In this document: positions 1 to 64,000 of the stretch, in pieces | Position numbering within the stretch: the stretch's first letter is position 1 | Layout: every line of letters starts with the position of its first letter | Origin: Alphaproteobacteria bacterium | GTDB lineage: Bacteria; Pseudomonadota; Alphaproteobacteria; SHVV01 | DNA length: 64,000 nucleotides | NCBI GenBank assembly: GCA_965261735.1 | Contig: OZ253470.1 | Location: forward strand, 512,001 to 576,000 | Reading direction: 5' to 3' | Notes under the pieces: generated by a model | Database searches by the model: none | Told to the model about the DNA's origin: nothing | What the model saw: the letters and a program-made list of their open reading frames with translations, nothing else | Position numbers and translations under genes: made by a program

Positions 1-1
1 C

Positions 2-172
2 GCCGCGCTGTATGACGCGGTGCCGCGTCTGTGGGGTGCCTTCGGCTTCTCCGACCGCATAGCGACGCCCCTGGTGCCGGCGCGCCACGGCGATTCGAGC
101 GGCGTCCGCGGTGCCGCCTGGCTGTGGCCCACGCCCGCGGCCGACTCTAGCAGTGGACCGGAAGCTCACTGA
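2..172 (+). CDS. ROK family sugar kinase (fructokinase Mak-like), C-terminal end; begins before the window
   Basis: Frame 2 reads ...ARHGDSSGVRGAAWLW...*, the typical C-terminal motif of Mak/ROK kinases; TGA at 170-172. Confidence 0.8.
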   Translation, partial: AALYDAVPRLWGAFGFSDRIATPLVPARHGDSSGVRGAAWLWPTPAADSSSGPEAH

Positions 173-986
173 CGCCCGCGAGCTTGGCGTTGAGGGCGAA
201 ATCGCCGTAATCGAGGATCGCGTCGGCGACGACACCGTTGGCGAACATGAGGTAGCCGACCTCGTAATCGGGGACGCCGTCGGCGGTGGCCGCGGGGTAG
301 AACGCGACCTGAACCGGCCACGAGGCGAGCGGGCCGAGCAGCTCGCGCCCGGCGCCCTCATAGGCCCCGCCCTCCCTGCGCCGGCCGATGAAGGCGACCG
401 CTTCGTGCAGCGAGTCGACCCGGGCACCGTCGAACACAAGCGCGGCAAAACGGCTGTCGCCGGCGGCCGCGCGATCGAGAAGCATGAGGGCATGCCGTGT
501 CGGAAACAGGGTTCCCTTGGGCAGGGCCAGGCGGCCATCGGCCGGCTTGGTGAAGGTGACGTAGCCGCCGGCCGGGTCCGTTACCGCGCGACCGTCGACG
601 GCTTCGTCGAGGCGGCCGTTGAGCTCGCTCCGGGCACTAAAGCGGAAGTTCCTCCCATCCTTCGATTCCCACGACGAAATGTGAGAGTCGGAGGTGAAGG
701 CCGGACCCTCCTGCCTCACGAGCTCTATGTGGATCCGCTGATTGAGGGTATGGCCCTCGCAGGCATCCACCCATTCCATGACCATGCGGCCGCGCGCATC
801 GGCAATCCCGCTCCCGGGTTCGGCGCGCTCGAGGCTCAGTTCATAGATCGCGCGGTGCGGCGTCAGGCGCACGACATCGGCCCGGCTGGCGGCGTTCATC
901 CCCGCGCAGGCCAGGAATGCCAGACCCACGCGGAACAGTATGGCGATCGATGTCGGCATCGCGATCCTCGCTGGTCCAGTGTACAC
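147..986 (-). CDS. eipB: Cell envelope integrity protein EipB (DUF1849)
   Basis: Signal peptide, then PHRAIYELSL, SSWES..G..FRF and LPKGTLFPT motifs and a terminal Cys; true start may be ATG 959. Confidence 0.8.
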   Translation of the reverse strand: MYTGPARIAMPTSIAILFRVGLAFLACAGMNAASRADVVRLTPHRAIYELSLERAEPGSGIADARGRMVMEWVDACEGHTLNQRIHIELVRQEGPAFTSDSHISSWESKDGRNFRFSARSELNGRLDEAVDGRAVTDPAGGYVTFTKPADGRLALPKGTLFPTRHALMLLDRAAAGDSRFAALVFDGARVDSLHEAVAFIGRRREGGAYEGAGRELLGPLASWPVQVAFYPAATADGVPDYEVGYLMFANGVVADAILDYGDFALNAKLAGVSELPVHC

Positions 987-1103
987 GCTCGCCGCGCCGA
1001 TAGAAGTGCCCGGTGGCCGTCTCGGACCGGAAGGTTCTGCCTAGGTGGCACAACCTTCCGGGGTTGCCCCGTTTCAGGCGCTTGATCGCGCTCGCTTTTG
1101 TCT

Positions 1104-1119
1104 TGGCACGCGAGTTGCT
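1104..1119 (+). promoter_or_regulatory. Sigma-54 (-24/-12) promoter of the GGDEF gene
   Basis: TGGCAC-GCGAG-TTGCT matches TGGCAC-N5-TTGCW exactly, about 60 nt upstream of ATG 1180. Confidence 0.75.
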
Positions 1120-1179
1120 TGCCAAAAGCAGGACTGCCCGGCCACCTCGGCGCCCGGCGCCAGAACAAAAAGGCAGACC

Positions 1180-1887
1180 ATGGCCCCTTCCCTGCTTCCG
1201 GCGACCCGCCCCTTCACCTCGCCGCCCACTCCCGCCGACCCCGTCGCGGTGCAAATCCCCTCGTTCGGTCAGATCGGGCTCGAAGCCGAGGGCGGTGCGC
1301 AAAGCACCCTCCTCGAGCAGGCGCTGTCGCTCCTTTCTGCGGCGGAAAAACGCCTCGCCGAGCAGCGCGAGCGGATCGCCCACCTCGAATCGCTGGCCCT
1401 AACCGACATCCTGACCGGGCTGCCCAACCGGCGCGCCCTCGACCAATTCCTCGAGCAAGCCCTGGCCGCCGCGCGTCGTTATAGCGAAACCGGCGTGTTG
1501 TGCTTTATCGATCTCGACAATTTCAAGACCGTCAACGACACGCTCGGGCACGAGGCCGGCGACAGGGTGCTGGAGCGCGTCGCCGAGCTTCTCGCCACCA
1601 ACATTCGGGCCACCGATTTCGTCTCCCGCTTCGGCGGCGACGAGTTCGTCATCCTTATGGTACGGACCAACTCGGACGAAGGAACGAACCGCGCGCGGCA
1701 GCTCCAGGGCATGGTCAACGGATCCTACGCGCTGCACGGCGCGACCCGCATTTACGTGCGCGCGAGCTTCGGCATCCTGGGCTACGATTCCGGTAGCAAT
1801 GCGGCGGCTCTGATGGGCAGCGCGGACGCGGCAATGTATCTCGACAAGAAGCGCCGCTTTGGGCAGCGGCCCCGCGACGCGGCCTAG
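1180..1887 (+). CDS. Diguanylate cyclase (coiled coil + GGDEF)
   Basis: TDILTGLPNRR, FIDLDNFKTVNDTLGHEAGD, RATD I-site and SRFGGDEF; start placed at ATG 1180, downstream of the sigma-54 site. Confidence 0.9.
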   Translation: MAPSLLPATRPFTSPPTPADPVAVQIPSFGQIGLEAEGGAQSTLLEQALSLLSAAEKRLAEQRERIAHLESLALTDILTGLPNRRALDQFLEQALAAARRYSETGVLCFIDLDNFKTVNDTLGHEAGDRVLERVAELLATNIRATDFVSRFGGDEFVILMVRTNSDEGTNRARQLQGMVNGSYALHGATRIYVRASFGILGYDSGSNAAALMGSADAAMYLDKKRRFGQRPRDAA

Positions 1888-2043
1888 GGCTCCGTTGAGT
1901 CAAAGCCGCCGCCCCGGAGTCCGCAGCCCAGCCGCTAGAAGAGAGGCGCCGGCAACGGGCTTGGCCAAAGTCGGGCCGATGGTATGATCCGTGCCGCGCG
2001 GCAAGGCGGGCCGCGCGGCACGGATCGACGGCCGGAGCGGGGC

Positions 2044-2547
2044 ATGGCCACCGGGATCGAAGCGCGGCTCAAGGAACTCGGCATCACCCTGCCGGAGGCA
2101 CCGGCGCCGCTCGCCAACTACGTGCCCAGCGTCGTCTCCGATCGCCTCGTATTCATCGCCGGTCAGCTGCCGCTCGCCGACGGCCACCTCAGTTGCGTCG
2201 GCGCGCTGGGCGCGGAAGTTGGCGTTGAGGAGGGCCGTGCCGCGGCACGCCAATGCGGGCTTGATATATTGGCGCAGCTCAGGGCCGCCGTGGGCTCGCT
2301 CGACCGCGTCACGCGCTGCGTCCGGCTCGGCGGGTATGTCAATGCGACGGCCGAGTTCTCGCAGCATCCCGAGGTCATCAACGGCGCGTCGGACCTTATG
2401 GTGGAGGTATTTGGCGACGCCGGTCGGCATGCACGCGCGGCGCTGGGTGCGAGCGGGCTGCCGCGAGGCGCCGCAGTGGAGGTCGAGGCCGTATTCGAGA
2501 TCGAAGGGCGCGCCGATGGCGCCGCCGAGGCGATGCGCGATGGGTGA
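2044..2547 (+). CDS. RidA/YjgF/UK114 family protein
   Basis: LKELGITLPEAPAPLANYVP, GASDL..EVFGDAGRHARAA.G...LP...AVEVE. Confidence 0.9.
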   Translation: MATGIEARLKELGITLPEAPAPLANYVPSVVSDRLVFIAGQLPLADGHLSCVGALGAEVGVEEGRAAARQCGLDILAQLRAAVGSLDRVTRCVRLGGYVNATAEFSQHPEVINGASDLMVEVFGDAGRHARAALGASGLPRGAAVEVEAVFEIEGRADGAAEAMRDG

Positions 2548-3709
2548 CGCCGAGCAACGGCTGACCGCCACGGTTAGGGCCGTCGAAGGCATTGCCGACC
2601 TCGCACCGGAGGCCTGGGACGCCTGTGCCGGCGTTGACAATCCCTTCGTGAGCCACGCGTTCCTGGCCGCGCTTGAAGCGAGCGAGTGCGTTGCCGCCGG
2701 CACCGGCTGGGCTCCCCACCACCTGGCACTGGAGGACGCGGCCGGCACCCTGCTCGGCGCCGTGCCGATGTACCTGAAGGGCAACTCCTACGGCGAGTAC
2801 ATATTCGACCATACCTGGGCCGCCGCCTACGAGCGCGCGGGCGGACAGTACTATCCGAAATTGTTGGTTGCGGTGCCTTTCACGCCAGTTCCGGGGCCGC
2901 GCCTACTGGCCCGCCCGGGCGCGGCGAGCGGATCCATCGCCGATGCGCTCCTCGGCGCGTGCGTGGAAGTCGCGAGCAAGCTCGAGGTCTCGATTCTGAG
3001 CTTCAACTTCCCCACCGAGGCCGAGTGGCAACGCATGGGGGCGGCCGGACTGCTGCTCCGTACGGGCGAACAGTTCCACTGGGAGAACCGTGGCTACGAT
3101 GATTTTGACGCGTTCCTAGGCGACCTCGCCTCGCGCAAACGCAAGGCGATCCGCAAGGAGCGCCGCGAGGCCCTCGCCAATGGGATCATCGTCGAGGTCC
3201 TGACCGGTGCCGACATTCGCGAGGCACACTGGGACGCGTTCTTCGACTTCTACATGGATACCGGCGCGCGCAAGTGGGGGCAGCCCTACCTCAACCGCAC
3301 CTTCTTCAGCCTCCTCGGGGCGGCGATGTCGGAGCGTGTGGCGCTCGTCATGGCGCGCCGCGGCGGCCGCTACATCGCCGGCGCGCTGCACCTGGTCGGA
3401 AGCGACACCGTCTACGGCCGCTACTGGGGCTGCTGCGAGGACCACCGCTTCCTCCATTTCGAGCTGTGCTACTACCAGGCCATCGAATTCGCGATCGCGC
3501 ACCGGCTCGGCCGCGCCGAGGCCGGTGCGCAGGGACCGCACAAGCTGGCCCGCGCCTACCTTCCCGTCCACACCTACAGCGCCCACTGGATTCGCAACCC
3601 CAGCTTCCGTACGGCGGTCGACCGCTACCTCGGAGAGGAAAGGCGCGAAATCGACCGCGACATCGCCGCGCTTGAAAGCTATTCACCGTTCCGGCGCGGC
3701 GACAGTTAA
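2540..3709 (+). CDS. GNAT-fold N-acetyltransferase, FemAB-like (DUF482)
   Basis: NPFVSHAFL, SYGEYIFDH.WA, YYPKL..AVPFTP, LHFELCYYQAI, EAGAQG.HK; ATG 2540 overlaps the end of ridA. Confidence 0.88.
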   Translation: MGDAEQRLTATVRAVEGIADLAPEAWDACAGVDNPFVSHAFLAALEASECVAAGTGWAPHHLALEDAAGTLLGAVPMYLKGNSYGEYIFDHTWAAAYERAGGQYYPKLLVAVPFTPVPGPRLLARPGAASGSIADALLGACVEVASKLEVSILSFNFPTEAEWQRMGAAGLLLRTGEQFHWENRGYDDFDAFLGDLASRKRKAIRKERREALANGIIVEVLTGADIREAHWDAFFDFYMDTGARKWGQPYLNRTFFSLLGAAMSERVALVMARRGGRYIAGALHLVGSDTVYGRYWGCCEDHRFLHFELCYYQAIEFAIAHRLGRAEAGAQGPHKLARAYLPVHTYSAHWIRNPSFRTAVDRYLGEERREIDRDIAALESYSPFRRGDS

Positions 3710-3739
3710 GAAAGCGACCGGCACGGCGACGGCAAAGCG

Positions 3740-4232
3740 ATGGCCCGACCAATCCTCACCTTCATTATCGGCGGCCTGTTCGGCGGCGGCGCGGGATTCG
3801 CCGTCGGCATCTTCATCTATCCGTACATCTTCTTGGCCGACATCGTGTCGAGCGAGCAGGTCGTTGGCGCGGACTCCAAGACGGTCGTCGCCACAGGCAC
3901 CTTCATCCATGCCGATCCCGGTGACCCGATCCATTACGGAAGGCGGGGTCACCGTGTATGACGACACGGTTCACCTCGAGAGCGACTTCAAGGGTGGCCC
4001 CGGACCGAAGTTCCATGTCTACCTGGTGCCGAGCGCCGCCGTGAGCTCCTCGTCCGACGTTAAGGACACGATGTTCATTGACCTCGGGCGCCTCAAGGCC
4101 TTTCAGGGGAGCCAGAACCTTGCGGTCCCGGCCGGGGTCGACCTGCCCAAGTACGGCAGCGTTGTCATCTGGTGCGAGCCGTTCGGCGTGTTGATTTCGC
4201 CGGCGACGCTCTACCCCGCATTTCCCAGGTAG
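3740..4232 (+). pseudogene. DM13 domain protein with one frameshift near 3940
   Basis: N-terminal half (TM helix, GTFIHADPGDPIHYG) and C-terminal half (GPGPKFHVYLV, DLGRLKAF.GSQ, SVVIWCE.F) lie in different frames. Confidence 0.75.
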
Positions 4233-4299
4233 CTCATCTATTTGATGCCGTTTCCACTTGATTTTGTTATAAGAATCATAGGTTTAGGCTAGATAGAGG

Positions 4300-5656
4300 G
4301 TGGATCGCATGCGGAACCCGGAGGGTGAATCGGATCGGCGGCCTCTGCGGCCTTGTTTAGACCGTCGCCTGAAGCTGGAGTTCCACGGTTCACGGGTCAC
4401 GTCGGACGCCGGTCTGCTCGCCTATCGGGAACTCGATGATATCCTTGGCCTCACCGCCCTGGCGAGCAATGTCCTGGCTGACAGCCGGACGGGCAAGAAC
4501 GGCTGGCACGACGTTGTCGGACTGCTGCGTCAGTCCGTCTATGGACGTCTCGCCGGATATGAGGACGTGAACGACGCCGACCGGTTGGGGCGCGATCCTG
4601 CGATGCGGTGGATCGTCGGCGGAAAGGCCGTCGAGCGCGGCGGCGCATCGACCAGCCAGATGAGCCGCTTGGAGACCGAGTTGCTGTCCAAGGACGAGAA
4701 CCTCACCTCCCTTGCCGACCTGTCCGGGCTTTGGATCGACCGGGTTCACGACCGCCGGCCGCCGGTCAAGATCATTCTCGATATGGATTCCAGCGTCAGC
4801 CCGACCTACGGTGACCAGGAGGGCACGGCCTACAACGGTCACTTTGGCTGCACCTGTTATCATCCCCTGTTCCTGTTCAATCAGTTTGGCGACCTGGAGC
4901 GATGTCGCCTACGTCCCGGCAACGTTCACAGTGCCGATGGATGGCGCGACGTTCTGGAGCCGGTGGTAGAACGCTACAAGGCCACGAAGGTTCGGCTCTA
5001 TTTTCGCGGTGACGCGGCGTTTGCCTCGCCGGACATTTACGAATACCTCGAAGCCGAGGGCTTTCTGTATGCGATCCGCCTTCCGGCCGACACGGTTCTC
5101 CAGGAAAGCATCGCCCACCTGTTGACCCGGCCCGTTGGTCGGCCGCCCAACCATGTTCGCCGCTACTACACCAACTTCAGCTATCAGGCCGGTTCGTGGA
5201 ACAAGAAACGTCGTGTGGTTGCCAAGGTCGAATGGCATCCCGGCGAACTGTACCCCCGCGTCGGCTTCATCGTCACCAACCTGAGTCGTCCTGCCGAGCG
5301 GGTGGTTGCGTTCTACAATCAGCGCGGCACCGCCGAGCAATGGATCAAGGAAGGCAAGAACGCCATCAAGTGGACGCTTGTCCTGCCGCAAGTTCGACCA
5401 CAATGCCGTCCGGCTCCAGCTGCATGCACTGGCCTATAACCTCGGCAACTTCATGCGCACCCTGGCGTTGCCCGATTCCGTGGAGCAGTGGTCGCTGACG
5501 ACGCTGCGGGAGAAGCTGATCAAGATCGGCGCGAAGATCGTCCGCCACGGCCGCTACGTCATCTTCCAGATGGCCGAGGTCGCCATCCCGAGAGACCTCT
5601 TCGCCGACATCCTGCGCCGCATCGACCGGCTCAGACCGACGCGCACTCCGGCATGA
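4300..5656 (+). mobile_element. IS1380-family transposase with a frameshift near 5376
   Basis: VTSDAGLL, GYEDVND, LDMDSS, RGDAAF, YNQRGTAEQWIKE; the C-terminus (LSCRKF..NAVRLQLHALAYNL) continues in another frame. Element ends not resolved. Confidence 0.85.
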
Positions 5657-5870
5657 CCGACGGCATCCCGCTCATCCACGCAGACGACAGGATCGGTGCA
5701 TCTGGTATGCAGCAGAAGAGTCCGTTTGCCCCGCCACCCCCGCCAATTGTCCCTCCATCCGATGGAATCGGATTACAGGCGGCCGCAGGACGCAAGCCAG
5801 TTGCAATGCGAGCGGTTCCGAGTCACGATCAACTCGCCGATGAGGTGTCCGAAGGAGCGGTTGGGTGAGC

Positions 5871-6620
5871 ATGTATGAGAAGCTTTCTGAAAGACTGATG
5901 GCTGCTCTGCATATGGCGGTACCGCCGGTGGCGGTCAGTTTTCCAAGCCGAGCACCGTCGGCGATGGCCAGGCCGGCAACCCCGGTAGCGGCTGGCTGTG
6001 CATTCTGGGAGCAAGGGGCAAATCGAGCGGTAACTACTACCGCGAGTGACCATCGCTTCTGCTCTATCGGGATACACACCCATAACATCGCTGGAGCACC
6101 CGACTCCCAAGCGGGCGAACTGCAGGATGCGCTCGCGGCCATGCAGGGCTTGGACTATGTGCGGCCCGACGAGGTTGCAGCCCTTCCGGTTATGAAGAAT
6201 TCGGTATCCTATGTTGTCTATTGCCCCTTGGGAGAGATGGCAGAGCAACCCCAGGTAGTGCTGCTGTTTGCACATTCCGCCCAGGGCTTGGTGTTATCCG
6301 AGGCATTGGCGCGGGTGGACGGCGCCGTGCCAATCGCCATGGGGAGACCTGCCTGTGCACTGATTCCCCAGGTTGCAAACAGTGCACGCTCGGCCGCGAG
6401 CTTGGGCTGCTGCGGCGCCCGAGCGTATCTCGACGTACTGAGTGATGATGTGGCAATGTGGGGTCTGCATGGTGGAAAGATCGAGCAGTATGTCTCGGAG
6501 ATCGAGACCCTAGCCAAGGCTAACGCGATACTCACTCAGTTCCACGAACGACGGCGCAGCGACATAGAGTCAGGCGAGTTGCCAAGTGTCGCCGAGTCCT
6601 TGTCCCGCCTGCCCGGTTAG
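5871..6620 (+). CDS. DUF169 family protein
   Basis: PPVAV, GC.FW, C.IG, GRPACA and SLGC.G.R patterns. Confidence 0.7.
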   Translation: MYEKLSERLMAALHMAVPPVAVSFPSRAPSAMARPATPVAAGCAFWEQGANRAVTTTASDHRFCSIGIHTHNIAGAPDSQAGELQDALAAMQGLDYVRPDEVAALPVMKNSVSYVVYCPLGEMAEQPQVVLLFAHSAQGLVLSEALARVDGAVPIAMGRPACALIPQVANSARSAASLGCCGARAYLDVLSDDVAMWGLHGGKIEQYVSEIETLAKANAILTQFHERRRSDIESGELPSVAESLSRLPG

Positions 6621-6656
6621 CCTCTTCTAAAGCGGATACGCGAGGCCATCCCCGTT

Positions 6657-6940
6657 ATGAAGGTTGTCCTGATCAACCCGTATGAGCTGGGCCGCCAACC
6701 CTTCGCCCTCGCGCAGCCGGCAGCGTGGCTCAAGGAAGCGGGTCACCAGGTGTGCTGCCTCGAGCTGTCCTTGCAGCAGTTAGACGATGTTGCACTGGGC
6801 CATGCCGAGCTTGTTGCCGTATACGTAGGCATGCATACAGCAGCTCGTATTGCCGCGGAGGCTTTGCCCCGCATCCGCGCGCTTGCGCCCCAGGCGCACG
6901 TTAGCGTCTACGGTCTATATGCTCCGATGAACGATGGTCT
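6657..6940 (+). pseudogene. N-terminal B12-binding domain of a radical SAM protein, truncated by an IS3 end
   Basis: MKVVLINPYELGRQPF..A.PAAWL...MHTA.R...YGLYAPMN, then an abrupt junction to the IS3 left IR at 6941. Confidence 0.65.
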
Positions 6941-7166
6941 TGGAGTGACCCCCTAAAAGTGGTCCAGATTTGTTAAGAGAGTTTGGCGCATTTTGCCCCC
7001 TCGAAAGGAGGACAAAATGAGCCGTAAACGCTACACCCCAGAACAGATTATCAGCATGTTGCGCGAAGCCGAGGTGGCCTTGGCGCAGGGCCAGTCCGTT
7101 GGTCAAGCTTGTCGCACGCTCGGCGTATCGGAGCAGAGTTACTATCGCTGGCGCAAGGAATATGGC
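6941..7166 (+). mobile_element. IS3-family remnant (left IR and truncated orfA)
   Basis: Begins TGGAGTGACCCCCTAAAAGTGGTCCA; orfA at 7017 reads MSRKRYTPEQIISMLREAE...GVSEQSYYRWRKEYG and then breaks off. Confidence 0.8.
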
Positions 7167-7652
7167 CTTGATTACCCCGGATTCGACGATCTTCACCCTC
7201 ACACCAATCGCGTCCAACTCGAAGCTCAATGCCTCGGAGAGGCCCTCAACGGCGAATTTGGTGCCGTGGTACAGCGTCCCCAGCGGGAAAGTCATCTTTC
7301 CGCCGACCGACGAAATGTTGACGATCACACCGCCCTTGTTCGCGCGGAAATGTGGTAGAACGGCCTTGGTGACAGCCAGCAGTCCGATCACGTTGGTATC
7401 GAACTGGCGCTCGATCTTCTCCATCGGTGTGGCTTCCAGCGGGCCGAAGGCGCCGTACCCGGCATTGTTCAACAACGCATCGATCTTGCCGAATTTCGGT
7501 CACGTCCAGCCGCGCAACCAAAACACTGTCGAGCCTGGTCAGCTCGTCTTCGCCTTCGGGCTTGCGCATGGTGGCGATGACTTTCCAACCCTTTTCCTGG
7601 AACAGCTCGGCGGTGGTCTTGCCGATGCCGCTTGAGGCGCCGGTGATCAGGC
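7167..7652 (-). pseudogene. Short-chain dehydrogenase (SDR) fragment with an internal deletion
   Basis: ITGASSGIG, NNAGYG, NISS and YHGTK motifs spread over two frames; both ends missing. Confidence 0.8.
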
Positions 7653-7689
7653 CGCGCTAGGTAGAAAGTTTCGTCACTTTCGTATATAA

Positions 7690-8030
7690 GCCCCTTTGGT
7701 ATGGCCGGGCGTAAACAAGATGCGAGCGCTTCCAACCGTGTGATCATCCTCGCCCTCTAGGATGATCTCAGCATTCGGCTGGGCCGCCCTTTCGAATTCG
7801 TGAATGACGCGCTCGGCGCCGAAGTGTCTCGATGTAGGCTTTGGTGGGGCATGGCAGTGCGGAGCTTGCCGATGGTCGCAGGCGCCCCATTTGCGCCCCC
7901 ACATGGCCTCGAGCTCGTCGTACCAGGTGGCCTCGTCGAGGCGCCGCGGCGGCCAGGTCCGGCTCGTAGCCGGGGATCTTTTGCGAGATTGGCGTCGTTC
8001 GAGTTCGTGGTCACGGCAGCACCTCCCGCA
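7690..8030 (-). pseudogene. Fused fragments: metallo-beta-lactamase-like (FTPGHTKG) and possibly an amidinotransferase-like N-terminus
   Basis: Short recognisable peptides only; no intact gene. Confidence 0.4.
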
Positions 8031-8102
8031 AGGCAGCCGCAACCGGCGGCGCGCCATCATGACGCGCGCGCCGCCGGTGGCCGTTCGGCCTATGCTTTCG
8101 GC

Positions 8103-9290
8103 CTAGCTGCCGGTGTCGTCCCAGTACTCGTCGCGTACCGGGACCAGCCTGCCGTCCACCCACTTGACGAACAGGACCGAGTCACGGATGGAATCGCCCG
8201 AGCCGTCCCAGCCGATGACGCCGCTCAGCGACTCGATCGCCTCGGTATCGGCAAAGGCCTTGCGAATGCCCTCGCGGGTCAGGTCCTCGGCCCGATTGAG
8301 GATCTGGGCGGTGATGAACGCCGCGTCCGCGGTCATTGCGGCCCAGGTCGTCGGATCCTTGCCGTAGTGCTCCTTGTACACCTTTTTGATGTCCTGAACG
8401 TACGGCCTGGGATCGGTCGGGTCGTAGTTACTGTAGAGGATCGTCGGGCCGCCGAACTCCTCGGCTACCTTGCCCTTCGACATCTTCCAGTAGTCCTTGT
8501 TGCTCGACCCCATGGTGGCGAGGACGGGCTGCTTCAGACCCATGTCGCGGGCCTGGCCCATCATCGTGCCGCCATCGAAGGCCTGTAGGGCGGTGAAGAA
8601 GGCATCGACATTGGCCGCCTTGATGCGCGTGAGCTGGGCCGAGAAGTCGGTCTCCTTGACCTTGGCGGTGACCTCGATCAGCTCGATGCCGTTCTGCTTG
8701 GCCAGATCACGCCACACGATGGCGTTGGCGACGTTGGCCTCGTCGTCGTGCGCATAGATGAGTGCCGCCTTCTTAATGCCGAACTTCTTCTTGGCTTTGG
8801 GAATAAGGACGGGCAGCGCCGTATGGGCCTGTGGCAGGGCGCGGAACACCCACGGATTGAAGTGGCCCATGCGCCAGAACCCGCCGGACGAGAATGCGAA
8901 CAGAGGCAGCTTCGCGTCGCCCGTGAGATCGTGGACCGCGGCGATGACGCTGGTGGCGCCGCCATCGAAGATCATGGTCACGTTGGGATCGCGGGCCAGC
9001 TTCTTGAAGCTGGAGACCGAGGTCGGCAGGTCGTCGTAGGGCGCGTCCGCCTTGTAGAACTCGATCGGGCGTCCCTTGATGCCGCCGCGCATGTTGATGA
9101 TCTTCTGCGCCACGACGGCACCCGTCCACATGTCCTCGCCCCAGTCGGCGGCGGCGCCGCTGAAGCTCTCCATCATCGGAATGCGGATCGGCTCGCCCTT
9201 GGCCTCCGCGGCCAGCGCCGCCGGCGCACTCGCCAGAGCCAGGCCGAGCACGGCCAGCACCGGTGTCAAAAAGCGAAAACCGAATTTCAT
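8103..9290 (-). CDS. Branched-chain amino acid-type ABC substrate-binding protein (LivK-like)
   Basis: Signal peptide, SFSGAAA..G, IN..GGIKGRPIE, DFSAQLTRIK; no permease genes nearby. Confidence 0.85.
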   Translation of the reverse strand: MKFGFRFLTPVLAVLGLALASAPAALAAEAKGEPIRIPMMESFSGAAADWGEDMWTGAVVAQKIINMRGGIKGRPIEFYKADAPYDDLPTSVSSFKKLARDPNVTMIFDGGATSVIAAVHDLTGDAKLPLFAFSSGGFWRMGHFNPWVFRALPQAHTALPVLIPKAKKKFGIKKAALIYAHDDEANVANAIVWRDLAKQNGIELIEVTAKVKETDFSAQLTRIKAANVDAFFTALQAFDGGTMMGQARDMGLKQPVLATMGSSNKDYWKMSKGKVAEEFGGPTILYSNYDPTDPRPYVQDIKKVYKEHYGKDPTTWAAMTADAAFITAQILNRAEDLTREGIRKAFADTEAIESLSGVIGWDGSGDSIRDSVLFVKWVDGRLVPVRDEYWDDTGS

Positions 9291-9434
9291 AGCGTCCTCC
9301 CGTAGGATGCGATTTGCAGGCTCCAAACAAACTGGAGCGGCGACGATTCGAACGGGCTTCCAGACCCCCGCGCCCGCCATTACTACTCAACGCGTACACG
9401 TGCCGTGTAGCGGCACAGCTTCTTGAGCCGGCTA

Positions 9435-9659
9435 TTATAGGCGGGCTGCCGTGCGAACTCCACGGGCCAGAGGTGCCCGCGTCCAAGGAGACTCGTCGCG
9501 CTTCCCGGCATGCCTCTGGTGCAGCCCGGCGACGACCTCGCCGGGCTCATCCTCGAGGGCGTCGAGCGGGCCGGCGAGGTCGACGCCGCTGACCTCGGCG
9601 CCGATGGACGGCCCGAGCGGCGTTACCGCGAGGGTCCCATCGGCCGATGATCCCGTCAC
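9435..9659 (-). pseudogene. N-terminal fragment of a second TauD-family dioxygenase
   Basis: VTPLGPSIGAEVSGVDL followed by unrelated sequence; start overlaps the stop of the intact tauD-like gene. Confidence 0.6.
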
Positions 9660-10540
9660 GCCGCGGCAGCGCGATAGAACGGCCGCTCGCCCGCGATCAT
9701 GATGCGGTGCATCAAGCGTTGTTCGGTCGCGTAGTCGGCCAGGGCGTAGTGCTGGGTCGCCATTTCATCCCAGATCGCGATCGAGTGTTCCTGCCAGGCA
9801 AAGCGAATCTGGAACTCGGGCACGCGCTGCTGAGCGTACAGCATTTGCAGCAGTGCCTTGCTTTCGGACTCACTCAACTCCTTGATCCGCTTGGTAAAAT
9901 ACTCATTGACGAACAGGATCTGGCGGCCGGTCACGGGGTGGGTACGGACCAGCGGGTGCTCCATATCCGGGTGATCGGCTTCGGCTTGACGCAGCAGCTC
10001 GTAGCCGTTCTCCAGCGTTGGGAAATATTCTTTGTACGCCCAGCCGATATCGTGAATCGCCGTCAGGCCGGAAACGAAACTCTTCATCGCCGGCGACAGC
10101 GCGTCGAAGGCCGCATACATACTGGCCCACATGGTATCGCTGCCGGCGGGCGGGAGCTTTTTCGCACGCAGGATGGCGGCAAGCGGCGGCTCTTCGAAAA
10201 ACGACACGTCGGTATGCCAAGAGGCGAAGCCGGTGCCGGGTTCGACCGGGGTGTCATGACCGCCGGCCTCGATCAGCGAAATCTCCGGATAGTCCTCACT
10301 CAAGGCGCGCGCGCGCGTGAAAAATGGGTGCGTAAACGCACTGCCAAACAGATGGGAGAGGTTTCGATGCTGGTCGGGCGTGATGTCCTGGTCGCGGAAG
10401 AAGATGACCAGGTGCTCGAACAGCGCCGCCCGGAGCTCTTCCGCCGCTCTGTTGCTGAGCGGAGCCCGCAGGTCGATTCCGCTGATCTCGGCGCCAAGGA
10501 ACGGGCCCAGTGGCGTCACCTCGATGGTTTCGTAGTCCAT
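9656..10540 (-). CDS. TauD/TfdA family Fe(II)/2-oxoglutarate dioxygenase
   Basis: GAEISGIDL, WHTD, HPLVRTHPVTG, IWD..ATQHYA, MHR. Confidence 0.92.
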   Translation of the reverse strand: MDYETIEVTPLGPFLGAEISGIDLRAPLSNRAAEELRAALFEHLVIFFRDQDITPDQHRNLSHLFGSAFTHPFFTRARALSEDYPEISLIEAGGHDTPVEPGTGFASWHTDVSFFEEPPLAAILRAKKLPPAGSDTMWASMYAAFDALSPAMKSFVSGLTAIHDIGWAYKEYFPTLENGYELLRQAEADHPDMEHPLVRTHPVTGRQILFVNEYFTKRIKELSESESKALLQMLYAQQRVPEFQIRFAWQEHSIAIWDEMATQHYALADYATEQRLMHRIMIAGERPFYRAAAA

Positions 10541-10821
10541 AGCCTCACCGTCAGGCGTAGTAGGTATCGAACGAATCGGCAGACATTAGCACCAATACCC
10601 TTAATTGGGCATGCGCCGTGGCCGGCCATAGCGCCAGGCACAGCAGACCCGCCAACAGCCATCTCGTCGTGGTTTTCACCATGGTGGCCAACCCCTTTTG
10701 TTTGCGAGGCACGCGCCTCAGCGATTCTGCGGCAGCGCGCACCGCGATGGAAGGACCGCGCGTGACGTTACGGCGAGCCTTAGCTCTCCCCAGTCCATGT
10801 TTCTCCGACGGCTTAGCGCAA

Positions 10822-11050
10822 TCACGCCGCCTCGAAATATCGCCCGGTCAAGCGGTCGTAGCGCAGCGTCACGGAACCGATTTGGCCGATCGACTTGAAC
10901 CGGACCTTGCGCACGTGGATTTCCGTCTTTGGCGGCATCACGCTCGGTTGCGATGCCCGACAACACCGATGTCGGCCTTGTTCACCCAATGCGCGCTGCC
11001 GGAGATGTCGTACCACGACACTCGTCGCGCAAGTCGATACGGCATTGTAG
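10822..11050 (-). pseudogene. C-terminal fragment of an SF4 (DnaB/T7 gp4/Twinkle-like) helicase
   Basis: YDISGSAHWVNKADIG...HR and, after a frameshift, EIHVRKVRFK.IGQIG.VTLRYD..TGRY. Confidence 0.65.
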
Positions 11051-11172
11051 GGGCACCGCGCCACCCCAAGATCGCAATTCTAGACCGGCCTTCCGCATCG
11101 ACGAGGTTGAGACCATAGCGCAGCAGGAAGTAGAGATCAGTTTGACAGAGTGTCCTTAGCTTCGCTATCCGC

Positions 11173-11205
11173 GGGTCGCAGGTTCGAATCCTGCCGGGCG
11201 CGCCA
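11173..11205 (+). tRNA. 3' part of a tRNA (Arg-like): T-arm, acceptor strand and CCA; probable att site, not a complete tRNA
   Basis: GGGTCGCAGGTTCGAATCCTGCCGGGCGCGCCA about 125 nt upstream of an integrase; no matching 5' acceptor strand (GCGCCCG) upstream. Confidence 0.75.
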
Positions 11206-11330
11206 AAGATTCCAACCGAAAAAATCAATGATTTCCCGAGGTTTTGGTCGGTGTTATGCTCGAAATACAGTCTTGTATCGTCCCATATCCTCCCGTATAA
11301 TCTCGTTCTTAATGTGGGATTAGATGAGGG

Positions 11331-12581
11331 GTGGATAAAATGGAGATACGCACGGAAGGCACCCCGAGGCGGCGCAAACCGCACGGAAAGCACCCCGAGG
11401 CGGCGCTGACAGCCGCCAAGGTCAGAACCGCCGGGACAGGCCGCTACGCAGACGGCAACGGGCTGTTCCTGCAAGTTGATCCGTCGGGCGCACGGCGGTG
11501 GGTACAGCGCATCGTGATTCGTGGGAAACGCCGCGATCTCGGGCTCGGCAGTTGTTCTCTGGTCACGCTCGCCGAAGCTCGCGAACTCGCGCGAGAGAAT
11601 CGCAAGATCGCTCGCAACGGCGGCGACCCACACAGGAACCGACAAACCCGGATCGTCCCGACACTCGCCGAAGCCTTCGAGGCGGTGGTTGCGATCCGCC
11701 GCCCCACGTGGACGGACGGCGGCAAGTCCGAAGGTCAGTGGCGCGCGTCGTTCCGCGATTACGTTTTCCCGCGCTTGGACCGGCAACCGGTCGACTCCAT
11801 TGACACGCCCGATGTGTTGGCCGTCCTCACACCGCTTTGGAGCGCGAAACCCATGACGGGGAAGCGCGTCCGCCAGAGGTTCGGCACTGTGATGAAGTGG
11901 GCTATCGCGCAAGGCTTTCGCTCCGACAATCCCGCAGGTGACGCCATTGCCTTAGCGCTTCCAACGAAGAACGGCGGTACGAGGGCGCATCACGCGGCTC
12001 TTCCCTGGAACGAGGTACCCCGCTTCCTCGAGTGCTTGCACGTCGCCAAGACGCGGCCTCTCGTCAAGTCCGCCATCGAGTTCGCCATACTGACGGCTGC
12101 GCGTTCGGGCGAAGTCCGGTTGGCAACCTGGGCCGAAATCGACGTGGACGCGCGGGTGTGGACGATCCCCGCCGAGCGCATGAAGGCAGGCCGCGAGCAC
12201 CGGGTTCCTCTGTCGGTACGCGCGCTGGCCATCCTCGACGAGGCACGCACCCTCGACGACGGAAGCAGTCTGATCTTCCCGTCGTCGCGGCGCGGGCGTC
12301 CGATGGATGCCGCGCGGCTGTTGAGGCCGCTTCGTAACTTGGGCTTCGACGCAACTCTCCACGGGTTCCGCTCATCGTTCCGTGACTGGTGCGGTGAGGC
12401 CACGAACACCCCGCGCGAAGTCGCCGAGGCGGCGTTGGCACACGTGGTATCGAACGCGGCAGAAGCGGCCTACGCACGCTCCGACCTGTTCGAGAAGCGC
12501 CGCCCACTGATGGATCGGTGGGCCGCGTTCATCGCCGGCGAGGATGGCAGGATCATCCCCATGGCGGCTCGGCGTGACTGA
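11331..12581 (+). CDS. P4-like tyrosine integrase
   Basis: Arm-binding N-terminus (YADGNGLFL..., GLG), TAARSGE, HGFRSSFRDW, LAH, AY.RSD. Confidence 0.93.
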   Translation: MDKMEIRTEGTPRRRKPHGKHPEAALTAAKVRTAGTGRYADGNGLFLQVDPSGARRWVQRIVIRGKRRDLGLGSCSLVTLAEARELARENRKIARNGGDPHRNRQTRIVPTLAEAFEAVVAIRRPTWTDGGKSEGQWRASFRDYVFPRLDRQPVDSIDTPDVLAVLTPLWSAKPMTGKRVRQRFGTVMKWAIAQGFRSDNPAGDAIALALPTKNGGTRAHHAALPWNEVPRFLECLHVAKTRPLVKSAIEFAILTAARSGEVRLATWAEIDVDARVWTIPAERMKAGREHRVPLSVRALAILDEARTLDDGSSLIFPSSRRGRPMDAARLLRPLRNLGFDATLHGFRSSFRDWCGEATNTPREVAEAALAHVVSNAAEAAYARSDLFEKRRPLMDRWAAFIAGEDGRIIPMAARRD

Positions 12582-12831
12582 GGACGCCGGAACAAGCGGG
12601 CCGGAAGGGATGGATTCCGCCCGGCATGTGCTCGACTGGGGTCCACCGCCCTGCCCCAAGGGAGGTCTCGCGGACAGAAAGGATGTCGTCGTTGCGGAGA
12701 TTCGCGAATTGTGGACGAGCTTCGATAAGGTGGACATACCCGCAGCCATCGCTGCCGCACTGATTCAGTGGGCCGTACAGCATCCCCCTGGCGACAAGCC
12801 GTTCCCCGTCATCCGGGGAGGCGCGGCATGA
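12574..12831 (+). CDS. Hypothetical satellite protein
   Basis: GTG start overlapping the integrase stop, same orientation. Confidence 0.4.
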   Translation: MTEDAGTSGPEGMDSARHVLDWGPPPCPKGGLADRKDVVVAEIRELWTSFDKVDIPAAIAAALIQWAVQHPPGDKPFPVIRGGAA

Positions 12832-12856
12832 TCCCGATACCCACGACGGATTCAAG

Positions 12857-13249
12857 TTGGCAAATAGGCTCCTCGAGGGGCGCAACGTGATGCTGGGCGC
12901 CGACGCACTTAAGCGGCACGACCCAGTCCCTGACATCATCATCCAAGGTGCTAACTTACCGACGAAACGCAGGCGCGGATCCCAGCCCAAGCCGGAACGC
13001 TGCGAGTTCTTAGCGATCGAGGTTGCGAAAGCGTCATGGGTCACCGGCCTGAAGCTGACGCGCGAAGACGCCGAGGCGCCCGATGAACACACGTCGACAA
13101 GTGATATCCCCAGCGCTGTCGACCTTGTCGCGCGCGCGACCCAATTTTCCTACCGACATGTCTTGGAAGCTTGGTCCACCCCTATTGATGGCCGACTCGC
13201 TCGGTATCTCTTGGAACGGTGGGAGCGCGAATCGAACGAACCTGGTTGA
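12857..13249 (+). CDS. Hypothetical satellite protein
   Basis: Open frame between the integrase and alpA; start uncertain. Confidence 0.4.
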   Translation: MANRLLEGRNVMLGADALKRHDPVPDIIIQGANLPTKRRRGSQPKPERCEFLAIEVAKASWVTGLKLTREDAEAPDEHTSTSDIPSAVDLVARATQFSYRHVLEAWSTPIDGRLARYLLERWERESNEPG

Positions 13250-13422
13250 ACGACGGTGAAGTCAAATAGGATTTGAGTTCACACGACATGCGGAACAATT
13301 CGGGGTGATAGTGCGTGGCAGATGTTCACTCACGATAGAGGCACCAATGAAGACCTCCGCCAAACCGACCACGATTGACCCCATGTTGAAACCTAGCGAA
13401 GTCGAGCAGATGGTCGGCCTGT

Positions 13423-14505
13423 CTAGTGGATTGATTCCAACGTTTGGAACCCTCTGTTTCGTGCGGCGATGATATGATCGGGGTCGGCTTTCCAGATGAA
13501 GGGTTTTGGGTTTGCGTCATTGTATTCGCGGACAAATCGGTTGATGGCGGCCTGAAGGTCGACGACGGATTGGAAGACGCCGTATTTGAGCCTGCGCCGC
13601 GTTAGTTTGGCGAAGAAGCCCTCGACGGCATTGAGCCACGAGCACGAGGTTGGCGTGAAGTGGAAGGTCCAGCGTGGATGGCGGGCGAGCCAGGCGCGGA
13701 CCTTGTCCTTCTTGTGCGCGGCGTAGTTGTCGAGGATGACGTGGACGGCCTTGTCCGTCGGCACCTCGCGCTCGATGCGGTTGAGGAAGCGGATGAACTC
13801 CTGATGGCGGTGGCGCTGCATGTTCTGTGCGATGACCGTACCGTCCAGCACGTTGAGCGCGGCGAACAGCGTCGTCGTGCCATGCCGTTTGTAATCATAG
13901 GTCATCGTACCGGCGCGGCCCTTCTTCATCGGCAAGCCGGGTTGGGTGCGGTCGAGCGCCTGGATCTGTGATTTCTCATCAACCGACAGCACCACGGCAT
14001 GGGCCGGCGGATCGACATACAAGCCGACGATATCTGTGAGCTTCTCGGCGAAGGCGGGATCATTGGAGAGCTTGAAGTGCCGCCAGCGGTGCGGGCTGAG
14101 GCCATGGGCCTTCCAGATCGCTTGGACCGTCGACGCCGCGACGCCAGCAACCTTCGCCATCGCGCGCAGCGTCCAGTGGGTCGCCTCGTGCGGCGGCGCT
14201 TGCTGGGTCAGGCGGACGATCTCGGCGACGCGCTCCGGCGGGATCGGCGCTTTGCCAGGCGGACGGGACCTGTCGCGAAGCAAGCCGTTGACACCCTCGT
14301 GCATGAACCGCTCCTGCCAGCGCCAGACACAGGTCTTGGACTTGCCGGTCTCGGCCATGATCGACGAGTTCCCGAGCCCCTCGTCGCTCTTCAGGATGAT
14401 CCGCGCCCGCCAGACATGTTTCTGCGAGCTCTTCGGGTCCGCGACGATAGCTTGCAATCGCTGACGGTCGCCAGACGTGACAGTAAAATGGATGCCGGTG
14501 CGCAT
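13423..14505 (-). CDS. IS630 transposase
   Basis: VDEKSQIQAL, YKRHGTT, ILDNY..HK, SWLN.VE; the stop codon is formed with the target TA. Confidence 0.93.
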   Translation of the reverse strand: MRTGIHFTVTSGDRQRLQAIVADPKSSQKHVWRARIILKSDEGLGNSSIMAETGKSKTCVWRWQERFMHEGVNGLLRDRSRPPGKAPIPPERVAEIVRLTQQAPPHEATHWTLRAMAKVAGVAASTVQAIWKAHGLSPHRWRHFKLSNDPAFAEKLTDIVGLYVDPPAHAVVLSVDEKSQIQALDRTQPGLPMKKGRAGTMTYDYKRHGTTTLFAALNVLDGTVIAQNMQRHRHQEFIRFLNRIEREVPTDKAVHVILDNYAAHKKDKVRAWLARHPRWTFHFTPTSCSWLNAVEGFFAKLTRRRLKYGVFQSVVDLQAAINRFVREYNDANPKPFIWKADPDHIIAARNRGFQTLESIH

Positions 14506-14574
14506 AGCACAGACTCGCATGACACCGCACAATACGGAATCTCAAATCGGACTCTTTCGTTCCGATCAATCCAC
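13426..14574 (-). mobile_element. IS630-family element
   Basis: IRs GTGGATTGAT...ATCAATCCAC; TA duplication at 13424-25 and 14575-76. Confidence 0.92.
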
Positions 14575-14765
14575 TAGACAGCGCTTGTACGTCTTAATGA
14601 AGGACAAAGCTGATCCCTTTCCCGTCGGAGTGCGGGTAGGCCACCGAGCAGTCCGGTGGAGAATGTCCGAGGTCGAGGCGTGGTTGTCGCGCCGCCCCAC
14701 CGCCGGGCCACGCAATTTCGTGGGAGTGGGAAACATCCACACTCACGCAGCGGCAGAATGACCCG

Positions 14766-15179
14766 ATGGCTACGAAACGAAGACGCTTGCCCGGTGTGGT
14801 CCACCGGGGCGGGCGCTGTGCTTCATATTCGAGTCCACGAGAAGCGACCGCAACAGTGGCCCGCGCCGGCACCCGCGGCAAGGCTGGTCCGGACTTCGCG
14901 GAAGTTAACGCGGCCGCGCTCGCATGTCTCCCGGCGCTGTGTGCTCGCTGGCTTCCGGACGGCTTTCGACGCGGCAACGAGTGGATAGCCAAAAACCCGA
15001 GGCGCGAGGACCGGCGGCCGGGATCATTCTCCATCAACCTGACGACGGGCCGGTGGGCCGACTTTGCGCTTCCCGACGCCAAGGGTGGCGATCCGATAAG
15101 CCTTACCGCGTATCTCGCCGGCCTGTCGCAAGCCGAGGCGGCACGCAATCTTGCCGAAATGCTGAGGGTGGCGTCATGA
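14766..15179 (+). CDS. Primase-associated N-terminal domain protein of a P4-like satellite
   Basis: NP.R.D..PGSFSIN..TG.W.DFA...GGD.I.L pattern; lies directly after alpA. Confidence 0.6.
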   Translation: MATKRRRLPGVVHRGGRCASYSSPREATATVARAGTRGKAGPDFAEVNAAALACLPALCARWLPDGFRRGNEWIAKNPRREDRRPGSFSINLTTGRWADFALPDAKGGDPISLTAYLAGLSQAEAARNLAEMLRVAS

Positions 15180-15485
15180 CAGACTTCGGCAAGGGCAAGA
15201 TGTTCCACCGCCTGTCTCCAGACGATCGCCGGGCGGGCGAACACGCCGTACGCGCTGGCGAGAAGGACGATTACACGCCGGTCATCCCTGTTCCGAAAGA
15301 CGCGCCCGCCCCCGATTGGAACAAATTGCGACCGAAGGAAGCCATCGGCGATCCGGTGGGGACCTGGCGCTACCACACGGCGGAAAACGAGCTTGCTTCC
15401 TATGTGGCCCGGTGGGAGCCCAAGGACCCTAACGGCCGCAAGAAGAAGGTCATCCGCCCCGCGACCTGGAACGGCACCGAGTTCT
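15176..15485 (+). pseudogene. Truncated primase/replication protein N-terminus
   Basis: W.YH.......YVAR.....G.KK.IRP.TW pattern; ATGA overlap with the previous gene; runs into an unrelated minus-strand fragment. Confidence 0.5.
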
Positions 15486-15489
15486 TTTT

Positions 15490-15750
15490 CGGGGCCCTCG
15501 CAGGTCGCCAGTATCTGCGCGAGATCGCCGTAAAGTTCGGCCCGGAGGCCACCCTCGACGGGCGTCAGCACGATCCGGTCGATCAGGCTGCGGATGATCT
15601 CGGTCGCCTCGGCCTTGATCGCGGGCTCGTTGAGCGCCTCGGTGATGCGTTCCACCTTGTCACGGTAGACCTCACCCAGCTTCGGATGCAGGCGCAGTAA
15701 CGGCGCAGGACCGGTCCGCGCCAGGTCTTCCTCGAGATCGACCTTCTGAC
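15490..15750 (-). pseudogene. C-terminal fragment of a large serine recombinase
   Basis: LHPKLGEVYRDKVE.....L......EA.EIIRSLIDRIVLTP...GLRAELYGDLA.IL. Confidence 0.65.
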
Positions 15751-16513
15751 GCTTGCCGCTCTCCGGCATGGGGCCGAGATAGAGGGTCTTCAGGCGCTTG
15801 CCCTCGGCGTCGTGGAAGGAGACCGTGCCGCAGGCGGCCTCGCGCCAGGAGGCCTTGGCGCGACCGTCCTCGCCGGGTCTCAGCGGCACCATGACGCCGT
15901 CGAGGGAGACCGAGGCGGGTCGCGTCCTGCGGTATGCCCTCGGCCTCACGGATGCTGCCCAGCGTCTCCGGGCCGAGGCTCTCCCAGCATTCGTGCATGC
16001 TCAGGGTCAGGCGCTCACCGACGGCGTCATGGCGCCGGTCTTCGCAAAGAACGCCGCCGCTTCCCGGGCCGTGCAGCGACCCATCATCAGCAGACCGAGC
16101 TCGGCCGCCGGCCGCGTCAGGTAATCGTCGACGAGGCCCAGGCTCTCGTCGACCGGCACCGGCGATGCCCCGCTCGCGCCGCTGCGGTAACGCGCTCGCC
16201 GGTAGGTCACCGGACCGAGCGAGGTCATGATCGTCTTCGGCGTCACCGCGACCCGGAACCAGCTCTGCCCGTCCCGCTCGATCCGGGAAGCGCCATCGTC
16301 CCGGTTCTCGATGACGGCGCCCATGACATCGCGAGCGAACTCGTTCGTGGCCTCACGCACCCGCAACTCGACCTCCTCGGGCGCCTCGGGGCGCGGCTCG
16401 GAACGAAGCTCCTCGCGACACAGTGCGAGCACCCGGGCGGCCGCCTCGACGACCCGAGGAGGCAGGCCGGAAAGATCGATGGACGAAGGCGCCGGAGGCG
16501 GGGATACTGCCAT
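15750..16513 (-). pseudogene. Frameshifted, truncated DDE transposase (ISKra4/ISLre2-like)
   Basis: T.LGPVTYRRARY, P.DE.LGL, VSLDGVMVP, REA.CGTVS. Confidence 0.6.
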
Positions 16514-16724
16514 GGGAATGCCCCCGATGTTGGGTTTCGAGACACGGCATCGTACCGCTTCTGGCGGTGCGGAGCGTTCCCACCTTCCCCTGCTCGACCC
16601 TGCCGTCGTGACAAAATCCTGCCTTGGAGCGGCCCATTGTCACGAATAGCCGTTTTCGGCCGTTCGTCTCGACACAAAAACCGCACTAAATCAATGACTT
16701 GGATTTTCCATACCAGACCCACAC

Positions 16725-17338
16725 CCGGCGTGCCGGCGCTTCTACACCTCCTCGACGGCGAGACGATAGCGCGGCCGCCGTTTGCGCCGCCGGTCCTCAA
16801 GGCGGGCAAGCTCATTATCGCTCAAACCAGTAACATCCTAATGTACCTCGGCACACGCCATCGTTTAGCGCCGGCAAGCGAAGCAGGACGGATGTGGGCG
16901 CTCCAGCTGCAGCTGACGATCGCCGACCTCGTTCAGGAGGCACACGACACCCACCACCCAATCTCCGGAGGCCTGTACTACGAGGAGCAGCGTCGCGAGG
17001 CCCGACAACGCACCGCCGAATTTCTGAAGACACGAGCACCGAAGTACCTTGGCTACTTCGAGCGTGTACTGGCCCGCAACCCGGCCAGCGACCGGTATCT
17101 GATCGGGGGAAAGCTCACATACCCCGATCTCTCGCTGTTTCAGGTCGTCGCCGGGTTGCGCTATGCGATCCCGCGCGCAATGGCTCGCTTCGAGAAGAAG
17201 CATCCTCGGACCGTGGCCTTACATAACAGCGTGGCTGCACGTCCCCGCATCGCCGACTACTTGGCCTCGAAGCGTCGGATCCCGTTCAACCAGGAGGGCA
17301 TCTTCCGTTACTACAAAGAGCTCGACGCCAACGCCTAG
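16725..17338 (+). pseudogene. Glutathione S-transferase, 5'-truncated
   Basis: PPFAPP.LK.G...IAQT.NIL.YLG, HDTHHPI, LTYPDLSLFQ, FRYY.ELD; the N-terminal catalytic segment is missing. Confidence 0.8.
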
Positions 17339-17464
17339 ACCCTGTATCGCATCCGCTGATGCGGTGGCTCGCACTCACAGGCGTTGGTCTGCGCCGTCAC
17401 CCTGGTCGCAGAAGCCCGCATGGGCGCTCTCATGCGCATGGGGGCAAAGCGGACATTACCGCTC

Positions 17465-17515
17465 GAAGGTCGCCTTTCGGGGGTAGAGCGGTCGTACCGG
17501 CGACCCGGTAGGGAC
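17465..17515 (+). repeat. Dispersed REP-like repeat, copy A (continues at 20032-20057 beyond the IS1595)
   Basis: Aligns by eye with 25902-25978. Confidence 0.6.
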
Positions 17516-18254
17516 CTCGCCTATCCGGTTTACACCCACACCCACTAGGGCTAGAATGGGCGCAACCCGGATATAGGGGAGCGCGCCATGGATGTTCTCG
17601 ACCGCGCCGATCTCCCATTCCCGCATTCGCTACCCGAGTTCCAGCGACTTTTCCCCGATGATGCGGCCTGCGCCGCCTACCTGGAGAAAGCCCGCTGGGG
17701 AGACGGCTTTGCCTGCCCGCACTGCGGCACGGCGGGAGAGCCGTTCCACTTTGAAAACCGCCCTGGCGTCCTGCGCTGCCGCAAGTGCCGCCAGAACACC
17801 GGGCTGACGGTGGGAACAGTGATGGAGCGTAGCCACACTCCGCTGAACGTCTGGTTCTGGGCCGCTTATCTGGTCGCCAGTCAGACGCCCGGCATGTCCG
17901 CCGTGCAGTTTCAGCGGCAACTTGGTCTTTCGCGCTACGAGACGGCCTTTCAAATTCTCCACAAGCTCCGCTCGGGCATGGTGCGGCCCAACCAAGACAG
18001 GATCGGTGGACAGCCCAAGAACCATGTTGAGGTGGACGAAACCTGGGTTGGCGGGCGAACGCGTGGGGAAGGCCGTGGTGTTCACCACAAGGTTCCCGTC
18101 TCCTGTGCCATCGAGGTGCGTCATCGAAAGCCGGGCACCAAGCTCGACAACCGGAAAGACGGACGCTATGCCGGATGCGTTCGGCTCGCCGTCGTGCTCG
18201 ACCGTAGCGCCGAGTCGCTCTGTGGGTTCGTCGAGAGCACCGTCGCGCCGGGAT

Positions 18255-19648
18255 GGTTGTGTCTCGAAAGTGGTGGAAATTGGTTTTGGCGCCTCTCCGA
18301 GCGGGTTGAGTTTTGCGGCGGTCAGGCTGCGCGGTCAAGGGTTTCGTCGGCGATTAGCTGATCGAGGGTTTCCCATCCATCGACTTTGCGCATCTGGATT
18401 TGGCCGGAAGCGAGGAGTGCCCAGAGGAGCATCGGCACTGTTTCGGGACACGGCAGCACGGTCTGTGTTTTGATCCGGCGCTTGAACTCCTCGTTGAGAC
18501 GCTCAATGGCGTTGGTCGTTCGGGCTGATTTCCATTGGCTCTTGGACAGGCGCGTGAAGGTAAAGAGCTTGTCGCCCGCTTCTGCGAGGCTGTCCGCGAC
18601 GGCCCTGCATTTCAGCCGCCACTTGCGGACAAACGCCTTGCGGCGGGTTTCCACCTCGGAGGCAGTGTCGGCATAGATCATATCGCGGTAATCTTCGCTC
18701 AGCTCGTCATGCATGTGTTTGGGAGCATGACCCAGAAGGTTGCGGTGCTTGTGCACGGTGCAGCGTTGAACGGGAAGGTCATCGCCCCAAAGCGCCGACA
18801 GAGCCGCCTCCAGTCCCGGCGCGCCATCGACGATGACAAACCCGGGCCGTTTCAGTCCACGCGCATCAAGGTCGTCGAGGAACTGGCGCCACGCCGCCTG
18901 GCTTTCTCCGCCCATATTCCCGATCGAAAGCAAGACCTTCTGGCCATCCCGGCGCACCCCTATAGCCGCGAGAACCGAGATGTTGGTGGCCTTGCGGTCC
19001 AGTCGGGTCTTGATCACAGTGCCGTCAAGGATCAGCCGAACGATATCCTCATCCGCGAGGCCACGGCTGCACCAGGCGTCCCAATCGACCTTCACCTTGC
19101 GCCACGCCCGGCTCACAACGTCCTTGCTCACAGCACCCCGGAAGAGCCCGAACAGCGCGCGTTTCACCCGCCGCGTGTTGGTTCCGGACAGATACACCGA
19201 AGCGATCAGCGCCTCGGCCTTTCTGGTCAGCCGCTGGTAGCGCGGCAGCGCCCGCGAACGCCATTCCGACGCCCGACCGTCTTCCTCAACGATCCGCGCA
19301 CGCGGCACGCTCACCCTCTCGGTCCCGAATGTCCCCGTCAGTTGCCGCTCCCGGTGCCCGTTCCGATACCCTTGCCGAAGCGCGTCCTCTCGACCGTATC
19401 GGCAGCGCCCGAGAAACTGCGCAAGTTCCTCCTCAAAAACGGCCTCGATCGTGGATCTGATGTTCTCCCGCAGCCGGTCCTCGAGCGGATCATAGCCGGC
19501 GTCATTGGCCAGTAGCGAAAGCGCGGAAGTCTCGGTAGTGTTCTTCATGGCGTGATCTCCTTGGCGGTGCTAGCCGCCGATTGGGTGGTTGTCTTGTCAC
19601 CCGGAGATTACGCCATCCTCAAATTTCCACCACTTTCGAGACACAGCC
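18255..19648 (-). mobile_element. IS256-family element nested in the IS1595
   Basis: IRs GGTTGTGTCTCGAAAGTGGTGGAAATT / AATTTCCACCACTTTCGAGACACAGCC; 9-bp duplication CGCCGGGAT (18246-54, 19649-57). Confidence 0.92.
18322..19548 (-). CDS. IS256 transposase
   Basis: RNG...R, LILDG, VDG..GL, QRC..H, TTN.IER.N.E.KRR. Confidence 0.93.
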   Translation of the reverse strand: MKNTTETSALSLLANDAGYDPLEDRLRENIRSTIEAVFEEELAQFLGRCRYGREDALRQGYRNGHRERQLTGTFGTERVSVPRARIVEEDGRASEWRSRALPRYQRLTRKAEALIASVYLSGTNTRRVKRALFGLFRGAVSKDVVSRAWRKVKVDWDAWCSRGLADEDIVRLILDGTVIKTRLDRKATNISVLAAIGVRRDGQKVLLSIGNMGGESQAAWRQFLDDLDARGLKRPGFVIVDGAPGLEAALSALWGDDLPVQRCTVHKHRNLLGHAPKHMHDELSEDYRDMIYADTASEVETRRKAFVRKWRLKCRAVADSLAEAGDKLFTFTRLSKSQWKSARTTNAIERLNEEFKRRIKTQTVLPCPETVPMLLWALLASGQIQMRKVDGWETLDQLIADETLDRAA

Positions 19649-20252
19649 CGCCGGGATCGCTGATCGTTACTGACGATTGGAGCGGCTATGCTGGCCTCGG
19701 TAAGCGCGGCTATGAGCACTTCGCTGTTGCCGAGTGTGGTGATCCAGAGGTTGCCGAGCAATACCTGCCGATCATCCATCTGGTTTTCGCCAACCTGAAG
19801 ACGTGGCTGATCGGTATCCACCACGGCGTTAGCCACCAGCACCTACAAGCCTACCTCAACGAGTTCACCTTCCGCTTCAACAGGCGGTTCTACCCGTTCA
19901 ACGCCTTCCGCTCATTGCTCGGCATCGCGGGCGACACCTCTGCTCCAACCTATGCCGAGCTTTACTCGGGAGAGTGGCGGCACCCTACATGTAGCGGTCA
20001 TGGGCGTTAACCGGATAGGCAAGGTAGGGACTTCGCCTCTTAGCCAGCAGCAGACCTGGCGCAGACCTGGCGCACACCGCTGCATAGGTCCGCTCCCGGC
20101 CCTGAAGCGGGCATGATCGGCCGGAAAGCGGACATCCCGTCACCAGTGTTGGGTTGATGTACGATGCCCATGCTCCCCGACTCCGCCGAGCCCCCGGGCA
20201 CTCTCTGCGGTGCCTCGAGGTTGCCGCGCATCCTTGCGATTGAAGCGGGTGG

Positions 20253-20711
20253 TCAGCCCGTGGGCGCGGTGATCAGATAGACGCCGCGTCCGCTCGCGAC
20301 CAGCTTGCCGTCGGCGCCGCACACGGTGGCCTCGGCGCTCGAAAGCGTCCTTCCCAGGCGCAGCACCCGCCCGCGCGCGGTCAGATCACCCTTCGTCGCC
20401 GCGCCATGGTAGTCGATCCGCACGTCGATCGTGCGCACGCTGCGGCCCAGTTTGGCGGCGATGGCGTAATCGGCTGTCGTGTCGACGATGGCGGCCAGGA
20501 TTCCGCCGTGAGCATAGCCGCGAGCCGGATTGACGACGTACTCCTCGCGCCAGCTCACGCCGATTTCGATCGCCTCCTCGTCGAGGTTCAAGAGCCTGAC
20601 GCCGAGCCAGCGGTGGAACGGTGCCATTCGCAGCATTTCCTCAAGCCGCTCGGCGTCCACGACATTAGGTGCCATCGCCTCACTCCGTTCGCTCATGTCG
20701 CGCAACATCAC
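20253..20711 (-). CDS. PaaI-family hotdog thioesterase
   Basis: PF..WLG, AHGGILA.IVD, T.D.RIDY, G.LVASGRG. Confidence 0.88.
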   Translation of the reverse strand: MMLRDMSERSEAMAPNVVDAERLEEMLRMAPFHRWLGVRLLNLDEEAIEIGVSWREEYVVNPARGYAHGGILAAIVDTTADYAIAAKLGRSVRTIDVRIDYHGAATKGDLTARGRVLRLGRTLSSAEATVCGADGKLVASGRGVYLITAPTG

Positions 20712-20718
20712 TTCCAGA

Positions 20719-21657
20719 TCATCGTACCGCCACGGCGCCCCTCACGGCATCCCACAAGGGAGGCTGCTCCCGGTCGTGGAAGACGAGGGTAAGGCCGAAG
20801 GCGTTGGGGGTGTTGACACGAAGCGTTTCGCGCGCCGGCCCCGCCCACGGGTGGTCGGCCATGGCGAGCCGGCGACGGGTCATCTCGATGTCGGCCGAAC
20901 GGAGCGACGCCGCGGCGACGTAGGGCGGATCGGGTATGTCCCCGACCGGCAGCAACGCGCGCAGGCGATCGGGAGTGACAAAGCAGATATGGCCGCGATC
21001 GAGCGGCAGAACGGCCATGCCGTCGCTCCGATGTCCCGGCCCACCCGTGAACCAACAGTAGCGATCAAGCGCCTCGTACGGCTCCTCGACGCAGACGACG
21101 AGTCCGGTCAGCGCTTCGGCAGCGTTGTCGTGGTCGAGAAAGCGGGGCTGCCAAGTGAGTTCGGGTGTGTGGTGGGTGACGACTTGGACGCGCCCTTCGG
21201 CCATGGCGTCGAGCGCCAAGCGTACCAGGGTGAACCGCGCCGTTGATTCGCCGGTCGGTGTGGCCACGCGTCGATCGAGCCGGGTGAGCGGCAGCATCGG
21301 TAGGCCCCGGGCGACGCAGGCGTCGTGCCGCCCGACCGGATCATTGCCCGCCAGGGCGATGAGGTGCGCGCCCTGATGACGCGCAAGTCGCGCCACTATC
21401 CACTCGGTCAGCGGCCCCTCGCCCACCGGCGCGAGCAGCTCCAGGTAGCCCTCGCGCAGCATAACGCACCGGTTGCCCGTCCCACTCGGTAGGGCGACAC
21501 CGTCCGGGCCCGCCATCGCGTGGGCAGCAAAGGGCGTCACGGTGAAGCCCAGCCGCCGTGCGAACTCGGCCGCCGCTTCGTGATCGGAGACGACAATGCC
21601 GACGTGGTCGAGGAACAACTCATTGCCGTGGGGGACGAGGCGGCCTGCGGTGACCAT
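20719..21657 (-). CDS. VOC family (Glyoxalase_3-type) protein
   Basis: LDHVGI, LGF.VTP, GT.N, YLELL, H.N.A..L. Confidence 0.8.
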   Translation of the reverse strand: MVTAGRLVPHGNELFLDHVGIVVSDHEAAAEFARRLGFTVTPFAAHAMAGPDGVALPSGTGNRCVMLREGYLELLAPVGEGPLTEWIVARLARHQGAHLIALAGNDPVGRHDACVARGLPMLPLTRLDRRVATPTGESTARFTLVRLALDAMAEGRVQVVTHHTPELTWQPRFLDHDNAAEALTGLVVCVEEPYEALDRYCWFTGGPGHRSDGMAVLPLDRGHICFVTPDRLRALLPVGDIPDPPYVAAASLRSADIEMTRRRLAMADHPWAGPARETLRVNTPNAFGLTLVFHDREQPPLWDAVRGAVAVR

Positions 21658-21669
21658 CGGCGCCTCGGC

Positions 21670-23169
21670 TCACTTGGCCGCGCGGGGCGCGGCGTCGGCC
21701 ATCGCCTCGAGGGCGTGGCGGTCGACCTTGTTCGTGCTGGCGAGCGGTAGCGCGTCCATGAAGAATATGCGGCGCGGATGGAGATAGGCGGGCCCATGAG
21801 CGAGGACGAAACTCTTGAGTTCCTCCTCACTGAGGTCGGCGCCAGCCAGCTTGACGGCGAAAGCGTAGGGCACCTGGCCCTTGATCTCGTCATCAACCGG
21901 CACGACCGCCGCTTGGACGATGTCATCGTGCCTTTCGAGCAGCGTCTCGACCTCATGGGGAAAGATGTTTTCGCCGCCGCAGATGAACATGTCGTCGGCG
22001 CGCCCGACGACATAGTAGAAGCCCTGGGCGTCGCGGCGCAGGATGTCGCCGGTGATGAACCAGCCGTCTTTCAGCCGTTCGGCCGTCATCGCCGGCCTAT
22101 TGTGGTAGCCGAGCATTACGCCGGGGTTGCGAACCCACAACACGCCCTGGTCGGCGTTCGGCCCGCCGACCAGGGTTACTTCGCCGTCGCGCAAGGGATA
22201 GCCGACCGAACCCCGCGGCCTTGGCAGGCCCTGGGGATGCGCGCCGAAGACGCGCGGCCCGCCCTCCGTGATGCCGTAATGCAGCGTGACCGTGGGATGG
22301 CGGAAGACGGCGTCGAGCTGGTCGAGAAGCCGCTTCGATGCCGGGGCGGAACCGATGCTGATCTGGCGCACCGAGGACGTATCGACACGAGCGAGAATAT
22401 TCCTGTCGCGCAGAATCATGGCGAACATCGCCGGAACGCCGGAAAGTGCGTGCGGATGATAGCGCGCGATGGACTCGATGTAGCGGTTCGCCTCGAAGCG
22501 CGGGAGCAGGACCATCCGCGCGCCTGCCAGCAGCACCGCCTTTACCGTCATGAGCGCGTTCTTGTGGTAGAGCGGCGCGGCGACGATGTAGCTGTCGTCT
22601 GGTTTCATCCAGCGGCCCGCGCGGTGCACCCACAGCTGCCCCGCATGATTGAGCAGCACGCCTTTGGGAGGGCCCGTCGACCCCGACGTGTAGGGCTGAA
22701 TGGCCACAACAGTGGGGTCGGTCTCGATGGCCCGGAACGGCCCGGGATCGAGAAACGCTCGGTAGCCCTCGTGATCGGCATCGAACAGAACGCGCTCGAC
22801 GCCGGCGGGACAGAGATGCGCCAGGTCCGGGTCGGCAAACACGAGCCGAACGCCAGCATCGAGGATGATGCCCCGGATGAGGTCGGGCGCCAGCTTCACG
22901 TTCAGCGGCACCGGCACAATGCCGGCCCGCATGGCGCCAAACAGCACTTCGAGATACTCGATTCGGTTGAGCGCCAGGACCGCGATACGATCGCCCTTGC
23001 CGAAGCCCTTTCTCAACAGCCCGCGCGCGGCGGCATTACAGGCAGCATCGAGAGAGGCGTAGTTTACTTCGCGTGGAGACGCCGCGCGGCTCAGGTCGAT
23101 CGCCGCCACGCGTGTGCCCGCGACGTGATCGGCGAAGATCGTCCCGAGATTGGTCGGCGCGCCCGTCAC
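21670..23169 (-). CDS. Acyl-CoA synthetase (AMP-binding family)
   Basis: YTSGSTGPPKG, YGITE, TGD, GR.DD...GGENI.P.EVE, NKVDR; GTG start overlaps the upstream stop. Confidence 0.9.
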   Translation of the reverse strand: MTGAPTNLGTIFADHVAGTRVAAIDLSRAASPREVNYASLDAACNAAARGLLRKGFGKGDRIAVLALNRIEYLEVLFGAMRAGIVPVPLNVKLAPDLIRGIILDAGVRLVFADPDLAHLCPAGVERVLFDADHEGYRAFLDPGPFRAIETDPTVVAIQPYTSGSTGPPKGVLLNHAGQLWVHRAGRWMKPDDSYIVAAPLYHKNALMTVKAVLLAGARMVLLPRFEANRYIESIARYHPHALSGVPAMFAMILRDRNILARVDTSSVRQISIGSAPASKRLLDQLDAVFRHPTVTLHYGITEGGPRVFGAHPQGLPRPRGSVGYPLRDGEVTLVGGPNADQGVLWVRNPGVMLGYHNRPAMTAERLKDGWFITGDILRRDAQGFYYVVGRADDMFICGGENIFPHEVETLLERHDDIVQAAVVPVDDEIKGQVPYAFAVKLAGADLSEEELKSFVLAHGPAYLHPRRIFFMDALPLASTNKVDRHALEAMADAAPRAAK

Positions 23170-24146
23170 GGGGTAACGATGACCTTGCCGAAGACTTCCC
23201 GCTCCTCGATGGCGCGGAGGGCCTCGCACGCATCGTCGAACGAGTAAACGCCGTGAATGACCGGCGTGATGCGCCCCGCCTCGACCTCGGACAGGAGCGC
23301 TTCGAGTTCATTGCGCGTCCATCCCGTCGACCCCAAAATCGTGAGCTCGCGGCGCCACAGATAGCGCAGGTCGGTGGCCGGGTCGTAACTCGCCGTCGCG
23401 CCGCAACATACGATCCTTCCACCCCGGCGCGTAGCGCGTAGGGAGGGCACCCACGTATCGCCGCCCGTATAGTTGACGACAACGTCGACTCCGCGTTTCC
23501 CCGATATCCGCCAAGCGGCCGCGGAAAAATCCTCCGCCACGTAATTGATCCCATGGTCGGCGCCCAGCGCCGCAAGCTTCTCGAGCTTGTCCGCTGAGCT
23601 GGCACAAGCGATCACCGCGCAGCCGCGGTTCTTGGCGAGCTGGGTGCAGGCGGTGCCGACCCCGCCGCTGGCTCCGAGGATGAGAACGAGCTCACCGGGT
23701 TGGACATCGGCGCGCGTGTACATCATCCGATAGGCGCTGCCATAGGCGACCGGCAGCGCCGCCGCTTGCTCGAAGGAGGTTGAATCCGATAGCGGCAATA
23801 GCTTGTCCGCCTCAAAAGCGATTAGCTCACAGAGGCCGCCGTTCGAGTCCTCGCCCAGAACGCCACCGCTCTTGGGGCGCGGGTGGAGGAGCACACGCGT
23901 CCCGATGAGCGTCTCAGAGACGCCGGCGCCGACCGATCGGACAATGCCGGCGATGTCGGAGCCCGGGATGCGCGGCATCGAAACCGGCAAGTTAGGCATG
24001 CCGCGGCGGACGAAGATGTCGAGGTAGTTGAGGCCGCACGCCTTAACCTCGATAAGCGCATCACCCTCGCCGGGAACGGGCTCCGGCCACTCCTCGGACT
24101 TGTACTGTTCCATCCCGCCATGGCCGCGCAACGCGAGCACCCGCAT
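23166..24146 (-). CDS. MDR-family NAD(P)H oxidoreductase (quinone reductase-like)
   Basis: CGLNYLD, PGSD.AG, GASGGVG, GKVIV; lacks the GHE zinc motif. Confidence 0.88.
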   Translation of the reverse strand: MRVLALRGHGGMEQYKSEEWPEPVPGEGDALIEVKACGLNYLDIFVRRGMPNLPVSMPRIPGSDIAGIVRSVGAGVSETLIGTRVLLHPRPKSGGVLGEDSNGGLCELIAFEADKLLPLSDSTSFEQAAALPVAYGSAYRMMYTRADVQPGELVLILGASGGVGTACTQLAKNRGCAVIACASSADKLEKLAALGADHGINYVAEDFSAAAWRISGKRGVDVVVNYTGGDTWVPSLRATRRGGRIVCCGATASYDPATDLRYLWRRELTILGSTGWTRNELEALLSEVEAGRITPVIHGVYSFDDACEALRAIEEREVFGKVIVTP

Positions 24147-24336
24147 CGCCCCCTCCCAGACGCCTCAACCCCACAATGACACGGGGCTTCGGGCATTCTC
24201 CTGCATGCCGGCCGCGAAACCAATCAGCTTTGCCCTTTGCCTTCCGCTGGGGGCCACCTCGATCCGCTCTGCCGAGGCTCCCCTCTGCTATACTCCGGGG
24301 CCGTCAAGGGCTCTGGTCGGTGTATGGAGATCTGTG

Positions 24337-25332
24337 ATGTCGGGAGAAGCAGCGCAAGCCGGATTCGGTCCGAGGCGCCTCGGTCACGCCAACCTCTACG
24401 TCAGCAACCTGGCGAGATCGATCGAGTTCTACAACAAGGTTTGCGGCTTCGAGAAGGTCGGGCTCGAGCTCGGAACCGACGCCGGGTTCGTGTCCAATGG
24501 CAACACCCATCACGATTTCGGCCTTGTCGAGACCACGGGTAAGCCGTTCCGTGGCCGCAATGGCGAAACGCTCGCCGAGGCTCGAACGCAGCAGCCCGGG
24601 CTCAACCATTTCGGCTGGGAGCTCGACAACGAGGCACAGCTGGTGGCGGCGATCGAGCGCGCGACAGCAGCCGGAGTGCACAAGCGCCTCACCGTCGATC
24701 ACACGGTCTCGCACTCGATCTACATCTTCGATCCCGATTCGATCGTGCACGAGTTCTACGCTGACGTCATGGCGGACTGGCGCACGGTCTTCCGCGGCGG
24801 GGAGATCGAGAACATCTCCGCGCACTGGACCCCCGGGGCGTCGCAACCGCTGTCGCAACCCCTGTGGGAAACGGAACCCGAGATTCGTGTCGTCGCCGAG
24901 GCGCCCCTCCACCCGCTAAGAACGACCCGCGCCGCCGTAGTTGTCAGCAACATGGACCGCTTGCTTGGCTTCTACGTCGACATCGCCGGTCTTGAGGCCG
25001 CCTTCGTGGCGCCGGACAGGAGCTACGCCGTCCTCCGCGGGCAGGCGTCGACCGCGGACTTCCATCTCGCGCTCTTCGCGCAAGCCCCGGGGCTCGAAGT
25101 AGGCTGCCATCATGTCGGGTGTGCGGTGGCGGACGAAGGCTCGATCGAGCAGGCGAAGGCAGCGCTCGACGCGGCCGGGATCAAGGTCGACAGGCTGGTC
25201 GACAATGCGGCGAAGCGGGCTTTACTCCTGCGTGATCCCGACGGCCTCCTGATCGAGTTCTACTGCCCTCGGGAGCCGGATTTCGTGGCACTCGCTGAGG
25301 CGCCGCCCGCGGAGCGACCGTTCCTGGCATAG
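24337..25332 (+). CDS. Two-domain VOC extradiol dioxygenase-like protein, paralog 1
   Basis: PRRLGHANL, NGNTHHD, GLNHFGWE, DH.VSHSIY..DPD...HEFY. Confidence 0.8.
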   Translation: MSGEAAQAGFGPRRLGHANLYVSNLARSIEFYNKVCGFEKVGLELGTDAGFVSNGNTHHDFGLVETTGKPFRGRNGETLAEARTQQPGLNHFGWELDNEAQLVAAIERATAAGVHKRLTVDHTVSHSIYIFDPDSIVHEFYADVMADWRTVFRGGEIENISAHWTPGASQPLSQPLWETEPEIRVVAEAPLHPLRTTRAAVVVSNMDRLLGFYVDIAGLEAAFVAPDRSYAVLRGQASTADFHLALFAQAPGLEVGCHHVGCAVADEGSIEQAKAALDAAGIKVDRLVDNAAKRALLLRDPDGLLIEFYCPREPDFVALAEAPPAERPFLA

Positions 25333-25901
25333 GGTGGCGGTAGGCCGCCGTTACCTCACGCGCGCCCGGGGGGCGGGCGTGAAGCCGCCGATCTCGCGCT
25401 AGAGGTCCAGCAGCTCGACGGAACCCACGGTCCGGGCCCGGATCTTGCGGGCCCGCTACCGGCGGCCTCGCCTGGATCCGTGTGTAGGCCAAACGAGAGC
25501 TCACCGGCGGGCAGCGAATCCGGCGACATGTTCAGCGCGCTGGCGCCACCGACGAGCAGCCGGTCGGCGGCGGCGGCGGCGTTTGGCGGCCAAAACGAAT
25601 CCGCCGTCCCCGCCGTCAAAACCGGCGGAGGCCACGCCCTGACATTTAGACAAGAGAGCCCCGCACCGGTTGAGGCCGCATGCGGGGCAGGAGCCAACTA
25701 AGGAGGTCTCGATGTTACCTGTAAGTTACTCCATTCGCTGCTTCGCTACAACCACTCGACGCCCTGCCTCCCGGCCTTGACCGAATGGGCAACGCCGATC
25801 ATCGCGAGGCATTTCCCCTGCTCCGCAAGACATAGGCGCGCGGGCGCGCTCGGTAGTGCCGGAGCGGGGCTAACCCGCTAGAGAGTGGAAAATCGGCCCT
25901 A

Positions 25902-25978
25902 GAAGGTTGGCTTTCAAGGGTAGAGCGGTCGTATGGCGACCTGGTCTGAACTTCGCCTCATAGCCAACAGCGGACATT
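25902..25978 (+). repeat. Dispersed REP-like repeat, copy B
   Basis: GAAGGTTGGCTTTCAAGGGTAGAGCGGTCGT...CTTCGCCTCATAGCCAACAGCGGACATT, similar to copy A. Confidence 0.6.
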
Positions 25979-26007
25979 CTGGGAGCCATGGCCGGAAGTT
26001 AGACTCG

Positions 26008-27441
26008 GATCGTGTCCCGCGGAGTGGTGTAAGAGCGTTGCGCTCTACGCGGCTCCCGGCGGGTAGGGCCGGGACGTTCAGGCTGCCACGGTGGGCAGCG
26101 TGATGGGGACACCATCGCTCAGCGGAGCGATGGATTCCAGCGTCATGTATCTCCTTGAGACGGCCCACTCGTCGTTCTGCTCGAGAAGGATGGCGCCGAC
26201 GAGCCGTGTGATGGCGGCTTCGTTGGGAAAGATACCGACGACGTTGGTGCGACGCTTGACCTCGGCATGGAGCCGTTCGATCGGGTTTGTGGAGTGCAAT
26301 TTCTGGCGGTGCTCCCTGGGGAAGCTCATGTAGGCGAGGACGTCGTGCTCGGCTTCGTCCATGAGAACTGCCAGCTTGGGCACCTTGGGCCTGAGCTGGT
26401 CGGCGACCTGGCGCCACTGGACCTTCGCGCTGTCGGCGTCCTCCTGGGCGAAGGCGGAGACGACGCGCCGGCCCTGGCGGCCGGCATGGGCCAGCAGGTT
26501 GCGGGCGAAGTGCACGCGGCAGCGCTGCCATGTGGCGCCGAGGATCCGGGTCGCGGCGGCCTTCAGGCCCTTGTGGTCGTCGGAGATCACCAGCTTCACG
26601 CCGCGCAGCCCGCGCCGGGCCAGCGAGCGCAGGAACTCGGTCCAGAAGGTCTCGGCCTCCGACGCGCCGATCGCCACGCCCAGGACCTCGCGGCGGCCTT
26701 GGTCGTTGACGGCCACAGCCACGGTCACCGCGACCGAGACGATGCGTCCGGTCTGGCGCACCTTCACGTAGGTGGCGTCGAGCCACAGATAGGGCCAGTC
26801 GCCCTCCAGCGGTCGATCGAGGAAGCCGGTGACCTTATCGTCGATCTCGCCGCACAGCCTGGAGACCTGGCTCTTGGAGGCGCCCGACATCCCCATCGCC
26901 TGAACCAGATCGTCGACCGAGCGGGTCGACACCCCCTGGATGTAGGCCTCCTGGATCACCGCAGCCAGCGCCTTCTCGGCCATCCGCCGCGGCTCCAGGA
27001 AGCCCGGGAAGTAGCTTCCCTTCCTCAGCTTCGGGATCTTCAGCTCGACCGTGCCGGCCCGCGTCTCCCAGGACCGGTCGCGGTAGCCGTTGCGATGGGT
27101 GATACGATCCGCCGAGCGCTCGCCGTGCCCGGCGCCGGTCAGGCCCTCAACCTCCAGTGCCATCAGCCGCTCGGCCGTGAAGCCGATCATCTCGCAAAGC
27201 AGATCGGCATCGGAGCTCTTCTCCAAAAGCGCGCGCAGGGTCATCATGTCCTGGGTCATCGTGGTTCTCCTTCGGGTCAGGTTGGTTTGCACTAGCCCAA
27301 CCCTAAACCGGAACCGCGATGGCCTCCGCTGTGGATAGCCGGCTTGCCTACGCCAGACTCTCGGCGGTCGCTACGGCAAGCCGCCTACCCACAGCTAACA
27401 GAGGCTCCAACAACTCCTACACCACGTCCTGGGACACGACC
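26008..27441 (-). mobile_element. IS256-family element (ISRm3-like)
   Basis: Imperfect IRs GATCGTGTCCC..GTGGTGTA / TACACCAC..GGGACACGACC; 8-bp duplication TAGACTCG (26000-07, 27442-49). Confidence 0.9.
26078..27259 (-). CDS. IS256 transposase
   Basis: [40 protein letters not shown]. Confidence 0.92.
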
Positions 27442-27545
27442 TAGACTCGGCTATAGCTCGCCTGCGAAAACCTGCCGGCTGCTGTAAATCCGATTACGGT
27501 TGCAGTAGGGTTGGGCGGTCAGCCTGACGCGAAGGAGATCCGGAC

Positions 27546-28523
27546 ATGGCGGTTCAGGAACACAACGCACGGGACGACGCGAAAGTCGACTACTTCTACC
27601 GGCCGCGGCGCATCGGCCATTGCAACATCTACGTCGGCGTACTCGACCCGTCGATGGACTTCTATACCAACGTGATCGGCTTGCGCGAAGCTTACCGGCG
27701 CCCGGCCCTCAACGCCGGCTTCCTGACCAACGGCAACACCCATCACGACATCGGCATGGTCGACGTGATCGGCGAGCGCGGCCGCAGCCACACGCCGGGC
27801 CTCAACCACCTCGCCTGGGAGCTGGAAACCCAGGTCGATTTGGTTGAGGGGGTCAAGCGCGCAGCGACCGACGGCGTCGAGTACGACCGCACCATCGACC
27901 ACGAGATCTCACATTCGGTCTACAACAGGGACCCCGACGGCAATCTCAACGAGGTCTACGCTGACACCAAGATGCGCTGGTACAAGGAGCGCTTCGGGGA
28001 CGTCCACAAGCCCAATCCGCCATGGTATCCAGGAGACGTCGAGCCCGACGACAATATCAACTACGAACCCGATCCCGAGATCGTGCGCGTCGAGAGCGCG
28101 GTGTTCCATCCGGTCAAGATGGCCGGCGCCTGCATGGTGTTCGACGACTACGAGGCCAACTACGACTACTACACCGACCAGATCGGCCTGACACCGGTTC
28201 TGGGCGGGCGCGACACGCCCTATGCGGTGCTCGGCGGCACCTGCGGGATGCGCGACCTATCGCTGTTCCGCAGCCAGCAAGGGCGCGAATGCGGGCTCCA
28301 CCACATGAACTTCGTTTGCTTCGACGAGGAAGATCTCGAGCAATCGATCGCTCGGGCCAAACAGGACGGCATCGACATCGTCACCGAGATCGACCATGAG
28401 AGCCGTCGCGCGGTCGTGATCAACAGCCCGGACAAGCTCAAGATCAACTTCTATGTCGATCGGACCGAGGGACTACCTAGGCTCGGCGGCGTCGACGAAG
28501 CGCTGGCGATCTATTTGCTCTGA
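27546..28523 (+). CDS. Two-domain VOC extradiol dioxygenase-like protein, paralog 2
   Basis: AAGGAG RBS; PRRIGHCNI, NGNTHHD, GLNHLAWE, DHEISHSVY..DPDGN.NEVY. Confidence 0.8.
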   Translation: MAVQEHNARDDAKVDYFYRPRRIGHCNIYVGVLDPSMDFYTNVIGLREAYRRPALNAGFLTNGNTHHDIGMVDVIGERGRSHTPGLNHLAWELETQVDLVEGVKRAATDGVEYDRTIDHEISHSVYNRDPDGNLNEVYADTKMRWYKERFGDVHKPNPPWYPGDVEPDDNINYEPDPEIVRVESAVFHPVKMAGACMVFDDYEANYDYYTDQIGLTPVLGGRDTPYAVLGGTCGMRDLSLFRSQQGRECGLHHMNFVCFDEEDLEQSIARAKQDGIDIVTEIDHESRRAVVINSPDKLKINFYVDRTEGLPRLGGVDEALAIYLL

Positions 28524-28987
28524 GGCGTCGGGGGCGCCGACCTCGATGTTGGTACCGGGTTGGTGCAGTTCGGCGGGGTCTACTCCGGGCCGAGGCGCTA
28601 TGCCGACTGCCGAATCAGGACCAGATTCGCCTCCGACCCCCAAATTCGCTACGCTACCGGTAACCGCAAGTGGTCACCCGAGGAATCTTGGGTAAAAGCA
28701 TTTCCAGGGGGAGGTCGATCGAGGATGCAGTCAGTGCCTGGCAGGGCTCGCGCCCCAGCGGTGAGGCCGCCGCGCTCGCCTGACCCCTCGGCCCGCAGCC
28801 TGAGGCCGGCGGCGGCGGCAAATGACGGGCGCGCTAGGCGACAACGCTGCGCTCGGTAGTCAGGGCGAGTTGGCACGGTGTTCTGACAAGCGTCGGTCAG
28901 ATCGGATTTAGTACCGCAGCTGTTGAATACGTAACCGGTCGCACAGGCCGAACAGGCCCAACTTTCGAACAGGCAAGGGAGGAAGTC

Positions 28988-30025
28988 ATGACAACAGGTT
29001 TTCAACGCCTGACCTCGCTGCTGGTGGGAGTTATAGCCGCCGGCGCCATGGCCGTGTCGTCACCCGCGGCGGACGCGCAGGCCACTTATGAGGAGGCAAA
29101 AAAGGAAGGCGCGCTTATCTTCTATTCCGGCCACCCGATCGATCGCCTTCAGAAGATGGCCGAGGGATTCAAGAAAGCCTATCCGGGGATCGACGTCGAT
29201 TTCTACCGCGGCGACGCCCGGCAGTACGCCCAGCGCTTCGAGACCGAATCAGCCACCGGCCGGCACAACGCGGACGTCGTGCTGGCAACGACCAACCGGT
29301 CGCAGGAGTGGTTCGACAAGGGTTTCATCGTGCCTTACGAATCGCCCGCGCTTAAGGACTATCCCCCAAACATTCGCGTAAAAGGAGGGATAGCGACTAT
29401 CTTTGGGATCAACACCACGAGCTTCGCGTGGAACACCGACCTCGTGAAACCGGAGGAAGCGCCCAAGACCTGGGATGATCTGCTCGATCCGAAATGGAAG
29501 GGCAGGATCGGCATGCTGGATCCGTTGGCCCGCGGCGGCGCAAGGACCTGGATCATCACCATGCACCGCGAGCTCGGTGAGGAAAAGTGGTTGGAGTACA
29601 TGAAGAAGCTCGCCGCCCAGCAGCCAAAATACGGGCGGTATATGCAGGTGCGCGAGATGGTCATGTCGGGTGAAATCGCGGTTCACGTCGCCGCCTATCC
29701 CGACTTCACCGAGCCGGTCAAGGTCAAAGGCGCGCCCGTCGAATGGGGAGTGCCGGAGTTCCTCGTGTTCGTCGGCCTCACAACCAATCTATCGAAGAAC
29801 GCGCCGCACCCGAACGCCGGCAAGCTGTTCATCGACTACTTGCTGTCGGACTCGGCGCAGGAGATCCTCGGTGAGACCGGCTTGATTCCGTCGAAGTCGG
29901 AGTACCGCTCGGGCGGCTTCGCCAGGCTCAAGGACGCCAAATTTGTAACTTCGGCGTTGGCCGGTGACGTGCGCTCGGAAGAGTACTTCAAGGATAAGCT
30001 CAGGGAGCTCTTCGGTAAGCGTTGA
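28988..30025 (+). CDS. ABC substrate-binding protein (Fe3+/polyamine-like class)
   Basis: Signal peptide, AKKEG.L..Y, PKTWDDLLDPKWKG, APHPNA.KLFIDYLLS. Confidence 0.85.
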   Translation: MTTGFQRLTSLLVGVIAAGAMAVSSPAADAQATYEEAKKEGALIFYSGHPIDRLQKMAEGFKKAYPGIDVDFYRGDARQYAQRFETESATGRHNADVVLATTNRSQEWFDKGFIVPYESPALKDYPPNIRVKGGIATIFGINTTSFAWNTDLVKPEEAPKTWDDLLDPKWKGRIGMLDPLARGGARTWIITMHRELGEEKWLEYMKKLAAQQPKYGRYMQVREMVMSGEIAVHVAAYPDFTEPVKVKGAPVEWGVPEFLVFVGLTTNLSKNAPHPNAGKLFIDYLLSDSAQEILGETGLIPSKSEYRSGGFARLKDAKFVTSALAGDVRSEEYFKDKLRELFGKR

Positions 30026-30722
30026 GATCGAATCAGCGCCGGCGACGGCGGCCCGGCGCCCGTAGAAGTGGGCGCTTCCCGTTGACACAAAACTCGTAAC
30101 GCTACCGTTGAAGCAAAGCAGCGAAGGGAGTATCGTGGTAGGTAGTAACGGGTTTCTCCTTACGGTTCGCCCCGCATCCGGCCCCCCGGCTGATGCGGGG
30201 CTTTCTCGTCTGATCATGGCGCGATGCCCCGAGGTGGTCAGCCTCGGGCGCCTTGATAGCTACGGCGGTAGGTTTATGGTCCCGCTTGCCGGCACTACTT
30301 CATGACCTAGTTTTCCGACAGCCTGTTCGAGTTCGATCAGATGGGGACGCTGGTAGCCACTTACCAAACCCCTCTCCTGGCCAAAGCTCGCGGCATTGCC
30401 TTCGGCCAGCAAACAGCGGCTATACCAGAACCCACCACCCTCACCCTCTCCGCCTTCGGCCTCGCGGGGCTCGGACTGGTGGCGAGGAGGCGCAGAGCTC
30501 CGTAGCGACGTACTCTCTCCTGTTCGCCGCTTCTGTTTTGAGAGTGGTAACCGGAGTCTGGTAATGGCTACATCGCGACCTTCGTCGCCCGCCGAATAAT
30601 GTCCGGAGCGGGGAGTAAACCAGACCCTCCGTGCTGAAATGTCGGTTTAGAGGCCGAAACAGCGCTCACCGGCTCCTGACACCGCCAGCGGAGCGCCTCA
30701 CGACAGCCTAGTCCACCGTCGC

Positions 30723-31706
30723 TTAGATGAGATAGGGCCGCTCCGCCGGGCTTGCGCTTGCCGCAGCACGGAAATCCGGTGACCGGGCGACCGCGTACTC
30801 GAAGCGAATGCCATCGGGGTCGCGCACGAACAAGCTGCGCTTTTCCCCATTGTCGACGCGCCGCTCGATCTCGGTACCGACCGCGCCCAACGCGGCCTCG
30901 GCCGCCACGAGATCGCACTCATCGGCGATCTCAAAGCTCGCATGATGGAAGCCGGGCGCCGTATGCCCATCGCCTTTCACCAACGCCAGACTGCACGGAT
31001 AGGACGCACTTGTACTTGCCATGCACACCAGCCCGCCATCGCTGGACTCCTGGACGATCTCCAATCCCGCGACCTCGGTGCAGAAGTCGATCATCCGGCC
31101 GTGGTCGCGGGTGACGAACACCAAGTGGCTTAGGCGGCGCGGGTGGAACGCGGCCGTTTCCACGCGGCGGATATCGTCGCCCGCGGGATAAAGCCGGCGC
31201 GTGTCGGCTGGCGCTGCGTTCGGATCCCAAGGCGAGGTGACCGACCCGCCGGAGCCGCCGTGATACGTCGTGCGCCAGTTCTCGGTCGCGTCGGAATAGA
31301 ACTCATGCGAATTGCCGTCGGGATCGAACACGTACACGCTATGCGATACGGTGTGCGTCAACACGCGCTGGATCGGAAACCCAGTGGCGACCGCCCGGTT
31401 GTAGGCGGCAACCAGGGCTTTCTCGGTATCCATCTCCCAAGCGACATGGTTGAGGCCGGGCGTGCCCGCCATGGCATCGCGCGTCGCCGATTGGTACTTG
31501 ATCGGCAGGATGGCGAGATCGTGGTGGCTCGAACCGTTCGAAAACAAACTGAGTTCAACCGGCTCCTCGTAGTAGACCGGCTCGAAGCCGCATACATGGT
31601 GATAGAACGCCCGCGATCGATCATGGTCGCCGACAAATAGCGTCACATGCGCGGCGCGGCGCGGCGCGAACCGAATCGGGGCGTGGGGGGCGGCGTCAAG
31701 GCTCAT
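30723..31706 (-). CDS. Two-domain VOC extradiol dioxygenase-like protein, paralog 3
   Basis: PRRAAHVTL, NGSSHHD, GLNHVAWE, H.VSHSVY..DPDGNSHEFY. Confidence 0.8.
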   Translation of the reverse strand: MSLDAAPHAPIRFAPRRAAHVTLFVGDHDRSRAFYHHVCGFEPVYYEEPVELSLFSNGSSHHDLAILPIKYQSATRDAMAGTPGLNHVAWEMDTEKALVAAYNRAVATGFPIQRVLTHTVSHSVYVFDPDGNSHEFYSDATENWRTTYHGGSGGSVTSPWDPNAAPADTRRLYPAGDDIRRVETAAFHPRRLSHLVFVTRDHGRMIDFCTEVAGLEIVQESSDGGLVCMASTSASYPCSLALVKGDGHTAPGFHHASFEIADECDLVAAEAALGAVGTEIERRVDNGEKRSLFVRDPDGIRFEYAVARSPDFRAAASASPAERPYLI

Positions 31707-31882
31707 GGCAGCACCTTTTGTCGGAGCAAACGGAGGGCGCGGGCATTGGGCGGCTGACTCGCGCGGCCTGTCAAGCTTAGCGGAACGGAATTTCCTAGTT
31801 TAAGGTTTTGACATTCCGCCCCGTTTCGGGCCATATTGATCTTGTCTAGAGATTGATACGGCTCAAACGGAAGCGGAATGCC

Positions 31883-32770
31883 ATGAACATCATACAGATT
31901 TTCGAGCGGTTCCCTACACAGAAAGACTGCATCGCCCATCTTGAGACGGCTCGATGGGGCGGCGAACCGTCGTGCCCCTACTGCGGATCGCTCAACACCG
32001 CGCCCAGCCAACACCGCCACCGCTGCTACGACTGCAAGACCTCGTTTAGCGTCACAGTCGGCACGATCTTTCACCACACGCATATGCCACTGCAAAAGTG
32101 GTTCTTGGCGGTCATGCTGATGCTGAACGCCAAGAAGGGCCTGTCCGCCCTTCAGCTATCACGCGATCTCAAGGTCAACAAGAACACGGCATGGCGGATC
32201 ACCATGCAGATCCGCAAGGCCATGACGCAAGCCGAACAGCGTGGCTTGCTGACCGGCATCGTGGAAATGGACGAGACCTATGTCGGCGGGAAGCCCAGGA
32301 AGGGCACTAAGGGCGATGGCGATGGCGGCAAGCACAAGCCTGGACGCGGCACCAAGAAGGCTCCAGTGATTGGCGCGGTCGAACGTGGCGGCAATGTCAC
32401 GGCAAAGGCCGTTGCTAAGGACAAGATGAAGGGCAGGCACATGCGTGCCTTTGTGCGGGATCGCATCGACACATCAAAGGCGAGCCTGATAACGGACGAG
32501 TACAAAGCATACCTCGGCATGGCGAAGGTGCTGCCGCACGCCGTCATCAAGCACGCTGACTGGTACGTGGACGGCGACATTCACACAAACACCATCGAGG
32601 GGTTTTGGGCTCTGTTGAAGCGCGGCATGTTCGGCCAGTTCCACAGCGTCAGCCGCCGCCACCTGCAACGGTATGTCGATGAGTTCTGCTACCGCTACAA
32701 CCTGCGCAAGGCCGATCCATTCGCAGCTTTCGATCTCACCATCAATCGCGGACTGGGAGTGGCACGATGA
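31883..32770 (+). CDS. IS1595 transposase
   Basis: CPYC...C..C Zn ribbon, VEMDETYVGG, TDE, HTNTIEGFW, YVDEF.YRYN. Confidence 0.92.
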   Translation: MNIIQIFERFPTQKDCIAHLETARWGGEPSCPYCGSLNTAPSQHRHRCYDCKTSFSVTVGTIFHHTHMPLQKWFLAVMLMLNAKKGLSALQLSRDLKVNKNTAWRITMQIRKAMTQAEQRGLLTGIVEMDETYVGGKPRKGTKGDGDGGKHKPGRGTKKAPVIGAVERGGNVTAKAVAKDKMKGRHMRAFVRDRIDTSKASLITDEYKAYLGMAKVLPHAVIKHADWYVDGDIHTNTIEGFWALLKRGMFGQFHSVSRRHLQRYVDEFCYRYNLRKADPFAAFDLTINRGLGVAR

Positions 32771-33666
32771 CCGAGCCTCTGAAGGTCATTGCCGGAGCGG
32801 CGGATCGGCCACTGATCATCGGCGACATCAAGATCGACTGCTATGTGCTCGAAGACGAGACGCGTGTATTGAGCAGAGGCGGGTTTCAATCCGCCTTGGG
32901 TCGCCACCGGACTTCACGGAAGCATCAGCAGGATGACGTAGTCAACCTCCCGGCCTTTCTGGCTGCTTCTAATCTAAATCCCTTTGTTTCAAAGGCTTTA
33001 GTGACGGCGTCAACCCCGGTCGAGTTTCTGGCCCCATCTCGCGGTCCAATCGCTTATGGCTATCGAGCGGAGCTACTTCCACAGGTCTGCGAAGTCTACC
33101 TGAAGGCGAGGGAGGCCGGAGCGTTGCTTCCTTCGCAACTCCACATTGCCGCGCAAGCTGAAATTCTGATCCGTGGCCTCGCCACCATCGGCGTCATCGC
33201 ATTAGTCGATGAGGCAACAGGCTACCAGGAAATTCGGGCGCGCCGTGCTCTTGCGACAATCCTTGAGAAGTTCATTGCCGAGGAGCTACAGCCATGGACC
33301 AAGACTTTCCCCATCGAATTCTACTTGGAGATTTGCCGCCTCAAAGGATGGCCGACTGATTTTGCCATTAAGCGTCCTTCTGTAGTTGGTCATTACACAA
33401 ATGATATCGTGTATGACCGTATCGCCCATGGTCTGTTGGCCGAGTTGCGCTCCATAAATCCAGTTCTCCCAGAAGGGTACAGACGGGACAAACATCACCA
33501 ATGGTTCGCCCCGGAGTTCGGCCACCCGAAGCTTAAGGAACATCTGGTCGGTGTTATGGCATTAATGAGGGCCGCACCGACGTTCGGGTGGAATAATTTC
33601 ATGCGGAGCTTGCAGCGCGCATACCCGAAGTTGAACGAAACAATCCCCCTAACGCTGGATGATTGA
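32767..33666 (+). CDS. P63C domain protein (IS passenger)
   Basis: I.CYVLED.TRVLS, GLA.IG.IALVDEATGYQ, W.KTFP.EFY, HHQW; ATGA overlap with the transposase. Confidence 0.85.
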   Translation: MTEPLKVIAGAADRPLIIGDIKIDCYVLEDETRVLSRGGFQSALGRHRTSRKHQQDDVVNLPAFLAASNLNPFVSKALVTASTPVEFLAPSRGPIAYGYRAELLPQVCEVYLKAREAGALLPSQLHIAAQAEILIRGLATIGVIALVDEATGYQEIRARRALATILEKFIAEELQPWTKTFPIEFYLEICRLKGWPTDFAIKRPSVVGHYTNDIVYDRIAHGLLAELRSINPVLPEGYRRDKHHQWFAPEFGHPKLKEHLVGVMALMRAAPTFGWNNFMRSLQRAYPKLNETIPLTLDD

Positions 33667-33671
33667 GGGAG

Positions 33672-35024
33672 ATGATCGTGGCTCTAGGGCAAGAGTTTAG
33701 ATCTCGGATGTTTTTGTATAGATTAATCCTTGCCTATCCGGTTAACGCCCATGACCGCTACATGTAGGGTGCCGCCACTCTCCCGAGTAAAGCTCGGCAT
33801 AGGTTGGAGCAGAGGTGTCGCCCGCGATGCCGAGCAATGAGCGGAAGGCGTTGAACGGGTAGAACCGCCTGTTGAAGCGGAAGGTGAACTCGTTGAGGTA
33901 GGCTTGTAGGTGCTGGTGGCTAACGCCGTGGTGGATACCGATCAGCCACGTCTTCAGGTTGGCGAAAACCAGATGGATGATCGGCAGGTATTGCTCGGCA
34001 ACCTCTGGATCACCACACTCGGCAACAGCGAAGTGCTCATAGCCGCGCTTACCGAGGCCAGCATAGCCGCTCCAATCGTCAGTAACGATCAGCGATCGCG
34101 GCGCGACGGTGCTCTCGACGAACCCACAGAGCGACTCGGCGCTACGGTCGAGCACGACGGCGAGCCGAACGCGTCCGGCATAGCGTCCGTCTTTCCGGTT
34201 GTCGAGCTTGGTGCCCGGCTTTCGATGACGCACCTCGATGGCACAGGAGACGGGAACCTTGTGGTGAACACCACGGCCTTCCCCACGCGTTCGCCCGCCA
34301 ACCCAGGTTTCGTCCACCTCAACATGGTTCTTGGGCTGTCCACCGATCCTGTCTTGGTTGGGCCGCACCATGCCCGAGCGGAGCTTGTGGAGAATTTGAA
34401 AGGCCGTCTCGTAGCGCGAAAGACCAAGTTGCCGCTGAAACTGCACGGCGGACATGCCGGGCGTCTAACTGGCGACCAGATAAGCGGCCCAGAACCAGAC
34501 GTTCAGCGGAGTGTGGCTACGCTCCATCACTGTTCCCACCGTCAGCCCGGTGTTCTGGCGGCACTTGCGGCAGCGCAGGACGCCAGGGCGGTTTTCAAAG
34601 TGGAACGGCTCTCCCGCCGTGCCGCAGTGCGGGCAGGCAAAGCCGTCTCCCCAGCGGGCTTTCTCCAGGTAGGCGGCGCAGGCCGCATCATCGGGGAAAA
34701 GTCGCTGGAACTCGGGTAGCGAATGCGGGAATGGGAGATCGGCGCGGTCGAGAACATCCATGGCGCGCTCCCCTATATCCGGGTTGCGCCCATTCTAGCC
34801 CTAGTGGGTGTGGGTGTAAACCGGATAGGCAAGGATTAATCGTCGCACTGATCATCTTGGCGGTTACCATTTGCGTGTCCGCCGTCTGGCAGAAGATGAT
34901 CTATACAATTCCCGTACTAGCAGTTTTGCTGTTCCTATTTGCGGGCATAAAAGGTCTCGGCAGTAACGCCACTACGCGTAATCTTGACGAAGATTCGCCA
35001 GACATAGACCCCCATGGTGGATAA
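33672..35024 (+). pseudogene. Small two-TM membrane protein (79 aa when rejoined) split by IS1595 copy 2
   Basis: GAGG RBS; 33672-33728 joined to 34842-35024 restores one frame, MIVALGQEFRSRMFLYRLIVALIILAVTICVSAVWQKMIYTIPVLAVLLFLFAGIKG... Confidence 0.6.
33729..34833 (-). mobile_element. IS1595-family element, copy 2 (transposase 33742-34761 with a premature TAG)
   Basis: Near-identical to copy 1; 8-bp duplication GATTAATC (33721-28, 34834-41); CAG>TAG at 34465-67. Confidence 0.92.
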
Positions 35025-35050
35025 ATAGGACCTTAAACTAGGAAATTCCG

Positions 35051-35573
35051 TTCAAAGATGTTCAACTTGGCCGAGTTGTGGGGCCTGCGCCCGGACGGCT
35101 CGAACCCCTGCCTGCACGTCAAGCGCTACAAGGAGGAGAAGCGTGAGCGGTTCTTGAACGCGGAGGAATTCACCCGGCTTGGCCGGGTTCTTGACGAGAT
35201 TCTGGCGGACGGCTCGGAGACCCGCTCGGCGGTAGCCGCGATCCGTCTCCTGATGCTGACCGGCTGCCGGCTCTCGGAGATCCAAAAGCTGCGCTGGCAG
35301 CATGTCGATCTCGACGCGGGAGAGCTTCGGCTCCCCGACACCAAGACTGGGGGGCGAGCGGTTCCGCTGGCGCCCTCCGCCGTTCGGTTGCTGACCTCCC
35401 TGCCCCGTGATGCGGACAATCCGTGGGTGATCGCGGGCCGCAAACCGGGCTGGCACCTCACCGACCTGCAGCACCCTTGGCGGCGCATCCGTGGACGCGC
35501 CGGACTCGACGACGTGCGCATTCACGACCTCCGTCACAGTTGTGCATCTCTGTCTTACAGCTTGGCTGCTTGA
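35051..35573 (+). pseudogene. Tyrosine integrase central fragment, truncated at both ends
   Basis: LTGCR.SEI, KTG.R.VPL, IHDLRHS, then divergent sequence; no LLGH motif or catalytic Tyr. Confidence 0.85.
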
Positions 35574-35775
35574 TTGACTATAACATACTGTAACTTATAT
35601 CTTTTTTTACTCGATTTCGCAGCCTCAAAAAAAGCAGATCTCCATTCCGTGTACAAGCGGTCACCGGATTGGACTCAATGGAGGGGGTGACATGTCCACC
35701 CTGAGCTATCATTTTCCGGAATTGGCGATTGGCGCGGCCGGGTAGGAGGGGTCGTTACCGAGCCCCTCCCCCCCA

Positions 35776-37694
35776 GTTGCGGTAGGAATGCGTATTGCTG
35801 CGCACCCCCCGCGCAGATCCGGACGTGGTCGTTGAACCATCCGGCTCCTACCTCGGGTGATTGACGGCAAACCGCTGGTCCGGCCATGGGTGGCGGATGG
35901 AGGCGCGTGACCACAGGATTTCGGTTATGCGCTCCAGTCGCTTCCAACTGAATCGGGCTCGCTGGGACCGCCGGCGTAGCGCCCGCATCCACAGGCGTTG
36001 CAGCCTGCGGTGGAACGCACGGATGAACCGGCCCGACCCCGGGACGGCAAAGTAGTTGAGCCAGCCTTCGCAGACCCGCCCGAGCCACTTTCCGACCTCC
36101 CAGATGTCGTGATGCCAGCGCTTGCGAAGCACCTCATCGATGCGCGCCAGGGTCCTGTTGACCCGTTTGGCGACCGGTTTGCGACCAAGCCGAAAGCGTC
36201 CTCTCCGGGTCGTCGTGCAGTAGTGCGTGAAGCCCAGGAAGTCGAAAGTCTCCGGCTTGCCCACCCCGCGCTGGCGACGGTTCTTCACCGCGAACCGGCC
36301 AAACTCCACGAGGCGGGTCTTGTCCTGGTGGAGGCTGAGACCGAACCGGGCCAGCCTCTCCCGAACGTCGCGGAGATACCGCTCCGCATCCCGCTTGTGT
36401 TGGAACCCGACAACGATATCGTCGGCGTAACGGACGATGATCGCTTCGCCATCCGGGGCGTTCGGGCGCCATTTCTTGTCGAACCACAGGTCGAGTACGT
36501 AGTGCAGGAACACGTTCGCCAAGACGGGGGAAACTACTGCCCCCTGCGGCGTGCCCATGCCCGCGTCTGTCCATGATCCACCGTCCATGACGCCAGCGTT
36601 CAGCCATTTCCGGATCAGGCGGATGACCCGTCTGTCGCCGATGCGGTGCTCAAGGAACGTGATCAACCAATCCCTCGGGATTGTGTCGAAGTACGCCCGT
36701 AGATCCGCGTCGGCTATCCAGCTGACCTTGCGCCGTTCTATCCCGAAGGCCAGGGCATCGAGCGCATCGTGCGCGCCCCGCCCCGGTCGGAACCCGTAGC
36801 TGAAGCCAAGAAACTCCACCTCGTAGATCGGTGTCAGGATCACATCCACAACCGCTTTCTGGACGATCTTGTCCTCCAGCGCCGCGATCCCGAGCGGTCG
36901 TGTTCCGCCGTCCGGCTTGGGTATCTCTACCCGCCGAACCGGCGGCGCCCGGTACGCTCCCCCGCTGTGCAGACGCCGGTGCAGGTCGAGCAAGCGCTCA
37001 TCCAGACCTTCGCCATACATATCCCACGTGATGCCGTCGACACCCGCCGCAGCGTCCCGCTTTAGTGCGTGGAACGCCCGGTGCAGCGCATCCGGCGTGA
37101 TGTGGTGGAAGAGCGCGGTGAGATGTTCCTTCGGGTCTCTCTCCGCAGCTTTCCGTATCCGGGCCGCCGCCTGTGGCACGCTTGCCCGACACTGAGTTCG
37201 GCGCGTGCTTTGGCAATCCGAATTCCCCTTGGTTGAGGCCCTTTCCTCCGGCGACTCCGCAGAAGCTCGCGCTCCCTTGTTCGCCGCCCTCACAGGTCGT
37301 ATGGCCTCATCCGACTTCTTCAAACCGTTCATCATAGGCTTCGGTTTTCTCCATTCCCTACGCGGCCCCTTTACGACATCCGGGGCAGTTTGAAGACCTC
37401 CCAGGGTCCCGACAGAAGGCGTGCGAACGTGCATGGGTTCTCTGACACCGCGGGGCTCGCCGACATCTCACCAAAACGATGCCTGCGATGTTGCCTTCGA
37501 CCGATCTGAAAGCCTCGGCACCCCGGACCATCGCTTTTTCGATGCTCAATAGCCCTGCCCATCCGTACCGCTACCGACGCTTCGCCTGCCCCCTCGCGGG
37601 AGCCGACGCACGGCTCGCGGAGAAACGTGGTTCGGTTACTCCTTCGTTTCGGGGGACTTGCACCCCCTACCTTCTGCCAGTTCGCCTGGCGCAC
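35776..37694 (-). mobile_element. Inner group II intron (1919 nt) with RT ORF
   Basis: 5' GTGCG at 37694; DV GAGCCGGATG..CACGTCCGGATCTG; 3' end CCTACCGCAAC at 35776. Confidence 0.9.
35848..37434 (-). CDS. ltrA: Group II intron reverse transcriptase/maturase without endonuclease domain
   Basis: AAGVDG, IPKPDG..RPLGI, SYGFRPGR, GTPQG, RYADD, FDFLGF, GW.NYF; true start probably at the MMNG methionines. Confidence 0.93.
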   Translation of the reverse strand: MHVRTPSVGTLGGLQTAPDVVKGPRREWRKPKPMMNGLKKSDEAIRPVRAANKGARASAESPEERASTKGNSDCQSTRRTQCRASVPQAAARIRKAAERDPKEHLTALFHHITPDALHRAFHALKRDAAAGVDGITWDMYGEGLDERLLDLHRRLHSGGAYRAPPVRRVEIPKPDGGTRPLGIAALEDKIVQKAVVDVILTPIYEVEFLGFSYGFRPGRGAHDALDALAFGIERRKVSWIADADLRAYFDTIPRDWLITFLEHRIGDRRVIRLIRKWLNAGVMDGGSWTDAGMGTPQGAVVSPVLANVFLHYVLDLWFDKKWRPNAPDGEAIIVRYADDIVVGFQHKRDAERYLRDVRERLARFGLSLHQDKTRLVEFGRFAVKNRRQRGVGKPETFDFLGFTHYCTTTRRGRFRLGRKPVAKRVNRTLARIDEVLRKRWHHDIWEVGKWLGRVCEGWLNYFAVPGSGRFIRAFHRRLQRLWMRALRRRSQRARFSWKRLERITEILWSRASIRHPWPDQRFAVNHPR

Positions 37695-38694
37695 CAGACC
37701 CGAGCGTGCGCGATTGACGCACTCGGTTCCTCACCTGCCAGGTTCGCTCAGGATGCTTATGCTCCCTCGCCTGTTCGGCTATCCACTGCTGTTTCGTGTA
37801 CGTGTTGGTGGAACTCAGCGTTTCCTCCAGCGTTTCCCATCAGTGGGTCTGTGCAGATGACGCTCCGCTTCCCTCGAGCGGGTCCCGATGGCCACGGTTC
37901 CCCGCCTTCAGCGGTACTATCAGAGCGCTACGACTTCCTGCTCCTGCATGTCCTTCGGCTTATTGATTTCGCCAGCCGGCTCCGCAGGCGTCTGCCGGGG
38001 TTCGTGTTCGCCAAGGCGCTCCCGCCGCCATGCAGACCTGACGACGGGCCGGGGTCTGGATTGTTCACACTGGCCGTCCCCTTTCCAGCGATCTTGCCCA
38101 CGGGCAAGAGCAGGATCTCCCAGGTTCCCTGGCGGTCCATCCCGTGACTTTGCGCCGGTCCACGACCCCGGACGTCCCGTTGCGCCTCGCCATTAGCGGC
38201 GCTTCCGGTGCTGCCCACACACGATTAACAATGAAGGCGTCATCATTTACGATTTCGAGGCTTACCGCGGCGCTTCATCACCTGCTGTCTACGCTTCACG
38301 ACGGGCGTTGCCGCACGCCATGCAAGACTCGCTTCCGGCTGGCGGGCTGCGCCTTTGCCGGGCGGGAGTCGTACCCGCTGGATCGCTACGAGAGGTTTCA
38401 GCTCATGTCATCCTCCTCTCCAGGGCTTTCCCTGGCGCAATAATCGTTCGCTCAGACCGTGGAGAACCGAATTGGCGGAGGCAGGAAATATGCAGGGCAA
38501 TATCTTGAGTAAGTTGCGCGGTTCAGAGATCAGTGCGCAGAAGTCGTCACAGGCGTCGTCGTGTCAAGCCGCTTCGCGGCTCCTTCCCTCTCTGCGCAGG
38601 CACTGAATGCCTCGGTCGACCGCGCCATATGAATCGCGCGCTCGCAAAACATCAGACGGCTGAGATCTGGGCTCTGATCGATGTCCTTCTGGTA

Positions 38695-39332
38695 TCAATC
38701 TGATTCTGATTCCTGTGACAACCAATACTCGACGTGGTGATCGGTAAAAAAGAGCTTGACGATTTCCCCGGTGCCGGAGATCGCGAATTCGATTTGCCAG
38801 CCAGTGACGTGCGAGGCCTCGTCGAAGCAGATGGACATTTGCTTCGGACTGTCCCGAAGAGCGGCGGTGACGCCAGCACGGGTGAATTGTCGTCCGTAGT
38901 TGTCGTGATGTAGTTTGCACAGCAGTATCAGATTCCCAGCGTGGCGCACGGCACCGGCCGACACCAGATCGGTATGATGCGCGTGGACGACGCTCTGACG
39001 CACTTCCTCCGACTCAATGTAGCTGCCGACTGGCGCCAACTCGCCGGGCGGATGTTCGCACAGGCACATCTGGCAATGGCTTGCATAGTGGTCGTGCTTT
39101 AGCTCCTCAATATGCTTCTTCTCAAGCTCAGGAGTTTGTCTACGGCCGTCGTCCCCGCCCGAGCCCTGTGAACCGGACTGTCCCTTGGAGCCTCGCGACC
39201 GTCCCGTTGATTCATTTGAGATGGGACCGGGTTTGGGCCTATTGCGCTCCGGATCGGGCGTGAAGGGAGAGTGACCGCCTCCCGCTTCTCCAAGCCCAGC
39301 GCCCTCACAGATTGACCGAATTGCCTTCCGTA
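38695..39332 (-). pseudogene. C-terminal fragment with a Gly/Ser linker and an HNH-like domain
   Basis: Frame is open from about 39332 with no start codon before 39069: ...GSQGSGG...YASHCQMCLC...HAHH...GNLILLCKLHHD. Confidence 0.55.
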
Positions 39333-40445
39333 ATCATACCGGAACTGGATTCAATGCAATTCGCGACGTGACATGTCACGTCCATCGCATGATTTCGCCG
39401 AGTCTCCCGATTCGCGCGTAACGCCATTCGGGCGCCCGGAACGCGCCATCTCTACGAGTAAATTCAACTGTCGAGTTACCACTCGGAGTCGACCGCGATC
39501 TCGCGAGGGGTCTTGCCCGCGAGCACACCTTCGCGGGCCACGGTCCACAGGTCGCGCGCGGGTGAGATCCGCCGGCAGATCGAGCCCGAACGGAAGCACC
39601 AGCGCGAGCCCGTCCGCGTTCTGGTAGAAGCGCTCGCCTTCGGCGAGCCTCAGCCCCGCGAGCCGTCCGCCCGCGTCGCGCACCAACGGCACTGACTAAA
39701 ACGGGGAGGCCAGGCCGTCCCCCTCCTGCGGACTTCCTCCCAGACGAGCAACCCCAGCGCGCCGCGGTCGGCGATCGACTGTACACGCACCGTGCCCAGC
39801 GCGGTCTCGTGCGCCGGGCCCGCCCGCTGTGCGTGGTCGGTTGCATAGCCGGGGTGCGCCTGAGAAAGCGCCACTCCCGCACTGAGCCGGTCATCGCCTA
39901 TCCTGCGACTCAATAGCACAGGAGCACCGCCTGGTCCCACTGCCCAGCTCCCCGCTTCGGTCTCGCTGCCAACCCTGTCAGCGTGCAACGCTACTAGACC
40001 GGGGCCCGCCCCTCATCCGACCAACTCCGGCTTTACACCAAAGCGGGCAGCGTAGAACCTGTCCGGCTGCCGCATCCGATTCCAAGATCCCTCCCCAACG
40101 ACTATCCACCCCGCACATCTGCTTCGCGTCTCGACTTCTCACCGTAAGACTGGGAGAGCCAACGCATCCAGGACATGCCACATTTTGTCGGAACAATTCA
40201 TGATATCAATGGGTTATCCGCCCATGCGTTACCAACTCACCGCCATCCCGTCCGTCTTGATCTCAGTCCAGCACCCTTCGCGGTTGCCAATCCAGCAAGG
40301 AAGTGAAACCATCTCATGCTGCGCGACATGAGTGACTTCACACCATTGGGAGGGGAATTCTAATGAAGGCTTCGTGGCTGCCCCTCCTGGCAATTCGGCC
40401 CTCTTCGTTCGTCTCCAGTCCCAGTGTTCGATCGGATACCGAGGC

Positions 40446-42470
40446 ATGATTCGCCTCCCCGTCCTAACCGAAATCAAGGTCGAGCACTACGGCCTTTTTC
40501 CAGGTAACCCAAGAGGTTCCGGAATCACTTGGCAATTTCACTCTGGCCTTAGCGTCATCGCAGGAATAAATGGCCTTGGAAAAACCACACTGCTCACCAT
40601 GATTCTGCGCTCGTTTACGGGGCCTTACGACCTTACAGGTGACGGCAACCCTCAAAACCTCACCGTTGTCTTACCAAGACACCCAGTCTCTCTTAGGCAA
40701 GACTATATACGTTTCTTCGAACGACGCGTGGCTGACGGTGCAGAAAGCGCGAGCGTTTCACTTTCCGCCACATTCGAAGACACAACAATCACAATCCTGC
40801 GCCGTTTGAATGACCTATTTCTCGAGAACTTTTCCATTAATGACACGCCAATCCCACTTCCCCACGCATCCGCAAAACGCGAAGACATATTCCAATCGGA
40901 GATTACTGAGCTTATGGGGTTTAGCAGTTTTGTCGATGTACTACTCGTCCTACATCACGTAATTCTATTTCATGAAAATCGTCCTGGCGCACTATGGGAT
41001 CCAAACGCTCAACGCCAATTACTGAGAGCTTTGTGTCTTGATGGTGAAGACGCCTCACGCATGGTTGAGCTTGAGCGCAAACTTTTAAGTGCAGACAGCA
41101 GAGCCAGAAACATTCGCGCCAATATAACTTCCACTGAGCGAAAATGGCGAAAGGCTTTGCGACTCGAGGCAGGCTCCGAGGGTGTGCTTGCCGAACTAGA
41201 GGCAGAGCAAGCGGTTGTCGACGCAGAATTGTTAGAAGCCGACCGACTCCGCGAAAATCTGGAACAACTTGACGAGAGTCGAAAGGCAGCGAGGCTTGCC
41301 CACGAACGGGCCAAGGTCGAGCGCGAACAGGCATCCGGCGCCATTGAGCGTTTGAAATATACGGCTCTCCTCTCTCGCTTCCCCACCATGGAGGACACAA
41401 CTCGTTTGATATTGTCAAGAATCCTGACAGATGGTCACTGTATAGCCTGTAATGCAGCTGCCAACACCAAGCGACTGGAACTTGAACGCCAGATTGAAAG
41501 CGGTTGCTGCCCAATTTGTGGCGCTGATCCTCAAGACCAGGACAACGTCATTGGGCCCCACGAACTTGACCAAGCCCGCCTTGACCGAGAACGGCAGCGC
41601 GTCACACAGGCGCGAGAAGAAGAAGAAACGCAATACCGTCACATGACGAATTTCTCGGCAAGCTATGACAAGACCTTACAAGAACTCATTTCCATCCGTG
41701 AAAGAACTGAAGAGAGAAAGAGAAAAAATCAGAGACTTCGTTCACAACTACCCGATTCCGTCACTAGTAAAGACTACGAGAACGCGTTGAAAACCCTGCG
41801 TAGCGAGCATCGTGAATCGCTGGAAATACGAGCGACGCACCTACAGGATCTTCGTGAAATCCTAACGGACAGCGCCGACGTCATTACATCCAAATCTATC
41901 GAGTTAACCCAAGTCTTTGCGACACTTATCGACTCCCTATTGGTTGAAAAGGTTCGGCTAGTACCCATTAGTGCTGAGCCCCGGTACATGCAGGCGCCGG
42001 GTGTTGCCCGCGATCGATTGCAGGTTCCGGCGTACGCGGCGGAAATGACCGCAGCAGATCGACCCGGTTTCATCCGACGAGAGAGGCCAAATGCAGTTTC
42101 AGAGTCCCAAAGAGAGCTAATAGATCTGGCCTTCCGTCTGGCTCTGATTCAGGTATTTGGTAGCTCATGTACATTTGTAATGGAGACACCCGAAGCTAGT
42201 CTCGATGGATTGGCAATGGAGCGCGTCGGCCTGGCGTTACATGAATTCGCTAACAAGAACGCCAACCGACTAATTGTGACGAGCAATCTCGCCAATACGG
42301 GAATAATCAACTCGCTTTTTGGCGGCCCCGCAAGCAACGATGAAATGACGGAGCGCCGGGAACGCATACTGAACCTATTGGAGGTTGCGGAGCCCAATCA
42401 GGCGCTTCTAGACGACAGAGAAAGATACGATCTTTTGCTTGAGCAAGCGATCTCTGGAGTTCTAGAATGA
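40446..42470 (+). CDS. Rad50/SMC-like ABC ATPase with coiled coil and Zn hook
   Basis: GAGG RBS; Walker A GINGLGKTT; CIAC and CPIC in the coiled coil; signature VSESQR; Walker B/D-loop FVMETPEASLD; IVTSN. Confidence 0.88.
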   Translation: MIRLPVLTEIKVEHYGLFPGNPRGSGITWQFHSGLSVIAGINGLGKTTLLTMILRSFTGPYDLTGDGNPQNLTVVLPRHPVSLRQDYIRFFERRVADGAESASVSLSATFEDTTITILRRLNDLFLENFSINDTPIPLPHASAKREDIFQSEITELMGFSSFVDVLLVLHHVILFHENRPGALWDPNAQRQLLRALCLDGEDASRMVELERKLLSADSRARNIRANITSTERKWRKALRLEAGSEGVLAELEAEQAVVDAELLEADRLRENLEQLDESRKAARLAHERAKVEREQASGAIERLKYTALLSRFPTMEDTTRLILSRILTDGHCIACNAAANTKRLELERQIESGCCPICGADPQDQDNVIGPHELDQARLDRERQRVTQAREEEETQYRHMTNFSASYDKTLQELISIRERTEERKRKNQRLRSQLPDSVTSKDYENALKTLRSEHRESLEIRATHLQDLREILTDSADVITSKSIELTQVFATLIDSLLVEKVRLVPISAEPRYMQAPGVARDRLQVPAYAAEMTAADRPGFIRRERPNAVSESQRELIDLAFRLALIQVFGSSCTFVMETPEASLDGLAMERVGLALHEFANKNANRLIVTSNLANTGIINSLFGGPASNDEMTERRERILNLLEVAEPNQALLDDRERYDLLLEQAISGVLE

Positions 42471-42740
42471 GTGCTCCTTCACGCCCGCCGGAACAGCTCA
42501 ACCGACTTGTTGCTAGAATACGACGACAATGTCGTGTGCTTTCCCTGCTCGACGCCGCGGAGCGCATTGGAATCGCCCCTTTGTCTTCACCCAGGCTTCA
42601 CGCCTTCGCATACCTAGCCGATGTCCTTAGCCCCGTATGGGGGCTAATACCCTTTGACGGCAAGATCTACAAGTCGACCGGGGGACCACATTATCCGGAT
42701 CTGCAACATGAGCTGGATAGACTTGTCGTACTGGGTCTAG

Positions 42741-44387
42741 GAGCGTGCGCCGCAGAAAGGTCCGCGCGGCAAAGTTGATAGCGGACGGGTTGTGGGTGGA
42801 TTTGCGCAGGGGGAAGTATGATCCGATACGCCAGTTGCGTGTGGGAACTCCCGATGCCGACCACGTTTCGTGCCTACCAGCCGGACCAACCCTTGCTTTT
42901 GCCGCCGGACTTGCAGGAGTGGGTTTCCCCAGGGCACCTGGCTCATCACGTCAGCGATGTGGTCGATGCACTGGACTTGACGGCGTTCTATGCGCCCTAC
43001 GAGGGGGACGGTCGACGCAACGCCCCCTACGAGCCGTCGATGATGGTCAAGGTGCTGATCTATGCCTACGCGACGGGCACATTCTCCTCGCGCGCGGTGG
43101 CGAGGAAGCTGGAGGAGGATGTAGCGTTTAGGATGCTCGCGGCGGGCAACTTCCCGCAACATCGCACGGTATGTGAGTTCCGACGCCGACATCTGGCGGA
43201 GTTCAGCGAGCTGTTTGTGGGGGTGGTGCAGGTGGCGCGCGAGATGGGACTGGCGCGGTTCGGCAAGCTCTCGGTCGACGGGACGAAGGTGCGAGCGAAC
43301 GCGAGCAAGCGCAAGGCGATGAGCTATGAGCGGATGGGCAAAGAGGCGGCTCGCTTGCAGGCGGAGATCGAGGCGCTGCTGACGACGGCGGGGATGGTGG
43401 ACGCCGAAGAAGACGAGCGTTGGGGCGAGGATTTCCGGGGCGACGAGTTGCCCGAGGAGTTGCAACGCAGGGAGAAGCGCCTGGCGGCGATCCAGGCAGC
43501 CAAAGCGCGTTTGGAGGCGGCGCAACGCGGGCGCGACGATGAGCGCGGGCGCGAGCCGGGGCAGGACCGCAATCCCCGGGGCGGGCGGCCTTACAAGCGG
43601 GCCTACGGCGAGCCCGAGCCGAAGGCGCAGAGCAATTTCACCGATCCCGAGAGCCAGATCATGAAGACCAGCAGCGAGGGGTTCCAGCAGTGCTACAACG
43701 CGCAGATGGCGGTCGATGGGGAGCACCAGATCATCGTCGCGACTCAGGTGGGGCCACAGGCCAGCGACCAGGGTCAGCTGGTGGGGATGCTCGACGAGAT
43801 CAACGAGACGTTTGGGGTCGAGCCTGCGGTGGTACTGGCCGATGCGGGCTACTGCAACGAGCCGGATCTGTTGGAGCTGGAAGATCGCGGCATCGACGCG
43901 CACGTAGCGCTGGGGCGTGAAGGCAAGTCCCAGGTGGCGGTCGACCCGGCCCGGCTCCCTGCCACGCACCGCATGGGTGAGAAACTGGCGAGCCCCGCGG
44001 GCAAAGCCCGGTACGCGCAACGCAAGTGGCTCTCGGAGGCGCCGAACGGGTGGATCAAGGAGGTGCTCGGATTCCGACGATTCAGCCTGCGAGGCTTGGC
44101 GAAGGTGCGCGGCGAGTGGGACCTCGTGTGCTTGGCGTTGAACATCAAGCGGATGGGGACGGTGGCCACGTGCTGAGGCAGGTGCTGGCCTGCCAACGCA
44201 CTTGATCCGGGGCGCGCAGTGCCCATCGACCGCGTATGAAACGCGAATCTCTTCCCTTCCGGCCTTCCGGTCTGGGATTTCCATCCCAGAGTCGGGCGGG
44301 CCAGATATCCACACTCGGGCCAAAATCCCACCTCTCCGGCGGCCGCGCGCCAATCGCCCAACATCAAAACTTCTACGGCGCACGCTC
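42741..44387 (+). mobile_element. IS1182-family element
   Basis: IRs GAGCGTGCGCCGCAGAA / TTCTACGGCGCACGCTC; CTAG duplication (42737-40, 44388-91). Confidence 0.92.
42854..44176 (+). CDS. IS1182 transposase
   Basis: LLPP.L.EW, SSR, VDGTK..ANAS, TDPES..M, YNAQ, LADAGY, GFRRF.LRG. Confidence 0.93.
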   Translation: MPTTFRAYQPDQPLLLPPDLQEWVSPGHLAHHVSDVVDALDLTAFYAPYEGDGRRNAPYEPSMMVKVLIYAYATGTFSSRAVARKLEEDVAFRMLAAGNFPQHRTVCEFRRRHLAEFSELFVGVVQVAREMGLARFGKLSVDGTKVRANASKRKAMSYERMGKEAARLQAEIEALLTTAGMVDAEEDERWGEDFRGDELPEELQRREKRLAAIQAAKARLEAAQRGRDDERGREPGQDRNPRGGRPYKRAYGEPEPKAQSNFTDPESQIMKTSSEGFQQCYNAQMAVDGEHQIIVATQVGPQASDQGQLVGMLDEINETFGVEPAVVLADAGYCNEPDLLELEDRGIDAHVALGREGKSQVAVDPARLPATHRMGEKLASPAGKARYAQRKWLSEAPNGWIKEVLGFRRFSLRGLAKVRGEWDLVCLALNIKRMGTVATC

Positions 44388-44817
44388 CTAGTTCAAGTAA
44401 ATGCGCTTAGCTATGAGCCGTCGGGCGACGGGGGGGCGCGTATTTCGGGATTCTACGGTCTTAACTTCTCCTCAGACCATTTGGATTCAATATTGGAGGC
44501 CCTAGGAGCACGCGATCCTCATGCGGCATTCAATCCTGATGATACGCATATTCACGAATTCTTGGCAGAGCTAGCAGGTGCGTTAGCTACATTGCCGGAC
44601 GACGAAATTGAGACTGCTGCTGGTGCCGACGTCACTTACCGAAAGGAGACAGCACTGAACAATGTGGTGGACTTCGCCGAGTGGGTGGACGATCAGAAGC
44701 AAGCGAACGCAAGTTGGCGCGCCGCTGAACGTTTCAGGGCGTTCCTGCCCAAGGCGGCTTCAATGCTCCCGGGAGAAAAGCTCTATTTGTACGCGGCCTA
44801 CCTTGCACGGGTGATCG

Positions 44818-45909
44818 ATGCAAACTGAAATTCCCGCCTCCGTCCCGGAAGTTGAAGACCATGAACTTGCCGCAGTCGCTAGTCTGTTCCCAGAATTGCC
44901 GAATCTACGGGCAGAACTAGCAGATCGCTTCGCACAAGCAGTACGTGGTCTTGTTGAAACGAGAGCGCAAAATGGTTGGCCCAGCGAAGGTGATTCAACC
45001 GAAGCTGTGTTTTTGATGGTCGATCACCCACGTCAAATAGGTGAAATATTCGGCGCCACTCCATTCACGGACCTTAGAGCAAAGCACGAACCAATATTTG
45101 GGCGGTTATTCTTTACAAACCGGGATGCCTCCGCCGGACGTCAAATGCCCATGCCAACTAGTTCAAACGAAATTCTAGAGTGGTTGGATGACCGCGACTT
45201 GGGAAAGATCCCAATAGTTACGGTTTACCGAAACACAATGCAGATGCTTACTCGGAGAAAAGGAACAAACGATTCAGCTAGAAGCGACCGCATTCGCGAT
45301 GAGGAACCATCCGCTACGGTAGAGGAGCTGCAACAAGCACTTGAGCATTTCCATGTCACTTGCTTGCTCACACCCACGTGTTGTCCTGACGGTGTTTGGA
45401 AACCCGAGCACGCGCATCAATACATCCCTGGGCCAAGACCAGAAAAGAGTATTCAGAGCGACCTAACCGTGGCGTTAAATTTCTGGTTTCGTGGGATTGT
45501 TAAGGCAGAGTACGAAGACACAACAAACATTGGACGTATCGATATTCGATTGTTGAAAAAGACGAACGGGGAAAGCCTACTCGGCTACTGGGCTATTTTG
45601 GAACTGAAGGTCATTCGCTCTTACGCTAGCACGCATACTTCGAGTAAGCCATCGGTCGTTGCACCGAAATCCAATGTCGACGCAATTATAAAGGGTGTAC
45701 GGCAAGCGCGAGCGTACCAAACGAATCGAGAAACAGATATAGGGTTGCTTGAGATTTATGACTTAAGAAGGGAAAAGGCGCTTCAGGTCCTTGAACACTT
45801 AGATGTGCTATCCGTCATTCATGAAGCGACGCCAAAACCAGAAATTCATCTATGGGAAGTGTTTGGTAGTTCTGAGGACGCCCGAAACGCTGGTTACTCA
45901 GGCATTTAG
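44818..45909 (+). CDS. Putative PD-(D/E)XK nuclease effector
   Basis: C-terminal half: EKSIQ..L, E....GRIDI, ILELK, Q...Y (QARAY); N-terminal half not recognised. Confidence 0.65.
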   Translation: MQTEIPASVPEVEDHELAAVASLFPELPNLRAELADRFAQAVRGLVETRAQNGWPSEGDSTEAVFLMVDHPRQIGEIFGATPFTDLRAKHEPIFGRLFFTNRDASAGRQMPMPTSSNEILEWLDDRDLGKIPIVTVYRNTMQMLTRRKGTNDSARSDRIRDEEPSATVEELQQALEHFHVTCLLTPTCCPDGVWKPEHAHQYIPGPRPEKSIQSDLTVALNFWFRGIVKAEYEDTTNIGRIDIRLLKKTNGESLLGYWAILELKVIRSYASTHTSSKPSVVAPKSNVDAIIKGVRQARAYQTNRETDIGLLEIYDLRREKALQVLEHLDVLSVIHEATPKPEIHLWEVFGSSEDARNAGYSGI

Positions 45910-47219
45910 CGTCTCTCAAGTACCACAAGTGTCTCTTCTAGGTCATTTCGGCCACCTTGTTGTGGTGAAGACCGCATGGAGCGACAGGGTTCAAGTACTA
46001 TAACATCATAGCCTATGGACCGGCAGATCTCCGTCAATATTGTAGCCACTGGAACCTCTATTCCCGCATACCTACTATCTCCAACAATCATATATATACG
46101 TCCTCGAGTGCGAAGTTGAATAGCCAGTTTAGATAACACTGCTACTAGGTCTTCGAAGTACGCTCCAATCATTTCGGGTATGTGGCGATTCCACAAGTCC
46201 TCTCTCACTTCGCAGAGACATTTAATAGTGGAACTAAGCGTCCGGCTGCTCAAATCATCAGTAGCAAACTTACGAAAGACTTGAACGTGACTACGAAGTG
46301 TAGAATGACGCAGTTGGGCATTATCTTCAGTGTTGCTAAGGTAACCTAGTGCCCAGAGTTCTACGTTGTAAACATCAGTATAGTCAAATGAGTTTGGGTA
46401 AGGTGGCGAAAACACCGCAAGGTCGCAAGGACCAATCATATATGAAAGGAGTCTCGCGTCTCCTCGCAGAACTCTATATTCGAGACATTGACGTGATGCA
46501 AATCGACGGAGGTCATGTAGGGCGCAAAGTACTCGACTCCGAAACAACTCATCTACTAGTTCTGGTGGCGTCTCTCGCTTCGTCCATCCTCGTTTGTATC
46601 TGCGTCCCTTTCCACTGATGTTAACATTGCTTACCGGAACGACTACGGACGCCAGCAAGACCCGAAATAATCTGCGGCAAGCAATATCCTGAATGGCTTC
46701 TATTGCTGTCCGATAAATGATTATGCGACGCGCGATATCACTTGAGAAAATATATCGCCCATTAAGCCCTGGCTCAACAAACGTGACTGGCGCCCCAACG
46801 AAAACAGGTCTTACTGGTCCATCTTCTCTCGCCACACGTTCGATTACACGTGCGAACTCAAAAATAGCTGTATCGAAGTCAACGAGAGAAATCTTTGACT
46901 CTATGAGATCTGCAAGGAATGGGTTAACTTCTATAGTCGTGGGAGGAATGCCCAAGAACTGACATGCAAGTGCTGTCGTTCCGGATCCTCCGAACGGATC
47001 GGCAATATGTTCTACTTTGCCAGGCGTTTCGAAGAGAGCTCGCTCCACAAGCTCCGGTGCAAATGCCTCCTTGAACGGCCTCCAAGTCTGAAATGGTAGT
47101 GGCTCCATTCCGGCAGTGGAGCCGAACGCAGGTATAGTTCTACCGCCGGTCCAGTCACTGAACTGAACGTACAAGGCTTCCGTCTCAAGACTCGCTGGTA
47201 TTTTCTGTTTGTGTGCCAT
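45906..47219 (-). CDS. Amino-DNA methyltransferase (probably m4C, alpha-type motif order)
   Basis: FKEAF.P, motif I DPFGGSGTT before motif IV FSPPY.N..DY, VGDS; converges on and overlaps the nuclease stop. Confidence 0.88.
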   Translation of the reverse strand: MAHKQKIPASLETEALYVQFSDWTGGRTIPAFGSTAGMEPLPFQTWRPFKEAFAPELVERALFETPGKVEHIADPFGGSGTTALACQFLGIPPTTIEVNPFLADLIESKISLVDFDTAIFEFARVIERVAREDGPVRPVFVGAPVTFVEPGLNGRYIFSSDIARRIIIYRTAIEAIQDIACRRLFRVLLASVVVPVSNVNISGKGRRYKRGWTKRETPPELVDELFRSRVLCALHDLRRFASRQCLEYRVLRGDARLLSYMIGPCDLAVFSPPYPNSFDYTDVYNVELWALGYLSNTEDNAQLRHSTLRSHVQVFRKFATDDLSSRTLSSTIKCLCEVREDLWNRHIPEMIGAYFEDLVAVLSKLAIQLRTRGRIYMIVGDSRYAGIEVPVATILTEICRSIGYDVIVLEPCRSMRSSPQQGGRNDLEETLVVLERR

Positions 47220-47239
47220 TTGAGTTGAACAGTTTCGTT

Positions 47240-47644
47240 CTATGTGGTTATTGCGTGTAAGTCTAAGTCAAGACTGCTCGGCCTTCCATCAACTAAGCGC
47301 ACGACGATTCGGTTTCCCTCGGGAAGGAAACGGCGCATCATCTTGATATAAAACGTCTTGTCCCACGGGTGGATCTTCATTTTACAATTGCAACGGAGTG
47401 CGAGCACGCCGACGTTGCTCTCCTCGGCTGTGATGTATTTCAGTGCCCCCGGATCGTCGAACTGGGTCTTGCCCGTGTCGCTCGTCAAAGGGTGGACGAT
47501 CTTGATGCTGCCAATGTCGTCGATCCCGAACCAGCCCTCGGTACAGGTCAGGTTGGAGGACTGGAACGATCCCGCTTCAAAACATCCAGTGGGATCGATG
47601 GTGGCGCGTCCCATCCGATGCGGCAGATACGTCGAATTAGGCAT
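47240..47644 (-). pseudogene. Degraded N-terminal fragment resembling DUF3604 proteins
   Basis: G.A.I.P.G.FEAG, G.FGIDD.GSIK, QFDDP pattern; truncated. Confidence 0.5.
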
Positions 47645-47893
47645 ATCCGGTTTCCCCGACGAGCAAGTCTCCGGTCTCCCGGAAATCGTTTCACAGTCAT
47701 GCACTACCTTAGCACCCGCGGGACCCCCGGCGAGCCGCGGCGGTGCGCGTCTGCGTTTTCGCCACGGCGCATGGCCCACATCCCCTGAACCTGCCGCTCT
47801 CCCTCGAGAGGCCTAGCCCCGCGGCGTTCGGTCGAGGCGCGCGTCCCCGAGCGAGGCCGGCGCGCCGCTCTTGCACCACACGCCATCCGGAGG

Positions 47894-48190
47894 ATGAACA
47901 TCTCAGAACCGCACCGCCGCGCCTTTGAGGCTCTCACGAGTCGCGAACACCACAATTTCGCGCTCCTCCATTTCGTGGACAAATGTCCCGCAGCGGCGAC
48001 CATCGCCGTCAATGGCTACCCGCCGGAGGACGGAGACAGCGAGAATGAATATAGGGTGACTCCGCTGTGCGTTTCAGTCACCGATGGCATTGTGCTGACC
48101 GCCCATGATGGGTGGGAGGCATCAGCGGCGGTTCGCTGCTCCGCGGCACCTGCATTCAAGCCCAGCACCGTCCCCTCCGATACACCCTGA
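47894..48190 (+). CDS. Hypothetical protein, first gene of the mobile-element tract
   Basis: GGAGG immediately upstream; same orientation as the downstream tract. Confidence 0.5.
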   Translation: MNISEPHRRAFEALTSREHHNFALLHFVDKCPAAATIAVNGYPPEDGDSENEYRVTPLCVSVTDGIVLTAHDGWEASAAVRCSAAPAFKPSTVPSDTP

Positions 48191-48441
48191 ACCCGTCGTC
48201 ACCGGCGCGGCGACATACCTTCGCGTTGCCCGCCGGTACCTACCCCGCCCGACTTGCCGGTGCCGGCGACGTTCCCGTCACCACCGCGGAAAACGCCCCA
48301 CCGCGGTCTTGCCGCCACCGCCATGCCGCTCGGACCGGTTGCCCCGCCACCGCCGAGAGGGGAGCGCCGCTCCGGTCCCGACGAAGTTCGGGCGCCCGGA
48401 GGGTGTCCGCACCGCCTCCCCGCCATTCCGGAGTCCTGTCC

Positions 48442-49467
48442 ATGACCCAACCCGCAACCATTTCCGCGGACTACACGCTCCGCCCGAGCGACCTCGCCAC
48501 GACCCTCACGCTCCTCGTCGAGGCCCGCCAGCCGGCCATGGTCTGGGGGCCGCCCGGCTCGGCTAAATCGATGATCGCCCAGCAGGTCGCGGCAGACGGT
48601 GGCCGTGAGTATGTCGACGTCCGGGCGCTCCTGCTCGACCCCGTGGACCTGCGCGGCATCCCCTGGCGCGACGCCGCCGACCGCACCCGCTGGGCGCCGC
48701 CGGTGTTCCTGCCGCCGACCGACGACGCCGGCCTCTGGCTCATCAACCTCGAAGAGCTGCCTTCCTGTGTACCGATGGTACAGGCGGCGCTTTACCAGCT
48801 CGCCCTCGAACGCAAGGTCGGCGAGTACGAGCTCCCCGAGGGCGCGTCGCTCATCGCCTGCGGCAACCGCGAGGGCGATCGTGGCGTGGTCCACCGCATG
48901 CCGACCCCGCTCGCCTCGCGCTTCGTCCACCTCGAGATCCGGGTCGACGCCGAGGACTGGCTGGCCTGGGGCGCGGCCAACGGAATCGCCGCAGAGGTGC
49001 TGTTCTTCATCCAGCTCGAGCCGACGCTCCTGCACCAATTCGACCCGCAGTCGAAGGAGAAGGCTTTTCCGTGCCCCCGGACTTGGCATTTCACCAGCAA
49101 CATCGTGCACCGCCGCAACGGCCTCGACCCGGCGGTCGAGCGCGCGCTGTTCCGGGGCACCATCGGCGAGGCCGCGGCGGTCGAGTTCGCCGCCTTCCTC
49201 AAGGTCTGGCGTGAGCTGCCCCATCCCCGCGCCGTCATCAACGACCCCGAGAACGCCGACATCCCGGAGAACGCGAGTGCGCTGATGGCGCTCTGCGGGT
49301 CGCTCTACCGCCTCGCCAAGGACGTCAACTTCGACGCCATCGTGACCTATTCGACGCGGCTCCGGCGCGAGGTCGGCGAGTTCCTCGTCGGCTCGTGCGT
49401 GCGCCGCGAGCCGGCGTTGCAGCGCTCGCCGGCCTTCATCCGCTGGGCCGCCGCCAGGACCCAGTGA
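48442..49467 (+). CDS. MoxR/CobS-like AAA+ ATPase
   Basis: GGAG RBS; WGPPGSAKS, DLRGIP, INLEEL, ACGNR, PLASRF.H, PCPR.W. Confidence 0.85.
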   Translation: MTQPATISADYTLRPSDLATTLTLLVEARQPAMVWGPPGSAKSMIAQQVAADGGREYVDVRALLLDPVDLRGIPWRDAADRTRWAPPVFLPPTDDAGLWLINLEELPSCVPMVQAALYQLALERKVGEYELPEGASLIACGNREGDRGVVHRMPTPLASRFVHLEIRVDAEDWLAWGAANGIAAEVLFFIQLEPTLLHQFDPQSKEKAFPCPRTWHFTSNIVHRRNGLDPAVERALFRGTIGEAAAVEFAAFLKVWRELPHPRAVINDPENADIPENASALMALCGSLYRLAKDVNFDAIVTYSTRLRREVGEFLVGSCVRREPALQRSPAFIRWAAARTQ

Positions 49468-49613
49468 AGGAAGCACCCAAGACCTTGCGCATCACCCATT
49501 GCCCCGCCGGAGTCGCGCCGTCGCGCGAATACGCGGTGCGGGCACCCAGCCTCGACGCCGCCCGGCGAAAGCTCGCCGACACCCTGAACGTTCCCCGGTG
49601 GACCGTCCGTTAG
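49464..49613 (+). CDS. Small hypothetical protein (49 aa)
   Basis: GTGA overlap with the ATPase stop; fills the gap to the next RBS. Confidence 0.35.
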   Translation: MKEAPKTLRITHCPAGVAPSREYAVRAPSLDAARRKLADTLNVPRWTVR

Positions 49614-49630
49614 CCCGACAGGAGAGACCC

Positions 49631-50530
49631 ATGAACCTTACCGACGACGCCATGCAGGTGTCCTTGCGCATCACCGCCTGGTCCGGCCGGCTCTACGACC
49701 GCCAGGCGAGCAACCACGTCGCCGTCCACCACGACGCCGCGGCCAGCGCCGGGCGCTACAACAAGTGCCTGCTGCCCAAGGCCGCCTTCGCCGCGCTCAC
49801 CGCGACCGTGAGTGCATGCAGGACCGCGCACTATGAAAACACGGTTCCCTGGGACGACCAGGGCTCGCGCCTCCTCACCGTCGCCAACTACGAGCACTAC
49901 ACCGAGCTGATGAACGGGTTCCGCGAGCGCATGGTGCGCGAGCGCGCCCGCTTCATCGAGGACTACGACGTCAACGTCGACCAGGCCCGGCTCGACCTGG
50001 GGAAGCTCTTCCGCATCGACGACTATCCGTCCAAGGAGGCGCTTCAGGACAAGTTCTCGATCCGCTACCGCATCACCCCGGTCCAGGACGCCGAGCAGTT
50101 CATGGCCAAGCTCGCGACCGACGACGTGGACCGCGTCAAGCGCGACATCGAGCACCAGATCGAGGAACGCCTCCACGATGCCGTGGGCGACCTCTACCGC
50201 CGCTTCGGCGAGGCGGTCGAGCGGGTCTCGGAGCGGTTGCAGGAGGACGACAACGGCAAACCGCTCGTGTTCCGCGATTCGATGATCTCGAACATCAGGG
50301 ACCTCGTCGATGTGGTCCCGCGCCTCAACATCTTCGGCGACGACGAGCTCGCGCGCCTTTGCGAGCAGGTGAAGGAGAAGATCGCGAGCATCGAGCCGGA
50401 TTCGCTGAGACCCTCGAAGACCTTCGACCCGGTGGCCCGCGCGCGGGTGAAGCATGACGCCGACGACCTGATGGAGAAGTTCGCGGGCTACTTCGTGACG
50501 CCCGTCGAGGCCGCGCGGGAGGCCGCGTGA
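49631..50530 (+). CDS. DUF3150-like helical protein
   Basis: AGGAG RBS; V.L.I..WSGR..D, LG.LF...DYP motifs; lies between the AAA and vWA genes. Confidence 0.6.
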   Translation: MNLTDDAMQVSLRITAWSGRLYDRQASNHVAVHHDAAASAGRYNKCLLPKAAFAALTATVSACRTAHYENTVPWDDQGSRLLTVANYEHYTELMNGFRERMVRERARFIEDYDVNVDQARLDLGKLFRIDDYPSKEALQDKFSIRYRITPVQDAEQFMAKLATDDVDRVKRDIEHQIEERLHDAVGDLYRRFGEAVERVSERLQEDDNGKPLVFRDSMISNIRDLVDVVPRLNIFGDDELARLCEQVKEKIASIEPDSLRPSKTFDPVARARVKHDADDLMEKFAGYFVTPVEAAREAA

Positions 50531-51876
50531 TGGCCACCCGCGTGCAGATGGAGTCCGCGCAGCGCACCAGCGACTGCGTGACCGAGCTCCTGCGCAAGCA
50601 GCCCTTCTTCGGGAGCCTGGCGCTCAGGCTCCCGCTCCGCGCCGATCCGAGCCGGGAGACGCTCGCGAGCGACGGGCACGAGATCCGCTACTCGCCCAAG
50701 TGGGTGGCCGACACCGACGCGCATGTCATCGAGACCGCGATGGCGCGCGTCGTAATGGCCTGCGCCCTGAAGCACCACACGCGCCGGGGCGAGCGCGACC
50801 CCGAGCGCTGGCAGCTCGCCTCGCAGCTCGTCACCCACGCGCTGCTGCGCGATTCCGGCTTCACCCTGCCGCCCGACGCCGAGGCGTGGGACGGGGTGAG
50901 TGTCGAGCAGGCCTACGAGCGCCTCCCGGAACCACAGGAGGACGATTCCGGCGGCGACAGCGGTTCGCCTTCCGTTGGTGGCGACATGGGTGCCGGCGCG
51001 GCCGCCGCCTCCGGTGGAGGTGACGAAGGCGCGGCCGACAGCCCTTCCGATTCGTCCGGCGAAGGCGACGGCGATACGCAGGACGGCTCGGGCGAGGGCG
51101 GCGACTCCGATGCGCCGGCGAGCCACGATCCTTCCGGCACCGGCGAGATCATGGACGCGGGCGCCCGCGGCGACGGCAATGCCGGGGACGGCGAGGCCCC
51201 GGTGGACGTCACCGCCGAGGAGCAGACATGGGACGAGGCCATGCACCAGGCCATGAACCTCGCCAGGGCCGAGGGGAAGCTGCCGGGCGGGGTCGAGGAG
51301 ACGGTGCGAAACGCCCATGCCAGCACCCTCGATTGGCGGACCCTCCTGCGCCGCCACATGACCGACGCCGCGCGCCGCGACTATAGCTGGAGCTTCCCGA
51401 ACCGGCGCTTCATCGACGGCGGGCTCTATCTCCCCTCCATACGCTCGGAGGGCATCGACGCGATCGCCGTCATCATCGACACCTCGGGCTCGCTGCCGGC
51501 CCAGACTCTCGCGGACTTCTGGGCCGAGGTGCGCGAGGTCGCCACCGAGATCCAGCCCGAGAGCGTCCACATCCTCCAGGTCGACGCCGCTCTTCAGGAC
51601 GCCGCCGAGTACGCCGCCTACGATCTGCCCGACGAGATCGTCATCAAGGGCCGGGGCGGCACCGACTTCCGGCCGGGCTTCGCCTGGCTCGACGAACAGG
51701 GCATCCAGCCCAGCGTGTGCCTCTATCTCACCGACATGCTGTGTTCCAGCTACCCCGACGCCGAACCTGCCTTTCCGGTGCTCTGGGTGAACTACTCGGA
51801 GCCCCCCGGCGACTGGAACCGCGAGCCCTGGGGCGAGCGCATCGACATCGCCCCCGACCGGAGGGCCTCGCCGTGA
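50527..51876 (+). CDS. DUF2201-type peptidase-like + vWA protein, peptidase site degenerate
   Basis: PFFGSL, T.A.DG..I.Y, acidic Gly linker, MIDAS DTSGS, GRGGTDF.P, YLTD. Confidence 0.85.
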   Translation: MMATRVQMESAQRTSDCVTELLRKQPFFGSLALRLPLRADPSRETLASDGHEIRYSPKWVADTDAHVIETAMARVVMACALKHHTRRGERDPERWQLASQLVTHALLRDSGFTLPPDAEAWDGVSVEQAYERLPEPQEDDSGGDSGSPSVGGDMGAGAAAASGGGDEGAADSPSDSSGEGDGDTQDGSGEGGDSDAPASHDPSGTGEIMDAGARGDGNAGDGEAPVDVTAEEQTWDEAMHQAMNLARAEGKLPGGVEETVRNAHASTLDWRTLLRRHMTDAARRDYSWSFPNRRFIDGGLYLPSIRSEGIDAIAVIIDTSGSLPAQTLADFWAEVREVATEIQPESVHILQVDAALQDAAEYAAYDLPDEIVIKGRGGTDFRPGFAWLDEQGIQPSVCLYLTDMLCSSYPDAEPAFPVLWVNYSEPPGDWNREPWGERIDIAPDRRASP

Positions 51877-52289
51877 TCCGCACGATCCACGGCGCTCCGG
51901 CCGAGGCGCTGAGACAGGCACTCGAAGCCCTGGCCGGACTCTCGTTCTGGATATCCTGGACCTCCGACCCTGACCTCGGGCCCGAACCGTTCGTCAGCGC
52001 CCGCTGCATGCGGGACGCGGCGAATGCGCTCCGCAAGGCCGCGAGGCTCCTCGACGACGCCGCAGACCGGGCCGACCCACCGCCCGAGACCGCCCGGCGG
52101 GCGACCGCACCCGGCTCCGGCGCTGCCCCGGAGGACACCTCCGGGGGCGGCGCCGGCCCTCCCGCCGCCGACACCCGGGACCCGTGGGAGCACCGAGCCG
52201 AGGCGGAGCCGAGCCCGGCCCGGGCGGGCGAATGCCGGCCGGAGAGGGCCGCGTTTGCCCCGCCAATCCGTTCATCCATGGAGATTCGC

Positions 52290-54830
52290 ATGAATCACAC
52301 CACACCTCCGCCCGAGCCGCTCATCCGGGAGGTCCCGCTGAGCTGCCTCGCGCTCGCGCCCGAGAACGTGCGCAAGACCCCCGCCAACCAATTCGCCGAG
52401 GCCGAGCTCGTGGCCTCCATCAAGGCGCACGGCCTGCTGGAGAACCTCGTCGCCCGCGCCGACGATCCGGCCCCGGACGGCGCCGTGCGCTTCGCCGTCG
52501 TCGCCGGCGGGCGCCGCCTTGCGGCCCTGAAGGCGCTGGCCGAGGACGGCACCCTCGATGCCGACCATCCGGTGCCGTGCAAGATCGCCGCGAACGGCAA
52601 CGCCGGCGAGCTCTCGCTCGCGGAGAACGTCATCCGCATCGCGATGCACCCCGCCGACCAGGTGGTCGCGTTCAGCCAGCTCGCCCGGTCCGCCATCACC
52701 GTCGCCGCCATCGCCGCGCGCTTCGGCGTCACCGAGCGCCTGGTCGAGCAACGGCTCCGCCTCGGCAACGCCGCGCCCGAGCTGCTCGACGCATACCGCG
52801 CGGACGACATCGACCTGGAGGTGCTGAAGGCGTTCTCGGTCACCACCGATCACGACCGACAGCGGTCCGTGTGGGAGGGGGTGGCGAGCCAGGGCTACCG
52901 CCCGTCCGCCTGGCAGGTGAAGCGCATGCTCACCGAGGAACGGGTGCCCGCCGGCTCGCCCATGGCGCGCTACGTCGGCGTCGACGCCTACGAGGCCGCG
53001 GGCGGCCCGGTGCTGCGCGACCTCTTCGCCGACGAGCACGAGAACGGCGTCTGGCTTGAGGACCCGGCGCTGCTCATCGAGCTCGCCATGAAGAGGCTCC
53101 AGGCGGCCGCCGACGAGCTCTCCACCCGCTGGAAGTGGGCCGAGCCGATGGCGGACGTCGACTGGAGCACCACCGCGCGTTTCGGGCGCATCCATCCCGA
53201 GCCCGCCGAGCCGACCGACGCCGAGAAGGGCGAGATCGAGAAGCTCCGCACCCGCCACGACGAGCTCGCCAACATGGACGAGGACGCGTGGACGGACGAG
53301 CTGGTCGAGGAGGCCGAAGGCATCGAGCCGCGCCTCGACGAGATCGAGGCCCAGGTCGAGGCCCGCGCCCGGTTCAAGCCTGAGGACTTCGCGATCGCCG
53401 GCTGCATCGCCACCATCGGGCGCGACGGCTCGCTCCAGGTCATCCAGGGGCTGGTCAAGCCGGAAGACATGCCGAAACCGGCGGAGGCCGCAGACGCCGG
53501 CACCGGCACGGAGTCCGCGCATGGCGACGACACCGATACCGGCACCGATTCCGGCCGCATCGCCGGACCGGCCATGTCCACGCCGATGCAGTTGCCGAAG
53601 GACCGCGAGGCCGAGGCGCGCAAGGAAGCCGGCGTCGGCATCGGCCTCGGCGACGATCTGCGGTCCATCCGCACCGCGCTGGTGAAGGCGCATCTCGCCA
53701 ACGACTTCGAGGCCGCGTTCGACCTCATGGTGTTCCAGCTCGTGCGCGCTGTGTTCGCGCAGGGCTACACCGGCTCCTCGCACGCGCTCGACATCGCCTT
53801 CAACGAGACCGCCGACCGCCCCACGACGCGGACGAACGACGACGAATTTGCGGCTTGGAGCCCGGGCGAGGCCATGCTTGGCGATTGGTCCCACCTCCCG
53901 TTCGAGTGGATGGAGGGCGACAACGACGCGGCCTGTTTCGCGGCGCTCCGGGAACTGCCCCGGGCGGACAAGGAGAAGCTGTTCGCGGCCGCGGTCGCAC
54001 GGACGGTGAAGGGCCAGCTCGCCTTCGAGCACGGCGCGCGTCCGGAGCTCGAAGCCACCGTCGCGCGGCTCGACATCAACTTCGCGAAGCACGTCCGGCC
54101 GACCGCCGACATGCTGTGGTCGCGCATCAGGAAGGACCGCATCCTCGACGTCGCCCGCCAGACGCTCGGCACCGCCTGGGCCTCGGCCCGGTCCAAGTAC
54201 AAGAAGGCGGACCTCGCCACGGCGATGGAGAAGGCGTTCGCGGCCGGCACCCCGCCGGTCGGTATCGGCGCCACGGCGCACGCCGCCGCCCTCGCCTGGA
54301 CCATGCCGGGGTTCGCGGCGTTCGATACCGGCGGCGTGGACGACGACACCGCGGCGGAAGCGGCCCCCGCCGACAGGCCGGCGGACACCCCGGACGCATC
54401 CGGAGATGCCAACCCCGCGCCCGCCGACAAGCCCCGCAAGACCTCGGTCGTCGAGAGCATCGAGTCGCCTGCCATCGCCGAGCAGCGCGCCGCCGCGCTT
54501 GCGGCTGCGACTTCGGACGGGACCGGCGAGTCCGCCGCCGCCCCGGAGCCGGACGGTGGTGAGGCCCCTGAAGGCCCTGCCAACGGCAACGGCCATGACG
54601 TGTCCACCGTCGCGGAGGGCGAGGCCGGCCCGGAGCCGGTGAACGGAGGCGGCGAGGGCGAGGACGGTCCCGCCGACCCGTCGGTCGCCGACCCCATCGA
54701 CGCGATGAACGCCGTCCCGACCGCCGATGGCGGGCCCAGGGTGATCGTGCAGACCGTCGCTCCCGTCAACGGCCGCGAGGCCGGCGCCGACCCGCTGGAG
54801 ATCCCCGAGTTCCTGCGCCGCGTCCACTGA
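52290..54830 (+). CDS. ParB/Spo0J-family protein of ICE/plasmid type with a long C-terminal extension
   Basis: NVRK, L.ASI..HGLLENL, VAGGRRL.AL, SLAEN..R..MHPAD, DLF; GGAG RBS; frame is also open from GTG 51873. Confidence 0.88.
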   Translation: MNHTTPPPEPLIREVPLSCLALAPENVRKTPANQFAEAELVASIKAHGLLENLVARADDPAPDGAVRFAVVAGGRRLAALKALAEDGTLDADHPVPCKIAANGNAGELSLAENVIRIAMHPADQVVAFSQLARSAITVAAIAARFGVTERLVEQRLRLGNAAPELLDAYRADDIDLEVLKAFSVTTDHDRQRSVWEGVASQGYRPSAWQVKRMLTEERVPAGSPMARYVGVDAYEAAGGPVLRDLFADEHENGVWLEDPALLIELAMKRLQAAADELSTRWKWAEPMADVDWSTTARFGRIHPEPAEPTDAEKGEIEKLRTRHDELANMDEDAWTDELVEEAEGIEPRLDEIEAQVEARARFKPEDFAIAGCIATIGRDGSLQVIQGLVKPEDMPKPAEAADAGTGTESAHGDDTDTGTDSGRIAGPAMSTPMQLPKDREAEARKEAGVGIGLGDDLRSIRTALVKAHLANDFEAAFDLMVFQLVRAVFAQGYTGSSHALDIAFNETADRPTTRTNDDEFAAWSPGEAMLGDWSHLPFEWMEGDNDAACFAALRELPRADKEKLFAAAVARTVKGQLAFEHGARPELEATVARLDINFAKHVRPTADMLWSRIRKDRILDVARQTLGTAWASARSKYKKADLATAMEKAFAAGTPPVGIGATAHAAALAWTMPGFAAFDTGGVDDDTAAEAAPADRPADTPDASGDANPAPADKPRKTSVVESIESPAIAEQRAAALAAATSDGTGESAAAPEPDGGEAPEGPANGNGHDVSTVAEGEAGPEPVNGGGEGEDGPADPSVADPIDAMNAVPTADGGPRVIVQTVAPVNGREAGADPLEIPEFLRRVH

Positions 54831-54911
54831 CCGTCCGCCATGGCAAGCGCCCCGTCCCGAACCCCTCCGGGCGGGGCGCTTCCTTTTCCGCATTCATCAT
54901 GGAGAGCGCAC

Positions 54912-56666
54912 ATGAACGACACCGCGACCATCCGTGCCCGCATTCACGACAGCGCCATCAGGCGCGTCACGAGGACGTTCGCCGCCACCCTCGCGGATAT
55001 CTTCACCGAGACCTTGCAGAACAGCCGCCGGGCCGGCGCCACGCGGGTCCGCGTCGCCGTCACCGGCCCGGCCGATACCGGCCCCCTGACCGTCACCGTG
55101 ACCGACGACGGCGCCGGCATCGCCGATCCCGCCGTCCTGCTGTCGTTCGGCGAGAACGGCTGGAGCGAGGACCTGGTGCGCCGCGAGGATGCCGCCGGCA
55201 TGGGCATGCTGAGCCTCGCGCGCCGCGGCTGCACGGTCTCCTCCCGACCGCGCAGCACCGATGGTTCGGCCGCGCCCGGCTGCCGCGTCGAGCTTGCGCC
55301 GGAGCATTTCCTCGGCGAGGCCGCGGCCGAGGTTCACCCGGACGATGGCGCGCCCTGGCCGCACGGCACCGCCGTCACGTTCCAGGCCACCGAGTCCGAG
55401 AACGCCACCCTCATCCGCGGGGCGATCGGCACCGCCGCATGGCACTATCCGCTGCCGGTCGTCTTCGAGAACGTCCCGACCACGCCGGCCGGCGGCGAGG
55501 AGTTGGAACGCCGCGCCTTCCTCGACGGCGCGCTCCATGCCGAGCGCTGGCCCGGTCTCGTTTTCGGCGTGTACAAGGACCGCTGGAACGGCTTCGGCCT
55601 GAACGACCCCGACGTCAACTTCCACGGCCTCGCCGTCTCGGTCCGCCTGCCGAGCGTCGAGACGGTGGCGGGCGCGCGCTGGTCGGTCGCCGCCGACATC
55701 GTGGACTGTCCCGAGCTGGAGCTCGTGCTGCCCGCCCGAAAGGAAGCCGTCGAGACCCCGTTCCTCGACGAGATGCGCGAGGCCGCACGCCTTGCCGTCT
55801 ACCGCGCCATGGCCGCCGACCCGGACCCGCGCCCTTCCTTCGCAGACCGGAAACGAGCGCACGAGGCCGACATCGACATCGCCCCACCGCCCGCCGAGCT
55901 GCGGCCCTGGCGCCCCGGCCTCGCCGACGTCGACGATTGGCGCGAGCCGCCGAAGCGCCAGCCGGTGGGCCCCGACGCGCTCCTCATGGCGTGCGACCCC
56001 GAACCGCCCGAGGCGCAGGCGTTCTGGCGGGCCGCCGAGCGCAACGGCGTCGCCGGCCGGCTGTTCGAGCCCGACCGCCGCCTGGAGGGCTACGCCTGGT
56101 ACGACGCGATCGCGCGCGTCGCCGCCATCCACATCGAGATCACGGCCGATGGCAGGACCTGCGCACTCGACGCGTACGCCCCGGCCGGCGGCATCCACAG
56201 GCGCGAGGAACCCGTGCAGCAGCGTCCCGCGGCGATCCGCATCGGCCTCGCCGTCACGCCGCACGAGGGACCCCGCCGCATCCTCGACCTCGACACCGAC
56301 GTCGCCTTCGCGGGCGAAGCCTGGTGCTGGGCGGGCGACGCCCTGCCGCTGGTCACCGCGGACAGCGACATCGAACCCTGGCAGCTCGCGCAACTCGTGC
56401 GTGTCGGGTTCTTTTCCGCCAGCGACGATGCCGACGCGGATTCGTGGGAGACCCAGCGGACCGCCTTCGAGCAGGACGCGCTCCACGCAGCGACGAAGCT
56501 ACTGGTCTCGGACGACGAGGCGCGACGCACCACGATCGCGGATGCCGTCACCCGGGAGCTGCTCTGGCTCATCCCCCACGACCGGGGCGCCGACATCTCC
56601 GTGCGCGACCGCAAGGTGACGGTGACCCTCGGCGAGCCCGTTGCAGAGGCCGTCGTCGGCGGCTGA
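54912..56666 (+). CDS. GHKL (HATPase_c) ATP-binding protein
   Basis: E.LQNSRRAGA, VTDDGAGI, GMGMLSL, GT.V.F. Confidence 0.8.
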   Translation: MNDTATIRARIHDSAIRRVTRTFAATLADIFTETLQNSRRAGATRVRVAVTGPADTGPLTVTVTDDGAGIADPAVLLSFGENGWSEDLVRREDAAGMGMLSLARRGCTVSSRPRSTDGSAAPGCRVELAPEHFLGEAAAEVHPDDGAPWPHGTAVTFQATESENATLIRGAIGTAAWHYPLPVVFENVPTTPAGGEELERRAFLDGALHAERWPGLVFGVYKDRWNGFGLNDPDVNFHGLAVSVRLPSVETVAGARWSVAADIVDCPELELVLPARKEAVETPFLDEMREAARLAVYRAMAADPDPRPSFADRKRAHEADIDIAPPPAELRPWRPGLADVDDWREPPKRQPVGPDALLMACDPEPPEAQAFWRAAERNGVAGRLFEPDRRLEGYAWYDAIARVAAIHIEITADGRTCALDAYAPAGGIHRREEPVQQRPAAIRIGLAVTPHEGPRRILDLDTDVAFAGEAWCWAGDALPLVTADSDIEPWQLAQLVRVGFFSASDDADADSWETQRTAFEQDALHAATKLLVSDDEARRTTIADAVTRELLWLIPHDRGADISVRDRKVTVTLGEPVAEAVVGG

Positions 56667-56825
56667 CCCCGGCCCCGGTTGGCGAGCGCCGACACGCCAT
56701 CCACTGCCACCACCAGCCCCCGGCCGCCCGGAGACCGGCCGGCGTCCGTCCGGACGAGCGAAGGTCGGGGCGCGGGAGCGTCCCGTCCCTCCACGTCCCG
56801 TCCTCATCTCAGCGGAGGCCCGACA

Positions 56826-57047
56826 ATGAAACCCCACACCGATCCCCTCACGGCTCCCGCCGGCATCCCCGCCGCGCCGCCCAGCCCCGCCGACGAGGCG
56901 AGGAAGCGCGCCATCGCCCAGGCGCTCTGGACCGAGATCCACTGGCTGATGCCAACCGACCGCGCGGTCACCATCACCGTCGACGGCGACGACATCCGCG
57001 TCTCGTTCGGTCCGCCCGGCCCGGGCAGTTGCCCGGCTTCGCACTGA
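56826..57047 (+). CDS. Small hypothetical protein
   Basis: GGAGG RBS; ELLW/EIHW-like segment resembles the C-terminus of the preceding GHKL protein. Confidence 0.5.
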   Translation: MKPHTDPLTAPAGIPAAPPSPADEARKRAIAQALWTEIHWLMPTDRAVTITVDGDDIRVSFGPPGPGSCPASH

Positions 57048-57138
57048 CGGTCCGGGGGGCATCCCACCATCCCAGCGGCGCTCCGGCGCCCCTCCATCGA
57101 ACGCCGTTGAAGCGTTCGCCACGAGGCAGGCATACCAA

Positions 57139-57477
57139 ATGAAAATCACCCGAGACTTCCGGCCGCTGTCGGACCGCTACAGCTTCGACTGCGGCCCGTG
57201 CACGACCGCCAACGGCTTCGCGCAAATCGACACCCGCCAGGACGCTTCGTATTACGGCACGTGGTGCTCTCCGGCGAAGCGCACGATCGTGAACTTCTGC
57301 GAGGGCGACGTGACCACCACGGTCTGCGAGACCGACGCCGAGTTCGTCCGGCAAGTCCGCGAACTGGCCGCGTGGAACGACGAGAGCGGCTACGGCCCGA
57401 TGAAGATCGACGCCGTATCCCACGACGGATTGCGCCAGGCGTTCGAGACGCTCGGCCTCGCCGACCTGTTGCACTGA
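57139..57477 (+). CDS. Hypothetical protein
   Basis: Clean ORF with GC3 bias (DRYSFD, Q.DT.QDASYYG.W, EGD). Confidence 0.65.
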   Translation: MKITRDFRPLSDRYSFDCGPCTTANGFAQIDTRQDASYYGTWCSPAKRTIVNFCEGDVTTTVCETDAEFVRQVRELAAWNDESGYGPMKIDAVSHDGLRQAFETLGLADLLH

Positions 57478-57545
57478 ACGCATTCCACCGAGGGGCGCGG
57501 CTGCCGCCAGCCCCACCGATCCCCTGCAATGCGAGGAGGAGCCTC

Positions 57546-58052
57546 ATGCCCAGGACAGAGACCGCGACATGCCAGGACTGCGGCTGGCGGGGTCCGGTCG
57601 AGGACACCAAGGAGTTCCGCCATCTCTACGAGCGCGTGCATCCGGGCGATGTCATGCCGGCCGGCGACTGCCCGGTGGAGGGCTGCGGCGGCGCCGCGAT
57701 GCTCGACGATGAGCGCCGTGACGCGGACGATCTGCGCCCCGCGATGGTCGCGCTCATGCTCGGCCTCGACCGGCTTCACGAAAGCATTGGCACGGGCGAT
57801 CCGCGCGCGCCGATCGGCGCCCACGTCAAGGAGCTTGCCGACTACGCCCGCAAGGCGCTGGCGGCCGGACCCCGGCTGCAACCCGTCTGCAACACCTGCG
57901 GCGGTGTCGGCGTCCAGGTGGATGCGTGGGCGTGCTGGGATGTCGATACACAGCGCTGGGTGCTGCACAGCACCTATGAGGCCGCCGCCATCTGCGCCAA
58001 CTGCGACGTCGAGTGCAGCTACACCATGAAGCCCGTCGCGGAGGCAGCGTGA
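57546..58052 (+). CDS. Cys-rich Zn-ribbon hypothetical protein
   Basis: GAGGAGG RBS; CQDC, CPVEGC, CNTC, CANC. Confidence 0.65.
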   Translation: MPRTETATCQDCGWRGPVEDTKEFRHLYERVHPGDVMPAGDCPVEGCGGAAMLDDERRDADDLRPAMVALMLGLDRLHESIGTGDPRAPIGAHVKELADYARKALAAGPRLQPVCNTCGGVGVQVDAWACWDVDTQRWVLHSTYEAAAICANCDVECSYTMKPVAEAA

Positions 58053-58390
58053 TGGCCGGCAGGAGCGCGTTTGACTTCGCCGGCAACCGCATCATCCGCC
58101 AGTCCGAGCCCAAGAGAATCGGCAAGCACGAATGGCGGCTGACCCTCTACCGCTCGGAGCACCACGATCGCCCGCTCATCGGCTACGAGTGGCGCCGCGC
58201 CGACCGCTCGCCGATCCGGCGCAAGTGCCCCGGCGGCGTCTACTTCCTCGACGGCTCCATATGGATGCGTGACGAGAACTGGCCGTCCTACAACCACAAC
58301 GACGGCCAGTACGCGGGCATGCCGCGCACGCTCCGCAAGCTGTGGGAGCAATGCCGCTGGGCGCAAACGCGCGAAGCGTCCCCGGCCTGA
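58052..58390 (+). CDS. Hypothetical protein
   Basis: TGATG coupling with the upstream gene. Confidence 0.55.
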   Translation: MAGRSAFDFAGNRIIRQSEPKRIGKHEWRLTLYRSEHHDRPLIGYEWRRADRSPIRRKCPGGVYFLDGSIWMRDENWPSYNHNDGQYAGMPRTLRKLWEQCRWAQTREASPA

Positions 58391-58559
58391 CCTTCTGCCT
58401 GCGCGCCTCTCGCGGCGTCCGCACCGGGCGCCGACACCCTCGCGAGCGAGGGTAACCGCCCCGAGCGCCCGCCCGCCGCACGCGCCCAACCCCGCGCCCC
58501 GTCCCGGTCCGTCCCGGGGCGGGGCGTTCGTCTCTCCGGCACCAGGGAGGACTCCACCG

Positions 58560-58898
58560 ATGCCCGACATCGACATCCACGCGTCCACCGCGCCCGCCGG
58601 CCCGCCGCCGGCCATCAACCCGATGGACCCGGCGCGCGGCGACAACCTCTCGTCCGCCTTCGCCGCGGTGCTCGCCTGGGCAATCGGCCGCCCGGCGATG
58701 ACCGAGCCCGCCATCACCGGCGTCGTCGTCAGCGGCGGGTGCGTGTTCGCGGCCACCTCCGCCTCGCCCTTCCACGACACCCTCATTGGCTCGTGGCCGG
58801 ACCTCGAAGCCAATCTTCGCGCCTGGGGAGACGCGTGCGCTGCCGAGCCCGCGATGGTCGACAACCTCGTCGCGAAGGTTCGGGGAGCATCCCGCTAG
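58560..58898 (+). CDS. Hypothetical protein
   Basis: GGAGG RBS; ATG 58560. Confidence 0.55.
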   Translation: MPDIDIHASTAPAGPPPAINPMDPARGDNLSSAFAAVLAWAIGRPAMTEPAITGVVVSGGCVFAATSASPFHDTLIGSWPDLEANLRAWGDACAAEPAMVDNLVAKVRGASR

Positions 58899-59132
58899 GC
58901 GCCCCGCACACCGACCCGGCGGACGTCCGCGCGGGAAGTCCCAGCCCCATCGCACCCGGCCGCACCCGCACTGCGCGGCGCCGGAGCGCCGTCCCCGCCT
59001 GATCCCGCGCATTTCCGCTCCGCGCCATCCCGAGGCGAGGCAGCCGTCCGGGGGCAGGCCCGGCGAAGCGGCACGGGAGAAGCCACCCGCGCCGCGACCG
59101 GCGGTTCCACGCACACCAATCCGGAGAGACCC

Positions 59133-62100
59133 ATGCTCGACGCCCACCCGGCGCCGGGTGCGTCCGCGCGCCCGCAGCTTCCCCCCGTATCAGTCCCGGC
59201 CTCCGGCGGCGCGCCCGCCGACGTGGACGGCCCCGCGGCGCTCCTCGACGCCGCCCGGACCCTGCTCCCCGTGCTCGAAGCCGGCCGGCCGCTCGACGCC
59301 CCGACGCTTCGCGACGCCATGACCCGCGCCTTCGGCGCGAGCGACGCCAACGGCGCCTGGGTCTGGAAGGACGCCTACGAAGCCGCCGAGGCCGCCGTGG
59401 TGCTGTTCATGCAGCGCTACGGGCGCGCCATGCGCCAGCGGACCGGCGCCGGGGCCGACGGCCCCCGGAAAATGCTGGCGATGCTGGCGGCGATCGCCGC
59501 CCTGGAGCCCTCGCACACCAAGCGTTCCGAGGACCAGGTCCGGCTCCAGCAGTTCTCGACCCCGCTGCCGCTCGCCTATGCCGCGCTCCGCGCCGCCGCC
59601 GTCCGTCCCGGCGACACCGTGCTGGAGCCGTCGGCCGGGACCGGCATGCTCGCCGTGATGGCGGCGTGCGCGCTTGCGAGCCGCGCTGCCGGACACCTGC
59701 ATCTGAACGAGATCGCAAGCATCCGTGCCGGGCTGCTCGCGGGCTTGTTTCCCGGCACCGCCGTCACCCGCCACAACGCCGAGGCCCTCGCCGACTTCCT
59801 GCCCGCCGTCCGGCCGACGGTCGTGCTCATGAACCCGCCGTTCTCGGCGACGCCGGGGATCGACCGCATCCGCCACGACGCCGATCTGCGCCATATCCGC
59901 TCGGCCTTCTCGATGCTGCCGCCCGGCGGCCGGCTCGCCGCCATCACCTCGGCCCACTGCGTCCCCGGCGATTCCGCCTGGCGCGACGCCTTCGCATCCA
60001 TGGGCGGCGCCGCGCGCACCGTCTTCACCATGGCCATCGACGGGCGCGCCTATGCCCGGCGCGGCACCGGCTTCGACACCCGGCTCACCGTCATCGAGCG
60101 CAGCGCCGAGCCCGCCATCGAAGTGGACGGCCAAGCCCGCGCCGCGACGCCGGCCGAGCTGCTCGATGCCGTCATTGCCAAGGTGCCGCCGCGCCGCGCC
60201 ATCGAGCCCGAGCCCGTCCGGACCGCACCAGCCGCCGTCGCCGGCCGCGACCTCTTCGGCAATGCGGTCGCGCCCGCCAAAACGACGCGGAAGCCGCCCG
60301 CCCAGCCGTCGCCGGCGCAGCCCCATAACTGGGGTCCGGTGGCCGAGCTTGCCGTCGAGACCGGCGGCCCGGACGCCGGCGATGCCGCCACCGCCGGCAC
60401 CGCCAATGCCGGCCCCTACGATCCGTGGCGGCCAGGGGTGGTGCGGATCGCGGGCGCCATCGAGCATCCAACCCCGCTCGTGCAGTCCGCCGCCATGGCC
60501 GCCGTGCCGCATCCCGTGCCGTCCTGGCGCCCTCTGCTGCCCGAACGCGTGGTGACGGACGGCCTTTTGTCCGACGCCCAGCTCGAGAGCGTCGTGCTCG
60601 CAGGCGAGGCCCATACGCGCCATCTCGCCGCCCGCTATCGCGTCGGCTCGGGATGGGAGACGGTTGCACGCTGCCCCGAGGACAGTGACGAAGAGATCGA
60701 CACCGCCCTGCTGACGGAAGAGGGGGAGACGCTCTCCGCCCCTGTCCGGTTCAGACGCGGCTGGATGCTGGGCGACGGGACCGGAGCGGGCAAGGGCCGC
60801 CAGGTCGCCGCCATGGTGCTCGACAACTGGATGCGCGGCCGCAAGCGGGCGCTGTGGCTCTCGCAGTCCGACAAGCTGCTGGAGGACGCACGCCGCGACT
60901 GGACCGCGCTGGGAGGCCGCGATGCCGACGTGTTCCCGCTCGGCAACTTCCGCCAGGGGGCCGAGATACCGCTTGCCGAGGGCATCCTCTTTGCGACCTA
61001 CGCGACGCTGCGCTCGCCGGCCCGCCAGGGGAAGGCGTCGCGCCTCGACCAGATCGTCGCCTGGCTCGCCGGCTCCCTCGACGAGGACGACCGCCATGCC
61101 TTCGCCGGCGTCATCGTCTTCGACGAGGCACACGCGATGGCGAACGCCGCCGGCTCGAAGGGCAACCGGGGCGAGGTGAAGCCGTCCCAGCAGGGCCGCG
61201 CTGGCCTGCGCTTGCAGAACGCGCTGCCGGACGCGCGCATTGCCTACGTCTCGGCGACCGGCGCCACCACCGTCCCCGGTCTCGCCTATGCCGGGAGGCT
61301 CGGCCTCTGGGCCGCCGGCGAGACGCCGTTCGAGACCCGCACCGACTTCATCTCCGCGATGGAGGCGGGCGGGGTCGCGGCAATGGAGGTGCTCGCGCGC
61401 GACCTGAAGGCCCTCGGGCTCTACCAGGCCCGCGTGCTCTCCTATGACGGGGTCGAGGTCGAGATCCTGGAGCACCCGCTGACGCCCGAGCAGCGGCGCA
61501 TCTACGACGCCTATGCCGGCGCCTTCAAGGTCATCCACCACAACATCAACGAGGCCCTGAAGGCCACCGGTATCGTGGAGGGCGATTCGACGCTCAACAA
61601 GAACGCCAAGTCCGCCGCGCTGTCAGCCTTCGAGGGGGCGAAGCAGCGCTTCTTCGGCCACCTTTTGACCGCCATGAAGTGCCCGAGCCTGATCCGCGCG
61701 ATCGAGGCCGATCTCGATACCGGCCGCTCCGCCGTCGTCCAGCTCGTCTCGACCGGCGAGGCGCTGATGGAACGGCGCATCGCCGAGATCCCGGCCTCGG
61801 AATGGGACGACCTCTCCGTCGACCTCACGCCGCGCGAGACCGTCATCGAGTTCCTGGCCCACGCCTTCCCGGTACAGCTCCAGGAGCCGTTCACCGACGA
61901 CGAGGGCAACGTCATGAGCCGGCCCGTGTTCGACGACGACGGCAACCCCGTCATCTGCCAGGAGGCCGCCGCCCGCCGCGACGCTCTCATCGAGAAGCTC
62001 GCGGCCTTGCCGCCCGTGCAGTCGGCGCTCGACCAGATCGTGCACCGTTTCGGGCACGAGGCGGTCGCCGAGGTCACCGGCCGCTCGCGCCGGGTGCTGA

Positions 62101-63644
62101 AGATCACCGACGCACGGGGCGAGCGCCTGGCGCTGCGGTCCCGGCCGGCGTCCGCCAACCTCGCCGAGACCGCCGCGTTCATGGACGCGACCAAGCGGAT
62201 ACTCGTATTCAGCATGGCGGGCGGGACCGGGCGCAGCTACCACGCCGATCTTTCCTGCGCCAACACCGAGCGCCGCATCCACTACCTGCTGGAGCCGGGC
62301 TGGCGGGCCGACCAGGCCATCCAGGGGCTCGGCCGCACGCACCGCACGCACCAGGCATCGGCGCCGCTGTTCCGCCCCGTCGCCACCGACGTGAAGGGCG
62401 AGCGGCGGTTCATCGCCACCATCGCGCGGAGGCTAGACAGCCTGGGCGCGATCACCCGCGGCCAGCGCGATTCGCAGACCGCCATGGGGAGCGGCGACCA
62501 GGCGCTGTTCCGCGAGAGCGACAATCTGGAGAGCATCTACGCCAAGGCGGCGCTGCGGCGCTTCTACATCGCGCTCTGGCGCGGCCACATCGAGGGCTGG
62601 TCGCTCGACCGTTTCGAGGACGCCACCGGCCTCAAGCTGGTCTACGAGGGCAACCTGAAGGAGGAGCTGCCGCCGATGCCGCGCTTCCTGAACCGCCTGC
62701 TCGCACTCCCCATCGCCGAGCAGAACCAGCTCTTCGCGGAACTGGAGGCCCGCATCGCCGAGAACATCGAGCAGGCCGTCGAGGCCGGCAGCTTCGAGGT
62801 CGGCGTCGAGACCGTGCGAGCGGATTCGCTCACCCTCGTCGGCCGGGAGACGCTCTATGAGCATCCCGGCACCGGGGCCGCGACCGATCTCGTGGAGATC
62901 CGCCGCCGCGACCGGCTGGTGCCGTTGACCGCCGAGGCCGCGCTCGATATCGGCGCACGGGAGCCCGGCGCCGACGACAAGCCGAGGCTCGCCGTCAACG
63001 CCCGCTCGAAGCGCGCAGCCGTCCTTCTGCCGGCGCCCTCGCGCATGTTCGACGATGGCGGGGTGCAGGAGCGGGTCCGGCTGGTCCGCCCCGCGAGCCG
63101 CGAGACGATGGCACGTCCCGAGCTCGACGCCTCCAACTGGCGTCCTGCCGACGAGGCGCAATGGCGCACGCTCTGGGAGCACGAAATCGCCGAGCTCCCC
63201 TCGCACCGCGAATCGCGCTTCTGGCTCGCCGCCGGCCTGCTGCTCCCCATCTGGGACCGGCTGCCGTTCGAGAACATGCGCGTGCGCCGGCTCGCCACCG
63301 ACGATGGCGAGGCGCTCATCGGGCGCGTGCTCGACGCCGAGCAGGTCCGTGCCGCGCGCGCGAGCTTCGGCCTCGACGGCGGCCCCGCCATGACCGGCGA
63401 GGAAGCCTTCGAGGCCGTCATGGCACGCGGGACCTCGCTCCCGCTCGCCAACGGCTGGCGGCTCGCGCGCCGGCGCATCATGGGCGCCGACCGGCTCGAA
63501 ATCGAGGGGCCGGCCGACACCGACGTGGCCATGCTCAAGCGCATCGGCTGCACGGTGGAGATCGTCTCGTACCGCGCCCGCGCCTTCGCGCCCGCCGCAC
63601 AGGTGCTCGACCGCGTCCTCGAACGCTGGCCGCTCGCCGCCTGA
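59133..63644 (+). CDS. Strawberry-notch family MTase-helicase fusion
   Basis: QQFSTP, LEPSAGTG, MNPPF; LGDGTGAGKGR, FDEAH, SATG; AGGTG.SYHAD, QGLGRTHR. Confidence 0.92.
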   Translation: MLDAHPAPGASARPQLPPVSVPASGGAPADVDGPAALLDAARTLLPVLEAGRPLDAPTLRDAMTRAFGASDANGAWVWKDAYEAAEAAVVLFMQRYGRAMRQRTGAGADGPRKMLAMLAAIAALEPSHTKRSEDQVRLQQFSTPLPLAYAALRAAAVRPGDTVLEPSAGTGMLAVMAACALASRAAGHLHLNEIASIRAGLLAGLFPGTAVTRHNAEALADFLPAVRPTVVLMNPPFSATPGIDRIRHDADLRHIRSAFSMLPPGGRLAAITSAHCVPGDSAWRDAFASMGGAARTVFTMAIDGRAYARRGTGFDTRLTVIERSAEPAIEVDGQARAATPAELLDAVIAKVPPRRAIEPEPVRTAPAAVAGRDLFGNAVAPAKTTRKPPAQPSPAQPHNWGPVAELAVETGGPDAGDAATAGTANAGPYDPWRPGVVRIAGAIEHPTPLVQSAAMAAVPHPVPSWRPLLPERVVTDGLLSDAQLESVVLAGEAHTRHLAARYRVGSGWETVARCPEDSDEEIDTALLTEEGETLSAPVRFRRGWMLGDGTGAGKGRQVAAMVLDNWMRGRKRALWLSQSDKLLEDARRDWTALGGRDADVFPLGNFRQGAEIPLAEGILFATYATLRSPARQGKASRLDQIVAWLAGSLDEDDRHAFAGVIVFDEAHAMANAAGSKGNRGEVKPSQQGRAGLRLQNALPDARIAYVSATGATTVPGLAYAGRLGLWAAGETPFETRTDFISAMEAGGVAAMEVLARDLKALGLYQARVLSYDGVEVEILEHPLTPEQRRIYDAYAGAFKVIHHNINEALKATGIVEGDSTLNKNAKSAALSAFEGAKQRFFGHLLTAMKCPSLIRAIEADLDTGRSAVVQLVSTGEALMERRIAEIPASEWDDLSVDLTPRETVIEFLAHAFPVQLQEPFTDDEGNVMSRPVFDDDGNPVICQEAAARRDALIEKLAALPPVQSALDQIVHRFGHEAVAEVTGRSRRVLKITDARGERLALRSRPASANLAETAAFMDATKRILVFSMAGGTGRSYHADLSCANTERRIHYLLEPGWRADQAIQGLGRTHRTHQASAPLFRPVATDVKGERRFIATIARRLDSLGAITRGQRDSQTAMGSGDQALFRESDNLESIYAKAALRRFYIALWRGHIEGWSLDRFEDATGLKLVYEGNLKEELPPMPRFLNRLLALPIAEQNQLFAELEARIAENIEQAVEAGSFEVGVETVRADSLTLVGRETLYEHPGTGAATDLVEIRRRDRLVPLTAEAALDIGAREPGADDKPRLAVNARSKRAAVLLPAPSRMFDDGGVQERVRLVRPASRETMARPELDASNWRPADEAQWRTLWEHEIAELPSHRESRFWLAAGLLLPIWDRLPFENMRVRRLATDDGEALIGRVLDAEQVRAARASFGLDGGPAMTGEEAFEAVMARGTSLPLANGWRLARRRIMGADRLEIEGPADTDVAMLKRIGCTVEIVSYRARAFAPAAQVLDRVLERWPLAA

Positions 63645-63767
63645 CCCACGCCCGCGCGATACGTATCGCCGGCCCGTCCACCACCGCCCCCGGCGCCGCC
63701 GTGCCGGGGGCACGTGCCGCCGGCCCGCCGGCCGCGGTTGCCGCACCATCCGAAGGAGTCCCCCGCC

Positions 63768-64000
63768 ATGACCGCCCAGACCCTGCCGGACGACCCCAAC
63801 TACTGCTTCGTGCCCGCCTACGATATCGAGGACGAGGTGCAGCAGATCCGCATCGTCGTCGACGGCATGACCGGCTATATCCCGACGGCGCTGGTTGCCT
63901 TGACGATCGTCGATGGGGAGAGGCTATGCGACCGGCTCAACGCGAAGCTCGGACTCTCGCGCGAGGACTGGACCGCGCTTGCGGCAAAGTCTATGCGCGC
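63768..64000 (+). CDS. Hypothetical protein, runs past the window end
   Basis: AAGGAG RBS; open frame to the end of the window. Confidence 0.55.
   Translation, partial: MTAQTLPDDPNYCFVPAYDIEDEVQQIRIVVDGMTGYIPTALVALTIVDGERLCDRLNAKLGLSREDWTALAAKSMR

What the first reader, a model, noticed from the sequence alone, without database searches (positions are those of the whole stretch)
37495..37710. The inner intron's EBS1 matches the conserved 3' end of domain V, suggesting an intron that homes into introns
The loop between GCCGA and GAAGGCAAC reads TTCAGATC (minus strand; CAGATC at 37508-37503). CAGAUC pairs with the actual exon end GGUCUG with one G-U pair, and perfectly with GAUCUG, which ends DV in many group II introns including this one (CCGGATCTG). 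Inference: a lineage specialised on DV as a conserved safe-harbour target, able to build nested arrays.
Basis: partly seen in the sequence, partly recalled or inferred. Interest (0 to 1): 0.7.

Follow-up and report, generated by a model that had tools for sequence, protein, structure and literature searches.

The report
Intron that homes into other introns
A mobile group II intron sits exactly behind the catalytic domain V of another group II intron; its relatives repeatedly land at the same spot in several intron types, including their own copies, building Russian-doll arrays, though many copies also sit at ordinary genomic sites.

Summary
On the minus strand an RT-encoding group II intron (37694-35776) lies in the 2-nt linker behind domain V (DV) of an ORF-less outer intron (38440-35737). 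An uninterrupted copy of the outer type elsewhere in the genome fixes the junction to the base.

EBS1 (CAGAUC, 37508-37503) is the terminal loop of a conserved, covarying hairpin. This loop pairs 6/6 with the intron's own 5' exon in 15 of 17 related lineages, against 1.5% of cross-pairings.

- In the window's subfamily, 15 of 56 5' junctions in five genomes lie at a DV end, across four DV types (five sequence variants). These include self-nested arrays with up to six stacked DVI closings. The other 41 sit at diverse non-intron GRTCTG sites.
- In a sister subfamily, 28 of 40 scored junctions are in DV and 12 are head-to-tail tandems.
- EBS2 differs between the subfamilies by two substitutions. 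These compensate two substitutions in the local host DV.

Homing into introns is already known. DV/J5-6 as the target was not found in print.

The parts
35776..37694 (-). Inner group II intron (1919 nt), GUGCG...CCGCAAC
   Evidence: RF02005 hit at 170.2 bits and RF00029 hit at 36.4 bits. A 100% identical second copy has different flanks. An empty site in an outer-type copy fixes both ends.
37493..37519 (-). EBS1 hairpin; the loop is UUCAGAUC and EBS1 is CAGAUC at 37508-37503
   Evidence: CM alignment, hairpin covariation, and loop/5'-exon covariation in 15 of 17 lineages.
37532..37535 (-). Proposed EBS2 (AGCG) in the single-stranded stretch CGAAAAAGCGAUGGU
   Evidence: The aligned segment pairs with exon positions about -13 to -7 in relatives: 5 of 17 at 5/5, against 8.5% of cross-pairs. 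Between the two subfamilies, AGCG/CGCU becomes GACG/CGUC.
35848..37335 (-). Intron-encoded protein: 495 aa, RT plus maturase, no endonuclease domain found; the YADD motif is present
   Evidence: Translation. Pfam RVT_1 at 1.8e-36; GIIM at 21 bits, below its 23-bit cut-off.
35816..35847 (-). Inner intron DV (32 nt, GAGCCGGAUGG...CCGGAUC). It is followed by UG (35815-35814), so the intron carries its own perfect IBS1
   Evidence: RF00029 alignment. This DV is occupied in self-nested copies in G009.
35776..35813 (-). Inner intron DVI (38 nt) with a bulged A 8 nt from the 3' end
   Evidence: RF00029 alignment. The same 38-nt unit is stacked 4, 5 and 6 times in G009.
37695..38440 (-). Outer (O-type) intron, 5' part: D1-D3, an ORF remnant and DV. 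It begins UUGCG
   Evidence: RF02005 hit at 122.5 bits. Its own EBS1 loop UAAUCGU (38227-38221) pairs 7/7 with the 5' exon ACGAUUA (38447-38441). About 1240 nt present in the other genomic copy are missing here.
37697..37729 (-). Outer intron DV (GAACCGAG...CUCGGGUC), followed by the J5/6 UG at 37696-37695. IBS1 is GGUCUG (37700-37695) and IBS2 is CGCU (37706-37703) for the inner intron
   Evidence: Sequence, alignment with the inner DV and with the empty copy, and pairing registers.
35737..35775 (-). Outer intron DVI and 3' end (UGGGGGGGAGGGG...CCUACCCGGC)
   Evidence: Contiguous with DV in the empty copy. The 3' end is set by head-to-tail O-O junctions in G008.

Best explanation
The locus is a twintron made by retrohoming. 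An active, endonuclease-less, RT-encoding group II intron (the 'I family') reverse-spliced into the sense strand of a second group II intron (the 'O type'), between the J5/6 linker UG and DVI.

Target choice is made by RNA-DNA base pairing:
- EBS1 (CAGAUC) pairs with the last four bases of the DV 3' strand plus UG.
- EBS2 (AGCG) pairs with CGCU four bases further up the same DV strand.

This stretch is conserved in the whole intron class. As a result the family can enter several intron types and its own copies, giving nested arrays that can only be resolved from the inside out. The innermost copy has DV next to DVI; its excision rejoins DV and DVI of the next copy out.

The O-type DV is most likely the cognate home site. 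The many non-intron GRTCTG sites are then ectopic retrotranspositions.

Shown: anatomy, boundaries, pairings, distribution, arrays.
Inferred: that insertion went through DNA retrohoming, that splicing is sequential, and that intron interiors persist because insertions there cost the host nothing.
For: Anatomy and exact junction.

Recent mobility: two 100% identical 1919-nt copies with different flanks and an intact RT with YADD.

EBS1: the hairpin covaries, and the loop pairs 6/6 with its own exon in 15 of 17 lineages against 1.5% of cross-pairs. In 38 distinct non-intron flanks the logo reads G37 R37 T36 Y38 T38 G38 at -6 to -1, the complement of CAGAUC with G-U allowed.

DV hits in the window's subfamily: 15 of 56 junctions.
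- G009: 11 of 14
- G011: 2 of 10
- G010: 1 of 29
- G000: 1 of 2
- G012: 0 of 1
- By DV type: self 8, O-type 4 (two sequence variants), a third type 2, a fourth type 1.

Background in G000: 5 DV ends among 5279 G[AG]TCTG sites, or 5 among 362 CG[CT]N3G[AG]TCTG sites. P(at least 5 DV variants among 43 distinct flanks) is 7e-10 and 3e-4 respectively.

Nested arrays:
- The period is 1881 nt, which is intron length minus the 38-nt DVI.
- Three full D1-DV units plus the DV end of a fourth lie in series with 4 stacked DVIs (L311).
- Stacks of 5 (L314) and 6 (L315) DVIs also occur.

Compensation: the window subfamily has EBS2 AGCG against host DV ...CGCU...; the G008 subfamily has GACG against ...CGUC..., in the same alignment columns and the same exon register of -12 to -9.

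Controls:
- Lineages 91-92% identical in the 5' 360 nt but with other EBS1 (CAGUCC, CGCAUC) sit at non-intron sites that match their own EBS1.
- Among 45 5' ends of more distant relatives (41 of 139 loci), the DV regex hit only L045 (the I family itself) and L076. L076 shows no hairpin by eye.
Against: - Most copies of the window's subfamily are not in introns (41 of 56). In G010 none of the 29 copies' own DVs is occupied, and in G000 4 of 5 matching DV ends are empty.
- The junction counts are not independent events. Arrays and twintrons can be duplicated by recombination, and the O-type twintron shared by G000, G009, G010 and G011 may be inherited or transferred as a unit.
- In G008 the O and I copies are equally diverged (2.2% and 2.5%) and their distances weakly correlate (Mantel r 0.31, p 0.06).
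- The background was computed on G000 only. With a 13-nt motif taken from DV itself, 5 of 16 G000 sites are DV and the enrichment vanishes. That test is circular, but it shows the result depends on the true target length.
- EBS2 support outside the two subfamilies is moderate.
- No splicing or mobility was observed directly.
- Nested arrays come from MAG assemblies and several run into contig ends.
Confidence: 0.8

Rival explanations
1. Promiscuous retrotransposon plus survival bias. The intron inserts wherever a short GRTCTG (plus weak IBS2) occurs. DV ends are over-represented only because insertions inside dead or selfish introns are neutral and persist, while insertions in genes are purged. 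There is no adaptation to DV.
For: - There are 38 distinct non-intron flanks that share little beyond IBS1.
- G010 has 28 of 29 copies outside introns.
- The window's host intron lacks its ORF.
- Empty matching DV ends exist.
Against: - The two-substitution EBS2 change matches the host DV change between subfamilies.
- G008 has no copy outside O-type DV or tandems among the 40 scored junctions.
- Self-nesting up to six layers occurs in G009.
Confidence: 0.3
2. The twintron moves or multiplies as one unit. The outer intron carrying the inner one is copied by composite retromobility or by segmental or tandem duplication, so one or a few ancient insertions into DV explain most DV junctions.
For: In G008:
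- 7 of 14 parsed O units follow another O head to tail.
- O and I divergences are alike (2.2% and 2.5%).
- The rarer EBS1 variant CCGAUC occurs only in one O flank variant (4 of 4).
- Mantel r is 0.31, p 0.06.

The same O-type twintron recurs in four genomes.
Against: - One empty O unit sits between occupied ones in a tandem array. O units carry 0, 1, 2 or 3 or more inner copies, full length or 730-nt ORF-less, in full-length or ORF-less hosts.
- Four DV types (five sequence variants) are hit.
- Self-nested arrays need repeated insertions.
- G000 holds an empty O-type copy.
Confidence: 0.25
3. Class-C-like targeting. The intron recognises a DNA stem-loop (here the DV hairpin) plus a short IBS1, as IIC introns recognise terminators.
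For: The ribozyme is compact (about 360 nt before the ORF) and DV is a hairpin. Several non-intron flanks contain hairpins by eye.
Against: - Upstream 45-nt flanks of 38 non-intron sites fold no better than their own shuffles (mean z -0.12, p 0.45). Against 1500 control GRTCTG sites of G000 the difference is only marginal (p 0.059, with higher G+C).
- IBS1 is six pairs and lies partly inside the DV stem.
- A 4-5 bp EBS2-IBS2 pairing covaries.
Confidence: 0.05

Closest known systems
Nested group II introns of Methanosarcina acetivorans (Dai and Zimmerly 2003, as described in the review PMC4424553; the original paper is not held)
   Same: Repeated site-specific homing of group II introns into other group II introns. 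Nests are up to five deep, lie in non-coding surroundings and are eroded by recombination, giving 'a perpetual homing site' (passages read).
   Different: By its title as cited, that pattern is homing into related intron ORFs (domain IV). Here the target is the DV 3' strand plus the J5/6 linker, a ribozyme core sequence shared by 87 of 108 class relatives. One family therefore enters several intron types and itself.
Thermosynechococcus elongatus twintrons (Mohr, Ghanem and Lambowitz 2010, PMC2882425; passages read)
   Same: [quoted passage not shown] Both composite and separate mobility are discussed, and EBS divergence retargets introns.
   Different: There an ORF-less intron sits between the first two ATGs of the host ORF in DIV, and no nested arrays are reported. 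Here an ORF-bearing intron splits DV from DVI of the host, which it must disable until it is spliced out.
Plant mitochondrial 'hypermobile' intron that invaded itself (Zumkeller et al. 2020, PMC7049729; passages read)
   Same: A group II intron is inserted into a copy of itself and into another intron.
   Different: These are single events in organelles, at other internal positions (for example nucleotide 652, or DIV), with inner introns that no longer splice. They are not a recurrent target defined by EBS pairing to DV.
Euglena psbF twintron (Copertino and Hallick 1991)
   Same: From recall only: the internal intron interrupts domain V of the external intron and must be spliced first.
   Different: The paper is not held, so this was not checked. 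It is a single organellar case, not a mobile bacterial lineage with arrays.

Membership tests
Bacterial RT-encoding group II intron | D1-D4 ribozyme structure | tested here: met
   RF02005 at 170.2 bits (gathering score 49), full model 1-225.
Bacterial RT-encoding group II intron | DV-DVI with catalytic triad and bulged branch A | tested here: inconclusive
   RF00029 at 36.4 bits, below its gathering score of 40. DV is 32 nt, the G of the AGC triad faces an A, and the loop is CAAC rather than GNRA. The bulged A lies 8 nt from the 3' end.
Bacterial RT-encoding group II intron | RT/maturase ORF in domain IV | tested here: met
   RVT_1 at 1.8e-36. GIIM at 21 bits, just under its 23-bit cut-off. 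YADD is present.
Bacterial RT-encoding group II intron | EBS1-IBS1 pairing with the 5' exon | tested here: met
   6/6 pairing here, and in 15 of 17 lineages.
Twintron | One intron lies inside another, with an uninterrupted form of the host known | tested here: met
   Empty O-type copies exist in G000 and in G008.
Twintron | The inner intron is spliced before the outer | not testable with these tools
   RNA contigs that join across the inner intron exist, but they cannot be told apart from transcripts of empty copies.
Class C (IIC) introns | Target is a stem-loop plus a short IBS1, with no EBS2 | tested here: not met
   No excess folding of non-intron flanks. IBS1 is 6 bp and there is a covarying EBS2.
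Class D (RmInt1-like) introns | C-terminal IEP motif LX3AX3PXLF[V/A]HW (PMC4615759) | tested here: not met
   By eye, the C-terminus of P0001 (...IRHPWPDQRFAVNHPR) does not contain it. No phylogeny was made, and the class remains unassigned.
Methanosarcina-type nested introns | Homing site inside the host intron's ORF | tested here: not met
   The site is the J5/6 linker after DV, downstream of the host ORF.

The most novel reading that the evidence does not exclude
The I family is a dedicated parasite of other group II introns. Its cognate home is the DV/J5-6 junction of the O-type intron, and its EBS2 co-evolves with the host's catalytic domain. Because the target is the class-wide conserved DV end, the family can hop between intron families and into itself. 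A self-nested array would work as a launch pad: one transcript releases one active lariat per layer, from the inside out.
Probability: 0.45. Interest if true: 0.75.

Novelty: new variant of a known kind. Interest (0 to 1): 0.62.

Why it matters
Group II introns are thought to survive in bacteria by hiding in harmless places. Known examples are terminators, IS elements and, in a few cases, other introns.

A family whose guide sequences read the most conserved piece of the ribozyme itself has a target that every relative must keep. This gives a simple route to nested and tandem intron arrays and to intron-rich islands.

It also sets up a conflict. The guest splits DV from DVI, so the host intron depends on the guest's splicing.

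The system offers a natural, sequence-defined case for testing three things:
- sequential inside-out splicing;
- cross-family mobilisation;
- whether an EBS1 complementary to the intron's own DV end has a cost.

Tried and rejected
Hairpin (IIC-like) targeting: flanks of 38 non-intron sites fold no better than their shuffles, so this was rejected.

Splicing evidence from public RNA:
- Four metatranscriptome runs were laid.
- A joint skipping 35772-37694 appears in 3 of 4 runs (X17, X18, X19), but with three other letters (TCG or TCA) at the joint and short sides (37, 18 and 18 letters).
- Empty O-type copies exist as DNA, so the joint cannot be taken as splicing.
- Other joints listed were not interpreted.
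- Depth is highest over the 5' ribozyme part, but contig depth is no measure of expression.

Unit versus separate mobility in G008:
- A Mantel test on 400 nt upstream of the junction gave an inflated O distance (0.24) because ORF-deleted and full hosts were aligned together.
- It was repeated on the first 330 nt of O: r 0.31, p 0.06. This remains unresolved.

Metagenome-contig scan: it gave only distant relatives (65% identity or less). They were used only for the DV-end tally and as a negative control. The 5'-end pattern found ends in only 41 of 139 loci, so that control is partial.

Class assignment of the intron was not achieved.

A Fluoride riboswitch hit inside the outer intron (19.8 bits against a gathering score of 34) is taken as chance.

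Literature:
- Searches found no description of DV/J5-6 as a homing site.
- Dai and Zimmerly 2003 and Copertino and Hallick 1991 are not held.
- Simon et al. 2008 was not found, and supplements are closed. An earlier description cannot be excluded.
- Papers were read as passages only.

Full report
WHAT IS THERE

On the minus strand, Rfam finds two D1-D4 regions of the same structural family: RF02005 at 37660-37436 (170 bits) and at 38371-38156 (122 bits). It finds one DV-DVI at 35849-35776.

The inner intron runs from GTGCG at 37694 to CCGCAAC at 35776, a length of 1919 nt. It encodes a 495-aa protein with RVT_1, a weak GIIM match and YADD, and no endonuclease domain was found.

The outer intron starts TTGCGCC at 38440. 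Its own EBS1-type loop UAAUCGU pairs 7/7 with the exon end ACGAUUA. Its DV is 37729-37697, followed by UG. After the inner intron comes its DVI, ending ...CCUACCCGGC at 35737.

A second outer-type copy in the same genome (G000 about 4354.8 kb) reads ...CGCTCGGGTCTG|TGGGGGGAGGGG without interruption. It also holds about 1240 nt of ORF that the window's copy has lost. This fixes the insertion point to the base and shows that the window's host is an ORF-less derivative.

A second inner copy, 100% identical, lies at G000 2989574 inside an IS transposase gene. Its flanks are CTGGATCTG|...|TGATTTC.

THE OBSERVATION

The loop UUCAGAUC closes a hairpin that the Rfam model aligns. In 13 related introns the hairpin keeps 95.6% of its cells paired, and 3 of 4 inner pairs change on both sides. 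None of 500 shuffles reaches the observed covariation score, and sliding the partner column collapses the pairing.

Across 17 lineages, the aligned loop pairs 6/6 with the intron's own last six exon bases in 15. Cross-pairings reach 6/6 in 1.5%. Examples: CAGUCC/GGACUG, CGCAUC/GAUGCG, CAGACG/CGUCUG and CCGUCC/GGACGG.

A second guide, EBS2, lies in the single-stranded stretch after CGAAA (AGCG at 37535-37532). The aligned stretch pairs with exon positions about -13 to -7 in many relatives. It reaches 5/5 in 5 of 17, against 8.5% of cross-pairs.

WHERE THE FAMILY SITS

I listed all 5' ends of the family in five further genomes reached through the first loci. I then fetched 170 nt around each.

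Window's subfamily (at least 95% identical over the first 150 nt; EBS1 CAGAUC): 56 junctions, of which 15 lie directly after a DV plus UG.
- Eight are behind the family's own DV.
- Four are behind the O-type DV (G000, G009, G010, G011).
- Two are behind a third DV type and one behind a fourth.
- By genome: G009 11 of 14, G011 2 of 10, G010 1 of 29, G000 1 of 2, G012 0 of 1.
- The other 41 junctions (38 distinct flanks) are unrelated sequences. They share G-R-T-Y-T-G at -6 to -1, a weak G at -7 and a weak C/G-G-Y at -12 to -10.

Sister subfamily in G008 (90% identical; starts GTGTGCC): 40 junctions were scored of 89 candidates. Of these, 28 are in the O-type DV, 12 follow the 3' end of another copy head to tail, and none is elsewhere.

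IS THIS MORE THAN CHANCE?

G000 has 5279 G[AG]TCTG sites on both strands, of which five are DV ends. With CG[CT] added at -12 to -10 there are 362 sites, of which five are DV ends. Counting each DV sequence variant once (5 of 43 distinct flanks) gives P = 7e-10 and 3e-4 respectively.

Caveats:
- The background comes from one genome.
- Copies inside introns may simply survive better.
- With a 13-nt motif copied from DV itself the excess disappears, although that test is circular.

NESTED ARRAYS

In G009, 5' ends recur every 1881 nt, which is the intron length minus the 38-nt DVI. The fetched regions show the following:
- L311 has three D1-DV units in series plus the DV end of a fourth whose 5' part lies beyond the fetched stretch at the contig end, then four stacked 38-nt DVI segments.
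- L314 has five stacked DVIs and L315 has six. Both have fewer 5' units left, as expected if recombination erodes the nests.
- In one array the outermost copy sits at a non-intron site (L312/L253). In another it sits in the third DV type (L310/L241).
- Several arrays reach contig ends, so nests are probably under-assembled, which may also bias G010.

EVIDENCE THAT DV IS THE COGNATE SITE

The two subfamilies differ in EBS2 at two adjacent positions, AGCG and GACG, in the same alignment columns. Their local O-type hosts differ at the two paired positions of the DV 3' strand...CGCUCGGGUCUG and ...CGUCCGGAUCUG, at exon positions -10 and -9. Both combinations give 4 + 6 pairs. This is compensation between a guest intron and the catalytic domain of its host.

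Close lineages with other EBS1/EBS2 (L030, L021-23) sit at non-intron sites that fit their own guides.

Among 45 5' ends found in 41 of 139 more distant loci, a DV regex hit only L045 (the family itself) and L076. L076 is not a hairpin by eye.

In those same loci, 87 of 108 regex-found DV ends read GATCTG. The target is therefore class-wide.

WHAT REMAINS OPEN

- Whether the G008 copies arose by separate insertions or by copying whole twintrons. One empty O unit lies between occupied ones, and the mix of 0 to 3 or more guests per host argues for separate events. Half the O units are head-to-tail, and the O and I divergences are alike.
- No splicing or mobility was seen directly. RNA contigs that bridge the inner intron differ at the joint and may come from empty copies.
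- The intron's class is unassigned. It lacks the class D C-terminal motif by eye and does not behave like class C.

COMPARISON WITH WHAT IS KNOWN

Introns homing into introns are known:
- Methanosarcina nests (review passages);
- T. elongatus DIV twintrons;
- a self-invading plant mitochondrial intron;
- a Trichodesmium twintron in D1.

In six searches I found no description of a lineage whose guides read the DV 3' strand and J5/6. Two key older papers are not held, and supplements are closed.

VERDICT

Noticed in passing
window 38440 (minus); L025:658, L322:91 and 4033, L324:3918 and 5942: All O-type introns seen begin UUGCG rather than GUGCG. Their DV has AAC where AGC is usual, with the middle A facing a G. 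In the I family the G of AGC faces an A. Full-length O copies with ORFs are abundant in G008, so these look like family traits rather than decay.
   Followed up: partly
G008 (for example L320, L317, L321) and G004 (L174, L180, L186, L191, L200): Head-to-tail tandem copies occur (3' end | 5' end, with no exon between): 12 of 40 junctions in G008 and 5 of 40 in G004. O-type introns in G008 also follow each other head to tail (7 of 14 units). Re-entry at the occupied 5' junction, where IBS1 and IBS2 are intact, would explain it. This was not tested.
   Followed up: partly
L313 (G009:C24), reverse-complement coordinates about 5009-5680: A different ORF-less intron (73% identical at its 5' end) is inserted six bases downstream of the I site, inside the 5' strand of the same host's DVI (...UGCGGG|GUGCGCCGG...). 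This is a possible second lineage that targets the DV-DVI region.
   Followed up: partly
G004 (same family as G000): A related intron (71% identical; starts GAGCGCC) has at least 40 copies, most at one repeated site ...GACGAGACCGGCTGG|. A second type sits at ...GGGTCGATATGGAG|. Both sites are repeated sequences, possibly IS elements; this was not checked.
   Followed up: no
L253 / L027:664 (G009:C31): The outermost copy of one three-layer nest begins TTGCG instead of GTGCG. If this is real, it should block that copy's own splicing.
   Followed up: no
window 37378-37665: In four metatranscriptome runs (two labelled sponge metagenome) the summed contig depth is highest over the 5' ribozyme part of the inner intron, up to 1726 in one run. 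Contig depth sums relatives and does not measure expression.
   Followed up: partly
G000 425788-425858: A DV-DVI hit of a different kind (GAACCGCCGUGUACGG...; RF00029 at 32.8 bits). From recall it resembles class C introns with a CGC triad.
   Followed up: no
window 38441-38470 and 37740-37760 (minus): The outer intron's 5' exon contains CTGAGCGAAC, which also occurs just upstream of the O-type DV. This could be a remnant of yet another O-type copy, or chance. The surroundings hold recombinase and transposase fragments.
   Followed up: no
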